From: a virus
Lineage: Duplodnaviria; Heunggongvirae; Uroviricota; Caudoviricetes
Length of the DNA: 35,498 nucleotides
Virus record (IMG/VR): IMGVR_UViG_2531839531_000004
Coordinates: 1 to 35,498 of that record
Direction: 5' to 3' (one strand)
The translations under genes were made by a program, and so were the position numbers. Below are positions 1-35,498 of the stretch, piece after piece. How positions within the stretch are numbered: position 1 is the stretch's first letter; every line of letters starts with the position of its first letter. A model generated the notes under the pieces. The model was given only the letters and a program-made list of their open reading frames with translations, had not been told where the DNA came from and ran no database searches.

Positions 1-32
1 ATTTTTGAACTGCGCCCCAGATCTTGGACAAC

Positions 33-897
33 TTATGCAGCCTGACTCAATCGATATTGTACCGGGCTAAGACCGCCAAGTTTTTCCTTTATCCTCAATT
101 GATTATAATAGTTTATGTAATCAATGATGTCTCGCTTTAAGTCCTCCACATTTTTATATTCATTGAGGTAATAACATTCTGATTTCAATGTTCCAAAAAA
201 GCTCTCTATAACTGCATTATCAAGACAATTTCCCCGGCGAGACTTACTCTGGACTATACCGCTATCCTTTAACCATCGTTGCCACCGGGACATCTGATAT
301 TGCCAACCTTGATCGCTGTGCAGTATGGGGTGTTCATCTTTCGACAGCTGTTTCAGCGCATCCGTAAGCATAGTCTGCACCATTGAAGGTTGAGGGCGAG
401 TGGCGAGGTTATAGGAAATTATTTCTCCATTATAAAGATCCATGACGGGCGACAAATACAGCTTCTTGCCATTCACTTTAAATTCAGTGACATCTGTAAC
501 CCACTTCTCGTTGGGGCGTTTTGCATCAAAATTGCGTTTCAGGAGATTATCGCAAATTCGTCCTTGTTCTCCTTTATATGAACGGTATTTTTTAACGTCG
601 GATCAGGCTGCTAATACCCAGTTCCTTCATCAGTTTTCTGACGGTTTTACCATTAAATAAAACCCCCTCGTTACGACATGCCAGCCTGATGCGTCTGTAA
701 CCATAGCGGCCTTTGTGCTGGTGATAAATTTTCAGCACAAGCGCTCTGGCAGACTGATACCGGTCAGGAGCAGCAAGCCGTCTGACATGATAGTAAAATG
801 TACTCCGGGGCAGCCCGGAAACAATTAACAATCGGGACAATGGCCATTCCTGCCTTAGTTCATTCACAATGCTCACTTTTTCCTGAACGTTGAGCAT
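33..897 (-). pseudogene. IS3-family transposase OrfB (integrase core), disrupted by a 1-bp indel
   Basis: Two ORF pieces (592-897 and 33-476) that read as one continuous OrfB if a single base is removed near 592-597 (CGT-TAA gives a stop; without the extra T it reads RRKKYRSYKGE...). The C-terminal piece carries an rve-like core. Confidence 0.75.
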
Positions 898-1379
898 GTT
901 TTCTGCTGAACCAAGGCTTTCAGCTTTTTTAAGTAGGCATTCTCGACCCTGAGTTGTTCAAGTTCTTCTCTCTCATCTTTGGTTAGTGTTGGTAGTGGTG
1001 GTGCTGAAATGGCGCTTTTATCCGGCACAGGAATACTCTTTTTATTTTTTCGAATGAAAGCATCTTCGCCATATTTTCTATATTTTTCAAGCCAGTTGCA
1101 TACAGTACCAAAGGCTGGTATTCCGTGTTTTACCGCTACTTCACGAACAGAAAAACAGTCATCCACGACTTCTTTTACTACTGTGAGTTTTAACTCAGCA
1201 GAATAGCGTCCTTTTTTACCCGTAAGTATGCTTATCCCATGTTCCCGATAGGCATAAGCCCATTTTCTTACTGTGCAGGGACTGATACCGTACATCCTTG
1301 CTACAGATTTCAGACTCAACTCTCCCTCCAGGTACTTTTCTGATACTACCTTTTTGAACTCCAATGAAAACTTTTCCAT
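873..1379 (-). CDS. IS3-family transposase OrfA (HTH DNA-binding subunit)
   Basis: 168-aa ORF with ATG at 1379. Has HTH region and a C-terminal leucine-zipper-like segment (LEQLRVENAYLKKLKAL) typical of IS3 OrfA. A-AAA-AAG slippery motif near its 3' end (about 925-931, minus strand). Confidence 0.85.
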   Translation of the reverse strand: MEKFSLEFKKVVSEKYLEGELSLKSVARMYGISPCTVRKWAYAYREHGISILTGKKGRYSAELKLTVVKEVVDDCFSVREVAVKHGIPAFGTVCNWLEKYRKYGEDAFIRKNKKSIPVPDKSAISAPPLPTLTKDEREELEQLRVENAYLKKLKALVQQKTCSTFRKK

Positions 1380-1445
1380 GCATCCTCAGTTTTTGGTCTG
1401 GTGTCTAACTTTGGGGCGCAGTTCATTTTTAATGGACACTATCGT

Positions 1446-2093
1446 ATGAAACACCGGACCTGGATCACTGAAGCTTTACGTCTTCACTTTGAAGAACATT
1501 TACCCCGGGTTGTGGCCGGGCGTCGCCTGGGTGTACCAAAATCAACAGTTTGTAGTATGTTCGTGCGCTTTCGGAGAGCTGGCCTTTCGTGGCCTTTGCC
1601 CGCAGGCATGTCGGAGCAGGAACTTGATGCCTGCCTTTACGGACAATTTTCCACGGTACCAGTCGTACGTCCTGAAAGCACCGTTATATCCGAAGCCCCC
1701 GTGGTAAAAAAACGTCCCCGGCGGCCCAACTTCCCTTATGAGTTTAAAATCGCCTTAGTGGAGCAGTCACTGCAGCCCGGAGCCTGTGTGGCGCAGATCG
1801 CCCGGGAAAACGGAATCAACGATAACCTGCTCTTCAACTGGCGCCATCAATACCGGAAAGGTGGCCTGCTGCCTTCCGGAAAAAATATGCCGGCACTGCT
1901 TCCCGTGACGTTAACGCCGGAGCCGGATAATAAAATCCCGGCCCCCGCACAGGAACCAGAGCAGATAAATACACCGTCCGACAGTCTGTGTTGTGAGCTG
2001 GTTCTGCCGGCCGGAACTCTCAGGCTTAAAGGTAAACTGACGCCGGCGTTATTACAGACACTTATCCGCGAAATAAAAGGGAGCAGCCACTGA
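1446..2093 (+). CDS. tnpA: IS66-family accessory protein (orf1/TnpA-like) with N-terminal extension
   Basis: ATG at 1446; the track start at 1401 lies inside the IS3 repeat. C-terminal half (PNFPYEFKIALVEQSLQPGACVAQIARENGINDNLLFNWR) parallels orf1 of copy 2 (RRIFSNEFKLHMVELASKPNANVAQLAREHGVDNNLIFKWL). Confidence 0.7.
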   Translation: MKHRTWITEALRLHFEEHLPRVVAGRRLGVPKSTVCSMFVRFRRAGLSWPLPAGMSEQELDACLYGQFSTVPVVRPESTVISEAPVVKKRPRRPNFPYEFKIALVEQSLQPGACVAQIARENGINDNLLFNWRHQYRKGGLLPSGKNMPALLPVTLTPEPDNKIPAPAQEPEQINTPSDSLCCELVLPAGTLRLKGKLTPALLQTLIREIKGSSH

Positions 2094-2440
2094 TGATATC
2101 TCTCCCTGCAGGTTCGCGTATCTGGCTGGTTGCAGGTATCACCGATATGCGAAATGGCTTTAACGGCCTGGCATCAAAAGTTCAGAACGTCCTGAAGGAT
2201 GACCCGTTCTCCGGACACCTGTTCATCTTCCGCGGACGCCGGGGTGACCAGATAAAAGTGTTGTGGGCTGACAGTGACGGACTGTGCCTCTTCACCAAAC
2301 GCCTGGAGCGGGGCCGCTTCGTCTGGCCAGTCACCCGTGACGGCAAGGTGCACCTTACTCCGGCTCAGTTATCCATGCTTCTTGAAGGTATCAACTGGAA
2401 GCACCCGAAACGAACGGAACGCGCTGGAATCCGCATATAA
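2093..2440 (+). CDS. tnpB: IS66-family TnpB (orf2)
   Basis: 115 aa; closely parallel to copy 2 orf2 (GxRIWLVAGxTDMRxxFNGL...HLFIFRGRRGD...LWAD.DGLCLFTKRLE). Start overlaps the orf1 stop. Confidence 0.85.
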   Translation: MISLPAGSRIWLVAGITDMRNGFNGLASKVQNVLKDDPFSGHLFIFRGRRGDQIKVLWADSDGLCLFTKRLERGRFVWPVTRDGKVHLTPAQLSMLLEGINWKHPKRTERAGIRI

Positions 2441-2459
2441 CCCGTTGTAAAGTGAGGAT

Positions 2460-4031
2460 ATGGACACCTCACTTGCTCATGAGAACGCCCGCCTGCGGGC
2501 ACTGTTGCAGACGCAACAGGACACCATCCGCCAGATGGCTGAATACAACCGCCTGCTCTCACAGCGGGTGGCGGCTTATGCTTCCGAAATCAACCGGCTG
2601 AAGGCGCTGGTTGCGAAACTGCAACGTATGCAGTTCGGTAAAAGCTCAGAAAAACTTCGTGCAAAAACCGAACGGCAGATACAGGAAGCACAGGAGCGAA
2701 TCAGCGCACTTCAGGAAGAAATGGCGGAAACGCTGGGTGAGCAATATGACCCGGTACTGCCATCCGCCCTGCGCCAGTCTTCAGCCCGTAAACCGTTACC
2801 GGCCTCACTTCCCCGTGAAACCCGGGTTATCCGGCCGGAAGAGGAATGCTGTCCTGCCTGTGGTGGTGAACTCAGTTCTCTGGGATGTGATGTGTCAGAG
2901 CAACTGGAGCTTATCAGCAGCGCCTTTAAGGTTATCGAAACACAACGTCCGAAACAGGCCTGTTGCCGGTGCGACCATATCGTGCAGGCACCAGTACCTT
3001 CAAAACCCATTGCACGCAGTTATGCCGGAGCGGGGCTTCTGGCCCATGTTGTCACCGGGAAATATGCAGACCATCTGCCGTTATACCGCCAGTCAGAAAT
3101 ATACCGTCGTCAGGGAGTGGAGCTGAGCCGTGCCACACTGGGGCGCTGGACAGGTGCTGTTGCTGAACTGCTGGAGCCGCTGTATGACGTCCTGCGCCAG
3201 TATGTGCTGATGCCCGGTAAAGTCCATGCTGATGATATCCCCGTCCCGGTCCAGGAGCCGGGCAGCGGTAAAACCCGGACAGCCCGGCTGTGGGTCTACG
3301 TCCGTGATGACCGTAACGCCGGTTCACAGATGCCCCCGGCGGTCTGGTTCGCGTACAGTCCGGACCGGAAAGGTATCCATCCACAAAATCACCTGGCCGG
3401 TTACAGCGGTGTGCTTCAGGCCGATGCTTACGGTGGTTACCGGGCGTTATACGAATCCGGCAGAATAACGGAAGCCGCGTGTATGGCTCATGCCCGGAGA
3501 AAAATCCACGATGTGCATGCAAGAGCGCCCACCTACATCACCACGGAAGCCCTGCAGCGTATCGGTGAACTGTATGCCATCGAGGCAGAGGTCCGGGGCT
3601 GTTCAGCAGAACAGCGTCTGGCGGCAAGAAAAGCCAGAGCCGCGCCACTGATGCAGTCACTGTATGACTGGATACAGCAACAGATGAAAACACTGTCGCG
3701 TCACTCAGATACGGCAAAAGCGTTCGCATACCTGCTGAAACAGTGGGATGCACTGAACGTGTACTGCAGTAATGGCTGGGTGGAAATCGACAACAACATC
3801 GCAGAGAACGCCTTACGGGGAGTGGCCGTAGGCCGGAAAAACTGGATGTTCGCGGGTTCCGACAGCGGTGGTGAACATGCGGCGGTGTTGTACTCGTTGA
3901 TCGGCACATGCCGTCTGAACAATGTGGAGCCAGAAAAGTGGCTGCGTTACGTCATTGAACATATCCAGGACTGGCCGGCAAACCGGGTACGCGATCTGTT
4001 GCCCTGGAAAGTTGATCTGAGCTCTCAGTAA
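2460..4031 (+). CDS. tnpC: IS66-family transposase TnpC (orf3)
   Basis: 523-aa ORF with N-terminal coiled-coil, CxxC...CxC zinc-finger-like region, and the conserved HLPLYRQSE, [11 protein letters not shown] and ADAYGGY segments shared with copy 2. Confidence 0.85.
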
Positions 4032-4133
4032 ATATCAATACGGTTCTGACGAGTCGCTTACTAGTGAGTTGTATCTATTTATTTTCCAATAAATACAATT
4101 GGTTATGTGTTTTTAGGTGGGGCGATCGTGAGG

Positions 4134-4166
4134 CAAAGAAAACCCGGCGCTGAGGCCGGGCTTTTA
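4134..4166. terminator. Bidirectional intrinsic terminator-like hairpin
   Basis: Stem CCCGGC (4143-4148) / GCCGGG (4155-4160) with a 6-nt loop, A-run upstream and CTTTT downstream. On the minus strand it sits 17 bp past the stop of the 4183-5220 gene and is followed by a U-run. Confidence 0.55.
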
Positions 4167-4182
4167 GGGCGGGTTGATGCTC

Positions 4183-5220
4183 TTAACACCCTTTAATGGG
4201 AGTTGAGATACGAGATATCATTGCTGATTCAATTATCCCACTTCTGACTTTATAGTCACCAAAAAGAGAAATTGAATCAGAAAGTTTCATGCTTTCATAA
4301 AGAAGGTCTGTTTCGTCTTTATCTATAAAATCAGTAACAACATAAGCAGGGAAGGTATAATCAGTGCCAACCTTTTTGCAAGTTACTGTCAGCTTTCCAT
4401 CTGATTTTTTAATGCCTTCAATTTCAACTTCTTCTGTAAGTTCTTTGTTGGAAAGTTTCTCACGTGGGTTTCTTATCATTTCGGCAATATCACGCTTATC
4501 TAATTCGATCTTTGCCATACCATTAAACTCTACTCTGTCAGCATCTGAGACGCCTTTCAACACCCCAACCACAGCATTTGAAGTATGGGATTGAATTCCC
4601 TCTGAAATCTCCCTCGCAGCTGCTGTGGCAGTATGAGCAGAAAGAACTTCAACCATGCCATCTTTAAGCAGTCTCATTTGCTCAGTTTGGCTGTTGGTGT
4701 CGTTGAGGCCTTCATCAATCTCAAGTTGCTTCATTTTTTCTATATGGCGATCTTTTTGTCTCGACTTTATCAGCCAAGCCCCAGTAAGGATCAGCGATAT
4801 GAGAACGAGACATATAGCTTTCTCTGTTCCAGTCATACCTTGTGTTGACCTCTCAAATGCAACACCAAATGAATCAATTACATCCTTTATAGCAACAAGT
4901 AGGTCAGTACAGCCAGGCTCAACTTTAAAAATTATCTCAAGCTCTTTTCTATCACTGTCTTTCAAATGCTTGAGATTATCCGTTCCTCGCCTTACAAGCA
5001 TAAACGCTTTATAAAGTTCGGTCTGAAACTCGCACATACCTTGAGCTAAAGAGGACGGTATCGTCCCATTATACCGGTCTGGATCACCATAAATCTTGAA
5101 ACTTACGTGGTTAACAAAATCAATTTTAATGTCATTGATAGATATTTGCTGACCTTTCTGAACTCTTTCTAAAAACTCTGAAACGTCGCTTAATGATGAG
5201 ATATCAATTTGATTGTCCAT
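4183..5220 (-). CDS. Hypothetical single-pass membrane protein (345 aa) in the rexAB position downstream of cI
   Basis: Long ORF directly downstream of and co-oriented with cI. Start chosen at ATG 5220 (MDNQIDISS...), 22 bp past the cI stop. One hydrophobic segment (KAICLVLISLILTGAWLI) followed by a basic cluster (KSRQKDRHIEK). Region is AT-rich (about 37% GC in a 60-bp count at 4201-4260) against roughly 50% flanks. No similarity to RexA/RexB that I can recognise. Confidence 0.6.
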   Translation of the reverse strand: MDNQIDISSLSDVSEFLERVQKGQQISINDIKIDFVNHVSFKIYGDPDRYNGTIPSSLAQGMCEFQTELYKAFMLVRRGTDNLKHLKDSDRKELEIIFKVEPGCTDLLVAIKDVIDSFGVAFERSTQGMTGTEKAICLVLISLILTGAWLIKSRQKDRHIEKMKQLEIDEGLNDTNSQTEQMRLLKDGMVEVLSAHTATAAAREISEGIQSHTSNAVVGVLKGVSDADRVEFNGMAKIELDKRDIAEMIRNPREKLSNKELTEEVEIEGIKKSDGKLTVTCKKVGTDYTFPAYVVTDFIDKDETDLLYESMKLSDSISLFGDYKVRSGIIESAMISRISTPIKGC

Positions 5221-5242
5221 ATCTTTTCTCAATGTTATTGTG

Positions 5243-5959
<717 letters not shown>

Positions 5960-5966
5960 TTAAATC

Positions 5967-6032
5967 TATCACCGCAAGGGATAAATATCTAACACCGTGC
6001 GTGTTGACTGTTTTACCTCTAGCGGTGATAAT
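5967..6032. promoter_or_regulatory. Lambda right operator oR3-oR2-oR1 with divergent pRM and pR
   Basis: Three 17-bp operator sites: TATCACCGCAAGGGATA (5967-5983), TAACACCGTGCGTGTTG (5990-6006), TACCTCTAGCGGTGATA (6014-6030). pR -35 TTGACT (6004-6009) and -10 GATAAT (6027-6032). cro SD TAAGGAGG at 6045-6052. Confidence 0.9.
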
Positions 6033-6047
6033 AATTGCATGTACTAA

Positions 6048-6257
<210 letters not shown>

Positions 6258-6264
6258 ATAACAC

Positions 6265-6296
6265 CGCTCTTACACATCACAGCCCTGAAAAAGGGC
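6265..6296 (+). promoter_or_regulatory. nutR (boxA plus boxB) N-utilisation site
   Basis: boxA CGCTCTTAC at 6265-6273; boxB stem-loop GCCCTGAAAAAGGGC at 6282-6296, matching lambda nutR as I recall it. Confidence 0.85.
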
Positions 6297-6375
6297 ATCC
6301 AATTAAACCACACCTATGGTGTATGCATTTATTTTCATACATTCAATCAATTGTTATCTAAGGAAATACTTACAT

Positions 6376-6669
6376 ATGGTTCGTGCAAACAAACGCAACG
6401 AGGCACTACGAATCGAGAGTGCGTTGCTTAACAAAATCGCAATGCTTGGAACTGAGAAGACAGCGGAAGCTGTGGGAGTTGATAAGTCGCAGATCAGCAG
6501 GTGGAAGAGGGACTGGATTCCAAAGTTCTCAATGCTGCTTGCTGTTCTTGAATGGGGGGTCGTTGACGACGACATGGCTCGATTGGCGCGACAAGTTGCT
6601 GCGATTCTCACCAATAAAAAACGCCCGGCGGCAACCGAGCGTTCTGAACAAATCCAGATGGAGTTCTGA
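6376..6669 (+). CDS. cII: CII transcriptional activator
   Basis: 97 aa from ATG 6376 (MVRANKRNEALRIESALLNKIAMLGTEKTAEAVGVDKSQISRWKRDW...) matches lambda CII. The track ORF from 6316 is an upstream alternative-start extension. Confidence 0.93.
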   Translation: MVRANKRNEALRIESALLNKIAMLGTEKTAEAVGVDKSQISRWKRDWIPKFSMLLAVLEWGVVDDDMARLARQVAAILTNKKRPAATERSEQIQMEF

Positions 6670-6690
6670 GGTCATTACTGGATCTATCAA
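6612..6690 (-). ncRNA. oop: oop antisense RNA with its t0 terminator
   Basis: Reverse complement of 6597-6698 reads ...GACTCCTGTTGATAGATCCAGTAATGACCTCAGAACTCCATCTGGATTTGTTCAGAACGCTCGGTTGCCGCCGGGCGTTTTTTATTGG, the lambda oop/t0 sequence as I recall it. Exact 5' end not determinable from sequence alone. Confidence 0.55.
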
Positions 6691-6701
6691 CAGGAGTCAT
6701 T

Positions 6702-7601
6702 ATGACAAATACAGCAAAAATACTCAACTTCGGCAGAGGTAACTTTGCCGGACAGGAGCGTAATGTGGCAGATCTCGATGATGGTTACGCCAGACTATCA
6801 AATATGCTGCTTGAGGCTTATTCGGGCGCAGATCTGACCAAGCGACAGTTTAAAGTGCTGCTTGCCATTCTGCGTAAAACCTATGGGTGGAATAAACCAA
6901 TGGACAGAATCACCGATTCTCAACTTAGCGAGATTACAAAGTTACCCGTCAAACGGTGCAATGAAGCCAAGTTAGAACTCGTCAGAATGAATATTATCAA
7001 GCAGCAAGGCGGCATGTTTGGACCAAATAAAAACATCTCAGAATGGTGCATCCCTCAAAACGAGGGAAAATCCCCTAAAACGAGGGATAAAACATCCCTC
7101 AAATTGGGGGATTGCTATCCCTCAAAACAGGGGGACACAAAAGACACTATTACAAAAGAAAAAAGAAAAGATTATTCGTCAGAGAATTCTGGCGAATCCT
7201 CTGACCAGCCAGAAAACGACCTTTCTGTGGTGAAACCGGATGCTGCAATTCAGAGCGGCAGCAAGTGGGGGACAGCAGAAGGCCTGACCGCCGCAGAGTG
7301 GATGTTTGACATGGTGAAGACTATCGCACCATCAGCCAGAAAACCGAATTTTGCTGGGTGGGCTAACGATATCCGCCTGATGCGTGAACGTGACGGACGT
7401 AACCACCGCGACATGTGCGTGCTGTTCCGCTGGGCATGCCAGGACAACTTCTGGTCCGGTAACGTGCTGAGCCCGGCCAAACTCCGCGATAAGTGGACCC
7501 AACTCGAAATCAACCGTAACAAGCAACAGGCAGGCGTGACAGCCAGCAAACCAAAACTCGACCTGACAAACACAGACTGGATTTACGGGGTGGATCTATG
7601 A
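6702..7601 (+). CDS. O: Replication initiator protein O
   Basis: 299-aa product matching lambda O; contains the ori iterons internally. Confidence 0.95.
   Translation: MTNTAKILNFGRGNFAGQERNVADLDDGYARLSNMLLEAYSGADLTKRQFKVLLAILRKTYGWNKPMDRITDSQLSEITKLPVKRCNEAKLELVRMNIIKQQGGMFGPNKNISEWCIPQNEGKSPKTRDKTSLKLGDCYPSKQGDTKDTITKEKRKDYSSENSGESSDQPENDLSVVKPDAAIQSGSKWGTAEGLTAAEWMFDMVKTIAPSARKPNFAGWANDIRLMRERDGRNHRDMCVLFRWACQDNFWSGNVLSPAKLRDKWTQLEINRNKQQAGVTASKPKLDLTNTDWIYGVDL
7050..7195 (+). promoter_or_regulatory. ori-lambda: four iterons plus AT-rich unwinding region, inside O
   Basis: Four direct repeats of the TCCCTCAAAACGAGGGA type (7050-7134), then an A/T-rich stretch ACAAAAGAAAAAAGAAAAGATTATT (about 7136-7195). 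Confidence 0.85.
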
Positions 7602-8299
7602 AAAACATCGCCGCACAGATGGTTAACTTTGACCGTGAGCAGATGCGTCGGATCGCCAACAACATGCCGGAACAGTACGACGAAAAGCCGCAGGTACAGC
7701 AGGTAGCGCAGATCATCAACGGTGTGTTCAGCCAGTTACTGGCAACTTTCCCGGCGAGCCTGGCTAACCGTGACCAGAACGAAGTGAACGAAATCCGTCG
7801 CCAGTGGGTTCTGGCTTTTCGGGAAAACGGGATCACCACGATGGAACAGGTTAACGCAGGAATGCGCGTAGCCCGTCGGCAGAATCGACCATTTCTGCCA
7901 TCACCCGGGCAGTTTGTTGCATGGTGCCGGGAAGAAGCATCCGTTACCGCCGGACTGCCAAACGTCAGCGAGCTGGTTGATATGGTTTACGAGTATTGCC
8001 GGAAGCGAGGCCTGTATCCGGATGCGGAGTCTTATCCGTGGAAATCAAACGCGCACTACTGGCTGGTTACCAACCTGTATCAGAACATGCGGGCCAATGC
8101 GCTTACTGATGCGGAATTACGCCGTAAGGCCGCAGATGAGCTTGTCCATATGACTGCGAGAATTAACCGTGGTGAGGCGATCCCTGAACCAGTAAAACAA
8201 CTTCCTGTCATGGGCGGTAGACCTCTAAATCGTGCACAGGCTCTGGCGAAGATCGCAGAAATCAAAGCTAAGTTCGGACTGAAAGGAGCAAGTGTATGA
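7598..8299 (+). CDS. P: Replication protein P (DnaB helicase loader)
   Basis: 233-aa product matching lambda P; start overlaps the O stop (ATGA at 7598-7601). Confidence 0.95.
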   Translation: MKNIAAQMVNFDREQMRRIANNMPEQYDEKPQVQQVAQIINGVFSQLLATFPASLANRDQNEVNEIRRQWVLAFRENGITTMEQVNAGMRVARRQNRPFLPSPGQFVAWCREEASVTAGLPNVSELVDMVYEYCRKRGLYPDAESYPWKSNAHYWLVTNLYQNMRANALTDAELRRKAADELVHMTARINRGEAIPEPVKQLPVMGGRPLNRAQALAKIAEIKAKFGLKGASV

Positions 8300-8586
8300 C
8301 GGGCAAAGAGGCAATTATTCATTACCTGGGGACGCATAATAGCTTCTGTGCGCCGGACGTTGCCGCGCTAACAGGCGCAACAGTAACCAGCATAAATCAG
8401 GCCGCGGCTAAAATGGCACGGGCAGGTCTTCTGGTTATCGAAGGTAAGGTCTGGCGAACGGTGTATTACCGGTTTGCTACCAAGGAAGAACGGGAAGGAA
8501 AGATGAGCACGAACCTGATTTTTAAGGAGTGTCGCCAGAGTGCCGCGATGAAACGGGTATTGGCAGTATATGGAGTTAAAAGATGA
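8296..8586 (+). CDS. ren: Ren (Rex-exclusion resistance) protein
   Basis: 96-aa product matching lambda Ren (MTGKEAIIHYLGTHNSFCAPDVAALTGATVTSINQAAAKMARAGLLVIEGKVWRTVYYRFATKEE...). Confidence 0.9.
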   Translation: MTGKEAIIHYLGTHNSFCAPDVAALTGATVTSINQAAAKMARAGLLVIEGKVWRTVYYRFATKEEREGKMSTNLIFKECRQSAAMKRVLAVYGVKR

Positions 8587-8611
8587 CCATCTACATCACT
8601 GAGCTAATAAC

Positions 8612-8643
8612 AGGCCTGCTGGTAATCGCAGGCCTTTTTATTT
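8612..8643 (+). terminator. tR2-like intrinsic terminator
   Basis: Stem AGGCCTGC (8612-8619) / GCAGGCCT (8628-8635), 8-nt loop, then TTTTTATTT. Same position as lambda tR2 (between ren and ninB). Confidence 0.8.
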
Positions 8644-8659
8644 GGGGGAGAGGGAAGTC

Positions 8660-8730
8660 ATGAAAAAACTAACCTTTGAAATTCGATCTCCAGCACATCA
8701 GCAAAACGCTATTCACGCGGTACAGCAAAT
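8660..8730 (+). pseudogene. ninB: ninB 5' fragment (first ~23 codons), truncated by IS66 insertion
   Basis: ATG at 8660 gives MKKLTFEIRSPAHQQNAIHAVQQ, the lambda NinB N-terminus as I recall it. The reading frame runs straight into the IS66 left repeat at 8731. Confidence 0.8.
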
Positions 8731-8815
8731 GTAAGCGTAAAGCCAATGCCGTCTGTAACACCTGCTCCTTGCAGACTAAATTAGAGCTCCTTCTAAATTA
8801 GACGGAGTTCTATTG

Positions 8816-9247
8816 ATGGATAAACCTACAGACTGGCGCTCCGGAACCCGCCGGATATTTTCTAATGAATTTAAACTTCATATGGTTGAACTGGCTTCGA
8901 AACCAAATGCCAATGTTGCACAACTGGCCCGGGAACATGGCGTTGATAACAACCTGATTTTTAAATGGCTACGCCTCTGGCAAAGAGAAGGACGTATTTC
9001 TCGTAGAATGCCTCCAACTATTGTAGGCCCTACAGTATCACAATCTTTTCCGGCCTCTCCGACTCTGGTTCCAGTGGAACTTATCGACACCCCGCGCTGT
9101 GCTACAGATGCTCCTGCTCCGGAGGCATTATCAGTTGCTTGCGCAGCTTCCTGCCATGTGGAATTCCATTACGGTAAAATGATGCTGGAAAATCCTTCAC
9201 CAGAGCTGCTCACGGTGTTGATCCGTGAGCTGACCGGGAGGGGATGA
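8816..9247 (+). CDS. tnpA: IS66-family accessory protein (orf1/TnpA)
   Basis: ATG at 8816 (MDKPTDWRSGTRRIFSNEFKLHMVELASKPNANVAQLAREHGVDNNLIFKWLR...); HTH-like region; stop overlaps the orf2 start. Confidence 0.8.
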   Translation: MDKPTDWRSGTRRIFSNEFKLHMVELASKPNANVAQLAREHGVDNNLIFKWLRLWQREGRISRRMPPTIVGPTVSQSFPASPTLVPVELIDTPRCATDAPAPEALSVACAASCHVEFHYGKMMLENPSPELLTVLIRELTGRG

Positions 9248-9597
9248 TGATTTCACTCCCATCAGGTACCCGTATCTGGCTCGTTGCCGGCGTTACTGAT
9301 ATGCGTAAATCCTTCAACGGTCTGGGGGAGCAGATACAGCATGTGCTGGATGATAACCCCTTCTCCGGTCACCTGTTTATCTTCCGTGGCCGACGGGGAG
9401 ACACGATTAAAATCCTGTGGGCTGATGCTGATGGTCTGTGCCTGTTCACCAAACGCCTTGAGGAAGGTCAGTTTATCTGGCCTGCGGTGCGTGACGGTAA
9501 GATATCCATTACCCGCTCGCAACTGGCAATGCTCCTCGATAAGCTGGACTGGCGTCAGCCAAAAACATCCCGCCTTAACGCACTGACAATGTTGTAA
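9244..9597 (+). CDS. tnpB: IS66-family TnpB (orf2)
   Basis: 117 aa, parallel to copy 1 TnpB. Confidence 0.85.
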   Translation: MMISLPSGTRIWLVAGVTDMRKSFNGLGEQIQHVLDDNPFSGHLFIFRGRRGDTIKILWADADGLCLFTKRLEEGQFIWPAVRDGKISITRSQLAMLLDKLDWRQPKTSRLNALTML

Positions 9598-9627
9598 AAA
9601 ACGCCGGGCCGGATTATAAAAACGGCC

Positions 9628-11240
9628 ATGAGTCAGAAATACCTCATTCGCATCGCTGAGCTGGAAAGGCTGCTCTCTGAGCAGGCTGAAGCCCTCCGTC
9701 AGAAAGACCAGCAACTGAGTCTGGTTGAAGAGACGGAGGCCTTCCTGCGCTCTGCACTGGCACGTGCCGAAGAAAAGATCGAAGAAGATGAGCGAGAAAT
9801 AGAGCATCTGCGGGCTCAGATAGAAAAACTGCGCCGGATGCTGTTTGGAACCCGTTCTGAAAAACTGCGTCGTGAGGTTGAACAGGCTGAAGCCCTGCTG
9901 AAACAACGCGAGCAGGAAAGCGATCGTTACAGTGGGCGTGAGGATGACCCGCTGGTTCCCCGCCAGTTGCGACAGTCGCGCCATCGTCGTCCGTTACCGG
10001 CACATCTCCCCCGTGAAATATACCGCCTGGAGCCTGAAGAAAGCTGTTGCCCGGAGTGTGGCGGTGAGCTGGATTATCTGGGGGAAGTCAGCGCAGAACA
10101 ACTGGAACTGGTGAGCAGCGCCCTGAAAGTGATCCGCACAGAACGGGTAAAAAAGCCTGTACAAAATGTGACTGCATCGTTGAAGCACCGGCGCCGTCCC
10201 GCCCGATAGAGCGTGGTATCGCGGGCCCCGGATTACTTGCCCGCGTGTTAACGGGAAAATACTGCGAACACCTGCCACTGTATCGTCAGAGTGAAATCTT
10301 TGCCCGACAGGGTGTCGAACTGAGCCGTGCATTACTCTCCAACTGGGTTGACGCGTGCTGCCAGTTAATGACGCCGCTGAATGATGCCCTGTACCGTTAT
10401 GTGATGAATACCCGCAAGCTTCACACTGACGACACACCGGTAAAGGTACTGGCACCGGGCCTGAAAAAGACGAAAACAGGGCGCATCTGGACGTATGTCC
10501 GGGATGATCGCAATGCGGGTTCGTCATCTCCTCCGGCGGTCTGGTTCGCGTACTCATCGAACCGGCAGGGGAAACACCCGGAGCAACACCTCCGCCCCTT
10601 CCGGGGTATCCTGCAGGCGGATGCGTTCACAGGTTATGACAGGCTGTTCAGTGCAGAACGTGAAGGTAGTGCGCTGACAGAAGTTGCGTGCTGGGCTCAT
10701 GCCCGGAGAAAAATCCACGATGTATACATCAGCAGCAAAAGTGCGACGGCAGAAGAAGCCCTGAAGCGAATCAGTGAACTGTACGCCATCGAGGATGAAA
10801 TACGGGGATTACCAGAGTCAGAACGTCTTGCAGCCAGGCAGCAGCGAAGCAAAGCGTTACTGACGTCGCTGCATGAATGGATGGTGGAGAAGAATGGCAC
10901 GCTGTCGAAAAAATCCAGACTGGGCGAAGCGTTCAGCTATGTACTGAATCAGTGGGACGCCCTCTGTTATTACAGTGATGACGGTCTGGCGGAGGTGGAC
11001 AATAACACAGCGGAAAGAGCGCTTCGTGCAGTCTGTCTCGGAAAGAAAAATTACGTGTTCTTCGGTAGCGATCACGGCGGCGAGCGTGGAGCACTGCTGT
11101 ACGGGCTGATCGGCACCTGCCGTCTGAACGGTATCGATCCGGAAGCGTATCTGCGCCATATTCTGAGCGTACTGCCGGAATGGCCCTCCAACCGTGTTGA
11201 CGAACTCCTGCCATGGAACGTAGTACTCACCAATAAATAA
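9628..11240 (+). pseudogene. tnpC: IS66-family transposase TnpC, split by a 1-bp frameshift at an A-run
   Basis: ORFs 9628-10209 and 10245-11240 together cover a full TnpC. In the -1 frame from the A6 run at 10149-10154 the sequence reads [49 protein letters not shown], aligning with copy 1 (...[46 protein letters not shown]). Confidence 0.8.
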
Positions 11241-11270
11241 GCGTCAATACGGTGCTCCGTTGACGCTTAC

Positions 11271-11765
11271 AAGGACTGCTGGCAAACGCCGCTTTGGCTT
11301 TTTGATGCACTGGATATTGAGTTTGGATTCTGGCTGGATTCGGCAGCGAGCGACAAAAATGCTCTGTGTGCTCACTGGCTAACTGAGGCCGACGACGCGC
11401 TCAATTCTGAGTGGGTAAGCCACGGTGCAATCTGGAATAACCCACCGTACAGCAATATCAGGCCGTGGGTGGAAAAAGCCGCTGAGCAGTGCATACAACA
11501 GCGACAGACGGTAGTTATGCTTGTGCCAGAGGATATGTCAGTCGGATGGTTCAGCAAGGCTCTGGAGAGTGTCGACGAAGTTCGCATTATCACTGATGGA
11601 CGGATTAATTTTATCGAACCATCGACAGGGCTGGAGAAGAAGGGAAACAGCAAAGGCTCCATGCTGCTGATTTGGCGACCGTTCATCAGTCCTCGACGGA
11701 TGTTTACTACCGTATCCAAAGCGGCATTGATGGCGATCGGGCAGGGCGTCAGGAGGGCGGCATGA
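11271..11765 (+). pseudogene. Phage N6-adenine DNA methyltransferase (Dam-like), 5'-truncated at the IS66 boundary
   Basis: Frame is open from the IS66 right end with no start codon. Translation contains FDALDIEFGFWLDSAASDKNALC...WNNPPYS (NPPY motif IV of N6A methyltransferases). Stop TGA at 11763-11765 overlaps the ninE ATG. Confidence 0.7.
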
Positions 11766-11938
11766 GGCGACAGCGACGAAGTTTCACCGACATCATCTGC
11801 GAAAACTGCAAATACCTTCCAACGAAACGCTCCAGAAATAAACGCAAGCCAATCCCAAAAGAATCTGACGTAAAAACCTTCAATTACACAGCTCACCTGT
11901 GGGATATCCGGTGGCTAAGATATCGTGCGAGGAAATGA
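11762..11938 (+). CDS. ninE: NinE
   Basis: 58-aa product [58 protein letters not shown], matching lambda/DLP12 NinE as I recall it. Confidence 0.8.
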
Positions 11939-12282
11939 CAATGGATTATTCACAGTTAAGTGATTTTGAAATTAACAGAATGGTAGGAGACATAATTTTT
12001 AAAGGCCTTTGGGCAAGTAAACCGGAAACATCAGGGAATAACACCAACAAATGGTATTACGGAAATGCTGATACAACTTTTGAGCCATTAAATCATTTGC
12101 CTGACTACTGCAATGATCCGAGCGCTTCATGGCCGATTATTGAGAAATACAGGATTTCTATCTTAGACCAGTTAACTGAATGGTGTGTGGATGCAAAAGG
12201 CGTAAGCCCAATATTTGATACCAGACCTCTCCGCGCCGCCATGATTGTCTTTCTCCTGATGCAGGAGGCCAATAATGCTTAG
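11935..12282 (+). CDS. Hypothetical nin-region protein (115 aa)
   Basis: ATGA overlap with the ninE stop (11935-11938); AT-rich; no recognisable motif. The track ORF from 11899 uses an upstream alternative start. Confidence 0.55.
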
Positions 12283-12469
12283 CCCATCTCAATCCCTTCA
12301 ATACCTGAAAGGAAGCATAGAGCGGGCTTCAATGTGCACAGAGTGGATTCTATCTAGGTTTAGCGCATACAGAAGATTGCCGGTAAAGGGCATGCCAAGC
12401 AAGTCGATGCTGCATATGCAAAAGAATGCGCGCTGGAAGGTATGGCGAGAACACAGGTTATCTGGCTGA
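12275..12469 (+). CDS. Hypothetical small basic protein (64 aa)
   Basis: ATG at 12275 overlaps the upstream stop by 8 bp, ends 20 bp before rusA. Operon-coupled layout but no recognisable domain. Confidence 0.4.
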
Positions 12470-12488
12470 AAGAGGGGGTTATTAAGGC

Positions 12489-12851
12489 GTGAATACCTAC
12501 AGCATCACATTACCCTGGCCTCCGAGCAATAACCGCTACTACCGGCATAATCGCGGGCGCACGCACATCAGCGCAGAAGGGCAGGCATACCGCGATAACG
12601 TCACCCGAATCATTAAAAACGCAATGCTGGATATCGGCCTGGCTATGCCAGTGAAAATCCGTATTGAGTGCCACATGCCGGATCGCCGTCGCCGTGACCT
12701 GGATAATCTGCAAAAAGCCGCTTTTGACGCACTCACCAAAGCAGGTTTCTGGCTGGATGATGCTCAGGTCGTTGATTACCGCGTTGTGAAGATGCCTGTT
12801 ACCAAAGGTGGGAGGCTGGAACTGACCATCACCGAAATGGGGAATGAATGA
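12489..12851 (+). CDS. rusA: RusA Holliday-junction resolvase
   Basis: 120-aa product (GTG start) matching E. coli DLP12 RusA ([26 protein letters not shown]...[11 protein letters not shown]). Confidence 0.92.
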
Positions 12852-12988
12852 TGTTTGAGTTTTATATGGCAGAACTTCTTCGCCACCGCTGGGGGCATCT
12901 GCGCTTATATCGTTTCCCCGGTTCTGTTTTGACCGATTACCGAATACTGAAGAATTACGCCAAAACCCTGACAGGAGCAGGAGTATGA
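12848..12988 (+). CDS. ylcG: YlcG-like small protein (46 aa)
   Basis: ATG at 12848 overlaps the rusA stop (ATGATG). Product [46 protein letters not shown]. Not in the ORF track (below 60 aa), found by manual translation. Confidence 0.6.
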
Positions 12989-13073
12989 AGTCAGAGATAA
13001 CAATCAACTAATACTGTTTTGTTGATTTTTGCTTGTAATTGGCGTTCTGGTCTGATTTTTGTGGAGTAAGTTG

Positions 13074-13457
13074 ATGCGTGATATTCAGATGGTTCTTGAG
13101 CGTTGGGGAGCGTGGGCGGCTAATAATCATGAAGATGTGACCTGGTCGTCCATTGCCGCCGGTTTTAAGGGATTAATTACTTCAAAAGTAAAATCTCGCC
13201 CGCAATGTTGTGACGATGACGCGATGATCATTTGCGGGTGCATGGCCCGTCTGAAAAAGAACAACAGCGATTTGCACGATTTATTAGTAGATTATTATGT
13301 AGTCGGTATGACATTCATGTCACTGGCAGGTAAGCATTGCTGCTCTGATGGTTATATCGGGAAAAGGTTACAGAAGGCTGAGGGCATAATTGAAGGGATG
13401 TTAATGGCATTAGATATCCGGTTAGAGATGGATATCGTTGTTAATAACTCTAATTAA
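13074..13457 (+). CDS. quuD: Late-gene antiterminator Q (QuuD / phage-21-like type)
   Basis: 127 aa from ATG 13074 ([26 protein letters not shown]...), matching DLP12 QuuD as I recall it. The track ORF start at 13059 is a TTG. Confidence 0.85.
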
Positions 13458-13480
13458 TACGCCAATTATTTACTAAAAGT

Positions 13481-13508
13481 TATTAAAAATGGGGCGTTGA
13501 AACGCCCC
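13481..13508 (-). terminator. Intrinsic terminator-like hairpin downstream of the porin gene
   Basis: Stem GGGGCG (13491-13496) / CGCCCC (13503-13508) with a 6-nt loop; on the minus strand it is followed by AUUUUUAAUA. Lies about 140 bp past the porin stop. Confidence 0.5.
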
Positions 13509-13548
13509 CAAAAATAAAGGGTAATATATAACAGAAGGTTTGTATAGT

Positions 13549-13637
13549 TAGAAGCAAGGTTGTGCTTCTAAAGGAAGTGGCTTGAGGGAGCCACTTATAT
13601 GTTGGGGAGGCAAAGCCTCCCACAACATATCTTTTAG
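13549..13637. repeat. Cluster of three further inverted-repeat hairpins in the Q-porin convergent spacer
   Basis: AGAAGCA/TGCTTCT (13549-13568); AGTGGCT/AGCCACT (13575-13594); ATATGTTGGGGAGGC / GCCTCCCACAACATAT (13597-13630, one bulge) followed by CTTTTAG on the plus strand. Confidence 0.5.
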
Positions 13638-13645
13638 TAATCAAA

Positions 13646-14728
13646 TTAGAACTGGTAAACCATACCTACAGCAACGATATCATCGGTAGCAACGCCAGAT
13701 GCTTTCGTGAAATCGCTCTTATCAATCAGGTTGATTTTGTAGTCAACAAAAGTGGACATATCTTTGTTGAAGTAATAGGTTGCACCTACATCAACATATT
13801 CAACCAGGTCCTGATCACCCCAAACACCCAAGTCTTTTCCTTTAGAATGCAGGTAAGCAACGGATGGACGCAGGCCGAAGTCGAACTGATATTGTGCAAC
13901 AGCTTCGAAGTTTTGTGCTTTGTTGGCAATATGGTTATTACCAAAAACAGTCATGTTCTGGGTTTCAGAATAGGTGGTGGCCAGATAGATGTTGTTCGCA
14001 TCATATTTCAGACCAGCTGCCCATACTTCAGCATTTTGACCAGAAGCATTCAGACCGTTGTTACCGTAGATAACCTGATTATTAGTGCGATCAGATTTAG
14101 CATAGGTTGCACCCACGCCGAATCCTTCATACTCATAAGTAGTTGAGAAACCGAAACCATCGCCATTAGCTTCAGTTACTTCATTTCGGTCATTTTTGCC
14201 CTGATACTGAGCTGCAAAGTTCAGGCCATCAACCAGACCAAAGAAGTCGTTGTTACGATAAGTTGCAACACCTGTGGTGCGACCAGTCATGAATACATCT
14301 GTTTGGGTCCAGGTATCGCCACCGAATTCTGGCAGAACGTCAGTCCACGCACCGATGTCGTATGCTACACCGTAGTTACGGCCGTAATCGATTGAGCCGT
14401 AGTCACCGAATTTCAGGCCTGCAAATGCAAGACGGGTTTTGTCTTTGGAGGAACCTTGAGATTCAGCGCGGTTGCCTTTGAATTCATATTCCCACTGACC
14501 GAAACCAGTCAGTTGATCGTTGATTTGGGTTTCACCTTTGAAGCCAAGACGGGCATAAGTAGTATCACCATCATCTGCATCATTAGAGGAGAAGTAGTGC
14601 TTAGCATTAACTTTCCCGTACAGATCCAGCTTGTTACTGTCTTTATTATAAATTTCAGCTGCCTGAGCAGACATCGCCATCAGTACTGATGCAGCTACAG
14701 CAGAAATTGCCACTGTTAATTTTTTCAT
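13646..14728 (-). CDS. nmpC: Outer-membrane general porin, NmpC/Lc (OmpC/PhoE family), intact
   Basis: 360-aa product with signal peptide ([23 protein letters not shown]), beta-barrel porin pattern and C-terminal ...VGMVYQF. Matches E. coli NmpC as I recall it. AT-rich upstream region 14729-15270. Confidence 0.92.
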
Positions 14729-15316
14729 CGTGAGCCCTTTTTTTTGAACTATTATTAAAAAATGATGTCACTGCGCGATAAATATTCATCTAATCAATGT
14801 GATTATTTCAAGATGTAAGTTTTAGTTTCTCATTTAATTTGTGAAGTAGATCTCTATTTTTATCTGAACTTTTTCTATCGAAACCTATTTATGGCTCTTA
14901 TTTGAACAAAAATAAACCTATTAGCTAATTTATATTAATGGCTGTTATTTATGGGGGTTCTATAATTCGGCAGTTTAATTTAAATCAACTAAAAATAACC
15001 TCTGAAATTATTTATTGGTTATTTGTTGAGGTTTTCTTATGTATTTGTGGTGGTGTTTTGAACACTCGGTAGCATTCTCATAAATATCATTCAGTGGTTT
15101 ACGTACGTAAAAAATTGGTTATGCTGTTAAGAGTGGTTACTTCGTCACACAGCTTAAACCCGCCGTCGAGCTGGTTTTTCCATTTTTTGAGTCTCGATAT
15201 TAGCTGATAACTCAATACCTGAGTTATTCACTGACTCCGAGTCTGTTACGTTTCTGCTTTTTTGCGATACGTTGTATTCCCTCAATTTACACCCGCTTTG
15301 TCTGCGAGGTGGGGTT

Positions 15317-15532
15317 ATGAAATCCATGGATAAGTTAACAACGGGTGTCGCCTATGGCACCTCAGCAGGTAGTGCCGGTTACTGGTTTTTACAGCTGCTC
15401 GATAAAGTCACGCCCTCACAGTGGGCAGCAATAGGTGTGCTGGGTAGCCTGGTATTTGGCCTGCTGACGTACCTGACAAACCTTTATTTCAAGATTAAAG
15501 AAGATAAGCGCAAGGCTGCGAGAGGTGAATAA
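15317..15532 (+). CDS. S: Class II holin of the S21 (pinholin) type with dual-start motif
   Basis: ATG-AAA-TCC-ATG (MKSM) dual start at 15317 and 15326; 71/68-aa product with two TM segments, like phage 21 S / DLP12 EssD. Stop overlaps the R start. Confidence 0.88.
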
Positions 15533-16029
15533 TGCCTCCATCATTACGAAAAGCCGTTGCTGCTGCTATTGGTGGCGGAGCAATTGCTATAGCATCAGTG
15601 TTAATTACTGGCCCAAGTGGTAACGATGGTCTGGAAGGTGTCAGCTACATACCATACAAAGATATTGTTGGTGTATGGACTGTATGTCACGGGCATACAG
15701 GAAAAGACATCATGCTCGGTAAAACGTATACCAAAGCAGAATGCAAAGCCCTCCTGAATAAAGACCTTGCCACGGTCGCCAGACAAATTAACCCGTACAT
15801 CAAAGTCGATATACCGGAAACAATGCGCGGCGCTCTTTACTCATTCGTTTACAACGTGGGTGCTGGCAATTTCAGAACATCGACGCTTCTTCGCAAAATA
15901 AACCAGGGCGATATCAAAGGCGCATGTGATCAGCTACGTCGCTGGACATATGCTGGCGGTAAGCAATGGAAAGGTCTCATGACTCGTCGTGAGATTGAGC
16001 GTGAAATCTGTTTGTGGGGTCAGCAATGA
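15532..16029 (+). CDS. R: SAR endolysin (T4-lysozyme-like muramidase with N-terminal signal-arrest-release domain)
   Basis: 165 aa. N-terminal weakly hydrophobic G/A-rich segment ([20 protein letters not shown]), then a lysozyme core with the E-x8-D-x5-T arrangement ([16 protein letters not shown]). Like phage 21 R / RrrD. Confidence 0.88.
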
Positions 16030-16463
16030 ACAGAGTAACCGCGATTATCTCCGCTCTGGTTATCTGCATCATCGTCTGCCTGTCATGGGCTGTTAATCAT
16101 TACCGTGATAACGCCATGACCTACAAAGAACAGCGCGACAAAGCCACATCCATCATCGCTGACATGCAGAAGCGTCAACGTGACGTAGCAGAACTCGATG
16201 CCAGATATACAAAGGAGCTTGCTGATGCTAACGCGACTATCGAAAGTCTCCGTGATGATGTTTCTGCTGGGCGTAAGCGGCTGCAAGTCGCCGCCTCCTG
16301 TGCAAAGTCAAAGACCGGAGCCAGCAGCATGGGCGATGGAGAAAGCCCAAGACTTACAGCAGATGCTGAACTCAATTATTACCGTCTCCGAAGTGGAATC
16401 GACAGGATAACCGCGCAGGTTAACTACCTGCAGGAGTACATCAGGACGCAATGTCTGAAATAA
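16026..16463 (+). CDS. Rz: Rz i-spanin
   Basis: ATG at 16026 overlaps the R stop. N-terminal TM ([18 protein letters not shown]) followed by a coiled-coil periplasmic domain. Confidence 0.85.
16225..16410 (+). CDS. Rz1: Rz1 o-spanin lipoprotein, embedded in Rz in the +1 frame
   Basis: ATG at 16225 preceded by AAAGGAG; signal peptide with lipobox ([20 protein letters not shown]); proline-rich mature part. Lies entirely within Rz. Confidence 0.75.
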
Positions 16464-16494
16464 TTTTTTTGCAAATCACAAAGTCCATTTAATG

Positions 16495-16519
16495 AGCCTC
16501 GCGATGCGGGGCTTTTTTG
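16495..16519 (+). terminator. Intrinsic terminator-like hairpin after Rz
   Basis: AGCCTCGC / GCGGGGCT stem (one mismatch), 3-nt loop, then TTTTTT. Confidence 0.6.
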
Positions 16520-16525
16520 CAATAA

Positions 16526-16552
16526 ATGCGTACCGCAACGCATGTTTTTTTT
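16526..16552 (+). terminator. Second intrinsic terminator-like hairpin after Rz
   Basis: ATGCGT / ACGCAT stem with 6-nt loop, then G plus T8. Confidence 0.65.
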
Positions 16553-16667
16553 ACACCGAACCTGCCCCTTTGGAATGGGCCTTTGAGGATACCAGTTAGT
16601 GCTGGCGAGCCTCGGTGGGCTGGTTTCCTGTGCGGCAAAGGTTCATTTCAAATGGTAGGTAAACGTT

Positions 16668-17189
16668 ATGAATATCGTGCCACTTAATTACAAAGGTGAA
16701 ATTGTCAGTTTCAACACTGATGGTTGGATCAACGTCACAGGTGTTGCTGAGAGATTTGGGAAACGCATTGATAACTGGATGCGTTTGGCAGAAACGCTTG
16801 AATACGTTCGTGCTTTAGACGAAGCGTTGACCGGGAAAGAATCTCAAATTTTACATCCCTCACAATCGAGGTATGTAAAAACCAGCAAGGCACGAAAGGA
16901 CAGGGGTGGTGGTACGTGGCTACATCCAAAACTTTCAGTTGCATTTGCCCGTTGGTGTGATGCTCGTTTTGCTGTGTGGTGCGACCTGCACATTGATAGT
17001 CTGCTTCGCGGTGAACTGACTGAGCAGCAGAAATATGAGCAAGCATGTCGCATTCGCGATGACCGGAAATCAAAAGCCAGCAATGGGGCAAGAGAGATGG
17101 CTCGCTGGCGATGGGATAAGCCGGTTATTGAAGCAAATGTTGAGTACTGGCGCGAGCAACTGCAGTTGACTCTCGATATCGCGTGCTGA
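16668..17189 (+). CDS. KilA-N domain-like protein (173 aa)
   Basis: N-terminal region (VSFNTDGWINVTGVAERFGKRIDNWMRLAETLEYVRAL) resembles the KilA-N DNA-binding fold; preceded by a good SD-like GGTAGGTAAACG. Confidence 0.55.
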   Translation: MNIVPLNYKGEIVSFNTDGWINVTGVAERFGKRIDNWMRLAETLEYVRALDEALTGKESQILHPSQSRYVKTSKARKDRGGGTWLHPKLSVAFARWCDARFAVWCDLHIDSLLRGELTEQQKYEQACRIRDDRKSKASNGAREMARWRWDKPVIEANVEYWREQLQLTLDIAC

Positions 17190-17538
17190 TGGCAAACGCA
17201 AAACTGCGTTATCGAAAAAATCAAAGCATTACTAGAACTGAGCAACGGCTATCCATTACAAAGCCCATCTACGGGTGGGCTTGATAATGGCTTATACCCT
17301 GCACGGGATAACTTAACTGATATCCCTTTTAACGGATAAAGGCATTCAAGCCTGACACATCATGCGCTGTATCGTCGCCGTATTCCCGTATTAACAGAGA
17401 CCGTAGCCCGACGGGGAACTCCTTCTGCGCGAGTGTGCGGGAATAATCAAAAACGATGCACACCGGGGTTACCGGGTACACATATTTCATCATGCCAGCG
17501 AGTCCGGTTCTGGCACGGAAGAAACCGGACGTTATGAT

Positions 17539-17949
17539 TTAGTGCGGAAATATTTGTGTAGTGTTCTGAATGTTCTCAGTAAAGAGTAATGAATTATCAA
17601 AGGTATAGTAATACCTTTTGTTTTCGTGGATATTTGTAATCCATCTGAAAACCCCTGCTGTAGCAAGATTTTTCCTGTATTCGTAAAATGATAACTCTCC
17701 TGATTTGAATCCTTTTAAGGTGGCTTCTATAAGGCATTTATTTTTTGAAAATCTTACATTTACAACCTTACCCTGTCCTTTTATTAAAACCGTATTATCG
17801 TTTTCAAGAACAAGATGAATATTCTCTGTAGCTAAATAGTAAATGTAATGTGAGACATTGTGACGTTTTAGTTCAGAATAAAACCAGTGATAGTTTAAAT
17901 TATTTCGCACTTTATCGAATATTTGTTTAAAAATGGCAACCTGAGCCAT
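17539..17949 (-). CDS. ybcV: YbcV-like protein (DUF1398 family)
   Basis: 136 aa from ATG 17949 ([18 protein letters not shown]...[25 protein letters not shown]), recalled as similar to DLP12 YbcV. AT-rich. Confidence 0.75.
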
Positions 17950-18005
17950 TGTAGTACCTTCCATGTGATATGAGGGGCGTAGTCTGCACGATTATCTAAA
18001 TTGCT

Positions 18006-18239
18006 TCAATCTGGTCTGATCTGTTTTCTGAGCAATTCAGTAATGTCACTCTTTTCTTTGTTTGCTTCAGGAGAAACTCTTTTTTCTGAGCACAGTCTCC
18101 GGCGGCAGGCTTCAATGACCCAGGCTGAGAAATTCCCGGACCCTTTTTGATCAAGAGCGATGTTAATTTGTTCAATCATTTGGTTAGGAAAGCGGATGTT
18201 GCGGATTGTTGTTCTGCGGGTTCTGTTCTTCGTTGACAT
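18006..18239 (-). CDS. ylcI: YlcI-like small DNA-binding protein (DUF3950-like)
   Basis: 77-aa product MSTKNRTRRTTIRNIRFPNQMIEQINIALDQKGSGNFSAWVIEACRRRL, ribbon-helix-helix-like; recalled as similar to DLP12 YlcI. Confidence 0.65.
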   Translation of the reverse strand: MSTKNRTRRTTIRNIRFPNQMIEQINIALDQKGSGNFSAWVIEACRRRLCSEKRVSPEANKEKSDITELLRKQIRPD

Positions 18240-18399
18240 GAGGTTGTCCCGTATTTAGTGTCGCTGATTTGTATTGTCTGAAGTTGTTTTTACGTTAAGT
18301 TGATGCAGATCAATTAATATGATACCTGCGTCATAATTGATTATTTGACGTGGTTTGATGGCGTAGATGCACGTTGTGACATGCAGATGATAATTATTA

Positions 18400-18627
18400 T
18401 CATTTTGCGGGTCCTTTCCGGCGATCCGACAGGTTACGGGGCGGCGACCTCGCGGGTTTTCGCTATTTATGAAAAATTTCCGGTTTAAGGCGTTTCCGTT
18501 CTTCTTCGTCATAACTTAATGTTTTTATTTAAAATACCCTCTGAAAAGAAAGGAAACGACAGGTGCTGAAAGCGAGCTTTTTGGCCTCTGTCGTTTCCTT
18601 TCTCTGTTTTTGTCCGTGGAATGAACA
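18400..18627 (+). other. cos site: cosQ, cosN (12-nt cohesive end GGGCGGCGACCT at 18439-18450), cosB
   Basis: The sequence ...CCGACAGGTTACG|GGGCGGCGACCT|CGCGGGTTTTCGCTATTTATGAAAA... matches the lambda genome termini as I recall them; located immediately upstream of nu1. Confidence 0.88.
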
Positions 18628-19147
18628 ATGGAAGTCAACAAAAAGCAGCTGGCTGACATTTTCGGTGCGAGTATCCGTACCATTCAGAACTGGCAGGAAC
18701 AGGGAATGCCCGTTCTGCGAGGCGGTGGCAAGGGTAATGAGGTGCTTTATGACTCTGCCGCCGTCATAAAATGGTATGCCGAAAGGGATGCTGAAATTGA
18801 GAACGAAAAGCTGCGCCGGGAGGTTGAAGAACTGCGGCAGGCCAGCGAGGCAGATCTCCAGCCAGGAACTATTGAGTACGAACGCTATCGACTTACGCGT
18901 GCGCAGGCCGACGCACAGGAACTGAAGAATGCCAGAGACTCCGCTGAAGTGGTGGAAACCGCATTCTGTACTTTCGTGTTGTCGCGGATCGCAGGTGAAA
19001 TTGCCAGTATTCTCGACGGGCTCCCCCTGTCGGTGCAGCGGCGTTTTCCGGAACTGGAAAACCGACATGTTGATTTCCTGAAACGGGATATTATCAAAGC
19101 CATGAACAAAGCAGCCGCGCTGGATGAACTGATACCGGGGTTGCTGA

Positions 19148-19173
<26 letters not shown>
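18628..19173 (+). CDS. nu1: Terminase small subunit Nu1
   Basis: 181-aa product matching lambda Nu1 (MEVNKKQLADIFGASIRTIQNWQEQGMPV...). Confidence 0.95.
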
Positions 19174-22854
<3,681 letters not shown>

Positions 22855-22874
<20 letters not shown>

Positions 22875-24174
22875 TCTCCCGCATATTGCCAGTATGGCCT
22901 TTAATGAGCCGCTGATGCTTGAACCCGCCTATGCGCGGGTTTTCTTTTGTGCGCTTGCAGGCCAGCTTGGGATCAGCCGCCTGACGGATGCGGTATCCGG
23001 CGACAGCCTGACTGCCGGAGAGGCACCCGCGGCGCTGGCGTTATCCGTTGATGATGACGGACCACGACAGGCCCGCAGTTATCAGGTCATGAACGGCATC
23101 GCCGTGCTGCCGGTGTCCGGCACGCTGGTCAGCCGGACGCGGGCGCTGCAGCCGTATTCGGGGATGACCGGTTACAACGGCATTATCGCCCGTCTGCAAC
23201 AGGCTGCCAGCGATCCGATGGTGGACGGCATTCTGCTGGATATGGACACACCGGGCGGGATGGTGGCGGGAGCATTTGACTGTGCTGACATCATCGCCCG
23301 TGTGCGAGACATAAAACCGGTATGGGCGCTGGCCAACGACATGAACTGCAGTGCAGGTCAGCTGCTTGCCAGCGCCGCCTCCCGGCGTCTGGTCACGCAG
23401 ACCGCCCGGACAGGCTCCATCGGCGTCATGATGGCTCACAGTAATTACGGTGCTGCGCTGGAGAAACAGGGCGTGGAAATCACGCTGATTTACAGCGGCA
23501 GCCATAAGGTGGATGGCAACCCCTACAGCCATCTACCGGATGATGTCCGGGAAACACTGCAGTCCCGGATGGATGCAACCCGCCGGATGTTTGCACAGAA
23601 GGTGTCGGCATATACCGGCCTGTCCGTGCAGGCTGTGCTGGATACCGAGGCTGCAGTGTACAGCGGTCAGGAGGCCATTGATGCCGGACTGGCTGATGAA
23701 CTTGTGAACAGTACCGATGCGATCACCGTCATGCGTGATGCACTGGATGCACGTAAATCCCGTCTCTCAGGAGGGCGAATGACCAAAGAGACTCAATCAA
23801 CAACTGTTTCAGCCACTGCTTCGCAGGCTGACGTTACTGGCGTGGTGCAAGCGACGGAGGGCGAGAACGCCAGCGCTGCGCAGCCGGACGTGAACGCGCA
23901 GATCACCGCAGCGGTTGCGGCAGAAAACAGTCGCATTATGGGGATCCTCAACTGTGAGGAGGCTCACGGACGCGAAGAACAGGCATGCGTGCTGGCCGAA
24001 ACCCCCGGTATGACCGTGGAAACGGCCCGCCGTATTCTGGCCGCAGCACCACAGAGTGCACAGGCGCGCAGTGACACTGCGCTGGATCGTCTGATGCAGG
24101 GGGCACCGGCACCGCTGGCTGCAGGTAACCCGGCATCTGATGCCGTTAACGATTTGCTGAACACACCAGTGTAA
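22855..24174 (+). CDS. C: Head maturation protease / scaffold C (ClpP/SppA-like)
   Basis: 439 aa from GTG 22855 (VTAELRNLPHIASMAFNEPL...), matches lambda gpC. The track ORF from 22720 is an upstream extension. Confidence 0.92.
23569..24174 (+). CDS. nu3: Scaffolding protein Nu3 (in-frame internal start within C)
   Basis: ATG at 23569 in the C frame (MDATRRMFAQKVS...), at the lambda Nu3 position. Confidence 0.7.
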   Translation: MDATRRMFAQKVSAYTGLSVQAVLDTEAAVYSGQEAIDAGLADELVNSTDAITVMRDALDARKSRLSGGRMTKETQSTTVSATASQADVTGVVQATEGENASAAQPDVNAQITAAVAAENSRIMGILNCEEAHGREEQACVLAETPGMTVETARRILAAAPQSAQARSDTALDRLMQGAPAPLAAGNPASDAVNDLLNTPV

Positions 24175-24183
24175 GGGATGTTT

Positions 24184-24516
24184 ATGACGAGCAAAGAAAC
24201 CTTTACCCATTACCAGCCGCTGGGCAACAGTGACCCGGCTCATACCGCAACCGCGCCCGGCGGGTTGAGTGCGAAAGCGCCTGCAATGACCCCGCTGATG
24301 CTGGACACCTCCACCCGTAAGCTGGTTGCGTGGGATGGCACCACCGACGGTGCTGCCGTTGGCATTCTTGCAGTTGCTGCTGACCAGACCAGCACCACAC
24401 TGACGTTCTACAAGTCCGGCACGTTCCGTTATGAGGATGTGCTCTGGCCGGAGGCTGCCAGCGACGAGACGAAAAAACGGACCGCGTTTGCCGGAACGGC
24501 AATCAGCATCGTTTAA
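24184..24516 (+). CDS. D: Head decoration protein D
   Basis: 110 aa from ATG 24184 ([12 protein letters not shown]...), matches lambda gpD. Confidence 0.93.
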
Positions 24517-24535
24517 CCTAACCCTTCATCACTAA

Positions 24536-24558
24536 AGGCCGCCTGTGCGGCTTTTTTT
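24536..24558 (+). terminator. D-E intergenic hairpin with T-run (attenuator-like)
   Basis: GCCGC / GCGGC stem (24538-24551) with 4-nt loop, then T7. Confidence 0.4.
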
Positions 24559-24571
24559 ACGGGATTTTTTT

Positions 24572-25597
24572 ATGTCGATGTACACAACCGCCCAGCTGCT
24601 GGCGGCAAATGAGCAGAAATTTAAGTTTGATCCGCTGTTTCTGCGTCTCTTTTTCCGTGAGAGCTATCCCTTCACCACGGAGAAAGTCTATCTCTCACAA
24701 ATTCCTGGACTGGTAAACATGGCGCTGTACGTTTCGCCAATTGTTTCCGGTGAGGTTATCCGTTCCCGTGGCGGCTCCACTTCTGAATTTACGCCGGGTT
24801 ATGTCAAGCCGAAGCATGAGGTGAATCCGCAGATGACCCTGCGTCGCCTGCCGGATGAAGATCCGCAGAATCTGGCGGACCCGGCTTACCGCCGCCGTCG
24901 CATCATCCTGCAGAACATGCGTGACGAAGAGCTGGCCATTGCTCAGGTCGAAGAGATGCAGGCAGTTTCTGCCGTGCTCAAGGGCAAATACACCATGACC
25001 GGTGAAGCCTTCGATCCGGTTGAGGTGGATATGGGCCGCAGTGCGGCGAACAACATCACGCAGTCCGGCGGCACGGAGTGGAGCAAGCGTGACAAGTCCA
25101 CGTATGACCCGACCGACGATATCGAAGCCTACGCGCTGAACGCCAGCGGCGTGGTGAATATCATCGTGTTTGATCCGAAAGGCTGGGCGCTGTTCCGTTC
25201 CTTCAAAGCCGTCAGGGAGAAGCTGGATACCCGTCGCGGCTCTCATTCCGAGCTGGAGACAGCGGTGAAAGACCTGGGTAAAGCGGTGTCCTATAAGGGG
25301 ATGTATGGCGATGTGGCCATCGTCGTGTATTCCGGACAGTACGTGGAAAACGGCGTCAAAAAGAACTTCCTGCCGGACAACACGATGGTACTGGGGAACA
25401 CTCAGGCACGCGGTCTGCGCACCTATGGCTGCATTCAGGATGCGGACGCATTGAGTGAGGGTATTAATGCGTCTCCCCGTTATCCGAAAAACTGGAAGAC
25501 ATCCGGCGATCCGGCGCGAGAGTTCACCATGATTCAGTCAGCACCGCTGATGCTGCTGGCTGATCCTGATGAGTTCGTGTCCGTACAACTGGCGTAA
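24572..25597 (+). CDS. E: Major capsid protein E
   Basis: 341 aa from ATG 24572 (MSMYTTAQLLAANEQKFKFDPLFLRLFF...), matches lambda gpE. Confidence 0.95.
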   Translation: MSMYTTAQLLAANEQKFKFDPLFLRLFFRESYPFTTEKVYLSQIPGLVNMALYVSPIVSGEVIRSRGGSTSEFTPGYVKPKHEVNPQMTLRRLPDEDPQNLADPAYRRRRIILQNMRDEELAIAQVEEMQAVSAVLKGKYTMTGEAFDPVEVDMGRSAANNITQSGGTEWSKRDKSTYDPTDDIEAYALNASGVVNIIVFDPKGWALFRSFKAVREKLDTRRGSHSELETAVKDLGKAVSYKGMYGDVAIVVYSGQYVENGVKKNFLPDNTMVLGNTQARGLRTYGCIQDADALSEGINASPRYPKNWKTSGDPAREFTMIQSAPLMLLADPDEFVSVQLA

Positions 25598-25638
25598 TCA
25601 TGGCCCTTCGGGGCCATTTTCTCTCTGTGGAGGAGTCC

Positions 25639-26034
25639 ATGACGAAAGATGAACTGATTGCCCGTCTTCAGGTGCTGGGTGAGCAACTGAACCGTGATGT
25701 CAGCCTGACGGGGACGAAAGAAGAACTGGCACTCCGTGTGGCAGAGCTGGAAGAGGAGCTTGATGACACGGATGACGCTGCCGGTCAGGACACATCTGTC
25801 AGCCCGGAAAATGCGCTGACCGGACATGAAAATGAGGTTGTATCAGCGCAGCCGGATACCGTGACTGATACGGCTGAACTGGTCACGGTTGTGGCACTGG
25901 TGACGCTGCATACTGATGCACTTCACGCCACGCGGGATGAGGCTGTGGCATTTGTGCTGCCGGGAACGGCGTTCCGTGTCTCTGTCGGTGTGGCAGCTGA
26001 AATGACAGAGCGCGGCCTGGCCAGAATGCAATAA
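25639..26034 (+). CDS. FI: DNA-packaging protein FI
   Basis: 131 aa from ATG 25639 (MTKDELIARLQVLGEQLN...), matches lambda gpFI. Confidence 0.9.
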   Translation: MTKDELIARLQVLGEQLNRDVSLTGTKEELALRVAELEEELDDTDDAAGQDTSVSPENALTGHENEVVSAQPDTVTDTAELVTVVALVTLHTDALHATRDEAVAFVLPGTAFRVSVGVAAEMTERGLARMQ

Positions 26035-26045
26035 CGGGAGGCGCT

Positions 26046-26399
26046 GTGGCTGATTTCGATAACCTGTTCGATGCTGCCATTGCCTGCGCCGATGAAACGA
26101 TACGCGGGTACATGGGAACGTCAGCCACCATGACATCCGGTGAGCAGTCCGGTGCTGTGATACGTGGTGTTTTTGATGACCCTGAAAATATCAGCTATGC
26201 CGGACAGGGCGTGCGCGTTGAAGGCTCCAGCCCGTCCCTGTTTGTCCGGACTGATGATGTGCGGCAGCTGCGGCGCGGCGACACGCTGACCATCGGTGAG
26301 GAAAACTTCTGGATAGACCGGATTTCGCCGGATGATGGCGGAAGCTGTCATCTCTGGCTTGGGCGGGGCGTACCGCCTGCCGTTAACCGTCGCCGCTGA
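26046..26399 (+). CDS. FII: Head-tail connector FII
   Basis: 117 aa, GTG start after a GGGAGG SD; matches lambda gpFII. Confidence 0.9.
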   Translation: MADFDNLFDAAIACADETIRGYMGTSATMTSGEQSGAVIRGVFDDPENISYAGQGVRVEGSSPSLFVRTDDVRQLRRGDTLTIGEENFWIDRISPDDGGSCHLWLGRGVPPAVNRRR

Positions 26400-26410
26400 A
26401 AGGGGGATGT

Positions 26411-26989
26411 ATGGCCATAAAAGGTCTTGAGCAGGCCGTTGAAAACCTCAGCCGTATCAGCAGAACGGCGGTGCCCGGTGCCGCCGCAATGGCCATTAAC
26501 CGCGTTGCTTCATCCGCGATATCGCAGTCGGCGTCACAGGTTGCCCGTGAGACAAAGGTACGCCGGAAACTGGTAAAGGAAAGGGCCAGGCTGAAAAGGG
26601 CCACGGTCAAAAATCCGCAGGCCAGAATCAGGGTTAACCGGGGGGATTTGCCCGTAATAAAGCTGGGTAACGCGCGGATTGTCCTGTCCCGACGCAGGCG
26701 TCGTAAAAAGGGGCAGCGTTCAGCCCTGAAAGGTGGCGGCAGCGTGCTTGTGGTGGGAAACCGTCGTATTCCCGGCGCGTTTATTCAGCAACTGAAAAAT
26801 GGCCGGTGGCATGTCATGCAGCGTGTGGCCGGGAAAAACCGTTACCCCATTGATGTGGTGAAAATCCCGATGGCAGTGCCGCTGACCACGGCGTTTAAAC
26901 AGAATATTGAGCGGATACGGCGTGAACGTCTTCCGAAAGAGCTGGGCTATGCGCTGCAGCATCAACTGAGGATGGTAATAAAGCGATGA
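26411..26989 (+). CDS. Z: Tail completion protein Z
   Basis: 192 aa, matches lambda gpZ. Confidence 0.92.
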   Translation: MAIKGLEQAVENLSRISRTAVPGAAAMAINRVASSAISQSASQVARETKVRRKLVKERARLKRATVKNPQARIRVNRGDLPVIKLGNARIVLSRRRRRKKGQRSALKGGGSVLVVGNRRIPGAFIQQLKNGRWHVMQRVAGKNRYPIDVVKIPMAVPLTTAFKQNIERIRRERLPKELGYALQHQLRMVIKR

Positions 26990-27381
26990 AACATACAGAA
27001 CTCCGTGCAGCCGTACTGGATGCACTGGAGAAGCATGACACCGGGGCGACGCTTTTTGATGGTCGCCCCGCTGTTTTTGATGAGGCGGATTTTCCGGCAG
27101 TTGCCGTTTATCTCACCGGCGCTGAATACACGGGCGAAGAGCTGGACAGCGATACCTGGCAGGCTGAGCTGCATATCGAAGTTTTCCTGCCTGCTCAGGT
27201 GCCGGATTCAGAGCTGGATTCGTGGATGGAGTTCCGGATTTATCCGGTGATGAGCGATATCCCGGCACTGTCAGATTTGATCACCAGTATGGTGGCCAGT
27301 GGCTATGACTACCGGCGCGACGATGATGCGGGCCTGTGGAGTTCAGCCGATCTGACGTATGTCATTACCTATGAAATGTGA
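26986..27381 (+). CDS. U: Tail terminator protein U
   Basis: 131 aa, matches lambda gpU. Confidence 0.93.
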
Positions 27382-27388
27382 GGACGAT

Positions 27389-28129
27389 ATGCCTGTACCA
27401 AATCCTGTAATGCCGGTGAAAGGTGCCGGGACCACCCTGTGGGTTTATAACGGGAGCGGCGACCCTTATGCGAACCCGCTTTCAGATGTTGACTGGTCGC
27501 GTCTGGCTAAAGTTAAAGACCTGACGCCCGGCGAACTGACCGCTGAGTCCTATGACGACAGTTATCTCGATGATGAAGATGCGGACTGGACCGCGACCGG
27601 GCAGGGGCAGAAATCCGCCGGAGATACCAGCTTCACGCTGGCGTGGATGCCCGGAGAGCAGGGGCAGCAGGCGCTGCTGGCGTGGTTTAATGAAGGCGAT
27701 ACCCGTGCCTATAAAATCCGCTTCCCGAACGGCACGGTCGATGTGTTCCGTGGCTGGGTCAGCAGGATCGGTAAGGCGGTGACGGCGAAGGAAGTGATCA
27801 CCCGTACGGTGAAGGTCACCAATGTGGGCCGTCCGTCAATGGCAGAAGATCGCAGTACGGTGACGGCGGCAACCGGTATGACTGTGACGCCTGCCAGCTC
27901 CTCGGTGGTGAAAGGGCAGAGCACCACGCTGACCGTGGCATTCCAGCCGGAGGGTGCAACTGACAAGAGCTTCCGTGCGGTGTCAGCGGATAAAACAAAA
28001 GCCACCGTGTCGGTCAGTGGTATGACCATCACCGTGAATGGCGTTGCTGCAGGTAAGGTCAACATTCCGGTCGTATCCGGTAATGGTGAGTTTGCTGCGG
28101 TTGCAGAAATCACCGTCACCGCCAGTTAA
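27389..28129 (+). CDS. V: Major tail tube protein V (with C-terminal Ig-like domain)
   Basis: 246 aa from ATG 27389 ([33 protein letters not shown]...), matches lambda gpV. Confidence 0.95.
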
Positions 28130-28144
28130 TCCGGAGAGTCAGCG

Positions 28145-28567
28145 ATGTTCCTGAAAACCGAATCATTTGAACATAACGGTGTGACCGTCACGCTTTCTGA
28201 ACTGTCAGCCCTGCAGCGTATTGAGCATCTCGCCCTGATGAAACGGCAGGCAGAACAGGCGGAGTCAGACAGCAACCGGAAGTTTACTGTGGAAGACGCC
28301 ATCAGAACCGGCGCGTTTCTGGTGGCGATGTCCCTGTGGCATAACCATCCGCAGAAGACGCAGATGCCGTCCATGAATGAAGCCGTTAAACAGATTGAGC
28401 AGGAAGTGCTTACCACCTGGCCCACGGAGGCAATTTCTCATGCTGAAAACGTGGTGTACCGGCTGTCCGGTATGTATGAGTTTGTTGTGAATAATACCCC
28501 TGAACAGACAGAGGACGCCGGGCCTGCAGAGCCTGTTTCTGCGGGAAAGTGTTCGACGGTGAGCTGA
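28145..28567 (+). CDS. G: Tail assembly chaperone G
   Basis: 140 aa, matches lambda gpG. Confidence 0.93.
   Translation: MFLKTESFEHNGVTVTLSELSALQRIEHLALMKRQAEQAESDSNRKFTVEDAIRTGAFLVAMSLWHNHPQKTQMPSMNEAVKQIEQEVLTTWPTEAISHAENVVYRLSGMYEFVVNNTPEQTEDAGPAEPVSAGKCSTVS
28543..28549 (+). promoter_or_regulatory. G-T programmed -1 ribosomal frameshift slippery heptamer (G GGA AAG)
   Basis: GGGAAAG at 28543-28549 near the 3' end of G, where the T frame is already open. Same motif and position as the lambda G/GT frameshift. Confidence 0.8.
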
Positions 28568-28983
28568 GTTTTGCCCTGAAACTGGCGCGTGAGATGGGGC
28601 GACCCGACTGGCGTGCCATGCTTGCCGGGATGTCATCCACGGAGTATGCCGACTGGCACCGCTTTTACAGTACCCATTATTTTCATGATGTTCTGCTGGA
28701 TATGCACTTTTCCGGGCTGACGTACACCGTGCTCAGCCTGTTTTTCAGCGATCCGGATATGCATCCGCTGGATTTCAGTCTGCTTAACCGGCGCGAGGCT
28801 GACGAAGAGCCTGAAGATGATGTGCTGATGCAGAAAGCGGCAGGGCTTGCCGGAGGTGTCCGCTTTGGCCCGGACGGGAATGAAGTTATCCCCGCTTCCC
28901 CGGATGTGGCGGACATGACGGAGGATGACGTAATGCTGATGACAGTATCAGAAGGGATCGCAGGAGGAGTCCGGTATGGCTGA
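28549..28983 (+). CDS. T: T portion of the G-T tail assembly chaperone fusion (expressed via -1 frameshift)
   Basis: Open frame overlapping the G 3' end and ending at 28983; translation matches lambda T. Confidence 0.85.
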   Translation: MFDGELSFALKLAREMGRPDWRAMLAGMSSTEYADWHRFYSTHYFHDVLLDMHFSGLTYTVLSLFFSDPDMHPLDFSLLNRREADEEPEDDVLMQKAAGLAGGVRFGPDGNEVIPASPDVADMTEDDVMLMTVSEGIAGGVRYG

Positions 28984-31537
28984 ACCGGTAGGCGATCTGG
29001 TCGTTGATTTAAGTCTGGATGCGGCCAGATTTGACGAGCAGATGGCCAGAGTCAGGCGTCATTTTTCCGGTACGGAAACTGATGCGAAAAAAACAGCGGC
29101 AGTCGTTGAACAGTCGCTGAGCCGACAGGCGCTGGCTGCACAGAAAGCGGGGATTTCCGTCGGGCAGTATAAAGCCGCCATGCGTATGCTGCCTGCACAG
29201 TTCACCGACGTGGCCACGCAGCTTGCAGGCGGGCAAAGCCCGTGGCTGATCCTGCTGCAACAGGGTGGTCAGGTTAAGGACTCCTTCGGCGGGATGATCC
29301 CCATGTTCCGGGGGCTTGCCGGTGCGATCACCCTGCCGATGGTCGGGGCCACCTCGCTGGCGGTGGCGACCGGTGCGCTGGCGTATGCCTGGTATCAGGG
29401 TAACTCAACCCTGTCCGATTTCAACAAAACGCTGGTCCTTTCCGGTAATCAGTCGGGTCTGACGGCAGATCGTATGCTGGTCCTGTCCAGAGCCGGGCAG
29501 GCGGCAGGGCTGACGTTTAACCAGACCAGCGAGTCACTCAGTGCACTGGTTAAGGCGGGGGTAAGCGGTGAGGCTCAGATTGCGTCCATCAGCCAGAGTG
29601 TGGCGCGTTTCTCTTCTGCATCCGGTGTGGAGGTGGACAAGGTCGCTGAAGCCTTCGGGAAGCTGACCACTGACCCGACGTCGGGGCTGACGGCGATGGC
29701 GCGCCAGTTCCATAACGTGACGGCGGAGCAGATTGCGCATGTTGCTCAGTTGCAGCGTTCCGGCGATGAAGCCGGGGCATTGCAGGCGGCGAACGAAGCC
29801 GCAACGAAAGGGTTTGATGACCAGACCCGCCGCCTGAAAGAGAACATGGGCACGCTGGAGACCTGGGCAGACAGGACAGCGCGGGCATTCAAATCCATGT
29901 GGGATGCGGTGCTGGATATTGGTCGTCCTGATACCGCGCAGGAGATGCTGATTAAGGCAGAGGCTGCGTTTAAGAAAGCAGACGACATCTGGAATCTGCG
30001 CAAGGATGATTATTTTGTTAACGATGAAGCGCGGGCGCGTTACTGGGATGATCGTGAAAAGGCCCGTCTTGCGCTTGAAGCCGCCCGAAAGAAGGCTGAG
30101 CAGCAGACTCAACAGGACAAAAATGCGCAGCAGCAGAGCGATACCGAAGCGTCACGGCTGAAATATACCGAAGAGGCGCAGAAGGCTTACGAACGGCTGC
30201 AGACGCCGCTGGAGAAATATACCGCCCGTCAGGAAGAACTGAACAAGGCACTGAAAGACGGGAAAATCCTGCAGGCGGATTACAACACGCTGATGGCGGC
30301 GGCGAAAAAGGATTATGAAGCGACGCTGAAAAAGCCGAAACAGTCCGGCGTGAAGGTGTCTGCGGGCGATCGTCAGGAAGACAGTGCTCATGCTGCCCTG
30401 CTGACGCTTCAGGCAGAACTCCGGACGCTGGAGAAGCATGCCGGAGCGAATGAGAAAATCAGCCAGCAGCGCCGGGATTTGTGGAAGGCGGAGAGTCAGT
30501 TCGCGGTACTGGAGGAGGCGGCGCAACGTCGCCAGCTGTCTGCACAGGAGAAATCCCTGCTGGCGCATAAAGATGAGACGCTGGAGTACAAACGCCAGCT
30601 GGCTGCACTTGGCGACAAGGTTACGTATCAGGAGCGCCTGAACGCGCTGGCGCAGCAGGCGGATAAATTCGCACAGCAGCAACGGGCAAAACGGGCCGCC
30701 ATTGATGCGAAAAGCCGGGGGCTGACTGACCGGCAGGCAGAACGGGAAGCCACGGAACAGCGCCTGAAGGAACAGTATGGCGATAATCCGCTGGCGCTGA
30801 ATAACGTCATGTCAGAGCAGAAAAAGACCTGGGCGGCTGAAGACCAGCTTCGCGGGAGCTGGATGGCAGGCCTGAAGTCCGGCTGGAGTGAGTGGGAAGA
30901 GAGCGCCACGGACAGTATGTCGCAGGTAAAAAGTGCAGCCACGCAGACCTTTGATGGTATTGCACAGAATATGGCGGCGATGCTGACCGGCAGTGAGCAG
31001 AACTGGCGCAGCTTCACCCGCTCTGTGCTGTCCATGATGACAGAAATTCTGCTTAAGCAGGCAATGGTGGGGATTGTCGGGAGTATCGGCAGCGCCATTG
31101 GCGGGGCTGTTGGTGGCGGCGCATCCGCGTCAGGCGGCACAGCCATTCAGGCCGCTGCGGCGAAATTCCATTTTGCAACCGGAGGATTTACGGGAACCGG
31201 CGGCAAATATGAGCCAGCGGGGATTGTTCACCGTGGTGAATTTGTCTTCACGAAGGAGGCAACCAGCCGGATTGGCGTGGGAAATCTCTACCGGCTGATG
31301 CGCGGCTATGCCACCGGCGGTTATGTCGGTGGCACCGGAAGTCCGGCGCAAATGCGGCGTTCAGAGGGTATCAGGTTTGAGCATAACAACAACGTGGTGA
31401 TTCAGAACGACGGTACGAATGGTCTGCCAGGTCCACAGATGATGAAAGCAGTGTATGACATGGCCCGCAAGGGTGCCCGTGATGAAATTCAGACACAGAT
31501 GCGTGATGGTGGCCTGTTCTCCGGAGGTGGACGATGA
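28976..31537 (+). CDS. H: Tail tape measure protein H
   Basis: 853 aa, matches lambda gpH. Confidence 0.95.
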   Translation: MAEPVGDLVVDLSLDAARFDEQMARVRRHFSGTETDAKKTAAVVEQSLSRQALAAQKAGISVGQYKAAMRMLPAQFTDVATQLAGGQSPWLILLQQGGQVKDSFGGMIPMFRGLAGAITLPMVGATSLAVATGALAYAWYQGNSTLSDFNKTLVLSGNQSGLTADRMLVLSRAGQAAGLTFNQTSESLSALVKAGVSGEAQIASISQSVARFSSASGVEVDKVAEAFGKLTTDPTSGLTAMARQFHNVTAEQIAHVAQLQRSGDEAGALQAANEAATKGFDDQTRRLKENMGTLETWADRTARAFKSMWDAVLDIGRPDTAQEMLIKAEAAFKKADDIWNLRKDDYFVNDEARARYWDDREKARLALEAARKKAEQQTQQDKNAQQQSDTEASRLKYTEEAQKAYERLQTPLEKYTARQEELNKALKDGKILQADYNTLMAAAKKDYEATLKKPKQSGVKVSAGDRQEDSAHAALLTLQAELRTLEKHAGANEKISQQRRDLWKAESQFAVLEEAAQRRQLSAQEKSLLAHKDETLEYKRQLAALGDKVTYQERLNALAQQADKFAQQQRAKRAAIDAKSRGLTDRQAEREATEQRLKEQYGDNPLALNNVMSEQKKTWAAEDQLRGSWMAGLKSGWSEWEESATDSMSQVKSAATQTFDGIAQNMAAMLTGSEQNWRSFTRSVLSMMTEILLKQAMVGIVGSIGSAIGGAVGGGASASGGTAIQAAAAKFHFATGGFTGTGGKYEPAGIVHRGEFVFTKEATSRIGVGNLYRLMRGYATGGYVGGTGSPAQMRRSEGIRFEHNNNVVIQNDGTNGLPGPQMMKAVYDMARKGARDEIQTQMRDGGLFSGGGR

Positions 31538-31863
31538 AGACCTTCCGCTGGAAAGTGAAACCCGGTATGGATGTGGCTTCGGTCCCTTCTGTAAGAAAGG
31601 TGCGCTTTGGTGATGGCTATTCCCAGCGAGCGCCTGCCGGGCTGAATGCCAACCTGAAAACGTACAGCGTGACGCTTTCTGTCCCCCGTGAGGAGGCCAC
31701 GGTACTGGAGTCGTTTCTGGAAGAGCACGGGGGCTGGAAATCCTTTCTGTGGACGCCGCCTTATGAGTGGCGGCAGATAAAGGTGACCTGCGCAAAATGG
31801 TCGTCGCGGGTCAGTATGCTGCGTGTTGAGTTCAGCGCAGAGTTTGAACAGGTGGTGAACTGA
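31534..31863 (+). CDS. M: Tail tip protein M
   Basis: 109 aa, matches lambda gpM. Confidence 0.93.
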   Translation: MKTFRWKVKPGMDVASVPSVRKVRFGDGYSQRAPAGLNANLKTYSVTLSVPREEATVLESFLEEHGGWKSFLWTPPYEWRQIKVTCAKWSSRVSMLRVEFSAEFEQVVN

Positions 31864-32561
31864 TGCAGGATATCCGGCAGGAAACACTGAATGAATGCAC
31901 CCGTGCGGAGCAGTCGGCCAGCGTGGTGCTCTGGGAAATCGACCTGACAGAGGTCGGTGGAGAACGTTATTTTTTCTGTAATGAGCAAAACGAAAAAGGT
32001 GAGCCGGTTACCTGGCAGGGGCGGCAGTATCAGGCATACCCCATTCAGGGGACGGGATTTGAACTGAACGGCAAGGGCAGTGCTGCCCGTCCGATACTGA
32101 CGGTTTCTAACCTGCACGGCATGGTCACGGGGATGGCGGAAGACCTGCAGAGTCTGGTCGGCGGAACGGTGGTCAGGCGTAAGGTTTACGCCCGTTTTCT
32201 GGATGCGGTGAACTTCGTCAACGGAAACAGCGACGCCGATCCGGAGCAGGAGGTGATCAGCCGCTGGCGCATCGAGCAGTGCAGCGAACTGAGTGCGGTC
32301 AGTGCCTCCTTTGTGTTGTCCACACCGACGGAAACGGATGGTGCCGTTTTTCCGGGGCGCATCATGCTGGCTAATACCTGCACCTGGACCTATCGCGGTG
32401 ATGAGTGCGGTTATCAAGGTCCGGCTGTCGCGGATGAATATGATCAGCCGACGTCCGATATCACGAAGGATAAATGCAGCAAATGCCTGAGTGGCTGTAA
32501 GTTCCGCAATAATGTCGGCAACTTTGGCGGCTTCCTTTCCATTAACAAACTTTCGCAGTAA
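31863..32561 (+). CDS. L: Tail tip protein L
   Basis: 232 aa, matches lambda gpL. Confidence 0.93.
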   Translation: MQDIRQETLNECTRAEQSASVVLWEIDLTEVGGERYFFCNEQNEKGEPVTWQGRQYQAYPIQGTGFELNGKGSAARPILTVSNLHGMVTGMAEDLQSLVGGTVVRRKVYARFLDAVNFVNGNSDADPEQEVISRWRIEQCSELSAVSASFVLSTPTETDGAVFPGRIMLANTCTWTYRGDECGYQGPAVADEYDQPTSDITKDKCSKCLSGCKFRNNVGNFGGFLSINKLSQ

Positions 32562-32566
32562 ATCCC

Positions 32567-33310
32567 ATGACAGAGACAGAATCAGCGATTCTGGCGCACG
32601 CCCGGCGATGTGCGCCAGCGGAGTCGTGCGGCTTCGTGGTGAGAACGCCGGAAGGGGAAAGATATTTTCCCTGCGTGAATATCTCCGGTGAGCCGGAGGC
32701 GTATTTCCGGATGTCGCCGGAGGACTGGCTGCGGGCAGAGATGCAGGGTGAGATTGTGGCGCTGGTCCACAGCCACCCCGGTGGTCTGCCCTGGCTGAGT
32801 GAGGCCGACCGGCGGCTGCAGGTGCAGAGTGATTTGCCGTGGTGGCTGGTCTGCCGGGGGACGATTCATAAGTTCCGCTGTGTGCCGCATCTCACCGGGC
32901 GGCGCTTTGAGCACGGTGTGACGGACTGTTACACACTGTTCCGGGATGCTTATCATCTGGCGGGGATTGAGATGCCGGACTTTCATCGTGAGGATGACTG
33001 GTGGCGTAACGGCCAGAATCTCTATCTGGATAATCTGGAGGCCACAGGGCTGTATCAGGTGCCGTTGTCATCAGCACAACCGGGCGATGTGCTGCTGTGC
33101 TGTTTTGGTTCATCGGTGCCGAATCATGCCGCCATTTACTGTGGTGATGGCGAGCTGCTGCACCATATTCCTGAACAACTGAGTAAACGAGAGAGGTACA
33201 CCGACAAATGGCAGCGACGCACACACTCCCTCTGGCGTCACCAGGCATGGCACGCATCTGCCTTTACGGGGATTTACAACGATTTGGCCGCCGCATCGAT
33301 CTGCGTGTGA
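32567..33310 (+). CDS. K: Tail tip assembly protein K (long form, includes JAMM/MPN metalloprotease-like motif)
   Basis: 247-aa ORF starting 6 bp after the L stop. Contains HSHPGGLPWLSEAD (H-x-H-x7-S-x2-D). The classical shorter K would start at the internal ATG 32711 (MSPEDW...). Confidence 0.85.
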   Translation: MTETESAILAHARRCAPAESCGFVVRTPEGERYFPCVNISGEPEAYFRMSPEDWLRAEMQGEIVALVHSHPGGLPWLSEADRRLQVQSDLPWWLVCRGTIHKFRCVPHLTGRRFEHGVTDCYTLFRDAYHLAGIEMPDFHREDDWWRNGQNLYLDNLEATGLYQVPLSSAQPGDVLLCCFGSSVPNHAAIYCGDGELLHHIPEQLSKRERYTDKWQRRTHSLWRHQAWHASAFTGIYNDLAAASICV

Positions 33311-33879
33311 AAACGGGGGCCGAAGCCATCCGGGCGCTGGCCATGCAGATCCCGGCGTTTCGTCAGAAACTGAGCGACGGCTGGTATCAGGTACGGATTG
33401 CCGGGCGGGACGTCAGCACGTCCGGGTTAACGGCGCAGTTACATGAGACTCTGCCTGATGGCGCTGTGATTCATATTGTTCCCAGAGTCGCCGGGGCCAA
33501 GTCAGGTGGCGTATTCCAGATTGTCCTGGGAGCAGCCGCCATTGCCGGATCATTCTTTACTGCCGGAGCCACCCTTGCAGCGTGGGGGGCAGCCATTGGG
33601 GCCGGTGGTATGACCGGCATCCTGTTTTCTCTCGGTGCCAGTATGGTGCTCGGTGGTGTGGCCCAGATGCTGGCACCGAAAGCCAGAACTCCCCGTACAC
33701 AGACAACGGATAACGGTAAGCAGAACACCTATTTCTCCTCACTGGATAACATGGTTGCCCAGGGCAATGTTCTGCCGGTTCTGTACGGTGAAATGCGCGT
33801 GGGGTCGCGGGTGGTCTCTCAGGAGATCAGCACGGCAGACGAAGGGGATGGTGGTCAGGTTGTGGTGATTGGTCGCTGA
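33208..33879 (+). CDS. I: Tail tip assembly protein I
   Basis: 223 aa, matches lambda gpI; overlaps the K 3' end in another frame, as in lambda. Confidence 0.92.
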   Translation: MAATHTLPLASPGMARICLYGDLQRFGRRIDLRVKTGAEAIRALAMQIPAFRQKLSDGWYQVRIAGRDVSTSGLTAQLHETLPDGAVIHIVPRVAGAKSGGVFQIVLGAAAIAGSFFTAGATLAAWGAAIGAGGMTGILFSLGASMVLGGVAQMLAPKARTPRTQTTDNGKQNTYFSSLDNMVAQGNVLPVLYGEMRVGSRVVSQEISTADEGDGGQVVVIGR

Positions 33880-33895
33880 TGAAAAACGTTTATGT

Positions 33896-33920
33896 GAAAC
33901 CGCCTCCGGGCGGTTTTGTC
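33896..33920 (+). terminator. I-J intergenic hairpin with T-run
   Basis: AACCGCC / GGCGGTT stem with 4-nt loop, then TT and GTCGTTT. Confidence 0.3.
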
Positions 33921-33938
33921 GTTTATGGAGCGTGAGGA

Positions 33939-35498
33939 ATGGGTAAAGGCAGCAGTAAGGGGCATACTCCGCGCGAAGCGAAGGACAACCTGAAGTCCAC
34001 GCAGTTGCTGAGTGTGATCGATGCCATCAGCGAAGGGCCGGTTGAAGGTCCGGTGGATGGATTAAAAAGCGTGCTGCTGAACAGTACGCCAGTGCTGGAC
34101 AGTGAGGGGAATACCAATATCTCCGGCGTCACGGTGGTGTTCCGGGCCGGTGAGCAGGAGCAGACACCGCCGGAGGGATTTGAATCCTCCGGCTCCGAGA
34201 CGGTGCTGGGTACGGAAGTGAAATACGACACGCCGATCACCCGGACCATCACGTCGGCAAACATTGACCGACTGCGTTTTACCTTCGGCGTGCAGGCACT
34301 GGTGGAAACCACCTCAAAGGGGGACAGGAATCCGTCGGAAGTCCGCCTGCTGGTTCAGATCCAGCGTAATGGTGGCTGGGTGACGGAAAAAGATATCACC
34401 ATTAAGGGCAAAACCACCTCGCAGTATCTGGCCTCGGTGGTGGTGGGTAACCTGCCGCCGCGCCCGTTCAATATCCGGATGCGCAGGATGACGCCGGACA
34501 GCACCACAGACCAGCTGCAGAACAAAACGCTCTGGTCGTCATACACCGAAATCATCGATGTGAAACAGGGCTACCCGAACACGGCACTGGTCGGCGTGCA
34601 GGTGGATTCGGAGCAGTTCGGCAGCCAGCAGGTGAGCCGTAATTATCATCTGCGCGGGCGCATTCTGCAGGTGCCGTCGAACTATAACCCGCAGACGCGG
34701 CAATACAGCGGTATCTGGGACGGGACGTTTAAACCGGCATACAGCAACAACATGGCCTGGTGTCTGTGGGATATGCTGACCCACCCGCGCTACGGCATGG
34801 GGAAACGTCTCGGTGCGGCGGATGTGGACAAATGGGCGCTGTATGTCATCGGCCAGAATTGTGACCAGTCGGTGCCGGACGGCTTTGGCGGTACGGAGCC
34901 GCGCATCACCTGTAATGCCTGGCTGACCACACAGCGCAAGGCGTGGGATGTGCTCAGTGATTTCTGCTCGGCGATGCGCTGTATGCCGGTATGGAACGGG
35001 CAGACGCTGACGTTCGTGCAGGACCGACCGTCGGATAAGGTGTGGACCTATAACCGCAGTAATGTGGTGATGCCGGATGATGGTGCGCCGTTCCGCTACA
35101 GCTTCAGCGCCCTGAAGGACCGCCATAATGCCGTTGAGGTGAACTGGATTGACCCGAATAACGGCTGGGAGACGGCGACAGAGCTTGTGGAGGACACGCA
35201 GGCCATTGCCCGTTACGGTCGTAACGTCACGAAGATGGATGCTTTTTGGCTGTACCAGCCGGGGGCAGGCACACCGCGCCGGGCTGTGGCTGATTAAAAC
35301 AGAACTGCTGGAAACGCAGACCGTGGACTTCAGCGTGGGTGCCGAAGGGCTTCGCCATGTACCGGGCGATGTCATTGAAATCTGCGATGATGACTATGCC
35401 GGTATCCGCACCGGCGGGCGCGTGCTGGCGGTAAACAGCCAGACCCGGACGCTGACGCTCGACCGTGAAATCACGCTGCCATCTTCCGGCACCACGCT
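33939..35498 (+). pseudogene. J: Central tail fibre / host-specificity protein J, interrupted by a +1-nt frameshift; 3' end beyond the window
   Basis: The first 452 codons match lambda gpJ, then stop at 35295-35297. After the T5 run at 35244-35248 the next frame stays open to the window end and reads GCTSRGQAHRAGLWLIKTELLETQTVDFSVGAEGLRHVPGDVIEICDDDYAG..., which I recall as the lambda J continuation. Confidence 0.8.

Follow-up and report, generated by a model that had tools for sequence, protein, structure and literature searches.

Two nested insertion sequences at the start of the window

The window, that is, the whole 35,498-nucleotide stretch of viral DNA analysed here, opens with an IS3-family element of the IS150 group, which lies inside an IS66-family element of the ISCro1 type, and the two are followed by the sequence of a lambda-like prophage with mEp332-type immunity. 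The nested pair is a composite of 4123 bp, nearly all of which is held in positions 1-4061. The features of this region are the following.

1..5, plus strand: ATTTT, the last 5 bp of the left segment (67 bp) of the ISCro1-type element, matching L001, L002, L006 and the intact L003
2..5 and 1426..1429, plus strand: left and right copies of TTTT, the target duplication of the IS3 element, from comparison with the empty site in L003
6..1425, minus strand: IS3-family (IS150-group) insertion sequence, 1420 bp, defined by terminal repeats, Pfam domains and full-length copies
6..19: orfB-distal terminal inverted repeat of the IS3 element, TGAACTGCGCCCCA, perfect over 14 bp and imperfect to about 27 bp
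33..897, minus strand: IS3 orfB, with HTH_21 and the rve DDE core (Pfam)
873..1379, minus strand: IS3 orfA, 168 aa, with two HTH motifs, HTH_28 and HTH_Tnp_1 (Pfam)
924..930, minus strand: slippery heptamer A_AAA_AAG for -1 programmed frameshifting, from the sequence and frame translations
1412..1425: orfA-proximal terminal inverted repeat of the IS3 element, TGGGGCGCAGTTCA, complement of TGAACTGCGCCCCA
1426..4061, plus strand: right-hand 2636 bp of an ISCro1-type IS66 element of 2699 bp, from relatives' intact copies
1432..1442, plus strand: right arm (ATGGACACTAT) of a split palindrome, from the intact palindrome in L003 and its hairpin fold
1446..2093, plus strand: IS66 tnpA, 215 aa from the ATG at 1446, with HTH_Tnp_1 in the C-terminal half
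2093..2440, plus strand: IS66 tnpB, 115 aa (PF05717, E 5e-40)
2460..4031, plus strand: IS66 tnpC, DDE transposase, 523 aa (PF03050, E 2.5e-103)
4036..4061: right terminal inverted repeat of the ISCro1-type element, complement of GTAAGCGACTCGTCAGAACCGTATTG, its end set by target duplications
4062..4069, plus strand: TAGTGAGT, right copy of the composite's 8-bp target duplication, from L006 and IS-free prophages

The inner element has the hallmarks of its family. Namely, its ends read TGAAC...GTTCA, in agreement with the 5'-TG...CA-3' termini of IS3 elements, an inner TTGGACA motif lies within the extended orfB-distal repeat, and its TTTT duplication in the window is of the 3-4 bp typical of the family, with TGCG, ATAT and TTTA at other sites and TTT in the cvrA-dadX spacer. 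The orfA frame contains TTA AAA AAG at 924-932 on the minus strand, as expected for the frameshifting by which IS3-family transposases are made, and sister copies are annotated by PGAP as 'IS3 family transposase, programmed frameshift'; orfB matches PF00665, PF13333 and PF13683, so that orfA and orfB together specify a DDE transposase. In the window copy, which also lacks one C at 1409 relative to other copies, an additional T at 598, ahead of the DDE core, breaks orfB into two pieces (592-897 and 33-476), while in L001, L002 and L006 this T is absent and the frame is open throughout. The additional base may reflect either a genuine mutation or an error of sequencing; since it shifts the orfB frame, the window copy is probably no longer self-mobile. 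Full-length copies at 99% identity or more are present in many E. coli records, and the OrfA protein has exact matches in more than 1000 contigs. The cluster names of the element's proteins are 'IS3 family transposase' and 'IS150 InsB' only, its end sequence had no match among species-representative genomes, and a search of the literature for its terminal sequence gave no match.

The outer element has the tnpA-tnpB-tnpC order of the IS66 family with all three frames open in the window, and PGAP names its tnpC an 'ISCro1 family' transposase. A GTG at 1401 was rejected as the tnpA start, since this position is inside the IS3 element. Positions 1426..4061 are 99.7% identical to 3004-5639 of L003, and uninterrupted 2699-bp copies, 100% identical over their full length, are present in many records, among them L039 and L040 with 8-bp duplications (GGAAGAAG and AGATTTTC, respectively). 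Such duplications, characteristic of the IS66 family, also include TAGTGAGT (window and L006), and they are perfect in four other copies. The right repeat terminates at 4061 with ...GAGTCGCTTAC. The left repeat, GTAACCGGCTCATTTAAACCGTCTGG (GTAACCGGCTCATTT...), is identical to the right one at 18 of 26 positions, and in L001, L002 and L006 its first base is 62 bp upstream of the base that corresponds to window position 1; an equal offset in the source genome would explain why none is seen here. No promoter-like sequence that would account for tnpABC expression after the insertion was returned by scans covering the IS3/tnpA junction and the left end of intact ISCro1.

How the two elements came to be nested is evident from the empty site. 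In L003, the uninterrupted target reads CATCATTTTTAATGG, with five T, and the sequence on either side of the IS3 element is continuous. The occupied site has four T (ATTTT, 1-5), then the element, and then five T (TTTTT, 1426-1430), and TTTT is thus a 4-bp duplication. What is more, ...CCATCATTTT of L001, L002, L006 and the intact L003 matches window positions 1..5. The insertion point is 67 bp in from the ISCro1 left end, and the tnpA ATG follows 21 bp after it. At least 25 complete E. coli records, independent of one another, share this junction of the two elements, which is therefore not an assembly artefact. These observations agree with most of what a sequence-only reading of this DNA had proposed. 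The perfect 14-bp inverted repeats, the suspected TTT(T) duplication and a first IS66 frame opening 21 bp after the IS3 end are all present, and the IS3 element itself is real, its earlier coordinates having been off by about one base. The 20-bp gap (TTTTTAATGGACACTATCGT) indeed contains no GTAAGCG-type repeat, and the uninterrupted copies and the empty target bear out the idea that the IS3 element entered the left end of an IS66 copy whose left repeat would lie before position 1. That repeat is, in the relatives, of the GTAACCG and not the GTAAGCG type.

Insertion of the composite into a lambda-like prophage

In the prophage, the composite has the OL operators on one side and, on the other, the terminator of the gene that follows cI; the phage sequence restarts at 4062, about 80 bp rightward of OL3. 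The most informative relative is L006, an IMG/VR provirus carrying the same prophage, which differs from the window at 5 positions in 2440 bp. In it, TAGTGAGT stands directly before the ISCro1 left repeat, and the left arm (ybhC-int-xis-exo-bet-gam-cIII-N-OL) is intact and 99.9% identical to that of the IS-free prophage L004. L004 represents the empty site, and IS-free relatives align to the window from exactly 4062. Because TAGTGAGT is present both before the left repeat in L006 and at 4062-4069, the composite reads as a simple insertion that duplicated 8 bp, and the prophage is interrupted by it, not truncated. For the window itself, the same conclusion is drawn from these close relatives, its left junction being that of L006. 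The source genome would accordingly be expected to carry, upstream of position 1, TAGTGAGT and the 62-bp ISCro1 left end (...GTAACCGGCTCATTTAAACCGTCTGGTCTGTTTCCTCCGGCTCTACAAAAATAATGTCCATC), preceded by OL, pL and N, and the intact left arm would lie there as well. The right junction with TAGTGAGT occurs in the window and in L005. In its exact form (ISCro1 end plus prophage), it is absent from 5426 complete E. coli genomes and from species-representative genomes and metagenome contigs, with a single 5.7-kb IMG/VR contig as the only match.

Two other readings of this region have to be weighed. The sequence-only reading had taken the pile of insertion sequences for the edge of a prophage remnant and for the likely agent of the loss of its left arm; put in full, an IS-mediated deletion would have removed the arm from int to N, leaving non-prophage DNA upstream. 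IS66 and IS3 elements are able to cause adjacent deletions, rearranged copies lacking duplications are found elsewhere (L003, L036, L037), and no prophage DNA is seen in the window before the elements, all of which speaks for such an event. Neither role of the pile is supported by L006, however, where the whole left arm is intact at the same site up to a perfect TAGTGAGT duplication, the right copy of which is in the window. Moreover, bases 1-5 retain the match to the left segment of ISCro1, and the other end of the window falls in the middle of gene J, inside gpJ, so that its limits are arbitrary cuts. We therefore consider a truncated prophage improbable. It could also be supposed that 1426-4061 is a complete IS66 element to which the IS3 element is merely adjacent, with a degenerate left repeat such as GTACGTCC at about 1666, where GTACGTCCTGAAAGCACCGTTAT weakly resembles the right repeat by eye. 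Intact copies with 8-bp duplications, however, begin 67 bp to the left of 1426, the flanks of independent copies part exactly at GTAACCGG, and the sequence is continuous across the IS3 site in the intact copies. Since the intact copies begin further left, 1426-4061 is an incomplete unit, missing 67 bp with the left repeat; the internal candidate near 1666 is rejected by the target duplications and the intact copies, and we give this possibility practically no weight.

The preferred reading, a composite inserted into an otherwise continuous prophage, has a simple bearing on annotation. That neither the IS66 left end nor the left arm of the prophage is seen here results from the position at which the window was cut. 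The nested pair is a matter of routine annotation: it is best drawn as one interrupted ISCro1-type element with one IS3 element inside it, and not taken for a prophage boundary.

A palindromic target for the IS3 element

The IS3 element lies in the loop of a palindrome, GTCCA-N9-11-TGGAC. In its longer form, GTGTCCAT-N-ATGGACAC, this palindrome stands immediately upstream of tnpA in the ISCro1-type element and in at least two other IS66 lineages; with its loop, the wild-type sequence reads GTGTCCATCATTTTTAATGGACAC. The palindrome is intact in L003 at 2996-3015, and the left arm of the split palindrome (ATAATGTCCAT) falls just upstream of the window. The same GTCCA-N9-11-TGGAC motif is centred on IS3 insertions at the ISCro1 left end in both orientations, in an ISCro1 variant, in two other IS66 lineages (L028-30; L038/L010), in the cvrA-dadX spacer (again in both orientations), in ydcZ and in L015, and the target is also found on an Enterobacter plasmid. 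In an unbiased look-up with OrfA, all ten of ten contexts fell into three of these palindromic targets. All reconstructed targets fold as hairpins with loops of 6-8 nt, and the empty cvrA-dadX site was found exactly as reconstructed. By chance, the motif is expected about once per genome; the 35.5-kb window contains no match (0.05 expected), and across 33 loci retrieved for comparison its sole occurrences are the left ends of the two intact ISCro1 copies. That said, the palindrome or the duplication is absent at the flanks of the IS3 copies in L011, L012, L016 and the rearranged L036 and L037, and the copy in L033 has a half-site only.

From these natural insertion sites, we infer that the IS3 element is site-specific, a preference which may not have been described before. 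Its transposase would recognise the palindrome, possibly through an HTH that reads the TTGGACA of its own terminal repeats. Going further, one may tentatively picture the IS150-group element as a sequence-specific parasite of IS66 lineages, which would home to the operator-like palindrome upstream of tnpA by means of the HTH_Tnp_1 fold shared by OrfA and IS66 TnpA and of a half-site resembling its own terminal repeats, and would ride its host element to new replicons; we hold this extended picture to be rather doubtful. The conserved palindrome upstream of tnpA may in turn be a candidate regulatory site of IS66 elements.

Could the position of the IS3 element instead be the product of one chance insertion that was later disseminated, either by descent or as the composite moved, with no preference for a target? 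The IS3 copies are nearly identical in all contexts, so that some sharing of insertions by descent is certain, and the composite is found at several sites with ISCro1-type duplications, which is compatible with its moving as a unit. However, the ISCro1 site and the cvrA-dadX site are each occupied in both orientations, and unrelated sites (ydcZ, L015, two IS66 lineages, the Enterobacter plasmid) share a palindrome as rare as this one, which makes an insertion indifferent to its target very improbable. A separate question is how the composite reached its sites. Namely, both ISCro1 ends and perfect 8-bp duplications flank it in the pap operon (TTTATTTC, L001) and on a plasmid (TTTCATCT, L002), and it may have transposed as a 4123-bp unit through the ISCro1 ends or have arisen by independent IS3 hits on resident ISCro1 elements, two routes between which we rate the chances as even. 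Unit movement is favoured by three sites at which perfect duplications enclose the entire composite, and by further distinct left flanks in L013, L023 and L025. Independent hits are favoured by the strong site-specificity of the IS3 element, by both orientations being frequent, orientation A with 25 records and orientation B with up to 166, and by the 2182 records that contain ISCro1-type targets. An excess of orientation A over B was dropped as evidence of unit movement, orientation B being at least as common. No SNPs diagnostic for a composite lineage were found between ISCro1-resident and other IS3 copies, and no genome turned up in which a site that elsewhere holds the composite is occupied by an ISCro1 free of IS3.

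The anatomy and ends of the two elements, the duplication of each, the empty sites and the palindromic targets that recur are all observed. On these grounds, we consider the account as a whole highly probable: an IS3 element homing to a palindrome in an ISCro1-type element, and the resulting composite inserted simply into the prophage. A preference of the IS3 element for the palindrome would explain why the IS3/IS66 pair is met again and again, in either orientation, on E. coli chromosomes as well as on virulence or resistance plasmids.

Comparison with known insertion sequences

The outer element resembles IS66 elements of the ISCro1/IS679 type in its tnpA-tnpB-tnpC genes with IS66 Pfam domains, its length of about 2.7 kb, its imperfect repeats starting with GTAA and its 8-bp duplications; the window copy differs in that another insertion sequence splits it at 67 bp from the left end. 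Its assignment to ISCro1 follows the PGAP label, and its 2,699 bp compare with 2,824 bp for ISCro1 in strain EC958 (PMC8764528).

As for the IS3 element, the closest named relative found is ISEcB1 (OrfB 59% and OrfA 44% identical), which is too diverged to be the same insertion sequence and uses another target sequence, although the copy examined also occupies the loop of a hairpin, here the nuoN terminator, where the duplication is CATG. IS911 is said, in work by Loot et al. from 2002, to target sequences resembling its own terminal repeats. In a possible parallel, the half-site TGGACAC of the present element resembles the inner TTGGACA/TTAGACAC of its terminal repeats, a likeness that should be taken only as a lead, as the spacing of the half-sites differs from that of a repeat-repeat junction.

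The nearest parallel in behaviour is offered by IS1397 and ISKpn1, whose target specificity for REP sequences, or palindromic units, is documented (PMC1525189). Both belong to the same IS150 group, insert into the loop of a short palindrome with duplications of 3-4 bp and have similar terminal repeats (TGAACTG..CCCCA..TTGGACA); the OrfB of IS1397 is 52% identical to that of the window element, and the IS1397 copy examined lies in a hairpin loop, in a REP. In contrast, the targets of the present element are not REP sequences, the palindromic units of BIMEs, but GTGTCCAT..ATGGACAC palindromes, which are rare in the chromosome and are found mainly at IS66 left ends. In this sense, the apparently strict palindromic target of this IS150-group element would enlarge the small set of palindrome-homing IS3 elements to which IS1397 and ISKpn1 belong.

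The nested insertion sequences

Two insertion sequences, followed by an 8-bp repeat, make up the left end of the window:

6-1425, genes on minus strand: IS3-family element, 1420 bp
6-19, with the complement at 1412-1425: IS3 terminal repeats, TGAACTGCGCCCCA, perfect over 14 bp
33-897, minus: orfB, HTH_21 and rve DDE core
873-1379, minus: orfA, 168 aa, two HTH motifs
924-932, minus: classical A_AAA_AAG -1 frameshift site, TTA AAA AAG in the orfA frame
1446-2093: tnpA, IS66 family, open frame
2093-2440: tnpB, IS66 family, PF05717, open frame
2460-4031: tnpC, IS66 family, PF03050, PGAP name 'ISCro1 family', open frame
4062-4069: TAGTGAGT, window copy of the 8-bp duplication

The sequence-only reading had described this layout correctly as regards repeats, genes and the missing left repeat, with coordinates one base off, and had proposed that the IS3 element is nested in the left end of the IS66 element. 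The comparison with intact copies supports this. The IS66 right repeat has its last base at 4061, and the 20-bp gap at 1426-1445 contains no IS66 repeat. Uninterrupted copies measure 2699 bp and recur full-length at 100% identity on many chromosomes and plasmids of E. coli, with 8-bp duplications on either side (L039, GGAAGAAG; L040, AGATTTTC). Their left repeat starts GTAACCGGCTCATTTAAACCGTCTGG, and 18 of its 26 positions agree with the right repeat. Intact ISCro1 has CATCATTTTTAATGG at the IS3 site, where the window and its relatives have CATCATTTT, the IS3 element and TTTTTAATGG; this makes TTTT a 4-bp duplication, located 67 bp from the ISCro1 left end. The unit 1426-4061 is an incomplete IS66 element and the nested reading holds, because the left repeat begins 62 bp before the equivalent of window position 1 in L001 (pap operon), L002 (plasmid) and L006 (a related provirus contig), and window 1-5 (ATTTT) is the final piece of the ISCro1 left segment.

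As sequenced, the window's IS3 copy is unable to make its own transposase, because an extra T at 598 (AACGTCGG; AACGCGG in the other copies) breaks orfB in two before the catalytic core. This change, together with one C too few at 1409 in the subterminal repeat, sets it apart from all other copies examined; neither lies within a long homopolymer run. The term 'programmed frameshift' is an annotation on sister IS3 copies.

Insertion of the composite into the prophage

Prophages that share the window's immunity region but lack the IS elements align to it from exactly 4062 onward, and phage mEp332 is 100% identical to the window's immunity region over the stretch compared. In L004, an IS-free prophage, the position equivalent to 4062 falls ~80 bp to the right of OL3, with OL/pL/N on one side of it and, on the other, the terminator for the gene that follows cI. 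L006 was found with a pattern that joins prophage sequence, TAGTGAGT and the ISCro1 left repeat, as predicted for the left junction. It carries ybhC, int, xis, exo, bet, gam, kil, cIII, ral, N and OL in a stretch 99.9% identical to L004, and continues after OL with TAGTGAGT, the ISCro1 left repeat, 62 bp and the IS3 element. Since the same 8 bp stand before the left repeat in L006 and at 4062-4069 in the window, these close relatives indicate a simple insertion of the 4123-bp composite that duplicated 8 bp, with nothing lost in L006. The sequence-only reading had taken the IS pile for the edge of a prophage remnant and the likely agent of left-arm loss. That loss is not supported, as L006 keeps both the left arm and the matching duplication and the window's right end falls within gpJ; the supposed edge is where the window was cut and not where a deletion ended. 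The window's right junction was absent from 5426 complete E. coli genomes, species-representative genomes and metagenome contigs.

Several features elsewhere in the prophage were also observed. At 33939-35498 the gpJ tail-fibre frame stops at 35297 after 452 aa, and the end of the window lies within the gene; a one-base indel (frameshift) is probable here, because 1599 query bases align to 1598 in the best relatives. At 8730/8731, L005 (a 5.7-kb contig with the right junction) has 407 extra bases and is otherwise 99.98% identical, and L004 loses alignment, lacking ~2.5 kb of the window (8731-11268); a variable module appears to follow the replication genes here. A 374-aa ORF (4183-5307, minus) occupies the rexA/rexB place downstream of cI, is annotated only as hypothetical or, in mEp332, as 'T2SS GspM containing protein', and is followed by a terminator-like stem-loop-T-run at ~4140-4166.

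Target sites and spread

The IS3 element occurs as independent copies in 321 of the 5426 complete E. coli genomes, and the flanks of these copies represent very few different sites.

Target sites of the IS3 element and its relatives (site; sequence, with the duplication in square brackets or a slash where there is no clean duplication; where found)
ISCro1 left end, both orientations, and an ISCro1 variant; ATAATGTCCATCA[TTTT]TAATGGACACTAT; window, L001, L002, L006, L008, L018, L022
cvrA-dadX spacer, both orientations; ATAGTGTCCATCC[TTT]TAATGGACACTAT; L009, L017, L019, L024, L031, L032
ydcZ; GGTGTCCAGCG[TGCG]CTGGTGGACAC; L007, L014, L020
L015 site; CGTGTCCATCA[ATAT]AGATGGACGCG; L015
Second IS66 lineage, 94% variant of the IS3 element; GCGTCCAC.../...GTGGACACTATCC, then tnpA ATG; L028-30
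Third IS66 lineage, 90% relative, Enterobacter plasmid; GTTCCCACTA..TAGTGGACAC, ~28 bp before tnpA ATG; L038, L010

An unbiased look-up of OrfA-encoding contigs gave 10 contexts, all 10 at the ISCro1 left end, cvrA-dadX or ydcZ. Every reconstructed target is predicted to fold as a hairpin with a 6-8-nt loop, the IS lying in the loop, and an empty cvrA-dadX site exactly matches its reconstruction. The core motif GTCCA-N9-11-TGGAC is absent from the 35.5-kb window (0.05 expected) and, among 33 fetched loci, occurs only at two intact ISCro1 left ends. No clear palindrome was seen at the IS3 flanks in L011, L012 and L016; L033 has a half-site only, and L036 and L037 are rearranged.

In intact copies PGAP places the start of tnpA 30 nt upstream of the equivalent of 1446, within the palindrome (L003, 2994; 225 aa, MSIIFNGHYR-MKHRT...). 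The start at 1446 is more likely the true one, and the palindrome probably serves as a 5' regulatory site, because the ATG directly follows the palindrome in two other IS66 lineages. A search for a promoter-like site for tnpA after the IS3 interruption found none. ISCro1 TnpA has 215-225 aa; roughly its N-terminal half (residues 1-105, window 1446-1760) lacks a Pfam match and by eye resembles the N-terminal HTH region of IS21-type IstA (...GLSWPLP...).

The composite occurs in the window's orientation in 25 records and in the other in up to 166, an upper bound, as the threshold on coverage may let cvrA-dadX copies through as well. It may move as a unit, or the IS3 element may have hit resident ISCro1 copies repeatedly; we make no choice, because ISCro1-type duplications surround the composite at three sites and the IS3 copies are nearly identical across all contexts. 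Further distinct left flanks were also seen. Other arrangements exist. In L002 (7232-9907, plasmid pKMi025_3) the composite adjoins a gene annotated as anti-phage protein Ppl, with IS21 and IS66 copies around. In several ETEC plasmid records (L003, 5640-5879) the right end of intact ISCro1 abuts a 240-bp IS3 fragment (window 1187-1425), a different, rearranged association, because the junction has no 8-bp duplication. In L038 (10631-14009) the 90% relative is interrupted by an IS21-family element and has, on both flanks, the tnpA-proximal side of ISCro1-like elements, an arrangement that suggests inversion between two composites in opposite orientation.

Relation to known palindrome-targeting elements

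The nested structure is ordinary; of the findings, only the palindrome-specific targeting by the IS3 element has wider interest. Two features may serve as leads to its mechanism: the half-site TGGACAC is similar to the inner motif found in the terminal repeats of the element itself, and IS3 OrfA and ISCro1 TnpA both have an HTH_Tnp_1 domain (29% identity over 68 aa). The nearest named relatives are ISEcB1 (OrfB 59% identical) and IS1397 (OrfB 52% identical), and all three elements have TGAACTG...CCCCA...TTGGACA terminal repeats. The IS3-family elements known to target palindromic REP units specifically are IS1397 and ISKpn1 (PMC1525189); the IS1397 copy examined lies in a REP loop and the ISEcB1 copy in a terminator loop. 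Because the present element shows the same behaviour as IS1397 but at another palindrome, we treat it, from its insertion sites, as a further palindrome-targeting IS3-family element and not as IS1397.

What the first reader, a model, noticed from the sequence alone, without database searches (positions are those of the whole stretch)
4183..5220. Unrecognised AT-rich membrane-protein gene in the rexAB defence slot beside cI
In lambda, the slot immediately downstream of cI (same strand, transcribed from pRM) holds rexA/rexB, the classic prophage-encoded exclusion system. Here the flanking cI, oR and cro match lambda, but the slot holds a single 345-aa ORF with no resemblance to RexA or RexB that I can see. 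It has one central hydrophobic helix followed by a basic cluster, acidic terminal domains, clearly lower GC than its neighbours, and its own hairpin terminator at 4134-4166. Position, co-orientation with the repressor and foreign composition are the signature of a lysogen-expressed moron, most plausibly a single-gene anti-phage or abortive-infection protein. I cannot assign it to any family from sequence alone.
Basis: partly seen in the sequence, partly recalled or inferred. Interest (0 to 1): 0.85.

Follow-up and report, generated by a model that had tools for sequence, protein, structure and literature searches.

The report
Uncharacterised prophage membrane protein replacing rexAB
A real 345-residue membrane-protein gene sits exactly where phage lambda keeps its rexAB exclusion genes; it belongs to a large family of mobile prophage add-on genes whose function nobody has tested, so it is a good but unproven candidate for a new phage-exclusion protein.

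Summary
The ORF at 4183-5220 (-) is real. It is under purifying selection and gives a confident structure model (pLDDT 90). A 1086-bp cassette (4161-5246) replaces lambda rexA-rexB precisely, from the last codon of cI to the base of lambda's Timm terminator. The hairpin at 4134-4166 is therefore lambda backbone, not the gene's own terminator.

The gene is not unseen. It is 100% identical to mEp33204 of phage mEp332 (GenBank 2007, 'conserved hypothetical'). It occurs in 18 of 5426 complete E. coli genomes.

It belongs to PHROG 6191 (unknown function). A profile search found 755 cluster representatives, in Gamma- and Betaproteobacteria wherever a source organism was named. There are no Pfam, NCBIfam, PADLOC or PDB-sequence matches and no relation to RexA or RexB.

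The predicted architecture is a conserved acidic N-domain, one hydrophobic helix, a helical stalk and an acidic C-terminal OB fold.

Relatives sit after cI-like repressors, at prophage edges, and as low-GC inserts inside tail modules. This is the behaviour of a mobile moron.

An anti-phage role is plausible but untested. I favour a block of phage entry at the envelope (0.4) over Rex-like abortive infection (0.25). Membrane topology is unresolved.

The parts
4183..5220 (-). 345-aa ORF of PHROG 6191. Predicted layout: acidic N-domain (residues 1-128) with family-invariant G45, G103-[S/C]104-[T/S]105 and M129; hydrophobic helix (about 131-150); three long helices (150-223); acidic OB-fold domain (229-339).
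4161..5246 (-). Replacement cassette: the ORF plus 22 to 26 nt on each side. It substitutes exactly for lambda rexA-rexB (lambda 35825-37226).
   Evidence: BLAST against lambda and junction sequences. The right joint is at the last codon and stop of cI. The left joint is at the 5' base of the Timm hairpin.
5221..5242 (-). 22-nt cI-to-ORF spacer (cacaataacattgagaaaagat) with a weak purine-rich ribosome-binding region. It holds no terminator or promoter-like site.
4135..4165 (-). Intrinsic terminator (AAAAGCCCGGC-CUCAGC-GCCGGGUUUUCUUU). This is lambda Timm, part of the shared backbone.
4062..4134 (.). Lambda-like backbone between Timm and the position where oL3 should follow. It is cut off at 4061/4062 by the IS end.
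5243..5956 (-). cI repressor (237 aa, HTH_3 + Peptidase_S24) with lambda immunity.
5957..6056 (.). oR3-oR2-oR1 with pRM and pR. pRM is the presumed promoter of the cI-ORF transcript.

Best explanation
**What it is.** The ORF is a mobile prophage 'moron' that displaced rexAB by cassette exchange. In a lysogen it is most likely read from pRM (and pRE) on the cI transcript, which ends at the resident Timm terminator.

**The protein.** It is a non-enzymatic-looking, single-span inner-membrane protein. It has a conserved acidic N-terminal domain, which I take as probably cytoplasmic. A helical stalk and a more variable acidic OB-fold domain follow the membrane helix, and I take these as probably periplasmic.

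**Preferred mechanism.** It protects the lysogen from superinfecting phages at the cell envelope. [quoted passage not shown] This is superinfection exclusion of the HK97 gp15 / P22 SieA type, not suicide of the infected cell.

**Shown:** cassette replacement; family size and mobility; purifying selection; predicted architecture; absence of known domains.

**Inferred:** transcription in lysogens; membrane insertion and topology; any anti-phage activity; the step that is blocked.
For: **Cassette and co-transcription**
- The swap is exact, with joints at the cI stop and the Timm hairpin.
- The gap to cI is 22 nt with no terminator, and oR/pRM is intact.

**Same slot under many immunities**
- The gene follows repressors in E. 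coli (two immunities), Yersinia, Morganella, Pantoea, Raoultella, Arsenophonus, phage phi458 and others.
- The cI-N interval is a known mosaic hotspot that holds rexAB and bstA (PMC8585504).

**Other moron sites**
- Relatives sit between lambda-type K and I tail genes, followed by a lipoprotein (phrog_914).
- That two-gene insert is low-GC and ends in a strong terminator.
- A visibly close relative of the K-I copies (sequences) lies inside a myovirus baseplate module.
- Others lie at prophage edges, one beside a YecR lipoprotein.
- Known entry-blocking genes occupy such tail-module positions (HK97 gp15: PMC3594210).

**Real, conserved protein**
- dN/dS is about 0.04-0.08 for the closest pairs.
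- The AF2 model has pLDDT 90.3 and pTM 0.86.

**Membrane protein without catalytic signature**
- The hydrophobic helix is conserved in position across 85 members.
- There is no catalytic domain or motif in Pfam, NCBIfam, PADLOC or PDB.
- The acidic, aromatic-poor OB domain argues against nucleic-acid binding and for protein or ligand binding.
- The part after the helix is cysteine-depleted (68% of members have none in about 196 aa), while the N-domain has normal and often odd cysteine counts. This fits an N-in/C-out topology.
Against: - No functional data exist for any member. Every source name found is 'hypothetical protein'.
- Topology is unresolved. K/R counts flanking the helix favour C-in (1.46 upstream against 2.84 downstream). 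The query itself has a basic cluster just after the helix.
- The high pTM could mean that the N-domain and the OB domain pack together on one side of the membrane.
- The slot's best-known occupants (RexAB, BstA) are abortive-infection systems, not entry blockers.
- The invariant G-[S/C]-[T/S] motif could mark an active site, which would argue for an effector activity.
- Deleted or split alleles are common. This would fit a costly or toxic effector as well as simple decay.
Confidence: 0.4

Rival explanations
1. It is a single-chain abortive-infection protein, a functional analogue of RexA plus RexB. One soluble domain senses a phage product. The hydrophobic helix then oligomerises to depolarise or permeabilise the inner membrane, killing the infected cell before phage release.
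For: - It replaces rexAB exactly.
- BstA, another occupant of this slot, is an abortive-infection protein.
- The pattern of a conserved domain plus a variable domain resembles effector-plus-sensor logic.
- A conserved Gly and Gly-Gly-aromatic stretch at the end of the helix suggests helix-helix packing.
- Frequent deletion or frameshift alleles remove the helix, as expected for a costly effector.
- A tail-tip-triggered prophage abortive-infection system is known (HepS, PMC13043305). That logic could explain the tail-module copies.
Against: - There is only one hydrophobic helix and no similarity to RexB or to any known pore or effector domain.
- Co-location with lipoprotein genes in tail modules fits envelope-level exclusion better.
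- There is no partner or antitoxin-like gene in the E. coli cassette.
Confidence: 0.25
2. It is a lysogenic-conversion or regulatory function unrelated to phage exclusion. Examples would be an envelope or fitness factor for the host (like Lom or Bor), or a modulator of the lysogeny-lysis transition, as RexA/RexB also are.
For: - Morons have diverse roles (PMC3594210).
- RexA has a role in the genetic switch independent of exclusion (PMC11077077).
- The protein has no recognisable defence domain.
- A UTI89 relative appeared among promoter fragments induced in bladder cells, together with many neighbouring prophage genes.
Against: - A switch modulator would not be expected inside tail modules or at prophage edges.
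- There are no DNA-binding features; both soluble domains are acidic.
Confidence: 0.2
3. It is a type II secretion GspM-like assembly-platform component, as labelled in GenBank PV340541.1.
For: - The record calls it 'T2SS GspM containing protein'.
- The N-domain secondary-structure order (alpha-beta-beta, alpha-beta-beta) recalls the GspM/PilO-type fold. This is my own reading and was not tested.
Against: - There is no Pfam hit of any kind at E <= 1 and none in 85 members.
- NCBIfam gives none.
- The domain order differs: here the domain precedes the membrane helix.
- No secretion genes are nearby in any locus examined.
Confidence: 0.03

Closest known systems
Lambda RexA/RexB exclusion system
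   Same: It occupies the identical genomic slot, with identical flanks: the cI stop on one side and the Timm terminator on the other. It has the same strand and presumed pRM/pRE transcription, is similarly AT-rich, and includes a membrane component.
   Different: It is one gene instead of two. It has one hydrophobic helix instead of RexB's multi-span protein. There is no sequence or profile similarity to RexA or RexB. It has no DNA-binding RexA-like part, since both soluble domains are acidic.
HK97 gp15 and P22 SieA (prophage-expressed inner-membrane proteins that block DNA injection)
   Same: All are prophage accessory genes encoding inner-membrane, non-enzymatic proteins. Family members sit as low-GC inserts in tail operons, as gene 15 does in HK97 (PMC3594210; PMC10883804).
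   Different: There is no sequence relationship; the only PHROG hit is 6191. This protein is much larger than gp15, which that review calls a small protein, and it has two folded soluble domains including an OB fold. Its activity is untested.
BstA (BTP1 and other prophages)
   Same: It is a single gene immediately downstream of the prophage repressor, presumed to share the repressor's promoter, and it is found with diverse immunity regions (PMC8585504).
   Different: No Pfam domain of any kind was found, including KilA-N, which from memory is BstA's N-terminal domain. This protein is membrane-anchored rather than soluble and replication-focus-associated. No aba-like self-immunity element was looked for.
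PHROG 6191 / mEp33204 of phage mEp332
   Same: It is 100% identical to mEp33204. It matches the PHROG profile end to end at E = 6e-116.
   Different: There is no difference. This is the same gene. In the window it is followed by an IS66-family insertion instead of oL-pL-N.

Membership tests
PHROG 6191 (unknown function) | Full-length match to the family profile | tested here: met
   E = 6.3e-116 over residues 1-344 against profile positions 4-337 of 338. Distant members P0126 and P0166 also match.
RexA / RexB | Sequence or profile similarity to lambda RexA or RexB | tested here: not met
   hhalign probability is 0.9% for RexA and 0.2% for RexB.
RexA / RexB | Two-gene system: a soluble DNA-binding sensor plus a multi-span membrane protein | tested here: not met
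   It is a single ORF with one hydrophobic segment. A second-best segment reaches KD >= 1.6 in only 1 of 85 members.
Known anti-phage defence proteins (PADLOC-DB v2.0.0) | Match to any of 5027 defence-protein models | tested here: not met
   0 families at E <= 1.
T2SS GspM (GenBank label in PV340541.1) | Match to the Pfam or NCBIfam GspM model | tested here: not met
   No Pfam hit at E <= 1 for the query, none among 85 members, and none in NCBIfam.
BstA | N-terminal KilA-N-type domain (recalled from memory as BstA's domain) | tested here: not met
   No Pfam domain was detected.
Moron (Juhala/Hendrix sense) | Extra gene inserted between backbone genes that are adjacent or differently filled in related phages | tested here: met
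   The cassette is bounded by lambda-identical flanks. Relatives are inserted between K and I tail genes and inside a myovirus baseplate module.
Moron (Juhala/Hendrix sense) | Base composition distinct from the surrounding phage genome | tested here: met
   The ORF is 38.5% GC against 52.2% for the prophage part. In L018 the insert is 53-57% GC against 65-70% in the flanking tail genes.
Moron (Juhala/Hendrix sense) | Own promoter and terminator | tested here: not met
   In this locus there is no promoter-like site in the 22-nt gap, and the terminator is lambda's Timm. The tail-module insert in L018 does end in a strong terminator at 6448-6465.
Moron (Juhala/Hendrix sense) | Expressed from the repressed prophage | not testable with these tools
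   This is inferred from the position 22 nt downstream of cI on the pRM transcript.
OB-fold domain (C-terminal 229-339) | Five-stranded barrel with a helix between strands 3 and 4, and structural match to OB proteins | tested here: met
Superinfection-exclusion inner-membrane proteins (gp15 / SieA type) | Inner-membrane location | tested here: inconclusive
   A conserved hydrophobic helix is predicted. Topology indicators conflict. No localisation data exist.
Superinfection-exclusion inner-membrane proteins (gp15 / SieA type) | Blocks DNA entry of superinfecting phage without blocking adsorption | not testable with these tools
   This needs phage challenge and injection assays.

The most novel reading that the evidence does not exclude
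The family is a new class of single-polypeptide transmembrane phage sensor-effector. The variable OB domain would detect an incoming phage component, or an envelope perturbation, on one side of the inner membrane. The signal would pass through the single helix to the conserved domain carrying the invariant G-[S/C]-[T/S] motif, which would execute defence. The result would be a one-gene functional replacement for RexAB with an architecture unlike any described defence protein.
Probability: 0.2. Interest if true: 0.8.

Novelty: new variant of a known kind. Interest (0 to 1): 0.55.

Why it matters
- The interval between cI and N in lambdoid prophages is one of the oldest known homes of phage-exclusion genes, and how RexAB works is still debated.
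- This slot holds an exact natural replacement of rexAB by a single gene from a large, entirely uncharacterised family.
- The family has a confident structure model, no known domains and a clear record of hopping between prophage accessory-gene sites.
- If it excludes phages, it adds a new protein type to prophage-encoded immunity. It also offers a simple one-gene system, in a lambda background, for studying envelope-level sensing or blocking of infection.
- If it does not, it warns against reading 'defence' from position alone.

Tried and rejected
**Family and structure searches that gave nothing**
- Pfam, NCBIfam and PADLOC on the query and on up to 85 family members gave only scattered sub-threshold noise.
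- A PDB sequence-profile search gave nothing better than E = 0.13.
- Fold searches matched only the OB domain in PDB. In BFVD they matched only uncharacterised phage proteins.
- The AFDB libraries were unavailable, and the N-domain could not be searched on its own.

**Readings considered and dropped**
- The longer 374-aa reading from ATG 5307 was rejected. It overlaps cI, lies outside the cassette, and homologues do not share it.
- 'Own terminator' was rejected in favour of lambda Timm.
- The OB domain as an ssDNA sensor was considered and down-weighted, because the domain is acidic and poor in aromatic residues.

**Searches with low yield**
- Family-wide locus retrieval with broad alignments failed, because no stretch was conserved enough. 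The narrower alignment gave only 4 genome loci.
- Plasmids hold essentially no members.

**Literature**
- Searches found no functional study.
- Degnan et al. 2007 is not in the held library.
- A 'PhiR12' search returned only irrelevant papers.

Full report
**1. The observation**

The minus strand carries an ORF at 4183..5220 encoding 345 aa (MDNQIDISS...). Its ATG is 22 nt after the stop of a 237-aa cI repressor at 5243..5956. The mechanical ORF list extends it to an ATG at 5307 (374 aa). That extension overlaps cI. It lies on the lambda-homologous side of the cassette joint, and homologues, which all begin at the MDNQ position, do not share it.

- Window 5247-6416 (cI, oR, cro, start of cII) is 96.4% identical to lambda. 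oR3 and oR2 are identical. oR1 has one G-to-A change, which phage mEp332 also carries.
- The protein has one strongly hydrophobic segment, AICLVLISLILTGAWLI (Kyte-Doolittle mean 2.09), followed by KSRQKDRHIEKMK.
- Both flanking domains are acidic, net -6 each.
- The ORF is 38.5% GC, against 45.4% for cI and 52.2% for the prophage part of the window. Lambda's own rexA (40.2%) and rexB (42.5%) are nearly as AT-rich.
- A hairpin terminator lies at 4135-4165.

**2. Two corrections**

First, the terminator is not the gene's own. Window 4062-4160 is 93.9% identical to lambda 35730-35824, the sequence immediately downstream of rexB. The homology break falls at the 5' base of the hairpin stem. The same hairpin is annotated as Timm in the mEp332 record.

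On the other side, the break falls at the last codon and stop of cI (TTTGGTTAA here, TTTGGCTGA in lambda). A 1086-bp cassette (4161-5246), the ORF plus about 22 nt on each side, therefore replaces lambda 35825-37226 (rexB-rexA) exactly.

Second, the gene has been seen before. It is 100% identical to mEp33204 ('conserved hypothetical protein') in the immunity-region record of wild lambda-immunity phage mEp332 (EF120456.1). It is also identical to a gene labelled 'T2SS GspM containing protein' in the 2025 complete genome PV340541.1. Window 4062-8730 is 99.7-99.8% identical to mEp332.

The gene is in 18 of 5426 complete E. coli genomes, always at >= 99.7% identity, always chromosomal, and always annotated 'hypothetical protein'. 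Eleven of these have lambda-type cI-cro. Seven have a repressor with a different N-terminal part.

**3. It is a real gene from a large family**

- Close homologues give dN of 0.07-0.20 with saturated dS. dN/dS is about 0.04-0.08 for the closest pairs.
- A profile search of 1.84 billion cluster representatives found 755 at E <= 1e-3 and 326 at E <= 1e-10. Most of the 150 listed are about 300-380 aa; some are shorter fragments.
- Named sources include Escherichia, Yersinia, Pantoea, Raoultella, Morganella, Xenorhabdus, Arsenophonus, Aeromonas, Oceanimonas, Vibrio, Photobacterium, Pseudoalteromonas, Pseudomonas, Methylococcales, Chromobacterium and Achromobacter. All are annotated 'hypothetical protein'.
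- The query and distant members match PHROG 6191, whose function is unknown.
- There is no Pfam, NCBIfam or PADLOC family and no PDB sequence match.
- Profile comparison with RexA and RexB is negative.

**4. Predicted structure**

With an 85-sequence alignment, AlphaFold2 gives pLDDT 90.3 and pTM 0.86. An 8-sequence alignment gave only 65 and 0.58.

The predicted layout is:
- An N-domain at residues 1-125, with secondary-structure order beta, alpha-beta-beta, alpha(-alpha)-beta-beta, alpha.
- A hydrophobic helix at 131-148.
- Three helices at 150-165, 170-195 and 200-223.
- A C-terminal beta-beta-beta-alpha-beta-beta barrel.

Across 85 members:
- The best-conserved part is the N-domain core, with G45, G103 and M129 at 98-99%. 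Position 104 is always S (60) or C (25). Position 105 is T or S, K/R71 is 98%, Y78 is 84% and L86 is 95%.
- The stalk is the least conserved part.
- The OB domain is acidic in 78% of members and poor in aromatic residues (6%). This argues against nucleic-acid binding.

**5. Membrane topology is unresolved**

The hydrophobic helix is conserved in position (mean KD 1.8). The indicators conflict:
- K/R counts are higher after the helix (2.84 against 1.46). By the positive-inside rule this points to C-in.
- Net charge differs only slightly, and the other way.
- The roughly 196 residues after the helix have no cysteine in 68% of members, whereas the N-domain has normal and often odd cysteine counts.
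- A 130-residue N-domain with no signal peptide is expected to stay cytoplasmic. This last point is established knowledge of membrane insertion, not a test made here.

I lean towards N-in/C-out, at roughly 60:40.

**6. Genomic context of relatives**

Immediately downstream of a cI-like repressor and upstream of N:
- E. coli (two immunities), Yersinia, Pantoea and Raoultella.
- Morganella, with a DUF3024 gene in between.
- An Arsenophonus phage with an HTH-only repressor.
- Phage phi458, three further loci from assemblies or metagenomes (L020, L033, L023) and two IMG/VR contigs (L025/L026).

At prophage edges:
- Xenorhabdus, next to the integrase.
- Achromobacter.
- Two Pseudomonas viral contigs. 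One of them (L028) has a YecR-like lipoprotein gene upstream and a large-terminase gene downstream.

Inside tail modules:
- Two clusters lie between lambda-type K and I genes, each followed by a phrog_914 lipoprotein.
- In L018 this two-gene insert is 53-57% GC among tail genes of 65-70%. It ends in a strong terminator just before gene I.
- A visibly close relative of those copies (sequences) lies inside an E217/PhiTE-type myovirus baseplate module.
- One Yersinia copy lies between DinI genes and J.

This is the behaviour of a mobile moron. The cI-N interval is an acknowledged mosaic hotspot that holds rexAB and bstA (PMC8585504, citing Degnan et al. 2007).

Decayed alleles are common. A 245-aa E. 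coli allele lacks roughly residues 67-176, that is the N-domain core and the helix. Aeromonas has split genes.

**7. Mechanism**

Shown:
- The cassette swap.
- Mobility between phages and slots.
- Purifying selection.
- The predicted architecture.
- The lack of any known domain.

Inferred:
- Transcription with cI from pRM. The gap is 22 nt, no terminator-like or promoter-like site lies between, and the operators are intact.
- Membrane insertion.
- Any function.

I favour envelope-level superinfection exclusion, meaning interference with DNA delivery across the inner membrane. My reasons are:
- The protein looks non-enzymatic.
- Its soluble domains are acidic, protein-binding types.
- The family recurs in tail operons beside lipoprotein genes. 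HK97 gp15 is a precedent for an inner-membrane entry blocker encoded in a tail operon (PMC3594210), and P22 SieA for an inner-membrane entry blocker (PMC10883804).

A Rex-like abortive-infection role is the main rival. It is supported by the slot, by the pattern of a conserved domain plus a variable one, and by the frequency of inactivated alleles. The invariant G-[S/C]-[T/S] motif could mark an activity I cannot identify. A role unrelated to defence remains possible.

The GspM label is not reproducible with Pfam or NCBIfam.

**8. Verdict**

The moron interpretation is well supported. The anti-phage claim is plausible but untested.

Relative to known systems this is a new protein type in a known kind of locus. 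It is interesting as a well-defined, easily testable candidate. It is not a surprise in itself, because the hotspot is known and the gene was deposited in 2007.

Noticed in passing
window 1-4061: An IS3-family element (minus-strand transposase ORFs at 33-1379) abuts an IS66-family ISCro1 (tnpA, tnpB and tnpC at 1401-4031). The ISCro1 right end (…CGCTTAC) is at 4061. It lies 73 bp beyond the Timm U-tract, where lambda and mEp332 continue to oL3-pL-N. The prophage's left arm is therefore absent from the window. The same IS3-ISCro1 block occurs at 99.8% identity on many E. coli plasmids. No complete E. coli genome in the collection showed this junction among the rows listed.
   Followed up: partly
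window 8731-11270: A second IS66-family element (GTAAGCG…CGCTTAC) is inserted between ren and the nin region. Its transposase is split into 193-aa and 331-aa ORFs. About 400 bp of mEp332 sequence is missing at the site. With two IS insertions the prophage is probably defective.
   Followed up: partly
window 13646-14728 (-): A 360-aa Gram-negative porin gene (Porin_1, E = 2e-151) lies on the opposite strand just downstream of the Q antiterminator gene (13059-13457) and upstream of the lysozyme gene. From memory it resembles the Lc/NmpC-type lambdoid prophage porins. A DUF1398 gene (17539-17964, -) and a KilA-N gene (16668-17189, +) lie nearby.
   Followed up: partly
window 6021 (oR1): oR1 reads TACCTCTAGCGGTGATA, against TACCTCTGGCGGTGATA in lambda. 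The same change is in mEp332, so it is natural variation within lambda immunity.
   Followed up: yes
L031/L032 5001-5738 (protein P0010): A widespread E. coli allele of 245 aa is listed in 82 blocks of the collection. It is an in-frame deletion derivative lacking roughly residues 67-176 (conserved N-domain core plus the hydrophobic helix). It still sits directly after a lambda-like cI. Aeromonas veronii also carries split copies of 160 and 114 aa.
   Followed up: partly
L003 6074-6283 (-), L006 6050-6247 (-), L013 6621-6815 (-): A conserved acidic ORF of about 65 aa (phrog_33151, unknown function) lies convergently just downstream of the family gene in Yersinia, Morganella and Raoultella prophages. 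It is absent from the E. coli cassette.
   Followed up: partly
L016 5022-5351, L029 6116-6505, L030 4390-4794: In tail-module contexts the family gene is followed by a small phrog_914 protein. The L016 copy has a lipobox signal peptide (MRFAIVAALALLAGC…). Together the two genes form a low-GC insert between tail genes K and I.
   Followed up: partly

Follow-up and report, generated by a model that had tools for sequence, protein, structure and literature searches.

A copy of the IS66-family element ISEc47 without its target duplication in a lambda-like prophage: insertion into dam and a probable adjacent deletion into ninB

Replicative transposition is the mode of movement of IS1, IS903, IS26, Tn3 and Mu, and the intramolecular form of the reaction gives rise to adjacent deletions. 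Those made by these elements share four features: they start exactly at an IS end, they leave the IS and its other junction in place, they take away one copy of the target duplication, and they display no microhomology. While the elements named transpose replicatively, the pathway used by the IS66 family has not been established, its transposition having been described as "insufficiently characterized" (PMC12898284), so the shared adjacent-deletion mechanism is one that we infer for the locus described here. The literature on adjacent deletions by IS66 elements and on ISEc47 yielded nothing relevant.

The undisturbed state of the locus is represented by the nin regions of phages ev099, ev243, Lambda_ev245, 1H12 and mEp332, which share the order ren-ninB-dam-ninE-ninX-...-rusA-Q and are 98.6-100% identical to the flanks in the window (the whole 35,498-nt stretch of DNA analysed). 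They differ from it in carrying no IS and in having complete ninB and dam genes. In these intact relatives ninB (441 bp) overlaps dam (528 bp; NC_049953.1 40020-40547) by 4 bp, and in phage ev099 (NC_049953.1) 399 bp lie between the counterparts of the two flank ends of the window. The ninB end and the dam frame are therefore not naturally contiguous, a comparison that had been set beforehand as a check on the first-pass annotation and that does not refute it. The features of the locus are collected in Table 1.

Table 1. Coordinates of the features at the ninB-IS-dam locus, as positions in the window.
Feature	Position	Strand	Details
ninB 5' remnant	8660..8730	+	71 bp: codons 1-23 plus AT
Deletion junction	8730..8731	.	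407 bp of CP189652.1 (L016 3077-3483) absent
ISEc47-like IS (IS66 family)	8731..11270	+	2540 bp; first bases GTAAGCG, last CGCTTAC
Terminal inverted repeats, imperfect	8731-8754 and 11247-11270		start GTAAGCGT / GTAAGCG
tnpA	8816..9247	+	143 aa, HTH_Tnp_1 (PF01527)
tnpB	9244..9597	+	117 aa, IS66 Orf2-like accessory protein, PF05717, E = 3e-36
tnpC, DDE transposase, split	9628..11240	+	PF13007, PF13005, PF03050, PF13817
Right-hand copy of original 8-bp target duplication, retained	11271..11278	+	AAGGACTG = dam nt 34-41
dam, phage Dam-type N6-adenine methyltransferase remnant	11271..11765	+	164/175 codons; PF05869, E = 3e-62
ninE	11762..11938	+	first intact gene downstream; PF05322

The inserted element resembles ISEc47, whose relatives include ISEc23, ISEc43, IS679 and ISEc8, in its size of 2.5 kb, its tnpA-tnpB-tnpC order, its IS66 Pfam domains and its GTAAGCG termini. 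Its ends were set by aligning three ISEc47 copies, two of which sit in unrelated flanks, and the name was taken from RefSeq product labels ("IS66-like element ISEc47 family") on copies with 99.6-99.8% nucleotide identity. The terminal inverted repeats match at the first 8 of 8 positions and then at about 15 of 24. The HTH protein TnpA and the IS66 Orf2-like TnpB are encoded upstream of tnpC, as is the gene order of the family, and TnpC carries the leucine-zipper, zinc-finger and DDE_Tnp_IS66 domains by which IS66 members are recognized.

One departure from ISEc47 was observed in tnpC, which is divided between ORFs of 193 aa (9628-10209) and 331 aa (10245-11240) owing to an A run that is 1 bp shorter, A6 at 10149-10154 rather than the A7 of ISEc47. 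When A7 is put back a single 537-aa ORF results, as in the sister genome CP189652.1 described below. The A6 form occurs in 6 of 3390 complete-genome records and is frequent in drafts of 2012-13; a general homopolymer error may or may not have been the source of the frameshift. Given the frameshift, activity of the copy would today require transposase provided in trans, a point against a deletion made by its own transposase, unless the shift in frame came later or is an assembly error.

The ninB remnant, which matches ninB of lambda, ev099 and phage 21 at 99-100% identity, breaks off 71 bp into the gene where the left repeat begins, just as the first-pass annotation had placed it. Reading on into the IS adds MKKLTFEIRSPAHQQNAIHAVQQM before a stop codon. 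Cut to 23 codons, ninB, the gene of the Orf recombination mediator, is a pseudogene. On the other side, the right repeat adjoins a methyltransferase frame that is open from the tnpC stop (11238-11240) to 11765 and matches dam of phage ev243 at 100% identity. This frame spans positions 9-167 of the 169 in the Pfam Dam profile, thus the full-length domain, and includes the NPPY catalytic motif (11439-11450). Its description as the C-terminal two-thirds of the enzyme proved too low, as 94% of the codons are kept and only 11 are missing. With those first 11 codons the start codon and ribosome-binding site are gone, and from the tnpC stop to 11469, past NPPY, there is no ATG, GTG or TTG; the frame, correctly reported as start-less, is not a complete gene and is probably a pseudogene.

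The 8 bp flanking the two IS ends are unrelated, as had been noted from the sequence, being CAGCAAAT (8723-8730) on the left and AAGGACTG on the right, so the window copy is without a target duplication. Its siblings differ in this respect: of nine distinct ISEc47 copies examined, six (the CP189652.1 copy and five others) have 8-bp duplications, which bears out the expectation of an 8-bp direct repeat for this element.

The complete chromosome CP189652.1 was found to carry the same prophage, the same IS copy and the same right junction as the window, and to represent the allele before deletion. There (L016/L031) the order is cI-cro-cII-O-P-ren-ninB-IS-dam'-ninE-ninX-rusA-ylcG-Q-porin, with an intact ninB of 146 aa (Pfam PF05772) and a 172-aa call for dam'. 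The IS is flanked on both sides by AAGGACTG, a perfect 8-bp duplication of dam nt 34-41, its left junction reading GACAAGGACTG followed by GTAAGCG; the partner of the window's right-hand 8-mer is thus at the left end of the IS, so that the second check set for the first-pass annotation does not refute it either. The window and this chromosome are colinear from position 1 to at least 17765 at >99.9% identity, with one SNP in 3076 bp of the left flank, one in 6495 bp of the right flank and no substitution in the IS. A 407-bp gap is the only structural difference. Relative to the window, the CP189652.1 allele has 407 bp more DNA, a whole ninB, the 41-bp 5' end of dam and the A7 form of tnpC. The right junction, CGCTTAC followed by AAGGACTGCTGG, is identical in the window, in CP189652.1 and, independently, in a third assembly, APZL01000083.1 (L018). 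Searched for as an exact pattern among viral, metagenome and GTDB genome contigs, this IS-dam junction had a single match, a viral one, which is the APZL contig again.

The missing 407 bp comprise ninB nt 72-441 and dam nt 1-41, including the left copy of the duplication, and the deletion edge falls on the exact first nucleotide of the IS, the left end of which now adjoins ninB nt 71. The IS itself is unaltered and its right junction is as in the undeleted allele. Between the breakpoints (...CAGCAAAT followed by TCTTCC..., against ...AAGGACTG followed by GTAAGCG...) no microhomology was found. The window copy lacks a duplication because one of its flanks was deleted, and this secondary absence is no argument against membership of the IS66 family. 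The original target was dam rather than ninB, which the first-pass annotation had taken as the site of insertion and which was reached only by the later deletion; its broader proposal, insertion followed by loss of the end of ninB and the beginning of dam, is supported by CP189652.1.

The best explanation, to which we give a probability of about 0.6, is insertion of ISEc47 into dam followed by a left-end adjacent deletion into ninB, most likely through intramolecular transposition. As the CP189652.1 allele documents, ISEc47 (2541 bp) first transposed into dam of a lambda-like prophage, duplicating AAGGACTG and splitting the gene after codon 13. In the lineage of the contig the 407 bp directly to the left of the IS were then lost, presumably by an attack of the IS ends on a target 407 bp upstream in the same molecule, with the intervening DNA leaving on a non-replicating circle. 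The outcome is a dam without start codon and a 2.5-kb IS remaining between P/ren and ninE-Q. Since the edge is flush, neither the IS nor its right junction has changed and microhomology is absent, a deletion made by the transposase is the most likely kind, and the short distance of 407 bp favours an intramolecular event in cis.

A possible but rather unlikely course is that a second ISEc47 in the same orientation entered ninB at nt 71, duplicating CAGCAAAT and creating a right junction of the IS with CAGCAAATTCTTCC, after which RecA-dependent recombination removed one copy together with the 407 bp. Its end product would be identical to the sequence seen; the first-pass annotation had named both this course and a one-step adjacent deletion, and the pair is supported together, as the sequence would fit both alike. 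Strains of this group do contain several ISEc47 copies, and other IS66-family elements have entered the same prophage module independently, in P and O. The extra insertion, however, would have had to land by chance only 407 bp from the first and in the right orientation, with a genome of roughly 5 Mb open to it. Moreover, among 5426 complete genomes of E. coli in RefSeq none had the two-copy state or a junction of the IS with CAGCAAAT, nor did any have either junction of the window. The viral collection, where that hypothetical right junction was sought as an exact pattern, was likewise negative, and the exact pattern of the ninB-IS left junction matched nothing in the viral and metagenome collections.

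An assembly artefact appears less probable still. In that case the source strain would have the CP189652.1 arrangement, and a unitig ending at ninB nt 71 would have been abutted to the IS repeat unitig, an error that would put a repeat boundary at the IS end. The contig belongs to a draft assembly of 2013 (GCA_000356625, AQFE01000019.1) and starts inside an IS3-family repeat; its three 1-bp indels relative to CP189652.1 all lie within IS elements, and J has a 1-bp frameshift (35243) compared with phage ev099 that is possibly another assembly error. Against this, two IS elements are read through in full, the contig is otherwise colinear with, and >99.9% identical to, a finished chromosome, all eight other long homopolymer runs in the compared stretch (A/T >=7, G/C >=6) agree with CP189652.1, and the joined ends share no overlap or similarity able to mislead an overlap assembler. 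The contig is present in three samples, though these may be a single assembly in several versions and not separate isolates.

Very improbable is a transposase-independent deletion (replication slippage or illegitimate recombination) ending at the IS by coincidence, or a primary insertion that removed target DNA: such deletions occur in decaying prophages, with nothing specific to point to one here, but the breakpoints have no microhomology, a breakpoint falling precisely on the first base of the IS would arise by chance about once in several hundred cases, and insertion and deletion were separate events, since the sister genome has the same IS copy with a perfect duplication.

The adjacent deletion favoured above is a familiar, unremarkable form of prophage decay and involves no new system or function. 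Its one merit lies in a naturally occurring before/after comparison, the window against CP189652.1, for an IS family of poorly characterised mechanism; it offers a modest, testable indication that adjacent deletions can be the work of IS66-family elements. That the two sequences show ISEc47 to be capable of intramolecular, replicative-type transposition leading to a flush adjacent deletion is a suggestion that could go either way. If true, it would give a first insight into the mechanism of a family with an uncharacterised transposition pathway, and would suggest that IS66 elements actively erode prophages beyond merely interrupting them. For annotation, the decay of both ninB and dam can be attributed to one IS acting in two steps, with the missing duplication explained.

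Other candidates in the neighbourhood were set aside. Strains Q65 and 214-4, the best matches among complete E. coli genomes, are not ancestors; they have independent ISEc23/ISEc43 insertions in P and O of sister prophages. A second IS66-family element in the window (about 1401-4061) was rejected as a recombination partner, being 63-74% identical at the nucleotide level over parts only and having the same arrangement in the undeleted CP189652.1. Nor did the upstream IS elements delete the left arm of the prophage: at position 1 the contig breaks off within an element of the IS3 family, and the CP189652.1 prophage goes on beyond this point through N, sieB, ral, cIII, kil, gam, bet and exo.

More generally, the lack of a target duplication around an IS is the mark of a rearrangement, the ancestor of which can sometimes be recovered through a junction-specific ORF look-up. 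Used as a query, the 374-aa form of the ORF beside cI matched short metagenome contigs alone; the query that succeeded was its 345-aa form.

The window makes up the entire draft contig AQFE01000019.1 (35,498 bp, assembly GCA_000356625.2) and carries a lambda-like prophage segment, the features of which are listed in the table. The ninB gene starts at 8660 and keeps 71 bp (23 codons plus AT) that match ninB of phages 21, ev099 and lambda at 99-100% identity, before the sequence switches at 8731 to an insertion sequence opening with GTAAGCGTAAAGCC. From 11271 onwards the window matches the dam-ninE-ninX block of phage ev243 without a difference (100% identity) and that of about fifteen other lambda-like phages at 99.8-99.9%. 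The ends of the element were set by alignment with two other copies in unrelated DNA, identity beginning and stopping at exactly these borders.

Features of the prophage segment and its insertion sequences (window coordinates)
Feature	Coordinates	Strand	Remarks
IS3-family element	33-1379	minus	contig starts inside it; abuts second IS66-family element
Second, different IS66-family element	about 1401-4061		tnpA about 1401-2093; tnpB 2093-2440
tnpC of second IS66-family element	2460-4031		intact, 523 aa
345-aa ORF	4183-5220	minus	alternative start 5307; directly downstream of cI, in the rexAB position of lambda
cI	5243-5956	minus	cro and cII also present
O	6702-7601		
P	7598-8299		
ren	8296-8586		followed by the insertion region
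ISEc47-like IS66-family element	8731-11270		2540 bp; right terminus ...GACGCTTAC
ninE, ninX, rusA, ylcG, Q, porin gene			beyond the insertion region
Lysis genes, then lambda-type head and tail genes			up to J

The element is 99.6-99.8% identical to RefSeq copies labelled 'IS66-like element ISEc47 family', and the name ISEc47, as applied here, rests on those product labels. Its products are TnpA (HTH_Tnp_1), TnpB (E = 3e-36 for the IS66 Orf2-like domain) and TnpC, in which leucine-zipper, zinc-finger and DDE domains of IS66 type were identified. The inverted repeats at its ends are imperfect (8/8 matches, then about 15/24). The 8-mers directly outside it, CAGCAAAT on the left and AAGGACTG on the right, confirm the observation in the first-pass annotation that no 8-bp target duplication is present. 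This is unusual for ISEc47, as a perfect 8-bp duplication was found at six of the nine distinct copies examined and one of 7 bp at one more. The element is an IS66 family member in every tested feature but the duplication, the absence of which is secondary. Among the other copies, the one at 5104-7643 of AIGT01000028.1 (L006) has a 7-bp rather than an 8-bp repeat (A GTATTGC, IS, GTATTGC T), and those at two further loci (L004 and L010) lie without any duplication among other IS fragments, contexts that suggest further IS-associated rearrangements.

Alignment with the intact nin region of phage ev099 (NC_049953.1; ninB 39583-40023, methyltransferase gene 40020-40547, 175 codons) showed that the ninB and dam flanks of the window are not contiguous there: the left match stops at 39653 and the right one restarts at 40053, so that 399 bp are missing from the window. 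The loss from dam is limited to its initial 33 bp (11 codons), leaving 164 of 175 codons, considerably more than the C-terminal two-thirds proposed earlier, a figure that probably stems from the first canonical start, GTG at 11469. The remnant covers positions 9-167 of 169 of the Pfam Dam profile (E = 3e-62), with NPPY at 11439-11450. Its frame is open back to the in-frame tnpC stop TAA (11238-11240), with 10 sense codons between, and contains no ATG, GTG or TTG upstream of NPPY. The truncated gene is most likely dead, and residual Dam expression would require non-canonical initiation or reinitiation. In one annotation pipeline, a 172-aa 'Dam' was predicted with ATA at 11247 as its start.

Neither IS junction was found in complete RefSeq E. 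coli genomes (0 of 5426). The ancestral state was then sought through the junction-specific 172-aa protein, which starts inside the right end of the IS and continues into dam. Three contigs carry it: the window, APZL01000083.1 (which begins inside the IS) and CP189652.1, a complete chromosome of 4.94 Mb. The latter has the order cI-cro-cII-O-P-ren-ninB(146 aa, intact)-IS-dam'-ninE, and its junctions read ...ATGACTATCAAATCAAATACGCCAGCACACGAC AAGGACTG, GTAAGCG...IS...CGCTTAC, AAGGACTG CTGGCAAACG... The arrangement is that of a classic simple insertion, in which dam nt 34-41 were duplicated as the 8-bp target. The missing duplication partner is located at the left IS end of CP189652.1, and the element originally inserted into dam and not, as first proposed, into ninB.

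The left flank (3076 bp) and the right flank (6495 bp) of the window each differ from CP189652.1 by one SNP, and the 2.5 kb of IS by no substitution; colinearity extends from window position 1 at least as far as 17765. The two genomes belong to one lineage. The sole structural difference is the absence from the window of 407 bp (3077-3483 of the CP189652.1 locus L016), comprising ninB nt 72-441 and dam nt 1-41 (allowing for their 4-bp overlap) and including the left duplication copy, which is consistent with the phage comparison (407 = 399 + 8). Since the deleted state could not give rise again to a perfect duplication, insertion into dam came first and deletion second. APZL01000083.1 has the same right junction and the CP189652.1 allele at the single right-flank SNP, indicating that the insertion is ancestral in a small clade and the deletion private to the window lineage.

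The deletion starts exactly at the outermost base of the left inverted repeat and takes in one duplication copy; the IS itself and the junction on its right are unaltered. No microhomology was found between the breakpoints (...CAGCAAAT/TCTTCC... versus ...AAGGACTG/GTAAGCG...). Together these features are the signature of transposase-made adjacent deletion, as for IS1, IS903, IS26, Tn3 and Mu. We infer that the deletion arose in one step by this route (probability about 0.6), in which the IS ends would attack a site close by on their own molecule, the intervening DNA leaving as a circle and then being lost. The succession of insertion and IS-mediated deletion put forward in the first-pass annotation is supported. 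The same product would result if a further ISEc47 copy had inserted at ninB nt 71 and homologous recombination had followed; this is rather unlikely, however, as the additional insertion would have to land 407 bp away in the correct orientation, and no trace of a two-copy state was seen in the 5426 complete E. coli genomes or the viral collection. Still more doubtful is a draft-assembly artefact abutting an early-ending unitig to a repeat unitig, given that the contig spans two complete IS elements and agrees elsewhere with a finished chromosome at >99.9%. That a transposase-independent deletion ended at the IS by coincidence is highly improbable.

The main caveat on the one-step adjacent deletion is that the chemistry of IS66 transposition is not established, the process being 'insufficiently characterized' as of a 2026 paper (PMC12898284); this is also the only source of wider interest in the window and CP189652.1 pair. 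The feature is genuine and has been fully explained; it is ordinary, a fresh instance of a familiar event. Erosion of prophages by IS-mediated adjacent deletion is well known.

The window tnpC (9628-11240) is split into 193 and 331 aa because an A7 run is shortened to A6 at 10149-10154. The otherwise identical CP189652.1 copy has A7, and A6 occurs in only 6 of 3390 complete-genome records, yet in draft assemblies of 2012-13 it is present at many loci that have normal 8-bp duplications. Either a genuine slippage mutation, for which transcriptional slippage or transposase in trans might compensate, or a systematic assembly error could account for A6.

The second IS66-family element has only 63-74% nucleotide identity to ISEc47; its right end CGCTTAC lies at 4061, and a GTAAGCG left end was sought for it and not found. 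Together with the IS3-family element it lies between N and the cI-adjacent gene, likewise in CP189652.1. Two sister prophages carry independent IS66-family insertions in the same early-gene module, ISEc23 in P in strain Q65 (L002, NZ_CP180222.1) and a nested ISEc43/ISEc23 in O in strain 214-4 (L003, NZ_CP025840.1), with ninB and dam intact in both. IS66-family elements seem to land repeatedly in the replication/nin module.

The J-like tail-tip gene (33939 to contig end) has a 1-bp insertion near 35243 relative to J of ev099 (GATGCTTTTTGG versus GATGC-CTTTGG), the frameshift leading to a stop at 35297; J-like sequence resumes in another frame and reaches the contig end, which points either to a pseudogene or to an error in the assembly. 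The 345-aa ORF had no Pfam or PADLOC match and a single PHROG, phrog_6191 (unknown function). It is common next to cI across many lambdoid prophages (1338 collection blocks listed) and is a candidate for an unknown type of superinfection-exclusion or defence gene.

What the first reader, a model, noticed from the sequence alone, without database searches (positions are those of the whole stretch)
10149..10154. IS66 copy 2 transposase broken by a 1-nt deletion in an A-run
TnpC is split exactly at an A6 run. Adding one A would restore the conserved CxxC zinc-finger segment and fuse the two ORFs. Together with the T-run frameshift in J (35244-35248), there are two homopolymer-length indels in 35 kb. 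That pattern is as compatible with homopolymer sequencing error as with genuine decay, and it matters for deciding whether this IS copy is active.
Basis: seen in the sequence. Interest (0 to 1): 0.4.

Follow-up and report, generated by a model that had tools for sequence, protein, structure and literature searches.

The report
One-base frameshift in ISEc47 transposase
One of five copies of a known jumping gene (ISEc47, IS66 family) in this E. coli draft genome has its transposase gene split by one missing A in a run of seven; this is ordinary, and more likely an assembly error inside a repeat than real gene decay.

Summary
The run at 10149-10154 is A6. It splits tnpC of a 2,540-bp ISEc47 element (window 8731-11270) inside its zinc-finger domain. 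Adding one A gives a 537-aa TnpC 100% identical to WP_000080164.1.

The window is NCBI contig AQFE01000019.1.
- Four other ISEc47 copies in the same assembly all have A7, intact TnpC and perfect 8-bp target duplications.
- The same insertion in the same prophage of a complete chromosome (CP189652.1) is also A7.

So A6 is derived and private to this copy.

Against CP189652.1 the window differs by 5 SNPs, one 407-bp deletion next to the IS, and four 1-nt indels. All four indels lie in multi-copy DNA (an IS3-family element, ISEc47, J). There are none in about 27 kb of unique DNA.

Elsewhere, A6 occurs on at least five different IS haplotypes. It is rare in complete genomes (6 of 3,394 records) and common in one batch of 2012-13 drafts.

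My estimates: about 0.65 consensus error in a repeat, about 0.3 genuine slippage pseudogene. Reads are needed to settle this.

A6 also creates an in-phase A_AAA_AAG heptamer whose -1 slip would give wild-type TnpC. It has no stimulator and is not conserved.

Ordinary; low interest.

The parts
8731..11270 (+). ISEc47 (IS66 family), 2,540 bp, with ends GTAAGCG...CGCTTAC. This copy has no target-site duplication.
   Evidence: It is 99.5-99.8% identical to elements annotated 'IS66-like element ISEc47'. Ends are shown. The flanks are CAGCAAAT and AAGGACTG, which do not match.
8816..9247 (+). tnpA (143 aa, HTH_Tnp_1)
   Evidence: Gene call (L054) and Pfam. The exact protein was found on many contigs.
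9247..9597 (+). tnpB (116 aa, TnpB_IS66)
9628..10209 (+). tnpC N-terminal fragment as encoded by A6 (193 aa): LZ_Tnp_IS66 plus the first 39 of 46 positions of zf-IS66, then an out-of-frame tail
10149..10154 (+). A6 run (A7 in intact copies). It is in phase as gtA AAA AAG.
10155..11240 (+). Remainder of tnpC in the -1 frame: second Cys pair of the zinc finger, DDE_Tnp_IS66 and the IS66 C-terminal element. The mechanical ORF call starts at 10245.
8730..8731 (.). Deletion junction. 407 bp present in CP189652.1 are missing directly left of the IS: ninB codons 24-146, the start of dam and the left 8-bp duplication.
   Evidence: About 397 bp are missing versus L061.
11247..11765 (+). Annotated 172-aa ORF that runs from the IS right end into the truncated dam methylase gene. 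It is a unique marker of this insertion.
   Evidence: carried by only 3 contigs.
35244..35248 (+). T5 run in tail gene J (T4 in homologues), which truncates J at 35297, 250 nt from the contig end
598..598 (-). Extra T, not in a homopolymer, that breaks orfB of the IS3-family element occupying 3-1443

Best explanation
The element is an ordinary ISEc47 (IS66 family), one of at least five nearly identical copies in this genome. Its A6 run is a derived, copy-private shortening of the A7 run that encodes Lys-Lys just before the second Cys pair of the TnpC zinc finger. I think the missing A is most likely not in the DNA. It is probably a consensus error made when a 2013 draft assembly resolved a 2.5-kb five-copy repeat, and the T5 in J and the two 1-nt indels in the IS3-family element at the contig start are probably errors of the same kind. 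On that reading the copy encodes an intact 537-aa transposase.

Shown:
- A6 is in the record.
- A7 is present in four sister copies and in the orthologous copy.
- The repaired protein is identical to intact TnpC.
- All the 1-nt indels lie in repeated DNA.

Inferred: that the indels arose during sequencing or assembly. The platform and the reads were not available.
For: 1. Same-locus comparator. Complete chromosome CP189652.1 carries the same prophage and the same ISEc47 insertion, with the duplication AAGGACTG on both sides. The IS is identical at all 2,540 other positions, and there it has A7 and a 537-aa TnpC.

2. Whole window against that genome. There are 5 SNPs, four 1-nt indels (598 +T, 1408 -C, the A-run, the J T-run) and one 407-bp deletion. 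All four indels lie in the IS3-family element, ISEc47 or J, which together with IS66 copy 1 make up about 23% of the window. There are no indels and only 2 SNPs in about 27 kb of unique DNA. By my own arithmetic, 0.23^4 is about 0.003 if indels fell uniformly. Four small indels against five SNPs is also far above the usual ratio.

3. The T5 allele of J is absent from all 8,403 matching places in complete E. coli genomes. Its truncated product occurs on no other contig of the gene index. It lies 250 nt from the contig end.

4. A6 is polyphyletic. A6 copies L052/L055, L053 and L059 are otherwise identical to the A7 copies L001, L067 and L062/L063.

5. A6 occurs in only 6 of 3,394 matching complete-genome records. 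It is seen repeatedly in drafts with prefixes AIF*/AIG*/AQE*/AQF*, and several times twice per assembly.

6. A6 calls come from demonstrably error-prone assemblies. At the traT site, L053, whose contig has traH, traG, traD and traI all split, reads A6; the same insertion is A7 in L111 and L115. At one locus of the O104:H4 clone, 3 of 17 complete assemblies read A6 and 14 read A7.
Against: - The same assembly calls A7 correctly in four other copies and resolves copy-specific SNPs.
- All other 45 runs of 6 nt or more in the window, including nine 7-mers and two 8-mers, agree with CP189652.1. So there is no general homopolymer problem.
- Two of the four indels are not typical homopolymer errors: 598 is a singleton and 1408 is CC to C.
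- Genuine A6 alleles plausibly exist. The allele is found in two metagenome scaffolds, in DEC2A, DEC2B and DEC2C at the same locus, and in both 2009EL-2071 and the similar-sized FDAARGOS_401.
- This strain really has diverged from CP189652.1: it has a 407-bp deletion next to this very copy.
- The sequencing platform is unknown to me.
Confidence: 0.65

Rival explanations
1. Genuine pseudogene. Replication slippage deleted one A from the A7 run in this copy after it inserted. Normal decoding then yields a 193-aa N-terminal fragment (leucine zipper plus half a zinc finger) and no DDE catalytic domain. The copy is non-autonomous. It keeps both terminal repeats, tnpA and tnpB, so TnpC from the four intact copies could still mobilise it in trans.
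For: - The ancestral state at this locus is A7, and intact copies exist in the same genome.
- The run is the longest homopolymer in the element, and A7 to A6 has happened on at least five haplotypes, including in metagenome assemblies and in three DEC2 assemblies at one locus.
- The rest of the assembly's long homopolymers are correct.
- The copy sits in an IS-ridden prophage and has already lost 407 bp of flank and its left duplication.
Against: - The strain differs from CP189652.1 by only 2 SNPs in about 27 kb of unique DNA. Two or four independent real frameshifts in the same 35 kb, all in repeated DNA, are therefore unexpected.
- A6 is about 0.2% of matching records in complete genomes, but 1 of 5 copies in this draft.
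Confidence: 0.3
2. Functional recoding or a switch. The A6 allele is expressed through -1 ribosomal frameshifting on the in-phase heptamer A_AAA_AAG, or through transcriptional slippage, so that low levels of full-length TnpC are made. A7 and A6 interconversion would then act as an attenuator of transposition.
For: - The phase is exactly gtA AAA AAG, and the -1 product is identical to wild-type TnpC.
- IS2 in L057 uses the same in-phase heptamer, GCA AAA AAG.
- A_AAA_AAG is among the most efficient E. coli motifs (PMC4066793).
- A6 copies with perfect 8-bp duplications exist at six or more sites, sometimes two per assembly.
Against: - No downstream structure: the 80 nt after the site fold no better than shuffles, z = +1.24.
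- Without stimulators, motifs gave at most about 10 times a 0.055% background (PMC4066793).
- The arrangement is not conserved. A7 is the rule, and A6 copies are scattered on haplotypes identical to A7 copies. The duplications are therefore explained by insertion before the change.
- IS66 copy 1 in this window has no A-run at the homologous site.
Confidence: 0.05

Closest known systems
ISEc47 (IS66 family), with intact copies such as NZ_CP042885.1 126143-128683 (TnpC WP_000080164.1)
   Same: Same three-gene layout (tnpA, tnpB, tnpC) and same ends. It is 99.8% identical in nucleotides, and the repaired TnpC is 100% identical.
   Different: One A fewer in the A7 run, and no 8-bp target duplication because 407 bp of left flank are deleted.
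Frameshifted IS66-family tnpC pseudogenes annotated by PGAP, for example the ISEc43-type copy next to sigA in E. coli O104:H4 2009EL-2071 and FDAARGOS_349
   Same: The same A7 to A6 change at the homologous run; these are annotated 'frameshifted'.
   Different: A different IS66 subgroup (about 94% identity) and a different locus. At that locus 14 of 17 clone-mates read A7.
IS3-family programmed -1 frameshift sites (IS2, IS911, IS3: A_AAA_AAG)
   Same: Identical slippery heptamer in the same codon phase. A -1 slip would fuse an upstream DNA-binding part to a downstream DDE domain.
   Different: There the two-frame layout is the conserved wild type and is helped by stimulators. Here it is a rare derived allele with no detectable stimulator.
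Homopolymer-length consensus errors in draft or long-read assemblies
   Same: Single-base length changes that break otherwise intact genes. They are confined to repeated DNA and contig ends, and disagree with a finished genome of a near-identical strain.
   Different: Not proven here. The other 45 long runs are correct, and two of the four indels are not in long runs.

Membership tests
IS66 family / ISEc47 | Three consecutive genes tnpA (HTH), tnpB (TnpB_IS66) and tnpC | tested here: met
   Pfam gives HTH_Tnp_1, TnpB_IS66, and LZ_Tnp_IS66 + zf-IS66 + DDE_Tnp_IS66 + DDE_Tnp_IS66_C, in that order.
IS66 family / ISEc47 | Single uninterrupted tnpC encoding the DDE transposase | tested here: not met
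   It is split at the A6 run into 193-aa and 331-aa ORFs. It becomes uninterrupted, and 100% identical to WP_000080164.1, only after adding one A.
IS66 family / ISEc47 | Terminal inverted repeats starting GTAAGCG | tested here: met
   GTAAGCGTAAAGCC at 8731 and GTTGACGCTTAC ending at 11270.
IS66 family / ISEc47 | 8-bp target-site duplication | tested here: not met
   The flanks are CAGCAAAT and AAGGACTG. The same insertion in CP189652.1 has AAGGACTG on both sides, and the other four copies in this assembly have perfect duplications. The loss here is therefore secondary, caused by the 407-bp deletion.
IS66 family / ISEc47 | Near-identity to the named element | tested here: met
   99.5-99.8% identity over the full length to copies annotated ISEc47.
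Programmed -1 ribosomal frameshift site | X_XXY_YYZ slippery heptamer in the zero-frame phase | tested here: met
   gtA AAA AAG, with codons starting at 10147, 10150 and 10153.
Programmed -1 ribosomal frameshift site | Stimulatory element (downstream stem-loop or pseudoknot, or upstream SD-like sequence) | tested here: not met
   The 80 nt downstream have an MFE of -19.9 kcal/mol against a shuffle mean of -23.9, z = +1.24. An upstream SD-like element was not formally scanned.
Programmed -1 ribosomal frameshift site | Two-frame arrangement conserved among relatives | tested here: not met
   A7 (single frame) is present in all but 6 of 3,394 matching complete-genome records. A6 is scattered on haplotypes otherwise identical to A7 copies.
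Programmed -1 ribosomal frameshift site | Frameshift product actually made | not testable with these tools
   This needs a reporter assay or protein detection.
Sequencing/assembly artefact | Disagreement with reads or with an independent assembly of the same DNA | tested here: inconclusive
   It disagrees with the orthologous copy in CP189652.1, but that is a sister strain, not the same isolate.

The most novel reading that the evidence does not exclude
The A7 run in IS66-family tnpC might act as a slippage-prone on/off (or high/low) switch. A6 alleles arise recurrently, and because they fall in phase as A_AAA_AAG they would still make a trickle of wild-type TnpC by -1 frameshifting. That would leave 'broken' copies weakly autonomous rather than dead.
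Probability: 0.06. Interest if true: 0.4.

Novelty: already known. Interest (0 to 1): 0.08.

Why it matters
It matters only for annotation and IS bookkeeping, that is, whether this genome has four or five autonomous ISEc47 copies. Either way the lineage carries active, recently expanded ISEc47: the copies differ by 0-2 SNPs and have perfect duplications. The more useful lesson is methodological. In this contig every single-base indel relative to a finished sister genome lies in repeated DNA, so frameshifts in IS and tail-fibre genes of such drafts should not be read as decay without read support.

Tried and rejected
- **Same-locus comparators for other A6 copies.** I looked in complete E. coli genomes for the insertions of L052, L051 and L059. 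None carries the same insertion.
- **Junction scans.** The exact left junction was not found in IMG/VR or JGI metagenome contigs. No GTDB representative genome holds the window.
- **A single A6 lineage spreading by frameshifting.** Rejected, because A6 copies sit on at least five haplotypes, three of them identical to A7 copies.
- **A systematic error at this site in this assembly, or a collapsed-repeat consensus.** Rejected, because four other copies in AQFE01 read A7 and carry copy-specific SNPs.
- **A general homopolymer problem.** Rejected, because all other runs of 6 nt or more agree with CP189652.1.
- **A downstream frameshift stimulator.** None found.
- **The fused 409-aa IS2 transposase in L057 as a sign of a homopolymer overcall.** It is only an annotated programmed frameshift.
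- **Literature.** I found nothing on ISEc47 frameshifts, on IS66 TnpC frameshifting, or on the sequencing platform of AQFE01 or the DEC drafts.
- **'samples_with_this_contig = 3'.** I do not treat this as independent replication. Every AQFE01 contig shows the same count, so it probably reflects stored copies of one assembly.

Full report
**1. What is in the sequence**

Window 10149-10154 is a run of exactly six A (cgggtAAAAAAgcctg). On the + strand, an ORF of 193 aa (9628-10209) is followed by one of 331 aa (10245-11240) in a frame shifted by one base. The surrounding 2,540 bp (8731-11270) start with GTAAGCG and end with CGCTTAC. They are 99.5-99.8% identical to elements that RefSeq annotates as 'IS66-like element ISEc47'.

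Against an intact copy (L001) the window copy has five substitutions and one missing A in what is otherwise an A7 run. Adding one A gives a 537-aa ORF 100% identical to WP_000080164.1.

Pfam shows the break lies inside the zf-IS66 domain. The N-fragment keeps LZ_Tnp_IS66 and 39 of 46 zinc-finger positions. The second Cys pair (CTKC), DDE_Tnp_IS66 and the C-terminal element follow in the -1 frame.

**2.

An exact-protein look-up identifies the window as NCBI contig AQFE01000019.1 of assembly GCA_000356625.2. Looking up this haplotype's TnpA found four more ISEc47 copies in the same assembly, on contigs 27, 28, 29 and 50. All four have A7, a 537-aa TnpC and perfect 8-bp target duplications, and they differ from the window copy by 0-2 SNPs. 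The genome therefore holds at least five copies of a recently active element, and only the window copy is A6.

**3. The same insertion in a finished genome**

An annotated ORF runs from the IS right end into the truncated dam gene (11247-11765) and is a unique marker of this insertion. It occurs on only three contigs, one of which is the complete chromosome CP189652.1. That genome carries the same prophage and the same ISEc47 insertion, with AAGGACTG duplicated on both sides. Its IS is identical at every other position and has A7 and an intact TnpC. A6 is therefore derived and arose after the insertion.

Tiling the whole window against CP189652.1 gives:
- five SNPs (244, 657, 986, 7282, 13762);
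- one 407-bp deletion directly left of the IS, which removes ninB codons 24-146, the start of dam and the left duplication;
- four single-base indels: +T at 598 and -C at 1408 (both in the IS3-family element at the contig start), A7 to A6 in tnpC, and T4 to T5 in J.

About 27 kb of unique phage DNA show no indel and only two SNPs.

**4. Error or decay?**

*Arguments for a real deletion*
- The same assembly calls A7 correctly in four other copies and resolves copy-specific SNPs.
- All other 45 runs of 6 nt or more, including nine 7-mers and two 8-mers, agree with the finished genome.
- The strain has really diverged from CP189652.1, as the 407-bp deletion shows.
- A6 alleles are seen elsewhere: at six or more other insertion sites with perfect duplications, in two metagenome scaffolds, and in three DEC2 assemblies at one locus.

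*Arguments for an artefact*
- All four 1-nt indels fall in the about 23% of the window that is multi-copy DNA. By my arithmetic the chance of this is about 0.003 if indels fell uniformly.
- Four indels against five SNPs is far above the usual ratio for so close a pair of genomes.
- The T5 allele of J occurs in none of 8,403 matching places in complete genomes and on no other contig of the gene index. It lies 250 nt from the contig end.
- A6 is polyphyletic. Three A6 copies are otherwise identical to A7 copies from finished genomes.
- A6 occurs in only 6 of 3,394 matching complete-genome records. It recurs, sometimes twice per assembly, in drafts with accession prefixes AIF*/AIG*/AQE*/AQF*. To my knowledge these come from one sequencing centre in 2012-13; I did not verify this here.
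- Where a check is possible, A6 calls track assembly quality. The traT-site copy is A6 in a contig whose tra genes are all fragmented (L053), but A7 in L111 and L115. At one locus of the O104:H4 clone, 3 of 17 finished assemblies read A6 and 14 read A7.

I put about 0.65 on an assembly error within a repeat and about 0.3 on a genuine slippage pseudogene. Only reads or Sanger sequencing can decide.

**5. Consequences for activity**

If A6 is real, standard decoding gives a 193-aa N-terminal fragment without the catalytic domain, so the copy is non-autonomous. It keeps both ends, tnpA and tnpB, and four intact copies could provide TnpC in trans.

The deletion also happens to create the classic E. 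coli -1 slippery heptamer in phase (gtA AAA AAG), and a -1 slip would give exactly the wild-type protein. IS2 uses the same in-phase heptamer. Three points argue against this being a programmed site:
- the downstream 80 nt fold no better than shuffles (z = +1.24);
- unstimulated motifs gave at most about ten times a 0.055% background in the systematic E. coli study (PMC4066793);
- the two-frame arrangement is a rare, scattered, derived state rather than a conserved one.

I therefore treat leaky decoding as a minor possibility.

**6. Comparison with known things and verdict**

This is ISEc47, a known IS66-family element. It carries the commonest kind of lesion, or sequencing error: a one-base change in its longest homopolymer. 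Two family features fail in this copy, the uninterrupted tnpC and the 8-bp duplication. Both failures are secondary, because the orthologous copy in CP189652.1 has both features.

Nothing here is new. Interest is low. The practical value is a caution against reading frameshifts in repeated DNA of draft assemblies as decay.

Noticed in passing
window 3-1443 (- strand): An IS3-family element lies at the contig start. Its orfB is broken by an extra T at 598 (ACG[T]CGG, not a homopolymer). It also has -C at 1408 and three SNPs relative to the same-locus copy in CP189652.1, where the transposase is intact with its programmed frameshift.
   Followed up: yes
window ~1444-4061: A second, different IS66-family element (copy 1) has an intact tnpB (115 aa) and tnpC (523 aa). 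Its right end ...CGCTTAC is at 4061, but no GTAAGCG left end is present where it abuts the IS3-family element. The homologous Lys-Lys site reads CGTCCGAAACAGGCC, with no A-run. The same IS3 + IS66 arrangement occurs on plasmid pKMi025_3 and in CP189652.1.
   Followed up: partly
window 8730/8731: 407 bp (most of ninB, the start of dam and the left target duplication) are deleted directly next to the left end of ISEc47, relative to CP189652.1. This is an IS-adjacent deletion and a real structural difference between the two strains.
   Followed up: yes
window 35244-35248: The T5 run in J (T4 in 8,403 homologous places) truncates J at 35297. The allele and its 452-aa product are unique to this contig, and the contig ends 250 nt later, inside a gene that is multi-copy in most E. 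coli genomes.
   Followed up: yes
L051-L060, L096-L105 (other assemblies): Full-length ISEc47 copies with the same A6 allele sit at seven or more different sites, most with perfect 8-bp duplications. They lie on at least five SNP haplotypes, and three assemblies (AIFX01, AIGT01, AQEX01) carry two A6 copies each.
   Followed up: yes
L002, L003 and the records (E. coli O104:H4, IS66 copy next to sigA): At one locus of a near-clonal group, 3 of 17 finished genomes read A6 and 14 read A7. The same run is therefore unstable, either in vivo or in assembly.
   Followed up: partly
L053 (JBPHQG010000010.1): traH, traG, traD and traI are all split into fragments around an A6 ISEc47 copy. The same insertion site (duplication GAATTAAC) is A7 in AQFE01000027.1 and CP189653.1. 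This looks like an indel-rich assembly.
   Followed up: partly
window 11247-11765: The deposited annotation calls a 172-aa ORF that starts at an ATA codon inside the IS right end and reads into the truncated dam methylase gene. It may be an IS-driven fusion or read-through transcript, or simply an annotation artefact.
   Followed up: no
window ~14950 (upstream of the prophage porin gene at 13646-14728, - strand): A G-run differs from the closest RefSeq prophage (G5TT against G9 in L061) but is identical in CP189652.1. It lies in the putative promoter region of the lysogenic-conversion porin.
   Followed up: no

Follow-up and report, generated by a model that had tools for sequence, protein, structure and literature searches.

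A leftward porin cassette probably separates the Q antiterminator gene from its late promoter in a lambdoid prophage module

In the viral DNA analyzed here (IMG/VR record IMGVR_UViG_2531839531_000004, Caudoviricetes; the whole stretch of 35,498 nucleotides is called the window), an intact porin gene is located on the minus strand between the gene of the Q antiterminator and a lysis cassette, both of which are read on the plus strand. The question raised by this locus is where the late promoter pR', the target of Q, is situated. Two sites were considered in the original prediction. One was the 13458-13645 spacer directly past Q, in which case late transcription would run antisense through the whole porin gene, and the other was the 14729-15316 region between the porin and the holin gene S. 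The premise of a complete porin antisense between Q and S was borne out by the open reading frames (Table 1), and the RefSeq annotation of MG1655 agrees that the porin homologue of K-12 is interrupted by IS5.

The Q protein was recognized by the PF06530 profile in Pfam with 179 bits, and a phmmer comparison with the Q21 structures 6jnx and 6p18 resulted in an E-value of 7.6e-7. An assignment of Q to the phage 82 family was dropped, as PF06530 is named the Q21 family in PMC9388147. The protein was found to be 100% identical to K-12 QuuD and 78-81% identical to the Q proteins of Stx phages such as 933W. The lysis cassette S-R-Rz spans 15317-16463 on the plus strand. A 4-kb segment shared 99.4% identity with phage ev099 and the Q-porin-S module was present with 100% identity in one complete genome, E. 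coli SCU-104, hence the arrangement is no chance feature of the window. The same arrangement was found in many plaque-forming lambdoid phages, and at least 80% of the module was contiguous in 2396 of 5426 complete E. coli genomes. The feature is the long-known, already described nmpC/lc porin cassette (plus IpeX) of DLP12/PA-2-type prophages.

The porin matched the PF00267 (Porin_1) profile in Pfam over its full length (profile positions 1-337 of 337, 505 bits) and the OmpC, OmpK36 and PhoE structures with E-values of ~1e-133. It has a normal signal peptide and a C-terminus of ...VGMVYQF with a final aromatic Phe. The porin shared 91-92% identity with both Lc of PA-2 and the NmpC fragment of K-12, and the differences were gathered in three short blocks (alignment columns ~182-190, 219-236 and 268-272) that probably correspond to surface loops. 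By its profile, export signal and identity, the protein is assigned on sequence grounds to the general bacterial porins of the NmpC/Lc/OmpD subgroup. Two properties of a moron were also found. The cassette between Q and the pR' block is swapped in relatives for other cargo or for nothing, and it has a predicted terminator of its own, which is the minus-strand hairpin 13491-13508 followed by a U-tract. It was previously suggested that a porin expressed in the lysogen can change permeability and receptor availability; this is established for Lc/PA-2 and IpeX and is not new. The intact nmpC has been described as quiescent in E. coli B by a reference listed in PMC3333887.

Table 1. Annotated and predicted features of the Q-porin-lysis segment in the window
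Feature	Position	Strand	Basis and remarks
rusA	12489-12851		left end of mapped segment; ORF map, Pfam
ylcG	12848-12988		between rusA and Q; ORF map, Pfam
Q antiterminator, QuuD type, Q21 family	13074 (ATG)-13457	+	127 aa; ORF, PF06530
Predicted intrinsic terminator of leftward porin/IpeX transcript	13483-13508	-	terminator scan; hairpin 13491-13508, U-tract
Porin 3'UTR, homologous to DLP12 IpeX sRNA locus	13483-13645	-	hairpins, K-12 spacer identity
Intact general porin, NmpC/Lc type	13646-14728	-	360 aa, uninterrupted frame
AT-rich porin upstream region, part of cassette	14729-15097		GC 0.28
Possible sigma-E-type rightward promoter GAACT-17-TCACT	14746-14778	+	+1 at ~A14778; from primer arithmetic
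CRP/CAP site	14837-14857		exact match to one annotated upstream of lc in J02580; inherited PA-2 annotation
Predicted late promoter pR'	15098-15125	+	-35 TTTACG 15098-15103, 16-nt spacer, -10 TATGCT 15120-15125; 933W homology
Perfect 14-bp dyad TTTACGTACGTAAA, candidate Q-binding element	15098-15111	+	overlaps -35
Conserved start and initial transcribed region AAGAGTGGTTACTTCGTCACACAG	15129-15152	+	predicted start at ~A15132
tR'-like hairpin and U-tract GGUUUUUCCAUUUUUU	15150-15190	+	conserved across block-bearing loci
Pinholin S, P21-type holin family	15317 (ATG)-15532	+	ORF, Pfam
SAR endolysin R, phage lysozyme family	15532-16029	+	ORF, Pfam
Rz	16014-16463	+	own Pfam family; lipobox ORF 16198-16410 embedded

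The region between the porin and S was found to contain a block at 15098-15190 that is homologous to the late promoter region of the Stx phages 933W and Sp5, which supports the second of the two proposed sites, inside 14729-15316, for pR'/qut. In the 933W record NC_000924, pR', qut and the terminator are annotated at the very end of Q. When positions 15098-15182 were aligned with this segment, 62 of the 86 positions were identical and the promoter hexamers were in register. The similarity to 933W begins sharply at the -35 hexamer and ends after the first hairpin. Within the window, the dyad occurs in one copy only, and AAGAGTGGTTAC at 15129-15140 is likewise a single match. A relaxed scan gave pR' a score of 8/12 against the sigma-70 consensus, which is a weak match. 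The consensus promoter/terminator scan detected no plus-strand promoter in either candidate region, and the homologous pR', sub-threshold at this score, was also missed by it. An alignment of the sequences just past Q from four phages was uninformative, and nothing useful was obtained by a full-text literature search on the transcribed motif and 'essDp'.

The transcription start was predicted by comparison with Sakai Sp5, the sequence of which is identical to that of 933W across the late promoter region. Sy et al. found by dRNA-seq that the Sp5 pR' transcript starts 258 nt before the 3' end determined at tR' by Term-seq, and reported an RNase E cut at +173, between GU and AUU of the sequence GUAUU. 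Both the 258 nt and the +173 were reproduced exactly, with the same 142-bp offset at both ends, when +1 was set at the middle A of AAG-A-GTGG (AAGAGTGG). The size of 74 nt given for StxS in the StxS paper did not match the 85 nt that were counted from the cleavage site to the U-tract. The window equivalent of the Sp5 +1 is A15132, located 185 nt before the S start codon; the PA-2 record J02580 labels 15132-15152 a second CAP site. The free energy of the terminator-like hairpin was -12 kcal/mol for the K-12 form and a weaker -6.7 kcal/mol, with an alternative stem, for the window/PA-2 form carrying T15172. The StxS-type stable 3' fragment upstream of tR' in the Stx phages had no homologous counterpart in the window, where the similarity to 933W stops after the first hairpin.

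Further, the linkage of the block to Q was investigated. When IMG/VR was scanned with the transcribed motif as an exact pattern, 120 loci were retrieved, hence the invariance of that part is partly by construction. A PF06530 Q gene was present upstream of the block on the same strand, and nowhere else, in each of the 75 IMG/VR loci whose sequence extends 3 kb or more upstream of the block. Where Q was full-length, the motif was located 18 to 2886 bp downstream of its stop codon. Among 127 related loci, the pR' block was present in every one, and the 13458-13645 spacer was found in 47 of the 55 porin-bearing and in none of the 72 porin-less loci, which argues against the placement of pR' in the spacer.

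Nine Q clusters, defined at 90% identity, have the transcribed part in common and carry four kinds of dyad 14-mer at -34 to -21, each kind being common only to related clusters. The dyad of the QuuD/Q933 clade is TTTAC(G/A)(TA/AT)CGTAAA. It is replaced by TGTGTTATAACAAA in a clade with a 62% identical Q, by nCGCGGTCCGCAAA in the clades with a ~50% identical Q, and by AACGCGTACGCAAA in those where Q is ~47% identical. The exact transcribed motif was absent from phage 1H12, the Q of which is 87.5% identical, and the promoter of this phage was located through the dyad as TTTACAATCGTAAA-16-TATGAT, 1.9 kb downstream of Q and past its cargo. In 1H12, the dyad and the -10 hexamer are kept and the transcribed region differs. 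This co-variation with the Q clade suggests that the dyad at 15098-15111 is likely the Q-binding element. The conserved block together with the clade-specific dyad would serve as a practical locator of pR' in QuuD/Q933-type prophages, even when it is kilobases away from Q.

The experimentally defined cassette of phage 21 consists of the -35, QBE, -10, start, pause element and terminator within 50 nt. The window resembles it in the Pfam family of Q, in the order of the elements and in the location of the putative terminator within ~50 nt of the start. As in a Q21-family cassette, a Q of this family, a predicted promoter with a clade-specific dyad and a promoter-proximal hairpin with a U-tract were identified. 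However, the P21 pR' directly follows Q, whereas the late unit of the window does not adjoin Q, the Q stop at 13457 and the -35 at 15098 being 1640 bp apart. The promoters show no sequence similarity, and the P21 QBE, formed by two 8-bp direct repeats located in the spacer, differs from the candidate of the window, an inverted repeat overlapping the -35.

The spacer past Q had been described as hairpin-rich, and this holds. It is 188 nt long and strongly structured on the minus strand, where four strong hairpins were predicted within 13470-13660 (-67 kcal/mol, z = -9.8 versus shuffles). The last of them, the hairpin 13491-13508 (-13.9 kcal/mol), is followed by AUUUUUAAUAA on the minus strand. 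The plus strand after this hairpin reads CAAAAAUAAAG and has no U-tract, therefore the hairpin is unlike a terminator for transcription leaving Q. No other plus-strand terminator was seen between the Q stop and the cassette in the terminator scan. The spacer shares 179 of 189 positions with its K-12 counterpart between nmpC and quuD, and the sequence found 3' of lc in PA-2 is near-identical to it. Since it is confined to porin loci and shares this identity with the IpeX region of K-12, the spacer belongs to the porin rather than to Q.

IpeX has been described as a 167-nt RNA of DLP12 origin that is made from the porin promoter within the porin transcript, then processed, and represses OmpC (review PMC12197685); the target genes given in the literature are ompC/ompF. 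The homologous sequence of the window is located 3' of the porin gene on the porin strand, with ~163 nt from the porin stop to the U-tract. Among 22 variants of the IpeX-like region, the changes were found in loops and linkers and the stems were invariant. There were no compensatory changes, thus covariation could not be used. An Rfam search of the spacer and the leader at gathering and E-value thresholds gave no match, and Rfam has no model for IpeX.

The 14729-15316 region had been regarded as an AT-rich stretch of 540 bp. Its length is in fact 588 nt, and the AT-richness was confirmed for the left part only, as the GC content of 0.28 in 14729-15097 compares with 0.42 in 15098-15316. Among the 127 related loci, the left part was confined to the porin-bearing ones. 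The best leftward sigma-70-like candidate in it, GAGAAA-18-TG-AATAAT at 14831-14802, is a weak match to the consensus.

Based on these data, we proposed with a probability of roughly 0.85 that the late promoter is located at 15098-15125 and that the leftward porin cassette, 13458-15097, sits between Q and the target of Q. The cassette would be a self-contained leftward unit of lysogenic conversion, made up of a regulatory region, the porin, the IpeX locus as a structured 3'UTR and an intrinsic terminator, and was presumably inserted between Q and the site on which Q acts. Transcription from pR' would start near 15132, encounter the terminator-like hairpin at about +19 to +58 and have a ~185-nt leader to S. 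The porin and IpeX would be expressed from the porin promoter in the lysogen, where the transcripts from pR' would end early. Upon induction, Q would load at 15098-15150 and carry RNA polymerase on into S-R-Rz as well as the structural genes. The original prediction of late transcription running antisense through the whole porin is not upheld under this placement, as pR' lies between the porin and S and reads away from the porin. With the porin upstream of pR', it would be neither part of the late transcript nor antisense to it. The porin/IpeX cassette would stand outside the late operon as a leftward unit of its own, hence it poses no special regulatory paradox. The location of the late promoter and the Q target at 15098-15150 would settle a small annotation question for the window. 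Phage 434B is viable with its Q, late promoter and lysis genes replaced by a DLP12 segment that includes nmpC::IS5 between Q and the block, thus the DLP12 version of the module is functional in a viable phage.

Antisense transcription of the porin in lytic growth might nevertheless arise in another way, namely by early, pR-derived, N-type antiterminated read-through from Q, which would shut the cassette off on induction. We consider this possible but rather unlikely. It is consistent with the lack of a plus-strand intrinsic terminator from the Q stop to the cassette, where hairpin 13491-13508 is without a U-tract on that strand, and with the leftward orientation of the cargo in 17 of 19 types found in the gap between Q and pR'. 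However, the orientation bias may have other causes, such as insulation from late transcription or recombination history.

A different location of the Q-responsive lysis promoter is the sigma-E-type sequence at ~14746-14778, abutting the porin start, in which case the 15098 block would be merely a downstream element. The title of a 2013 paper by Rueggeberg reportedly states that a Q-like factor controls the DLP12 lysis cassette, and the title of a 2015 paper by Rueggeberg is said to name RpoE as its regulator. The DLP12 literature (Rueggeberg 2013, 2015) appears to put a sigma-E-dependent, Q-responsive 'essDp' ~355 bp further upstream than pR', near 14778. The DLP12 lysis promoter was cloned by Pasqua et al. 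(PMC7918800) as '-121 to +650' of Rueggeberg 2015, with primers that lie within nmpC and within essD and enclose 771 bp of K-12. By primer arithmetic, +1 falls at the equivalent of A14778, 50 nt from the porin ATG, and is preceded by the sigma-E-like motif given in Table 1; this numbering may be mirrored around the essD ATG, though. The 14746-14778 region is part of the porin cassette and was found in no relative devoid of the porin, there is no dyad near 14778, and a dyad promoter accompanies each of the related Q proteins of 933W, PhiR40_1 and 1H12. We therefore regard 14778 as a highly improbable Q target. Because the region is cassette-specific and absent from related Q phages, the promoter at 14778 is treated as a possible extra, host-controlled rightward promoter.

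The placement of pR'/qut in the spacer directly past Q, where late transcription would cross ipeX and the porin in antisense, is extremely improbable: the late promoters of lambda, P21 and 933W do directly follow or overlap the end of Q, but in this spacer the consensus scan found no promoter-like plus-strand site, neither a dyad copy nor the transcribed motif is present, all 72 non-porin loci with related Q genes are devoid of it, and it is the IpeX region of K-12, the hairpins and terminator of which are read on the minus strand.

The preferred location of pR' at 15098-15125 was also compared with known systems. The cryptic prophage DLP12 (qsr') of K-12 MG1655, arranged as quuD - nmpC::IS5 - essD-rrrD-rzpD, has the gene order and orientation of the window. 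Besides the spacer identity (179/189), the Q and S proteins are 100% identical, and 92 of 93 positions of the pR' block are the same. In contrast to DLP12, the window has an intact porin of a different allele (360 aa, with the loop-block differences), a leader that is 16 nt longer and a terminator hairpin of the T15172 form. The lc region of PA-2 (J02580) shares with the window an intact porin antisense to the lysis genes, the 3' region, the upstream CRP site and the pR' block including T15172. It differs in that Lc is a 365-aa allele, 91% identical to the porin of the window. In the Stx phages 933W/Sp5, Q is 78% identical and the -35/dyad, -10, start region and first hairpin of pR'/tR' are homologous to those of the window. 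However, the promoter of these phages overlaps the 3' end of Q and is followed by the cargo (tRNAs, stx) within the late transcript, whereas 1.64 kb of leftward cargo is found between Q and the promoter in the window.

It may be speculated that in Q21-family lambdoid prophages the gap from Q to a displaced pR' is a dedicated, nearly all-leftward cargo slot, where early read-through from Q, meeting no plus-strand terminator, would act as an automatic antisense off-switch for lysogen-only functions at induction, and where Q, guided by the clade-specific dyad, would find pR' however far away it is. This generalization is tentative, and we find it rather unlikely. No earlier description of such a slot was found in a limited literature search, and of this analysis only the cargo-slot rule and the clade-specific dyad may be new. 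The gap between Q and pR' would be a place to seek genes of lysogenic conversion and anti-phage genes; Kiwa and further candidate defence genes were among its mostly leftward contents. At least 19 cargo types were recorded in it, 17 of them leftward (binomial p = 7e-4). Rightward cargo such as stx is located downstream of pR'. The cargo of the gap included a Kiwa system (KwaB, E-value of 2e-150), a KAP NTPase (PDC-S20), PDC-M53, an HNH protein (PDC-M68), an NA37-like protein and lipoproteins.

The gap from a Q21-family (PF06530) Q gene to its pR' block, which consists of the predicted late promoter, its start and a terminator-like hairpin, was recognized as a variable cargo slot. At least 19 cargo types were recorded in this gap across the window and related loci, and 17 of them were oriented leftward. 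Besides the window, the slot was present in loci L006, L011-L016, L021, L024, L039, L047, L050, L067, L090, L091 and L100-L102. The contents included Kiwa (KwaA/KwaB), KAP NTPase (PDC-S20), PDC-M53, an HNH protein (PDC-M68), an NA37-like protein and lipoproteins. In phage 1H12, a promoter-like site immediately 3' of Q was followed by a strong plus-strand terminator and then by a leftward lipocalin (Blc) gene, and the dyad promoter of this phage was located 1.9 kb downstream of Q, past this cargo.

Such a dyad, a symmetric 14-mer, overlapped the -35 of pR' in the window, and an equivalent site was found in L004 (933W), L006, L014, L011, L024 and other loci. We proposed that the 14-mer may be a Q-binding element, a candidate role suggested by the sequence comparison because the dyad differed from one Q clade to another, in contrast to the transcribed region, which remained constant among the loci compared.

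In the 1986 GenBank record of phage PA-2, the stretch labelled as the second "CAP binding site" corresponded exactly to nt 1-21 of the predicted pR' transcript. Further downstream, K-12 has a G where the window, PA-2 and about 20 viral contigs carry a T. With this T, the terminator hairpin close to the promoter was predicted to be weaker (-6.7 instead of -12 kcal/mol) and an alternative stem to be created. The leader between pR' and S differed from that of K-12 by a 16-nt indel, resulting in distances of 189 vs 173 nt across loci from the conserved initial transcribed motif to S. The sequence ...CTGCTTTTTTGCGATA... was present in this leader in the window and PA-2, but absent from K-12. In Sp5 and 933W, 85 nt were counted between the GU|AUU cut at +173 and the U-tract of tR', whereas a stable fragment of 74 nt was given in the StxS paper.

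Coordinates of the features described (window unless another locus is named)
Feature	Position	Strand	Motif
Cargo slot	13458-15097
Dyad at the pR' -35	15098-15111
First 21 nt of predicted pR' transcript	15132-15152
T (G in K-12)	15172
Leader indel	about 15247-15270
Sigma-E-like motif	14746-14778	+	GAACT-17-TCACT
Sigma-70-like site	13323-13294	-	GTGACA-18-CATAAT (10/12)
Post-Q site and terminator, 1H12 (L005)	3880-4010		TTGCTG-17-TAATGT
IS66-like element	about 8800-11300
Transposase reading frame, parts	9628-10209; 10245-11240

A sigma-E-like promoter motif adjoined the porin start codon and was directed at the lysis genes; its position agreed with the +1 implied by the published DLP12 reporter primers. 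The top sigma-70-like match of the region was antisense within Q, at a position resembling that of paQ of lambda and P21, and no CII-type TTGC repeat was seen at this site.

The nin region of the window was interrupted by an IS66-like element, the transposase reading frame of which was apparently split. Transposases of the ISCro1/ISEc23 type were annotated at the corresponding place in related genomes.

What the first reader, a model, noticed from the sequence alone, without database searches (positions are those of the whole stretch)
13481..13637. Four consecutive hairpins packed into the 188-bp Q-porin convergent spacer
Four separate inverted repeats (6-15 bp stems) lie between two convergent genes. 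Only the first has a clear U-run on the porin strand, and the last has a CTTTT tail on the Q strand. This density exceeds what a single terminator needs. It may be a bidirectional termination zone, a Q-utilisation/pause region, or a processed small RNA analogous to lambda 6S RNA.
Basis: seen in the sequence. Interest (0 to 1): 0.35.

Follow-up and report, generated by a model that had tools for sequence, protein, structure and literature searches.

The report
IpeX small RNA behind phage porin
The four hairpins are the untranslated tail of a prophage porin gene, read on the porin strand: this is the already described small RNA IpeX, which shuts down the host porins OmpC and OmpF, and its conserved unpaired stretch turns out to be antisense to their ribosome-binding sites.

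Summary
Four strong hairpins fill the 188-bp spacer between a QuuD-type Q gene and a convergent nmpC/lc-type porin gene (fold z about -9 on both strands).

The block belongs to the porin, not to Q. It is 96% identical to K-12 ipeX (NC_000913.3 574365-574531, 167 nt), a known sRNA made from the porin 3'UTR, and maps to window 13483-13648 on the minus strand.

The same four-hairpin tail follows mobile porin genes with no Q beside them: P1/P7 plasmid prophages, IncI/IncF plasmids and an E. fergusonii chromosomal copy. It is absent after chromosomal ompD. All four stems show compensatory changes (25 of 39 pairs; 0 of 500 shuffles). Wobble pairs and the U-run favour the porin strand.

The Q-dependent late promoter and short leader, the true 6S/StxS analogue, lie elsewhere, at about 15097-15185.

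One possibly new point: the conserved unpaired linker forms 15 contiguous base pairs with the ompC Shine-Dalgarno region. In P7-type copies it forms 17 with the ompF SD-AUG region and shares a MicF 12-mer. This suggests plain antisense repression, although the original report, as I recall it, found no complementarity.

Verdict: a known element. The mechanism is testable.

The parts
13483..13648 (-). IpeX sRNA / 3'UTR of the porin mRNA (166 nt, from the porin stop codon to the end of the terminator U-run)
   Evidence: 160/167 identical to K-12 ipeX, NC_000913.3 574365-574531 R (coordinates from PMC8313858 suppl. 1; mapping). The covariance model R1 hits window 13480-13648 (-) at 183 bits.
13597..13630 (-). 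H4: long hairpin (15 bp plus a bulge, 3-nt loop) starting 16 nt after the porin stop codon
   Evidence: -24.4 kcal/mol on the porin strand, z -5.6. 10 of 15 pairs show a change on both sides across lineages. The stem sequence is entirely different in P7, IncI/F, L219 and L225, but the hairpin is kept.
13575..13596 (-). H3: 8-bp hairpin whose 6-nt loop CCCUCA (13583-13588) is invariant in all lineages
   Evidence: 3 of 8 pairs compensatory; 95.7% of cells paired. The loop is unpaired with P=0.999. The loop is complementary to UGAGGG in the ompF SD and in the ompC leader.
13548..13571 (-). H2: 9-bp hairpin, variable in sequence and missing in one lineage (L219)
   Evidence: 9 of 9 pairs with a change on both sides.
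13509..13547 (-). Conserved unpaired linker. The proposed antisense seed is 13526-13540, AACCUUCUGUUAUAU (IpeX nt 109-123). The adjacent UAUUACCCUUUAUU runs to about 13513.
   Evidence: Unpaired in the MFE structure. It is the most conserved non-stem segment. It forms 15 contiguous bp with ompC -21..-7 and 10 bp with ompF -14..-5. The two-helix duplex with ompC -33..-3 is -25.2 kcal/mol. It overlaps the experimentally derived 'likely-functional region' nt 128-142.
13485..13508 (-). H1 plus U-run: intrinsic terminator of the porin/IpeX transcript
   Evidence: Terminator scan; fold, (-13.9 kcal/mol). Stem covariation is seen in 3 of 7 pairs. A U-run on the porin strand is present in all lineages but L219.
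13646..14728 (-). Porin gene (nmpC/lc/OmpD type, 360 aa) whose transcript carries IpeX
   Evidence: Pfam Porin_1, E 2e-151. Annotated as OmpC/OmpD/NmpC in identical phage and E. coli records.
13059..13457 (+). Q antiterminator (QuuD / 933W-Q family). It is a neighbour, not part of the element. Its last 7 codons lie beyond the homology break.
   Evidence: Pfam PF06530, E 4e-53. 78% identical to 933W-type Q up to residue 125.
15097..15185 (+). Homologue of the pR' late promoter, initial transcribed region and tR'. This is the real counterpart of lambda 6S / StxS in this prophage and is not part of the finding.

Best explanation
The four hairpins are the 3' untranslated region of the prophage porin gene (nmpC/lc type), read on the minus strand. 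This is the known small RNA IpeX. Transcription starts at the porin promoter, runs through the porin gene, and stops at H1, the only hairpin with a U-run on that strand. The roughly 166-nt tail (H4-H3-H2-linker-H1) is reported to be released by processing. It represses the resident host porins OmpC and OmpF after transcription, so a cell that expresses the mobile porin makes less of its own. Proposed mechanism (inferred here, not shown): the conserved unpaired linker between H2 and H1 is an antisense seed. In DLP12/PA-2-type, IncI/F and E. fergusonii copies it pairs with the Shine-Dalgarno region of ompC. In P1/P7-type copies and one lambdoid lineage it pairs with the SD-AUG region of ompF, using a MicF-like UUAUUUAUUACC. 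This pairing would block ribosome binding. The invariant H3 loop CCCUCA may add a second contact with UGAGGG in the same leaders. H4, H3 and H2 would mainly act as a structured, nuclease-resistant scaffold that keeps the seed single-stranded. H4 may also stop Q-strand read-through in the lambdoid setting. My confidence is about 0.95 that this is ipeX and about 0.6 that it acts by direct linker pairing.
For: Identity: the interval is 160/167 identical to K-12 ipeX and begins exactly at the porin stop codon. [quoted passage not shown]

Linkage to the porin, not to Q: the same architecture sits 3' of porin genes beside ssb in P7 and P1-like plasmids, beside an HTH gene on IncI/IncF plasmids, beside trkH in E. 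fergusonii, and near a Mu-like transposase. It is absent after chromosomal ompD of Salmonella, Citrobacter and Enterobacter, and the model finds nothing there.

Structure: 92.8% of cells are paired against 39-50% when partners are slid. 25 of 39 pairs have changes on both sides, with 0/500 shuffles reaching this, and every helix has compensatory pairs.

Strand: the U-run follows H1 only on the porin strand. There are 43 G-U cells against 19 A-C cells.

Pairing: 15 contiguous bp with ompC -21..-7 in five lineages, and 17 bp with ompF -14..+3 in three lineages. Accessibility-corrected energies for the window copy are ompC -14.1, ompF -13.7, ompA -7.2 and its own porin leader -5.1 kcal/mol. Shuffle tests give window-ompC z -2.7 (2/120), IncI-ompC z -4.0 (0/120) and P1-like-ompF z -4.1 (0/120), while window-ompA is not significant. 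The plus-strand copy of the linker reads like an inverted ompC leader. An in vivo accessibility study places the likely functional region at nt 128-142, inside this linker.
Against: As I recall its abstract, the original paper reported no complementarity between ipeX and the ompC leader. I could not read it here. [quoted passage not shown] The window-ompF pairing is not better than shuffles (z -1.0). The 15-nt ompC site is predicted to be largely paired in the isolated leader (P unpaired about 0). Three diverged lineages (L219, L225, L222) give only -5 to -10 kcal/mol after the accessibility correction. A helix-length statistic that allows G-U pairs did not separate ompC from ompA. The covariation alignment was fitted to the model structure, and many rows are close relatives. 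No expression data were available for this window.
Confidence: 0.85

Rival explanations
1. The hairpins are only a structured 3' end. They form a multi-hairpin terminator and stabiliser that protects the abundant porin mRNA from 3'-to-5' exonucleases, with no trans-acting role.
For: H1 is a canonical terminator. H2 varies freely and is missing in L219, as expected for a purely structural spacer. Stable 3' hairpins are a known mRNA-stabilising device (established knowledge).
Against: The best-conserved parts are unpaired: the H3 loop and the linker. Those parts are complementary to ompC/ompF ribosome-binding sites. The literature reports repression of OmpC/OmpF by ipeX. Chromosomal ompD genes manage with a single short terminator.
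Confidence: 0.08
2. The spacer is a bidirectional termination and insulation zone between convergent genes. H1 stops porin transcription before Q, and H4 plus its T-run stops Q-strand read-through before the porin gene.
For: H1 has a U-run on the porin strand. H4 is very stable on the plus strand (-22.3 kcal/mol) and is followed by CTTTT. A T-run after H4 is present in Q-adjacent copies (window, K-12, L222, L225) and absent in P7, IncI/F, E. fergusonii and L219 copies. A K-12 study concluded that transcription from the quuD side does not reach IS5 in nmpC, 'most likely due to intrinsic terminators'.
Against: The window's H4 tail has only 4 T and fails the terminator scan. Termination does not explain H2, H3, the invariant loop or the conserved linker. 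The block is conserved where there is no convergent gene of this kind. This can only be an added role, not the main one.
Confidence: 0.25
3. The spacer is a Q-utilisation site and a short pR' leader RNA, the 6S/StxS analogue, made on the Q strand.
For: It lies immediately downstream of Q, as pR' does in lambda, and the last hairpin has a T tail on that strand.
Against: No promoter-like site lies in the spacer. The homologue of the annotated pR'/tR' of 933W-type phages is at 15097-15185. The hairpins occur without Q in P7, plasmids and E. fergusonii. Wobble pairs favour the other strand.
Confidence: 0.02
4. The spacer encodes a small protein: the 53-aa minus-strand ORF at 13483-13644, or the plus-strand 'ORF1'/'hypothetical protein' annotated in PA-2 and 434B.
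For: A mechanical ORF exists, and old or automatic annotations mark ORFs here.
Against: Substitutions are paired across stems rather than following codon positions. Indels and whole-stem replacements between lineages destroy any reading frame. No start context was seen.
Confidence: 0.01

Closest known systems
IpeX sRNA of cryptic prophage DLP12 (qsr') and phage PA-2 (Castillo-Keller, Vuong & Misra 2006, J Bacteriol 188:576)
   Same: Same locus, between the nmpC/lc stop codon and its terminator. Same strand. 96% identical to the K-12 copy and the same length. PA-2 and 434B carry the same sequence.
   Different: Nothing essential. In this window the porin gene is intact, so IpeX can be made from the porin promoter. 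In K-12 an IS5 separates them.
MicF and MicC (chromosomal antisense sRNAs against ompF and ompC)
   Same: The predicted mode of action is the same: pairing across the SD/AUG of ompF or ompC. P7-type linkers share the 12-mer UUAUUUAUUACC with MicF.
   Different: IpeX is not homologous overall, and Rfam gives no MicF/MicC match. It is not an independent gene: it is embedded in the 3'UTR of a mobile porin mRNA. It is reported as Hfq-independent for ompC (and my memory of the 2006 abstract).
3'UTR-derived sRNAs of enterobacteria (for example CpxQ, SroC, MicL, DapZ)
   Same: It shares its terminator with the parent mRNA, is released from the mRNA 3' end, and has a seed just upstream of the terminator hairpin.
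   Different: It is carried by phages and plasmids rather than core genes. It is unusually long and structured, with three hairpins upstream of the seed.
Lambda 6S RNA / StxS (short pR' leader ending at tR')
   Same: A small RNA of the Q-S region of lambdoid phages.
   Different: Different strand, promoter and position. The true homologue in this window is at 15097-15185.

Membership tests
IpeX sRNA | Lies between the stop codon of an nmpC/lc-type porin gene and its Rho-independent terminator, on the porin strand | tested here: met
   The porin stop is at 13646-13648. The terminator H1 plus U-run is at 13485-13508 on the minus strand.
IpeX sRNA | Sequence homology to K-12 ipeX (NC_000913.3 574365-574531, 167 nt) | tested here: met
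   160/167 identical over window 13483-13648.
IpeX sRNA | Made as part of the porin transcript and processed to a roughly 167-nt RNA | not testable with these tools
   Only sequence is available. There is no promoter-like site inside the 3'UTR. The porin gene is intact here.
IpeX sRNA | Represses OmpC and OmpF but not OmpA | tested here: inconclusive
   Computation only. The best accessible duplexes fall on the ompC and ompF ribosome-binding sites (-14.1 and -13.7 kcal/mol) against -7.2 for ompA. The shuffle test supports ompC (z -2.7) but not ompF for this copy.
pR' leader / lambda 6S-like RNA with Q-utilisation site | A promoter directly downstream of Q on the Q strand, with a Q-binding/pause region and a tR' terminator | tested here: not met
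   No promoter-like site lies in 13458-13645. The homologue of the annotated pR'/tR' of phages with a 78%-identical Q lies at 15097-15185.
pR' leader / lambda 6S-like RNA with Q-utilisation site | Travels with the Q gene | tested here: not met
   The hairpin block is found with porin genes lacking Q. 933W-type phages with this Q family lack the block.
Intrinsic (Rho-independent) terminator | A GC-rich hairpin immediately followed by a U-run on the transcribed strand | tested here: met
   H1 on the minus strand meets this. H4 on the plus strand is inconclusive: it has a strong stem but only CUUUU.
MicF / MicC | Homology to the Rfam families; an independent gene divergent from a porin gene | tested here: not met
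   No Rfam match, even at E up to 10. The element is a 3'UTR. Only a 12-nt seed is shared with MicF, in P7-type copies.
REP/BIME-type dispersed extragenic palindromes | Many dispersed copies per genome, independent of a particular gene | tested here: not met
   There are 1 to 3 places per E. coli genome. In every record listed or inspected the match lies next to a porin gene or a porin-gene remnant.

The most novel reading that the evidence does not exclude
IpeX is a modular antisense cassette that rides in the 3'UTR of mobile porin genes on lambdoid phages, P1/P7 plasmid prophages and IncI/IncF conjugative plasmids. Its single-stranded linker looks like an inverted copy of a porin leader. The linker pairs directly with the ribosome-binding site of the host's ompC or ompF, and different lineages are tuned to one or the other. 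An incoming porin gene would thus replace the resident porins by simple MicC/MicF-like mimicry. This contradicts the standing view that IpeX acts without complementarity.
Probability: 0.55. Interest if true: 0.5.

Novelty: already known. Interest (0 to 1): 0.3.

Why it matters
The element itself is known, so the finding adds no new kind of system. It still matters in three modest ways.

First, it shows that a dense hairpin cluster beside a phage Q gene should not be assumed to be late-gene control.

Second, the IpeX tail is a conserved, covarying module on at least five kinds of mobile or island contexts, and it occurs in about half of complete E. coli genomes (2504 of 5426). Porin replacement by incoming elements may therefore be common, with consequences for phage receptors and antibiotic permeability.

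Third, it offers a concrete test for the unresolved IpeX mechanism: linker nt 109-123 pairing with ompC -21..-7, and the MicF-like seed pairing with ompF.

Tried and rejected
Rfam has no family for this RNA. There was nothing at gathering scores, and only chance-level matches (traJ_5, AniS and others, E above 1) at relaxed thresholds.

The search for related loci in viral contigs returned only porins 98-100% identical to the query. They were useful for counts but not for diversity.

MAFFT alignments misregister H4 in diverged lineages. RNAalifold on them therefore recovered only H3 cleanly. A covariance-model alignment was used instead.

RNAduplex on full-length RNAs gave meaningless end-to-end duplexes.

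The longest-helix statistic with G-U allowed did not discriminate: a G-U-rich 15-bp match of H4 to ompA scored like the ompC match. Windowed energies with accessibility, and shuffles, replaced it. One shuffle run timed out.

The original IpeX paper could not be opened. Primer supplements of another paper were not held.

Readings considered and rejected: qut/6S-like leader, REP element, small ORF.

Full report
**Context.** The window carries a DLP12/PA-2-type lambdoid prophage segment. The genes are rusA (12489-12851), ylcG (12848-12988), a QuuD-type Q antiterminator (13059-13457, +; Pfam PF06530, E 4e-53), a convergent porin gene (13646-14728, -; Porin_1, E 2e-151), then holin, lysozyme and Rz. 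Identical or near-identical DNA occurs in 2504 of 5426 complete E. coli genomes. It also occurs in phages such as ev243, PhiR70_1, 434B and PA-2.

The Q-porin spacer is 13458-13645, 188 bp.
- It contains four inverted repeats: H1 13491-13508, H2 13548-13571, H3 13575-13596 and H4 13597-13630.
- Both strands fold far better than dinucleotide shuffles (z -9.1 and -8.7; 0 of 200 shuffles).
- H1 followed by AUUUUU is the only terminator-like site called in the spacer, and it is on the porin strand.
- H4 is followed by CUUUU on the Q strand.

**The block travels with the porin gene, not with Q.**
- Phage P7, a P1-like plasmid prophage, has an nmpC gene beside ssb. Its 3' flank has the same four hairpins in the same order, with different stem sequences. 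Related P1-like plasmids are the same.
- IncI-gamma/K1 and IncF conjugative plasmids carry an OmpC-like porin beside an HTH gene, with the same architecture.
- So do an E. fergusonii chromosomal porin beside trkH, a copy near a Mu-like transposase, and two further lambdoid lineages.
- Chromosomal ompD of Salmonella, Citrobacter and Enterobacter, and a small-plasmid ompD copy, encode 75-81% identical porins. They have only a short 3'UTR with one terminator.
- A covariance model built from 12 diverse copies finds the element in every mobile copy and in none of those ompD loci. It hits window 13480-13648 on the minus strand at 183 bits.

**It is the known sRNA IpeX.** I recalled IpeX (Castillo-Keller, Vuong & Misra 2006) from the gene order and then tested the recall.
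- A supplementary table gives the mature K-12 transcript as NC_000913.3 574365-574531, reverse strand, 167 nt (PMC8313858). That interval starts at the nmpC stop codon.
- It aligns to window 13483-13648 (-) with 160 of 167 identities.
[quoted passage not shown] One source calls it Hfq-independent.
- The original paper is not held in the library. Details attributed to it are from memory. These are: no complementarity to the ompC leader was found, and the ompC effect is Hfq-independent while the ompF effect is not.
- Rfam has no model for IpeX, which explains the empty Rfam scans.

**Structure and strand.** The counts below come from the model-guided alignment, which has 32 distinct rows.

| Measure | Result |
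|---|---|
| Cells forming standard pairs | 92.8% |
| Same, with 3' partners slid | 39-50% |
| Pairs with changes on both sides | 25 of 39 |
| Shuffles reaching any measure | 0 of 500 |
| H4 compensatory pairs | 10 of 15 |
| H3 compensatory pairs | 3 of 8 |
| H2 compensatory pairs | 9 of 9 |
| H1 compensatory pairs | 3 of 7 |

- The alignment was fitted to the model structure, and many rows are related, so these numbers lean towards the structure.
- RNAalifold on an independent MAFFT alignment confirms H3, with three compensatory pairs.
- The raw sequences show H4 and H2 replaced wholesale by other hairpins at the same positions.
- G-U cells outnumber A-C cells 43 to 19. A-C cells would be wobble pairs on the Q strand.
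- Together with the U-run after H1 and the linkage to the porin gene, this points to the porin-sense RNA as the functional molecule.
- The conserved non-stem parts are the H3 loop CCCUCA, invariant in all 12 lineage representatives, and the linker between H2 and H1.

**Where the Q-dependent signals really are.**
- The Q protein is 78% identical to 933W-type Q up to residue 125. Homology then stops, about 13433.
- In 933W-type phages the annotated pR' promoter overlaps the end of Q and is followed by a short leader and tR'.
- The homologue of that promoter-leader-terminator unit lies in the window at about 15097-15185, between the porin start and the holin gene. Its tR' stem is weakened.
- The porin cassette, roughly 13434-15096, therefore sits between Q and pR'. 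The four hairpins lie inside the cassette. This disposes of the Q-utilisation and 6S-like readings.

**Mechanism (inference).** I fetched the real K-12 leaders.
- The linker segment AACCUUCUGUUAUAU (IpeX nt 109-123; window 13526-13540) forms 15 contiguous pairs, 14 Watson-Crick and one G-U, with ompC -21..-7. That stretch contains the Shine-Dalgarno sequence. The match holds in the window, ST80, E. fergusonii, IncI and IncF copies.
- With the adjacent CCCUUUAUU pairing to ompC -33..-25, the duplex is -25.2 kcal/mol.
- P7, P1-like and L225 copies instead form 17 contiguous pairs with ompF -14..+3, through UGUUAUUUAUUACCUUU. This contains the MicF 12-mer UUAUUUAUUACC.
- After charging for opening both RNAs, the window copy scores -14.1 (ompC), -13.7 (ompF), -7.2 (ompA) and -5.1 (its own porin leader) kcal/mol. 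In every lineage the best ompC or ompF site is the ribosome-binding region.
- Against dinucleotide shuffles: window-ompC z -2.7 (2/120), IncI-ompC z -4.0 (0/120), P1-like-ompF z -4.1 (0/120). Window-ompF (z -1.0) and window-ompA (z +0.4) are not significant.
- The H3 loop is complementary to UGAGGG. That hexamer forms the ompF SD and also occurs upstream in the ompC leader.
- Read on the plus strand, the linker looks like an inverted ompC leader with a short insertion that creates the ompF match. This suggests it arose by inverted duplication of a porin leader.
- The experimentally derived likely functional region, nt 128-142, lies in the same linker.
- A long uninterrupted ompC duplex and a shorter, interrupted ompF duplex would fit the reported Hfq independence for ompC only (from memory).

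**Caveats.**
- The ompC site is predicted to be paired within its own leader.
- Some diverged copies score weakly after the accessibility correction.
- The original authors are recalled as finding no complementarity.
- I put direct antisense pairing at about 0.6.

**Side role.** H4 is very stable on the Q strand too. A T-run follows it only in Q-adjacent copies. A K-12 study inferred terminators between quuD and nmpC. H4 may therefore also stop Q-strand read-through. This is untested.

**Verdict.** The added value here is threefold: the conserved four-hairpin architecture across phage and plasmid porin cassettes, the relocation of pR' to 15097-15185, and a specific, testable base-pairing model for IpeX.

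Noticed in passing
window 15097-15185 (+): Homologue of the pR' late promoter, conserved initial transcribed region (AAGAGTGGTTAC) and tR' of 933W-type Stx phages. It lies between the porin start and the holin gene. Its tR' stem is weakened relative to the Stx-phage version and does not fold better than shuffles.
   Followed up: partly
window about 13433-13457 and about 15090-15097: These are the apparent junctions of a porin cassette of about 1.66 kb inserted between Q and pR'. Q homology to 933W-type Q stops after RLEMD (residue 125). The last 7 codons and the stop come from the cassette side, so this Q is about 12-18 residues shorter at its C-terminus.
   Followed up: partly
window 13511-13540 (+); L002 2480-2535; L123 2515-2565: Read on the plus strand, the linker resembles an inverted copy of the ompC leader (AAATAAAGG....ATATAACAGAgGGTT), with a short insertion that creates an ompF-like GGGTAATAtATAA. 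The P7 copy also resembles the ompC start (AATAACATGAA-GTTAAA). This suggests the seed arose by inverted duplication of a porin leader.
   Followed up: partly
L238 (UTI89), L123, L124: In UTI89 and on IncI/IncF plasmids the gene facing the porin 3'UTR is an HTH (ybcM-like/AraC-type) regulator instead of Q. It may be part of a larger mobile porin module.
   Followed up: no
L208/L209 (E. fergusonii chromosome): Two porin genes lie in tandem upstream of trkH. The second carries the full IpeX-type 3'UTR. The nature of this island was not examined.
   Followed up: no
L002 (P7) H4 versus window 14757-14775: The interior of the P7 H4 (AGGGAGUGAUGUCACUGC) is complementary over 18 bp to the nmpC 5' leader of the window (-46..-29). 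It lies inside a stable hairpin and may be chance or palindrome-related.
   Followed up: no
window 9994-11240: ORFs resembling an IS66-family transposase (for example 10245-11240, +) lie upstream of the nin-region genes. This suggests an IS insertion in the prophage. The identification is from the translation only.
   Followed up: no
window 13483-13644 (-); L003 180-389; L001 3200-4608: A mechanical 53-aa ORF overlaps the hairpins. So do the old or automatic annotations 'ORF1' in PA-2 and 'hypothetical protein' in 434B and other phages. These are probably spurious calls over the IpeX RNA.
   Followed up: partly
L232 (K-12 MG1655, NC_000913.3 574365-574531): The RefSeq record held here does not annotate ipeX as an ncRNA, and Rfam has no family for it. 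Automated pipelines therefore leave this region blank in thousands of genomes and phage records.
   Followed up: yes
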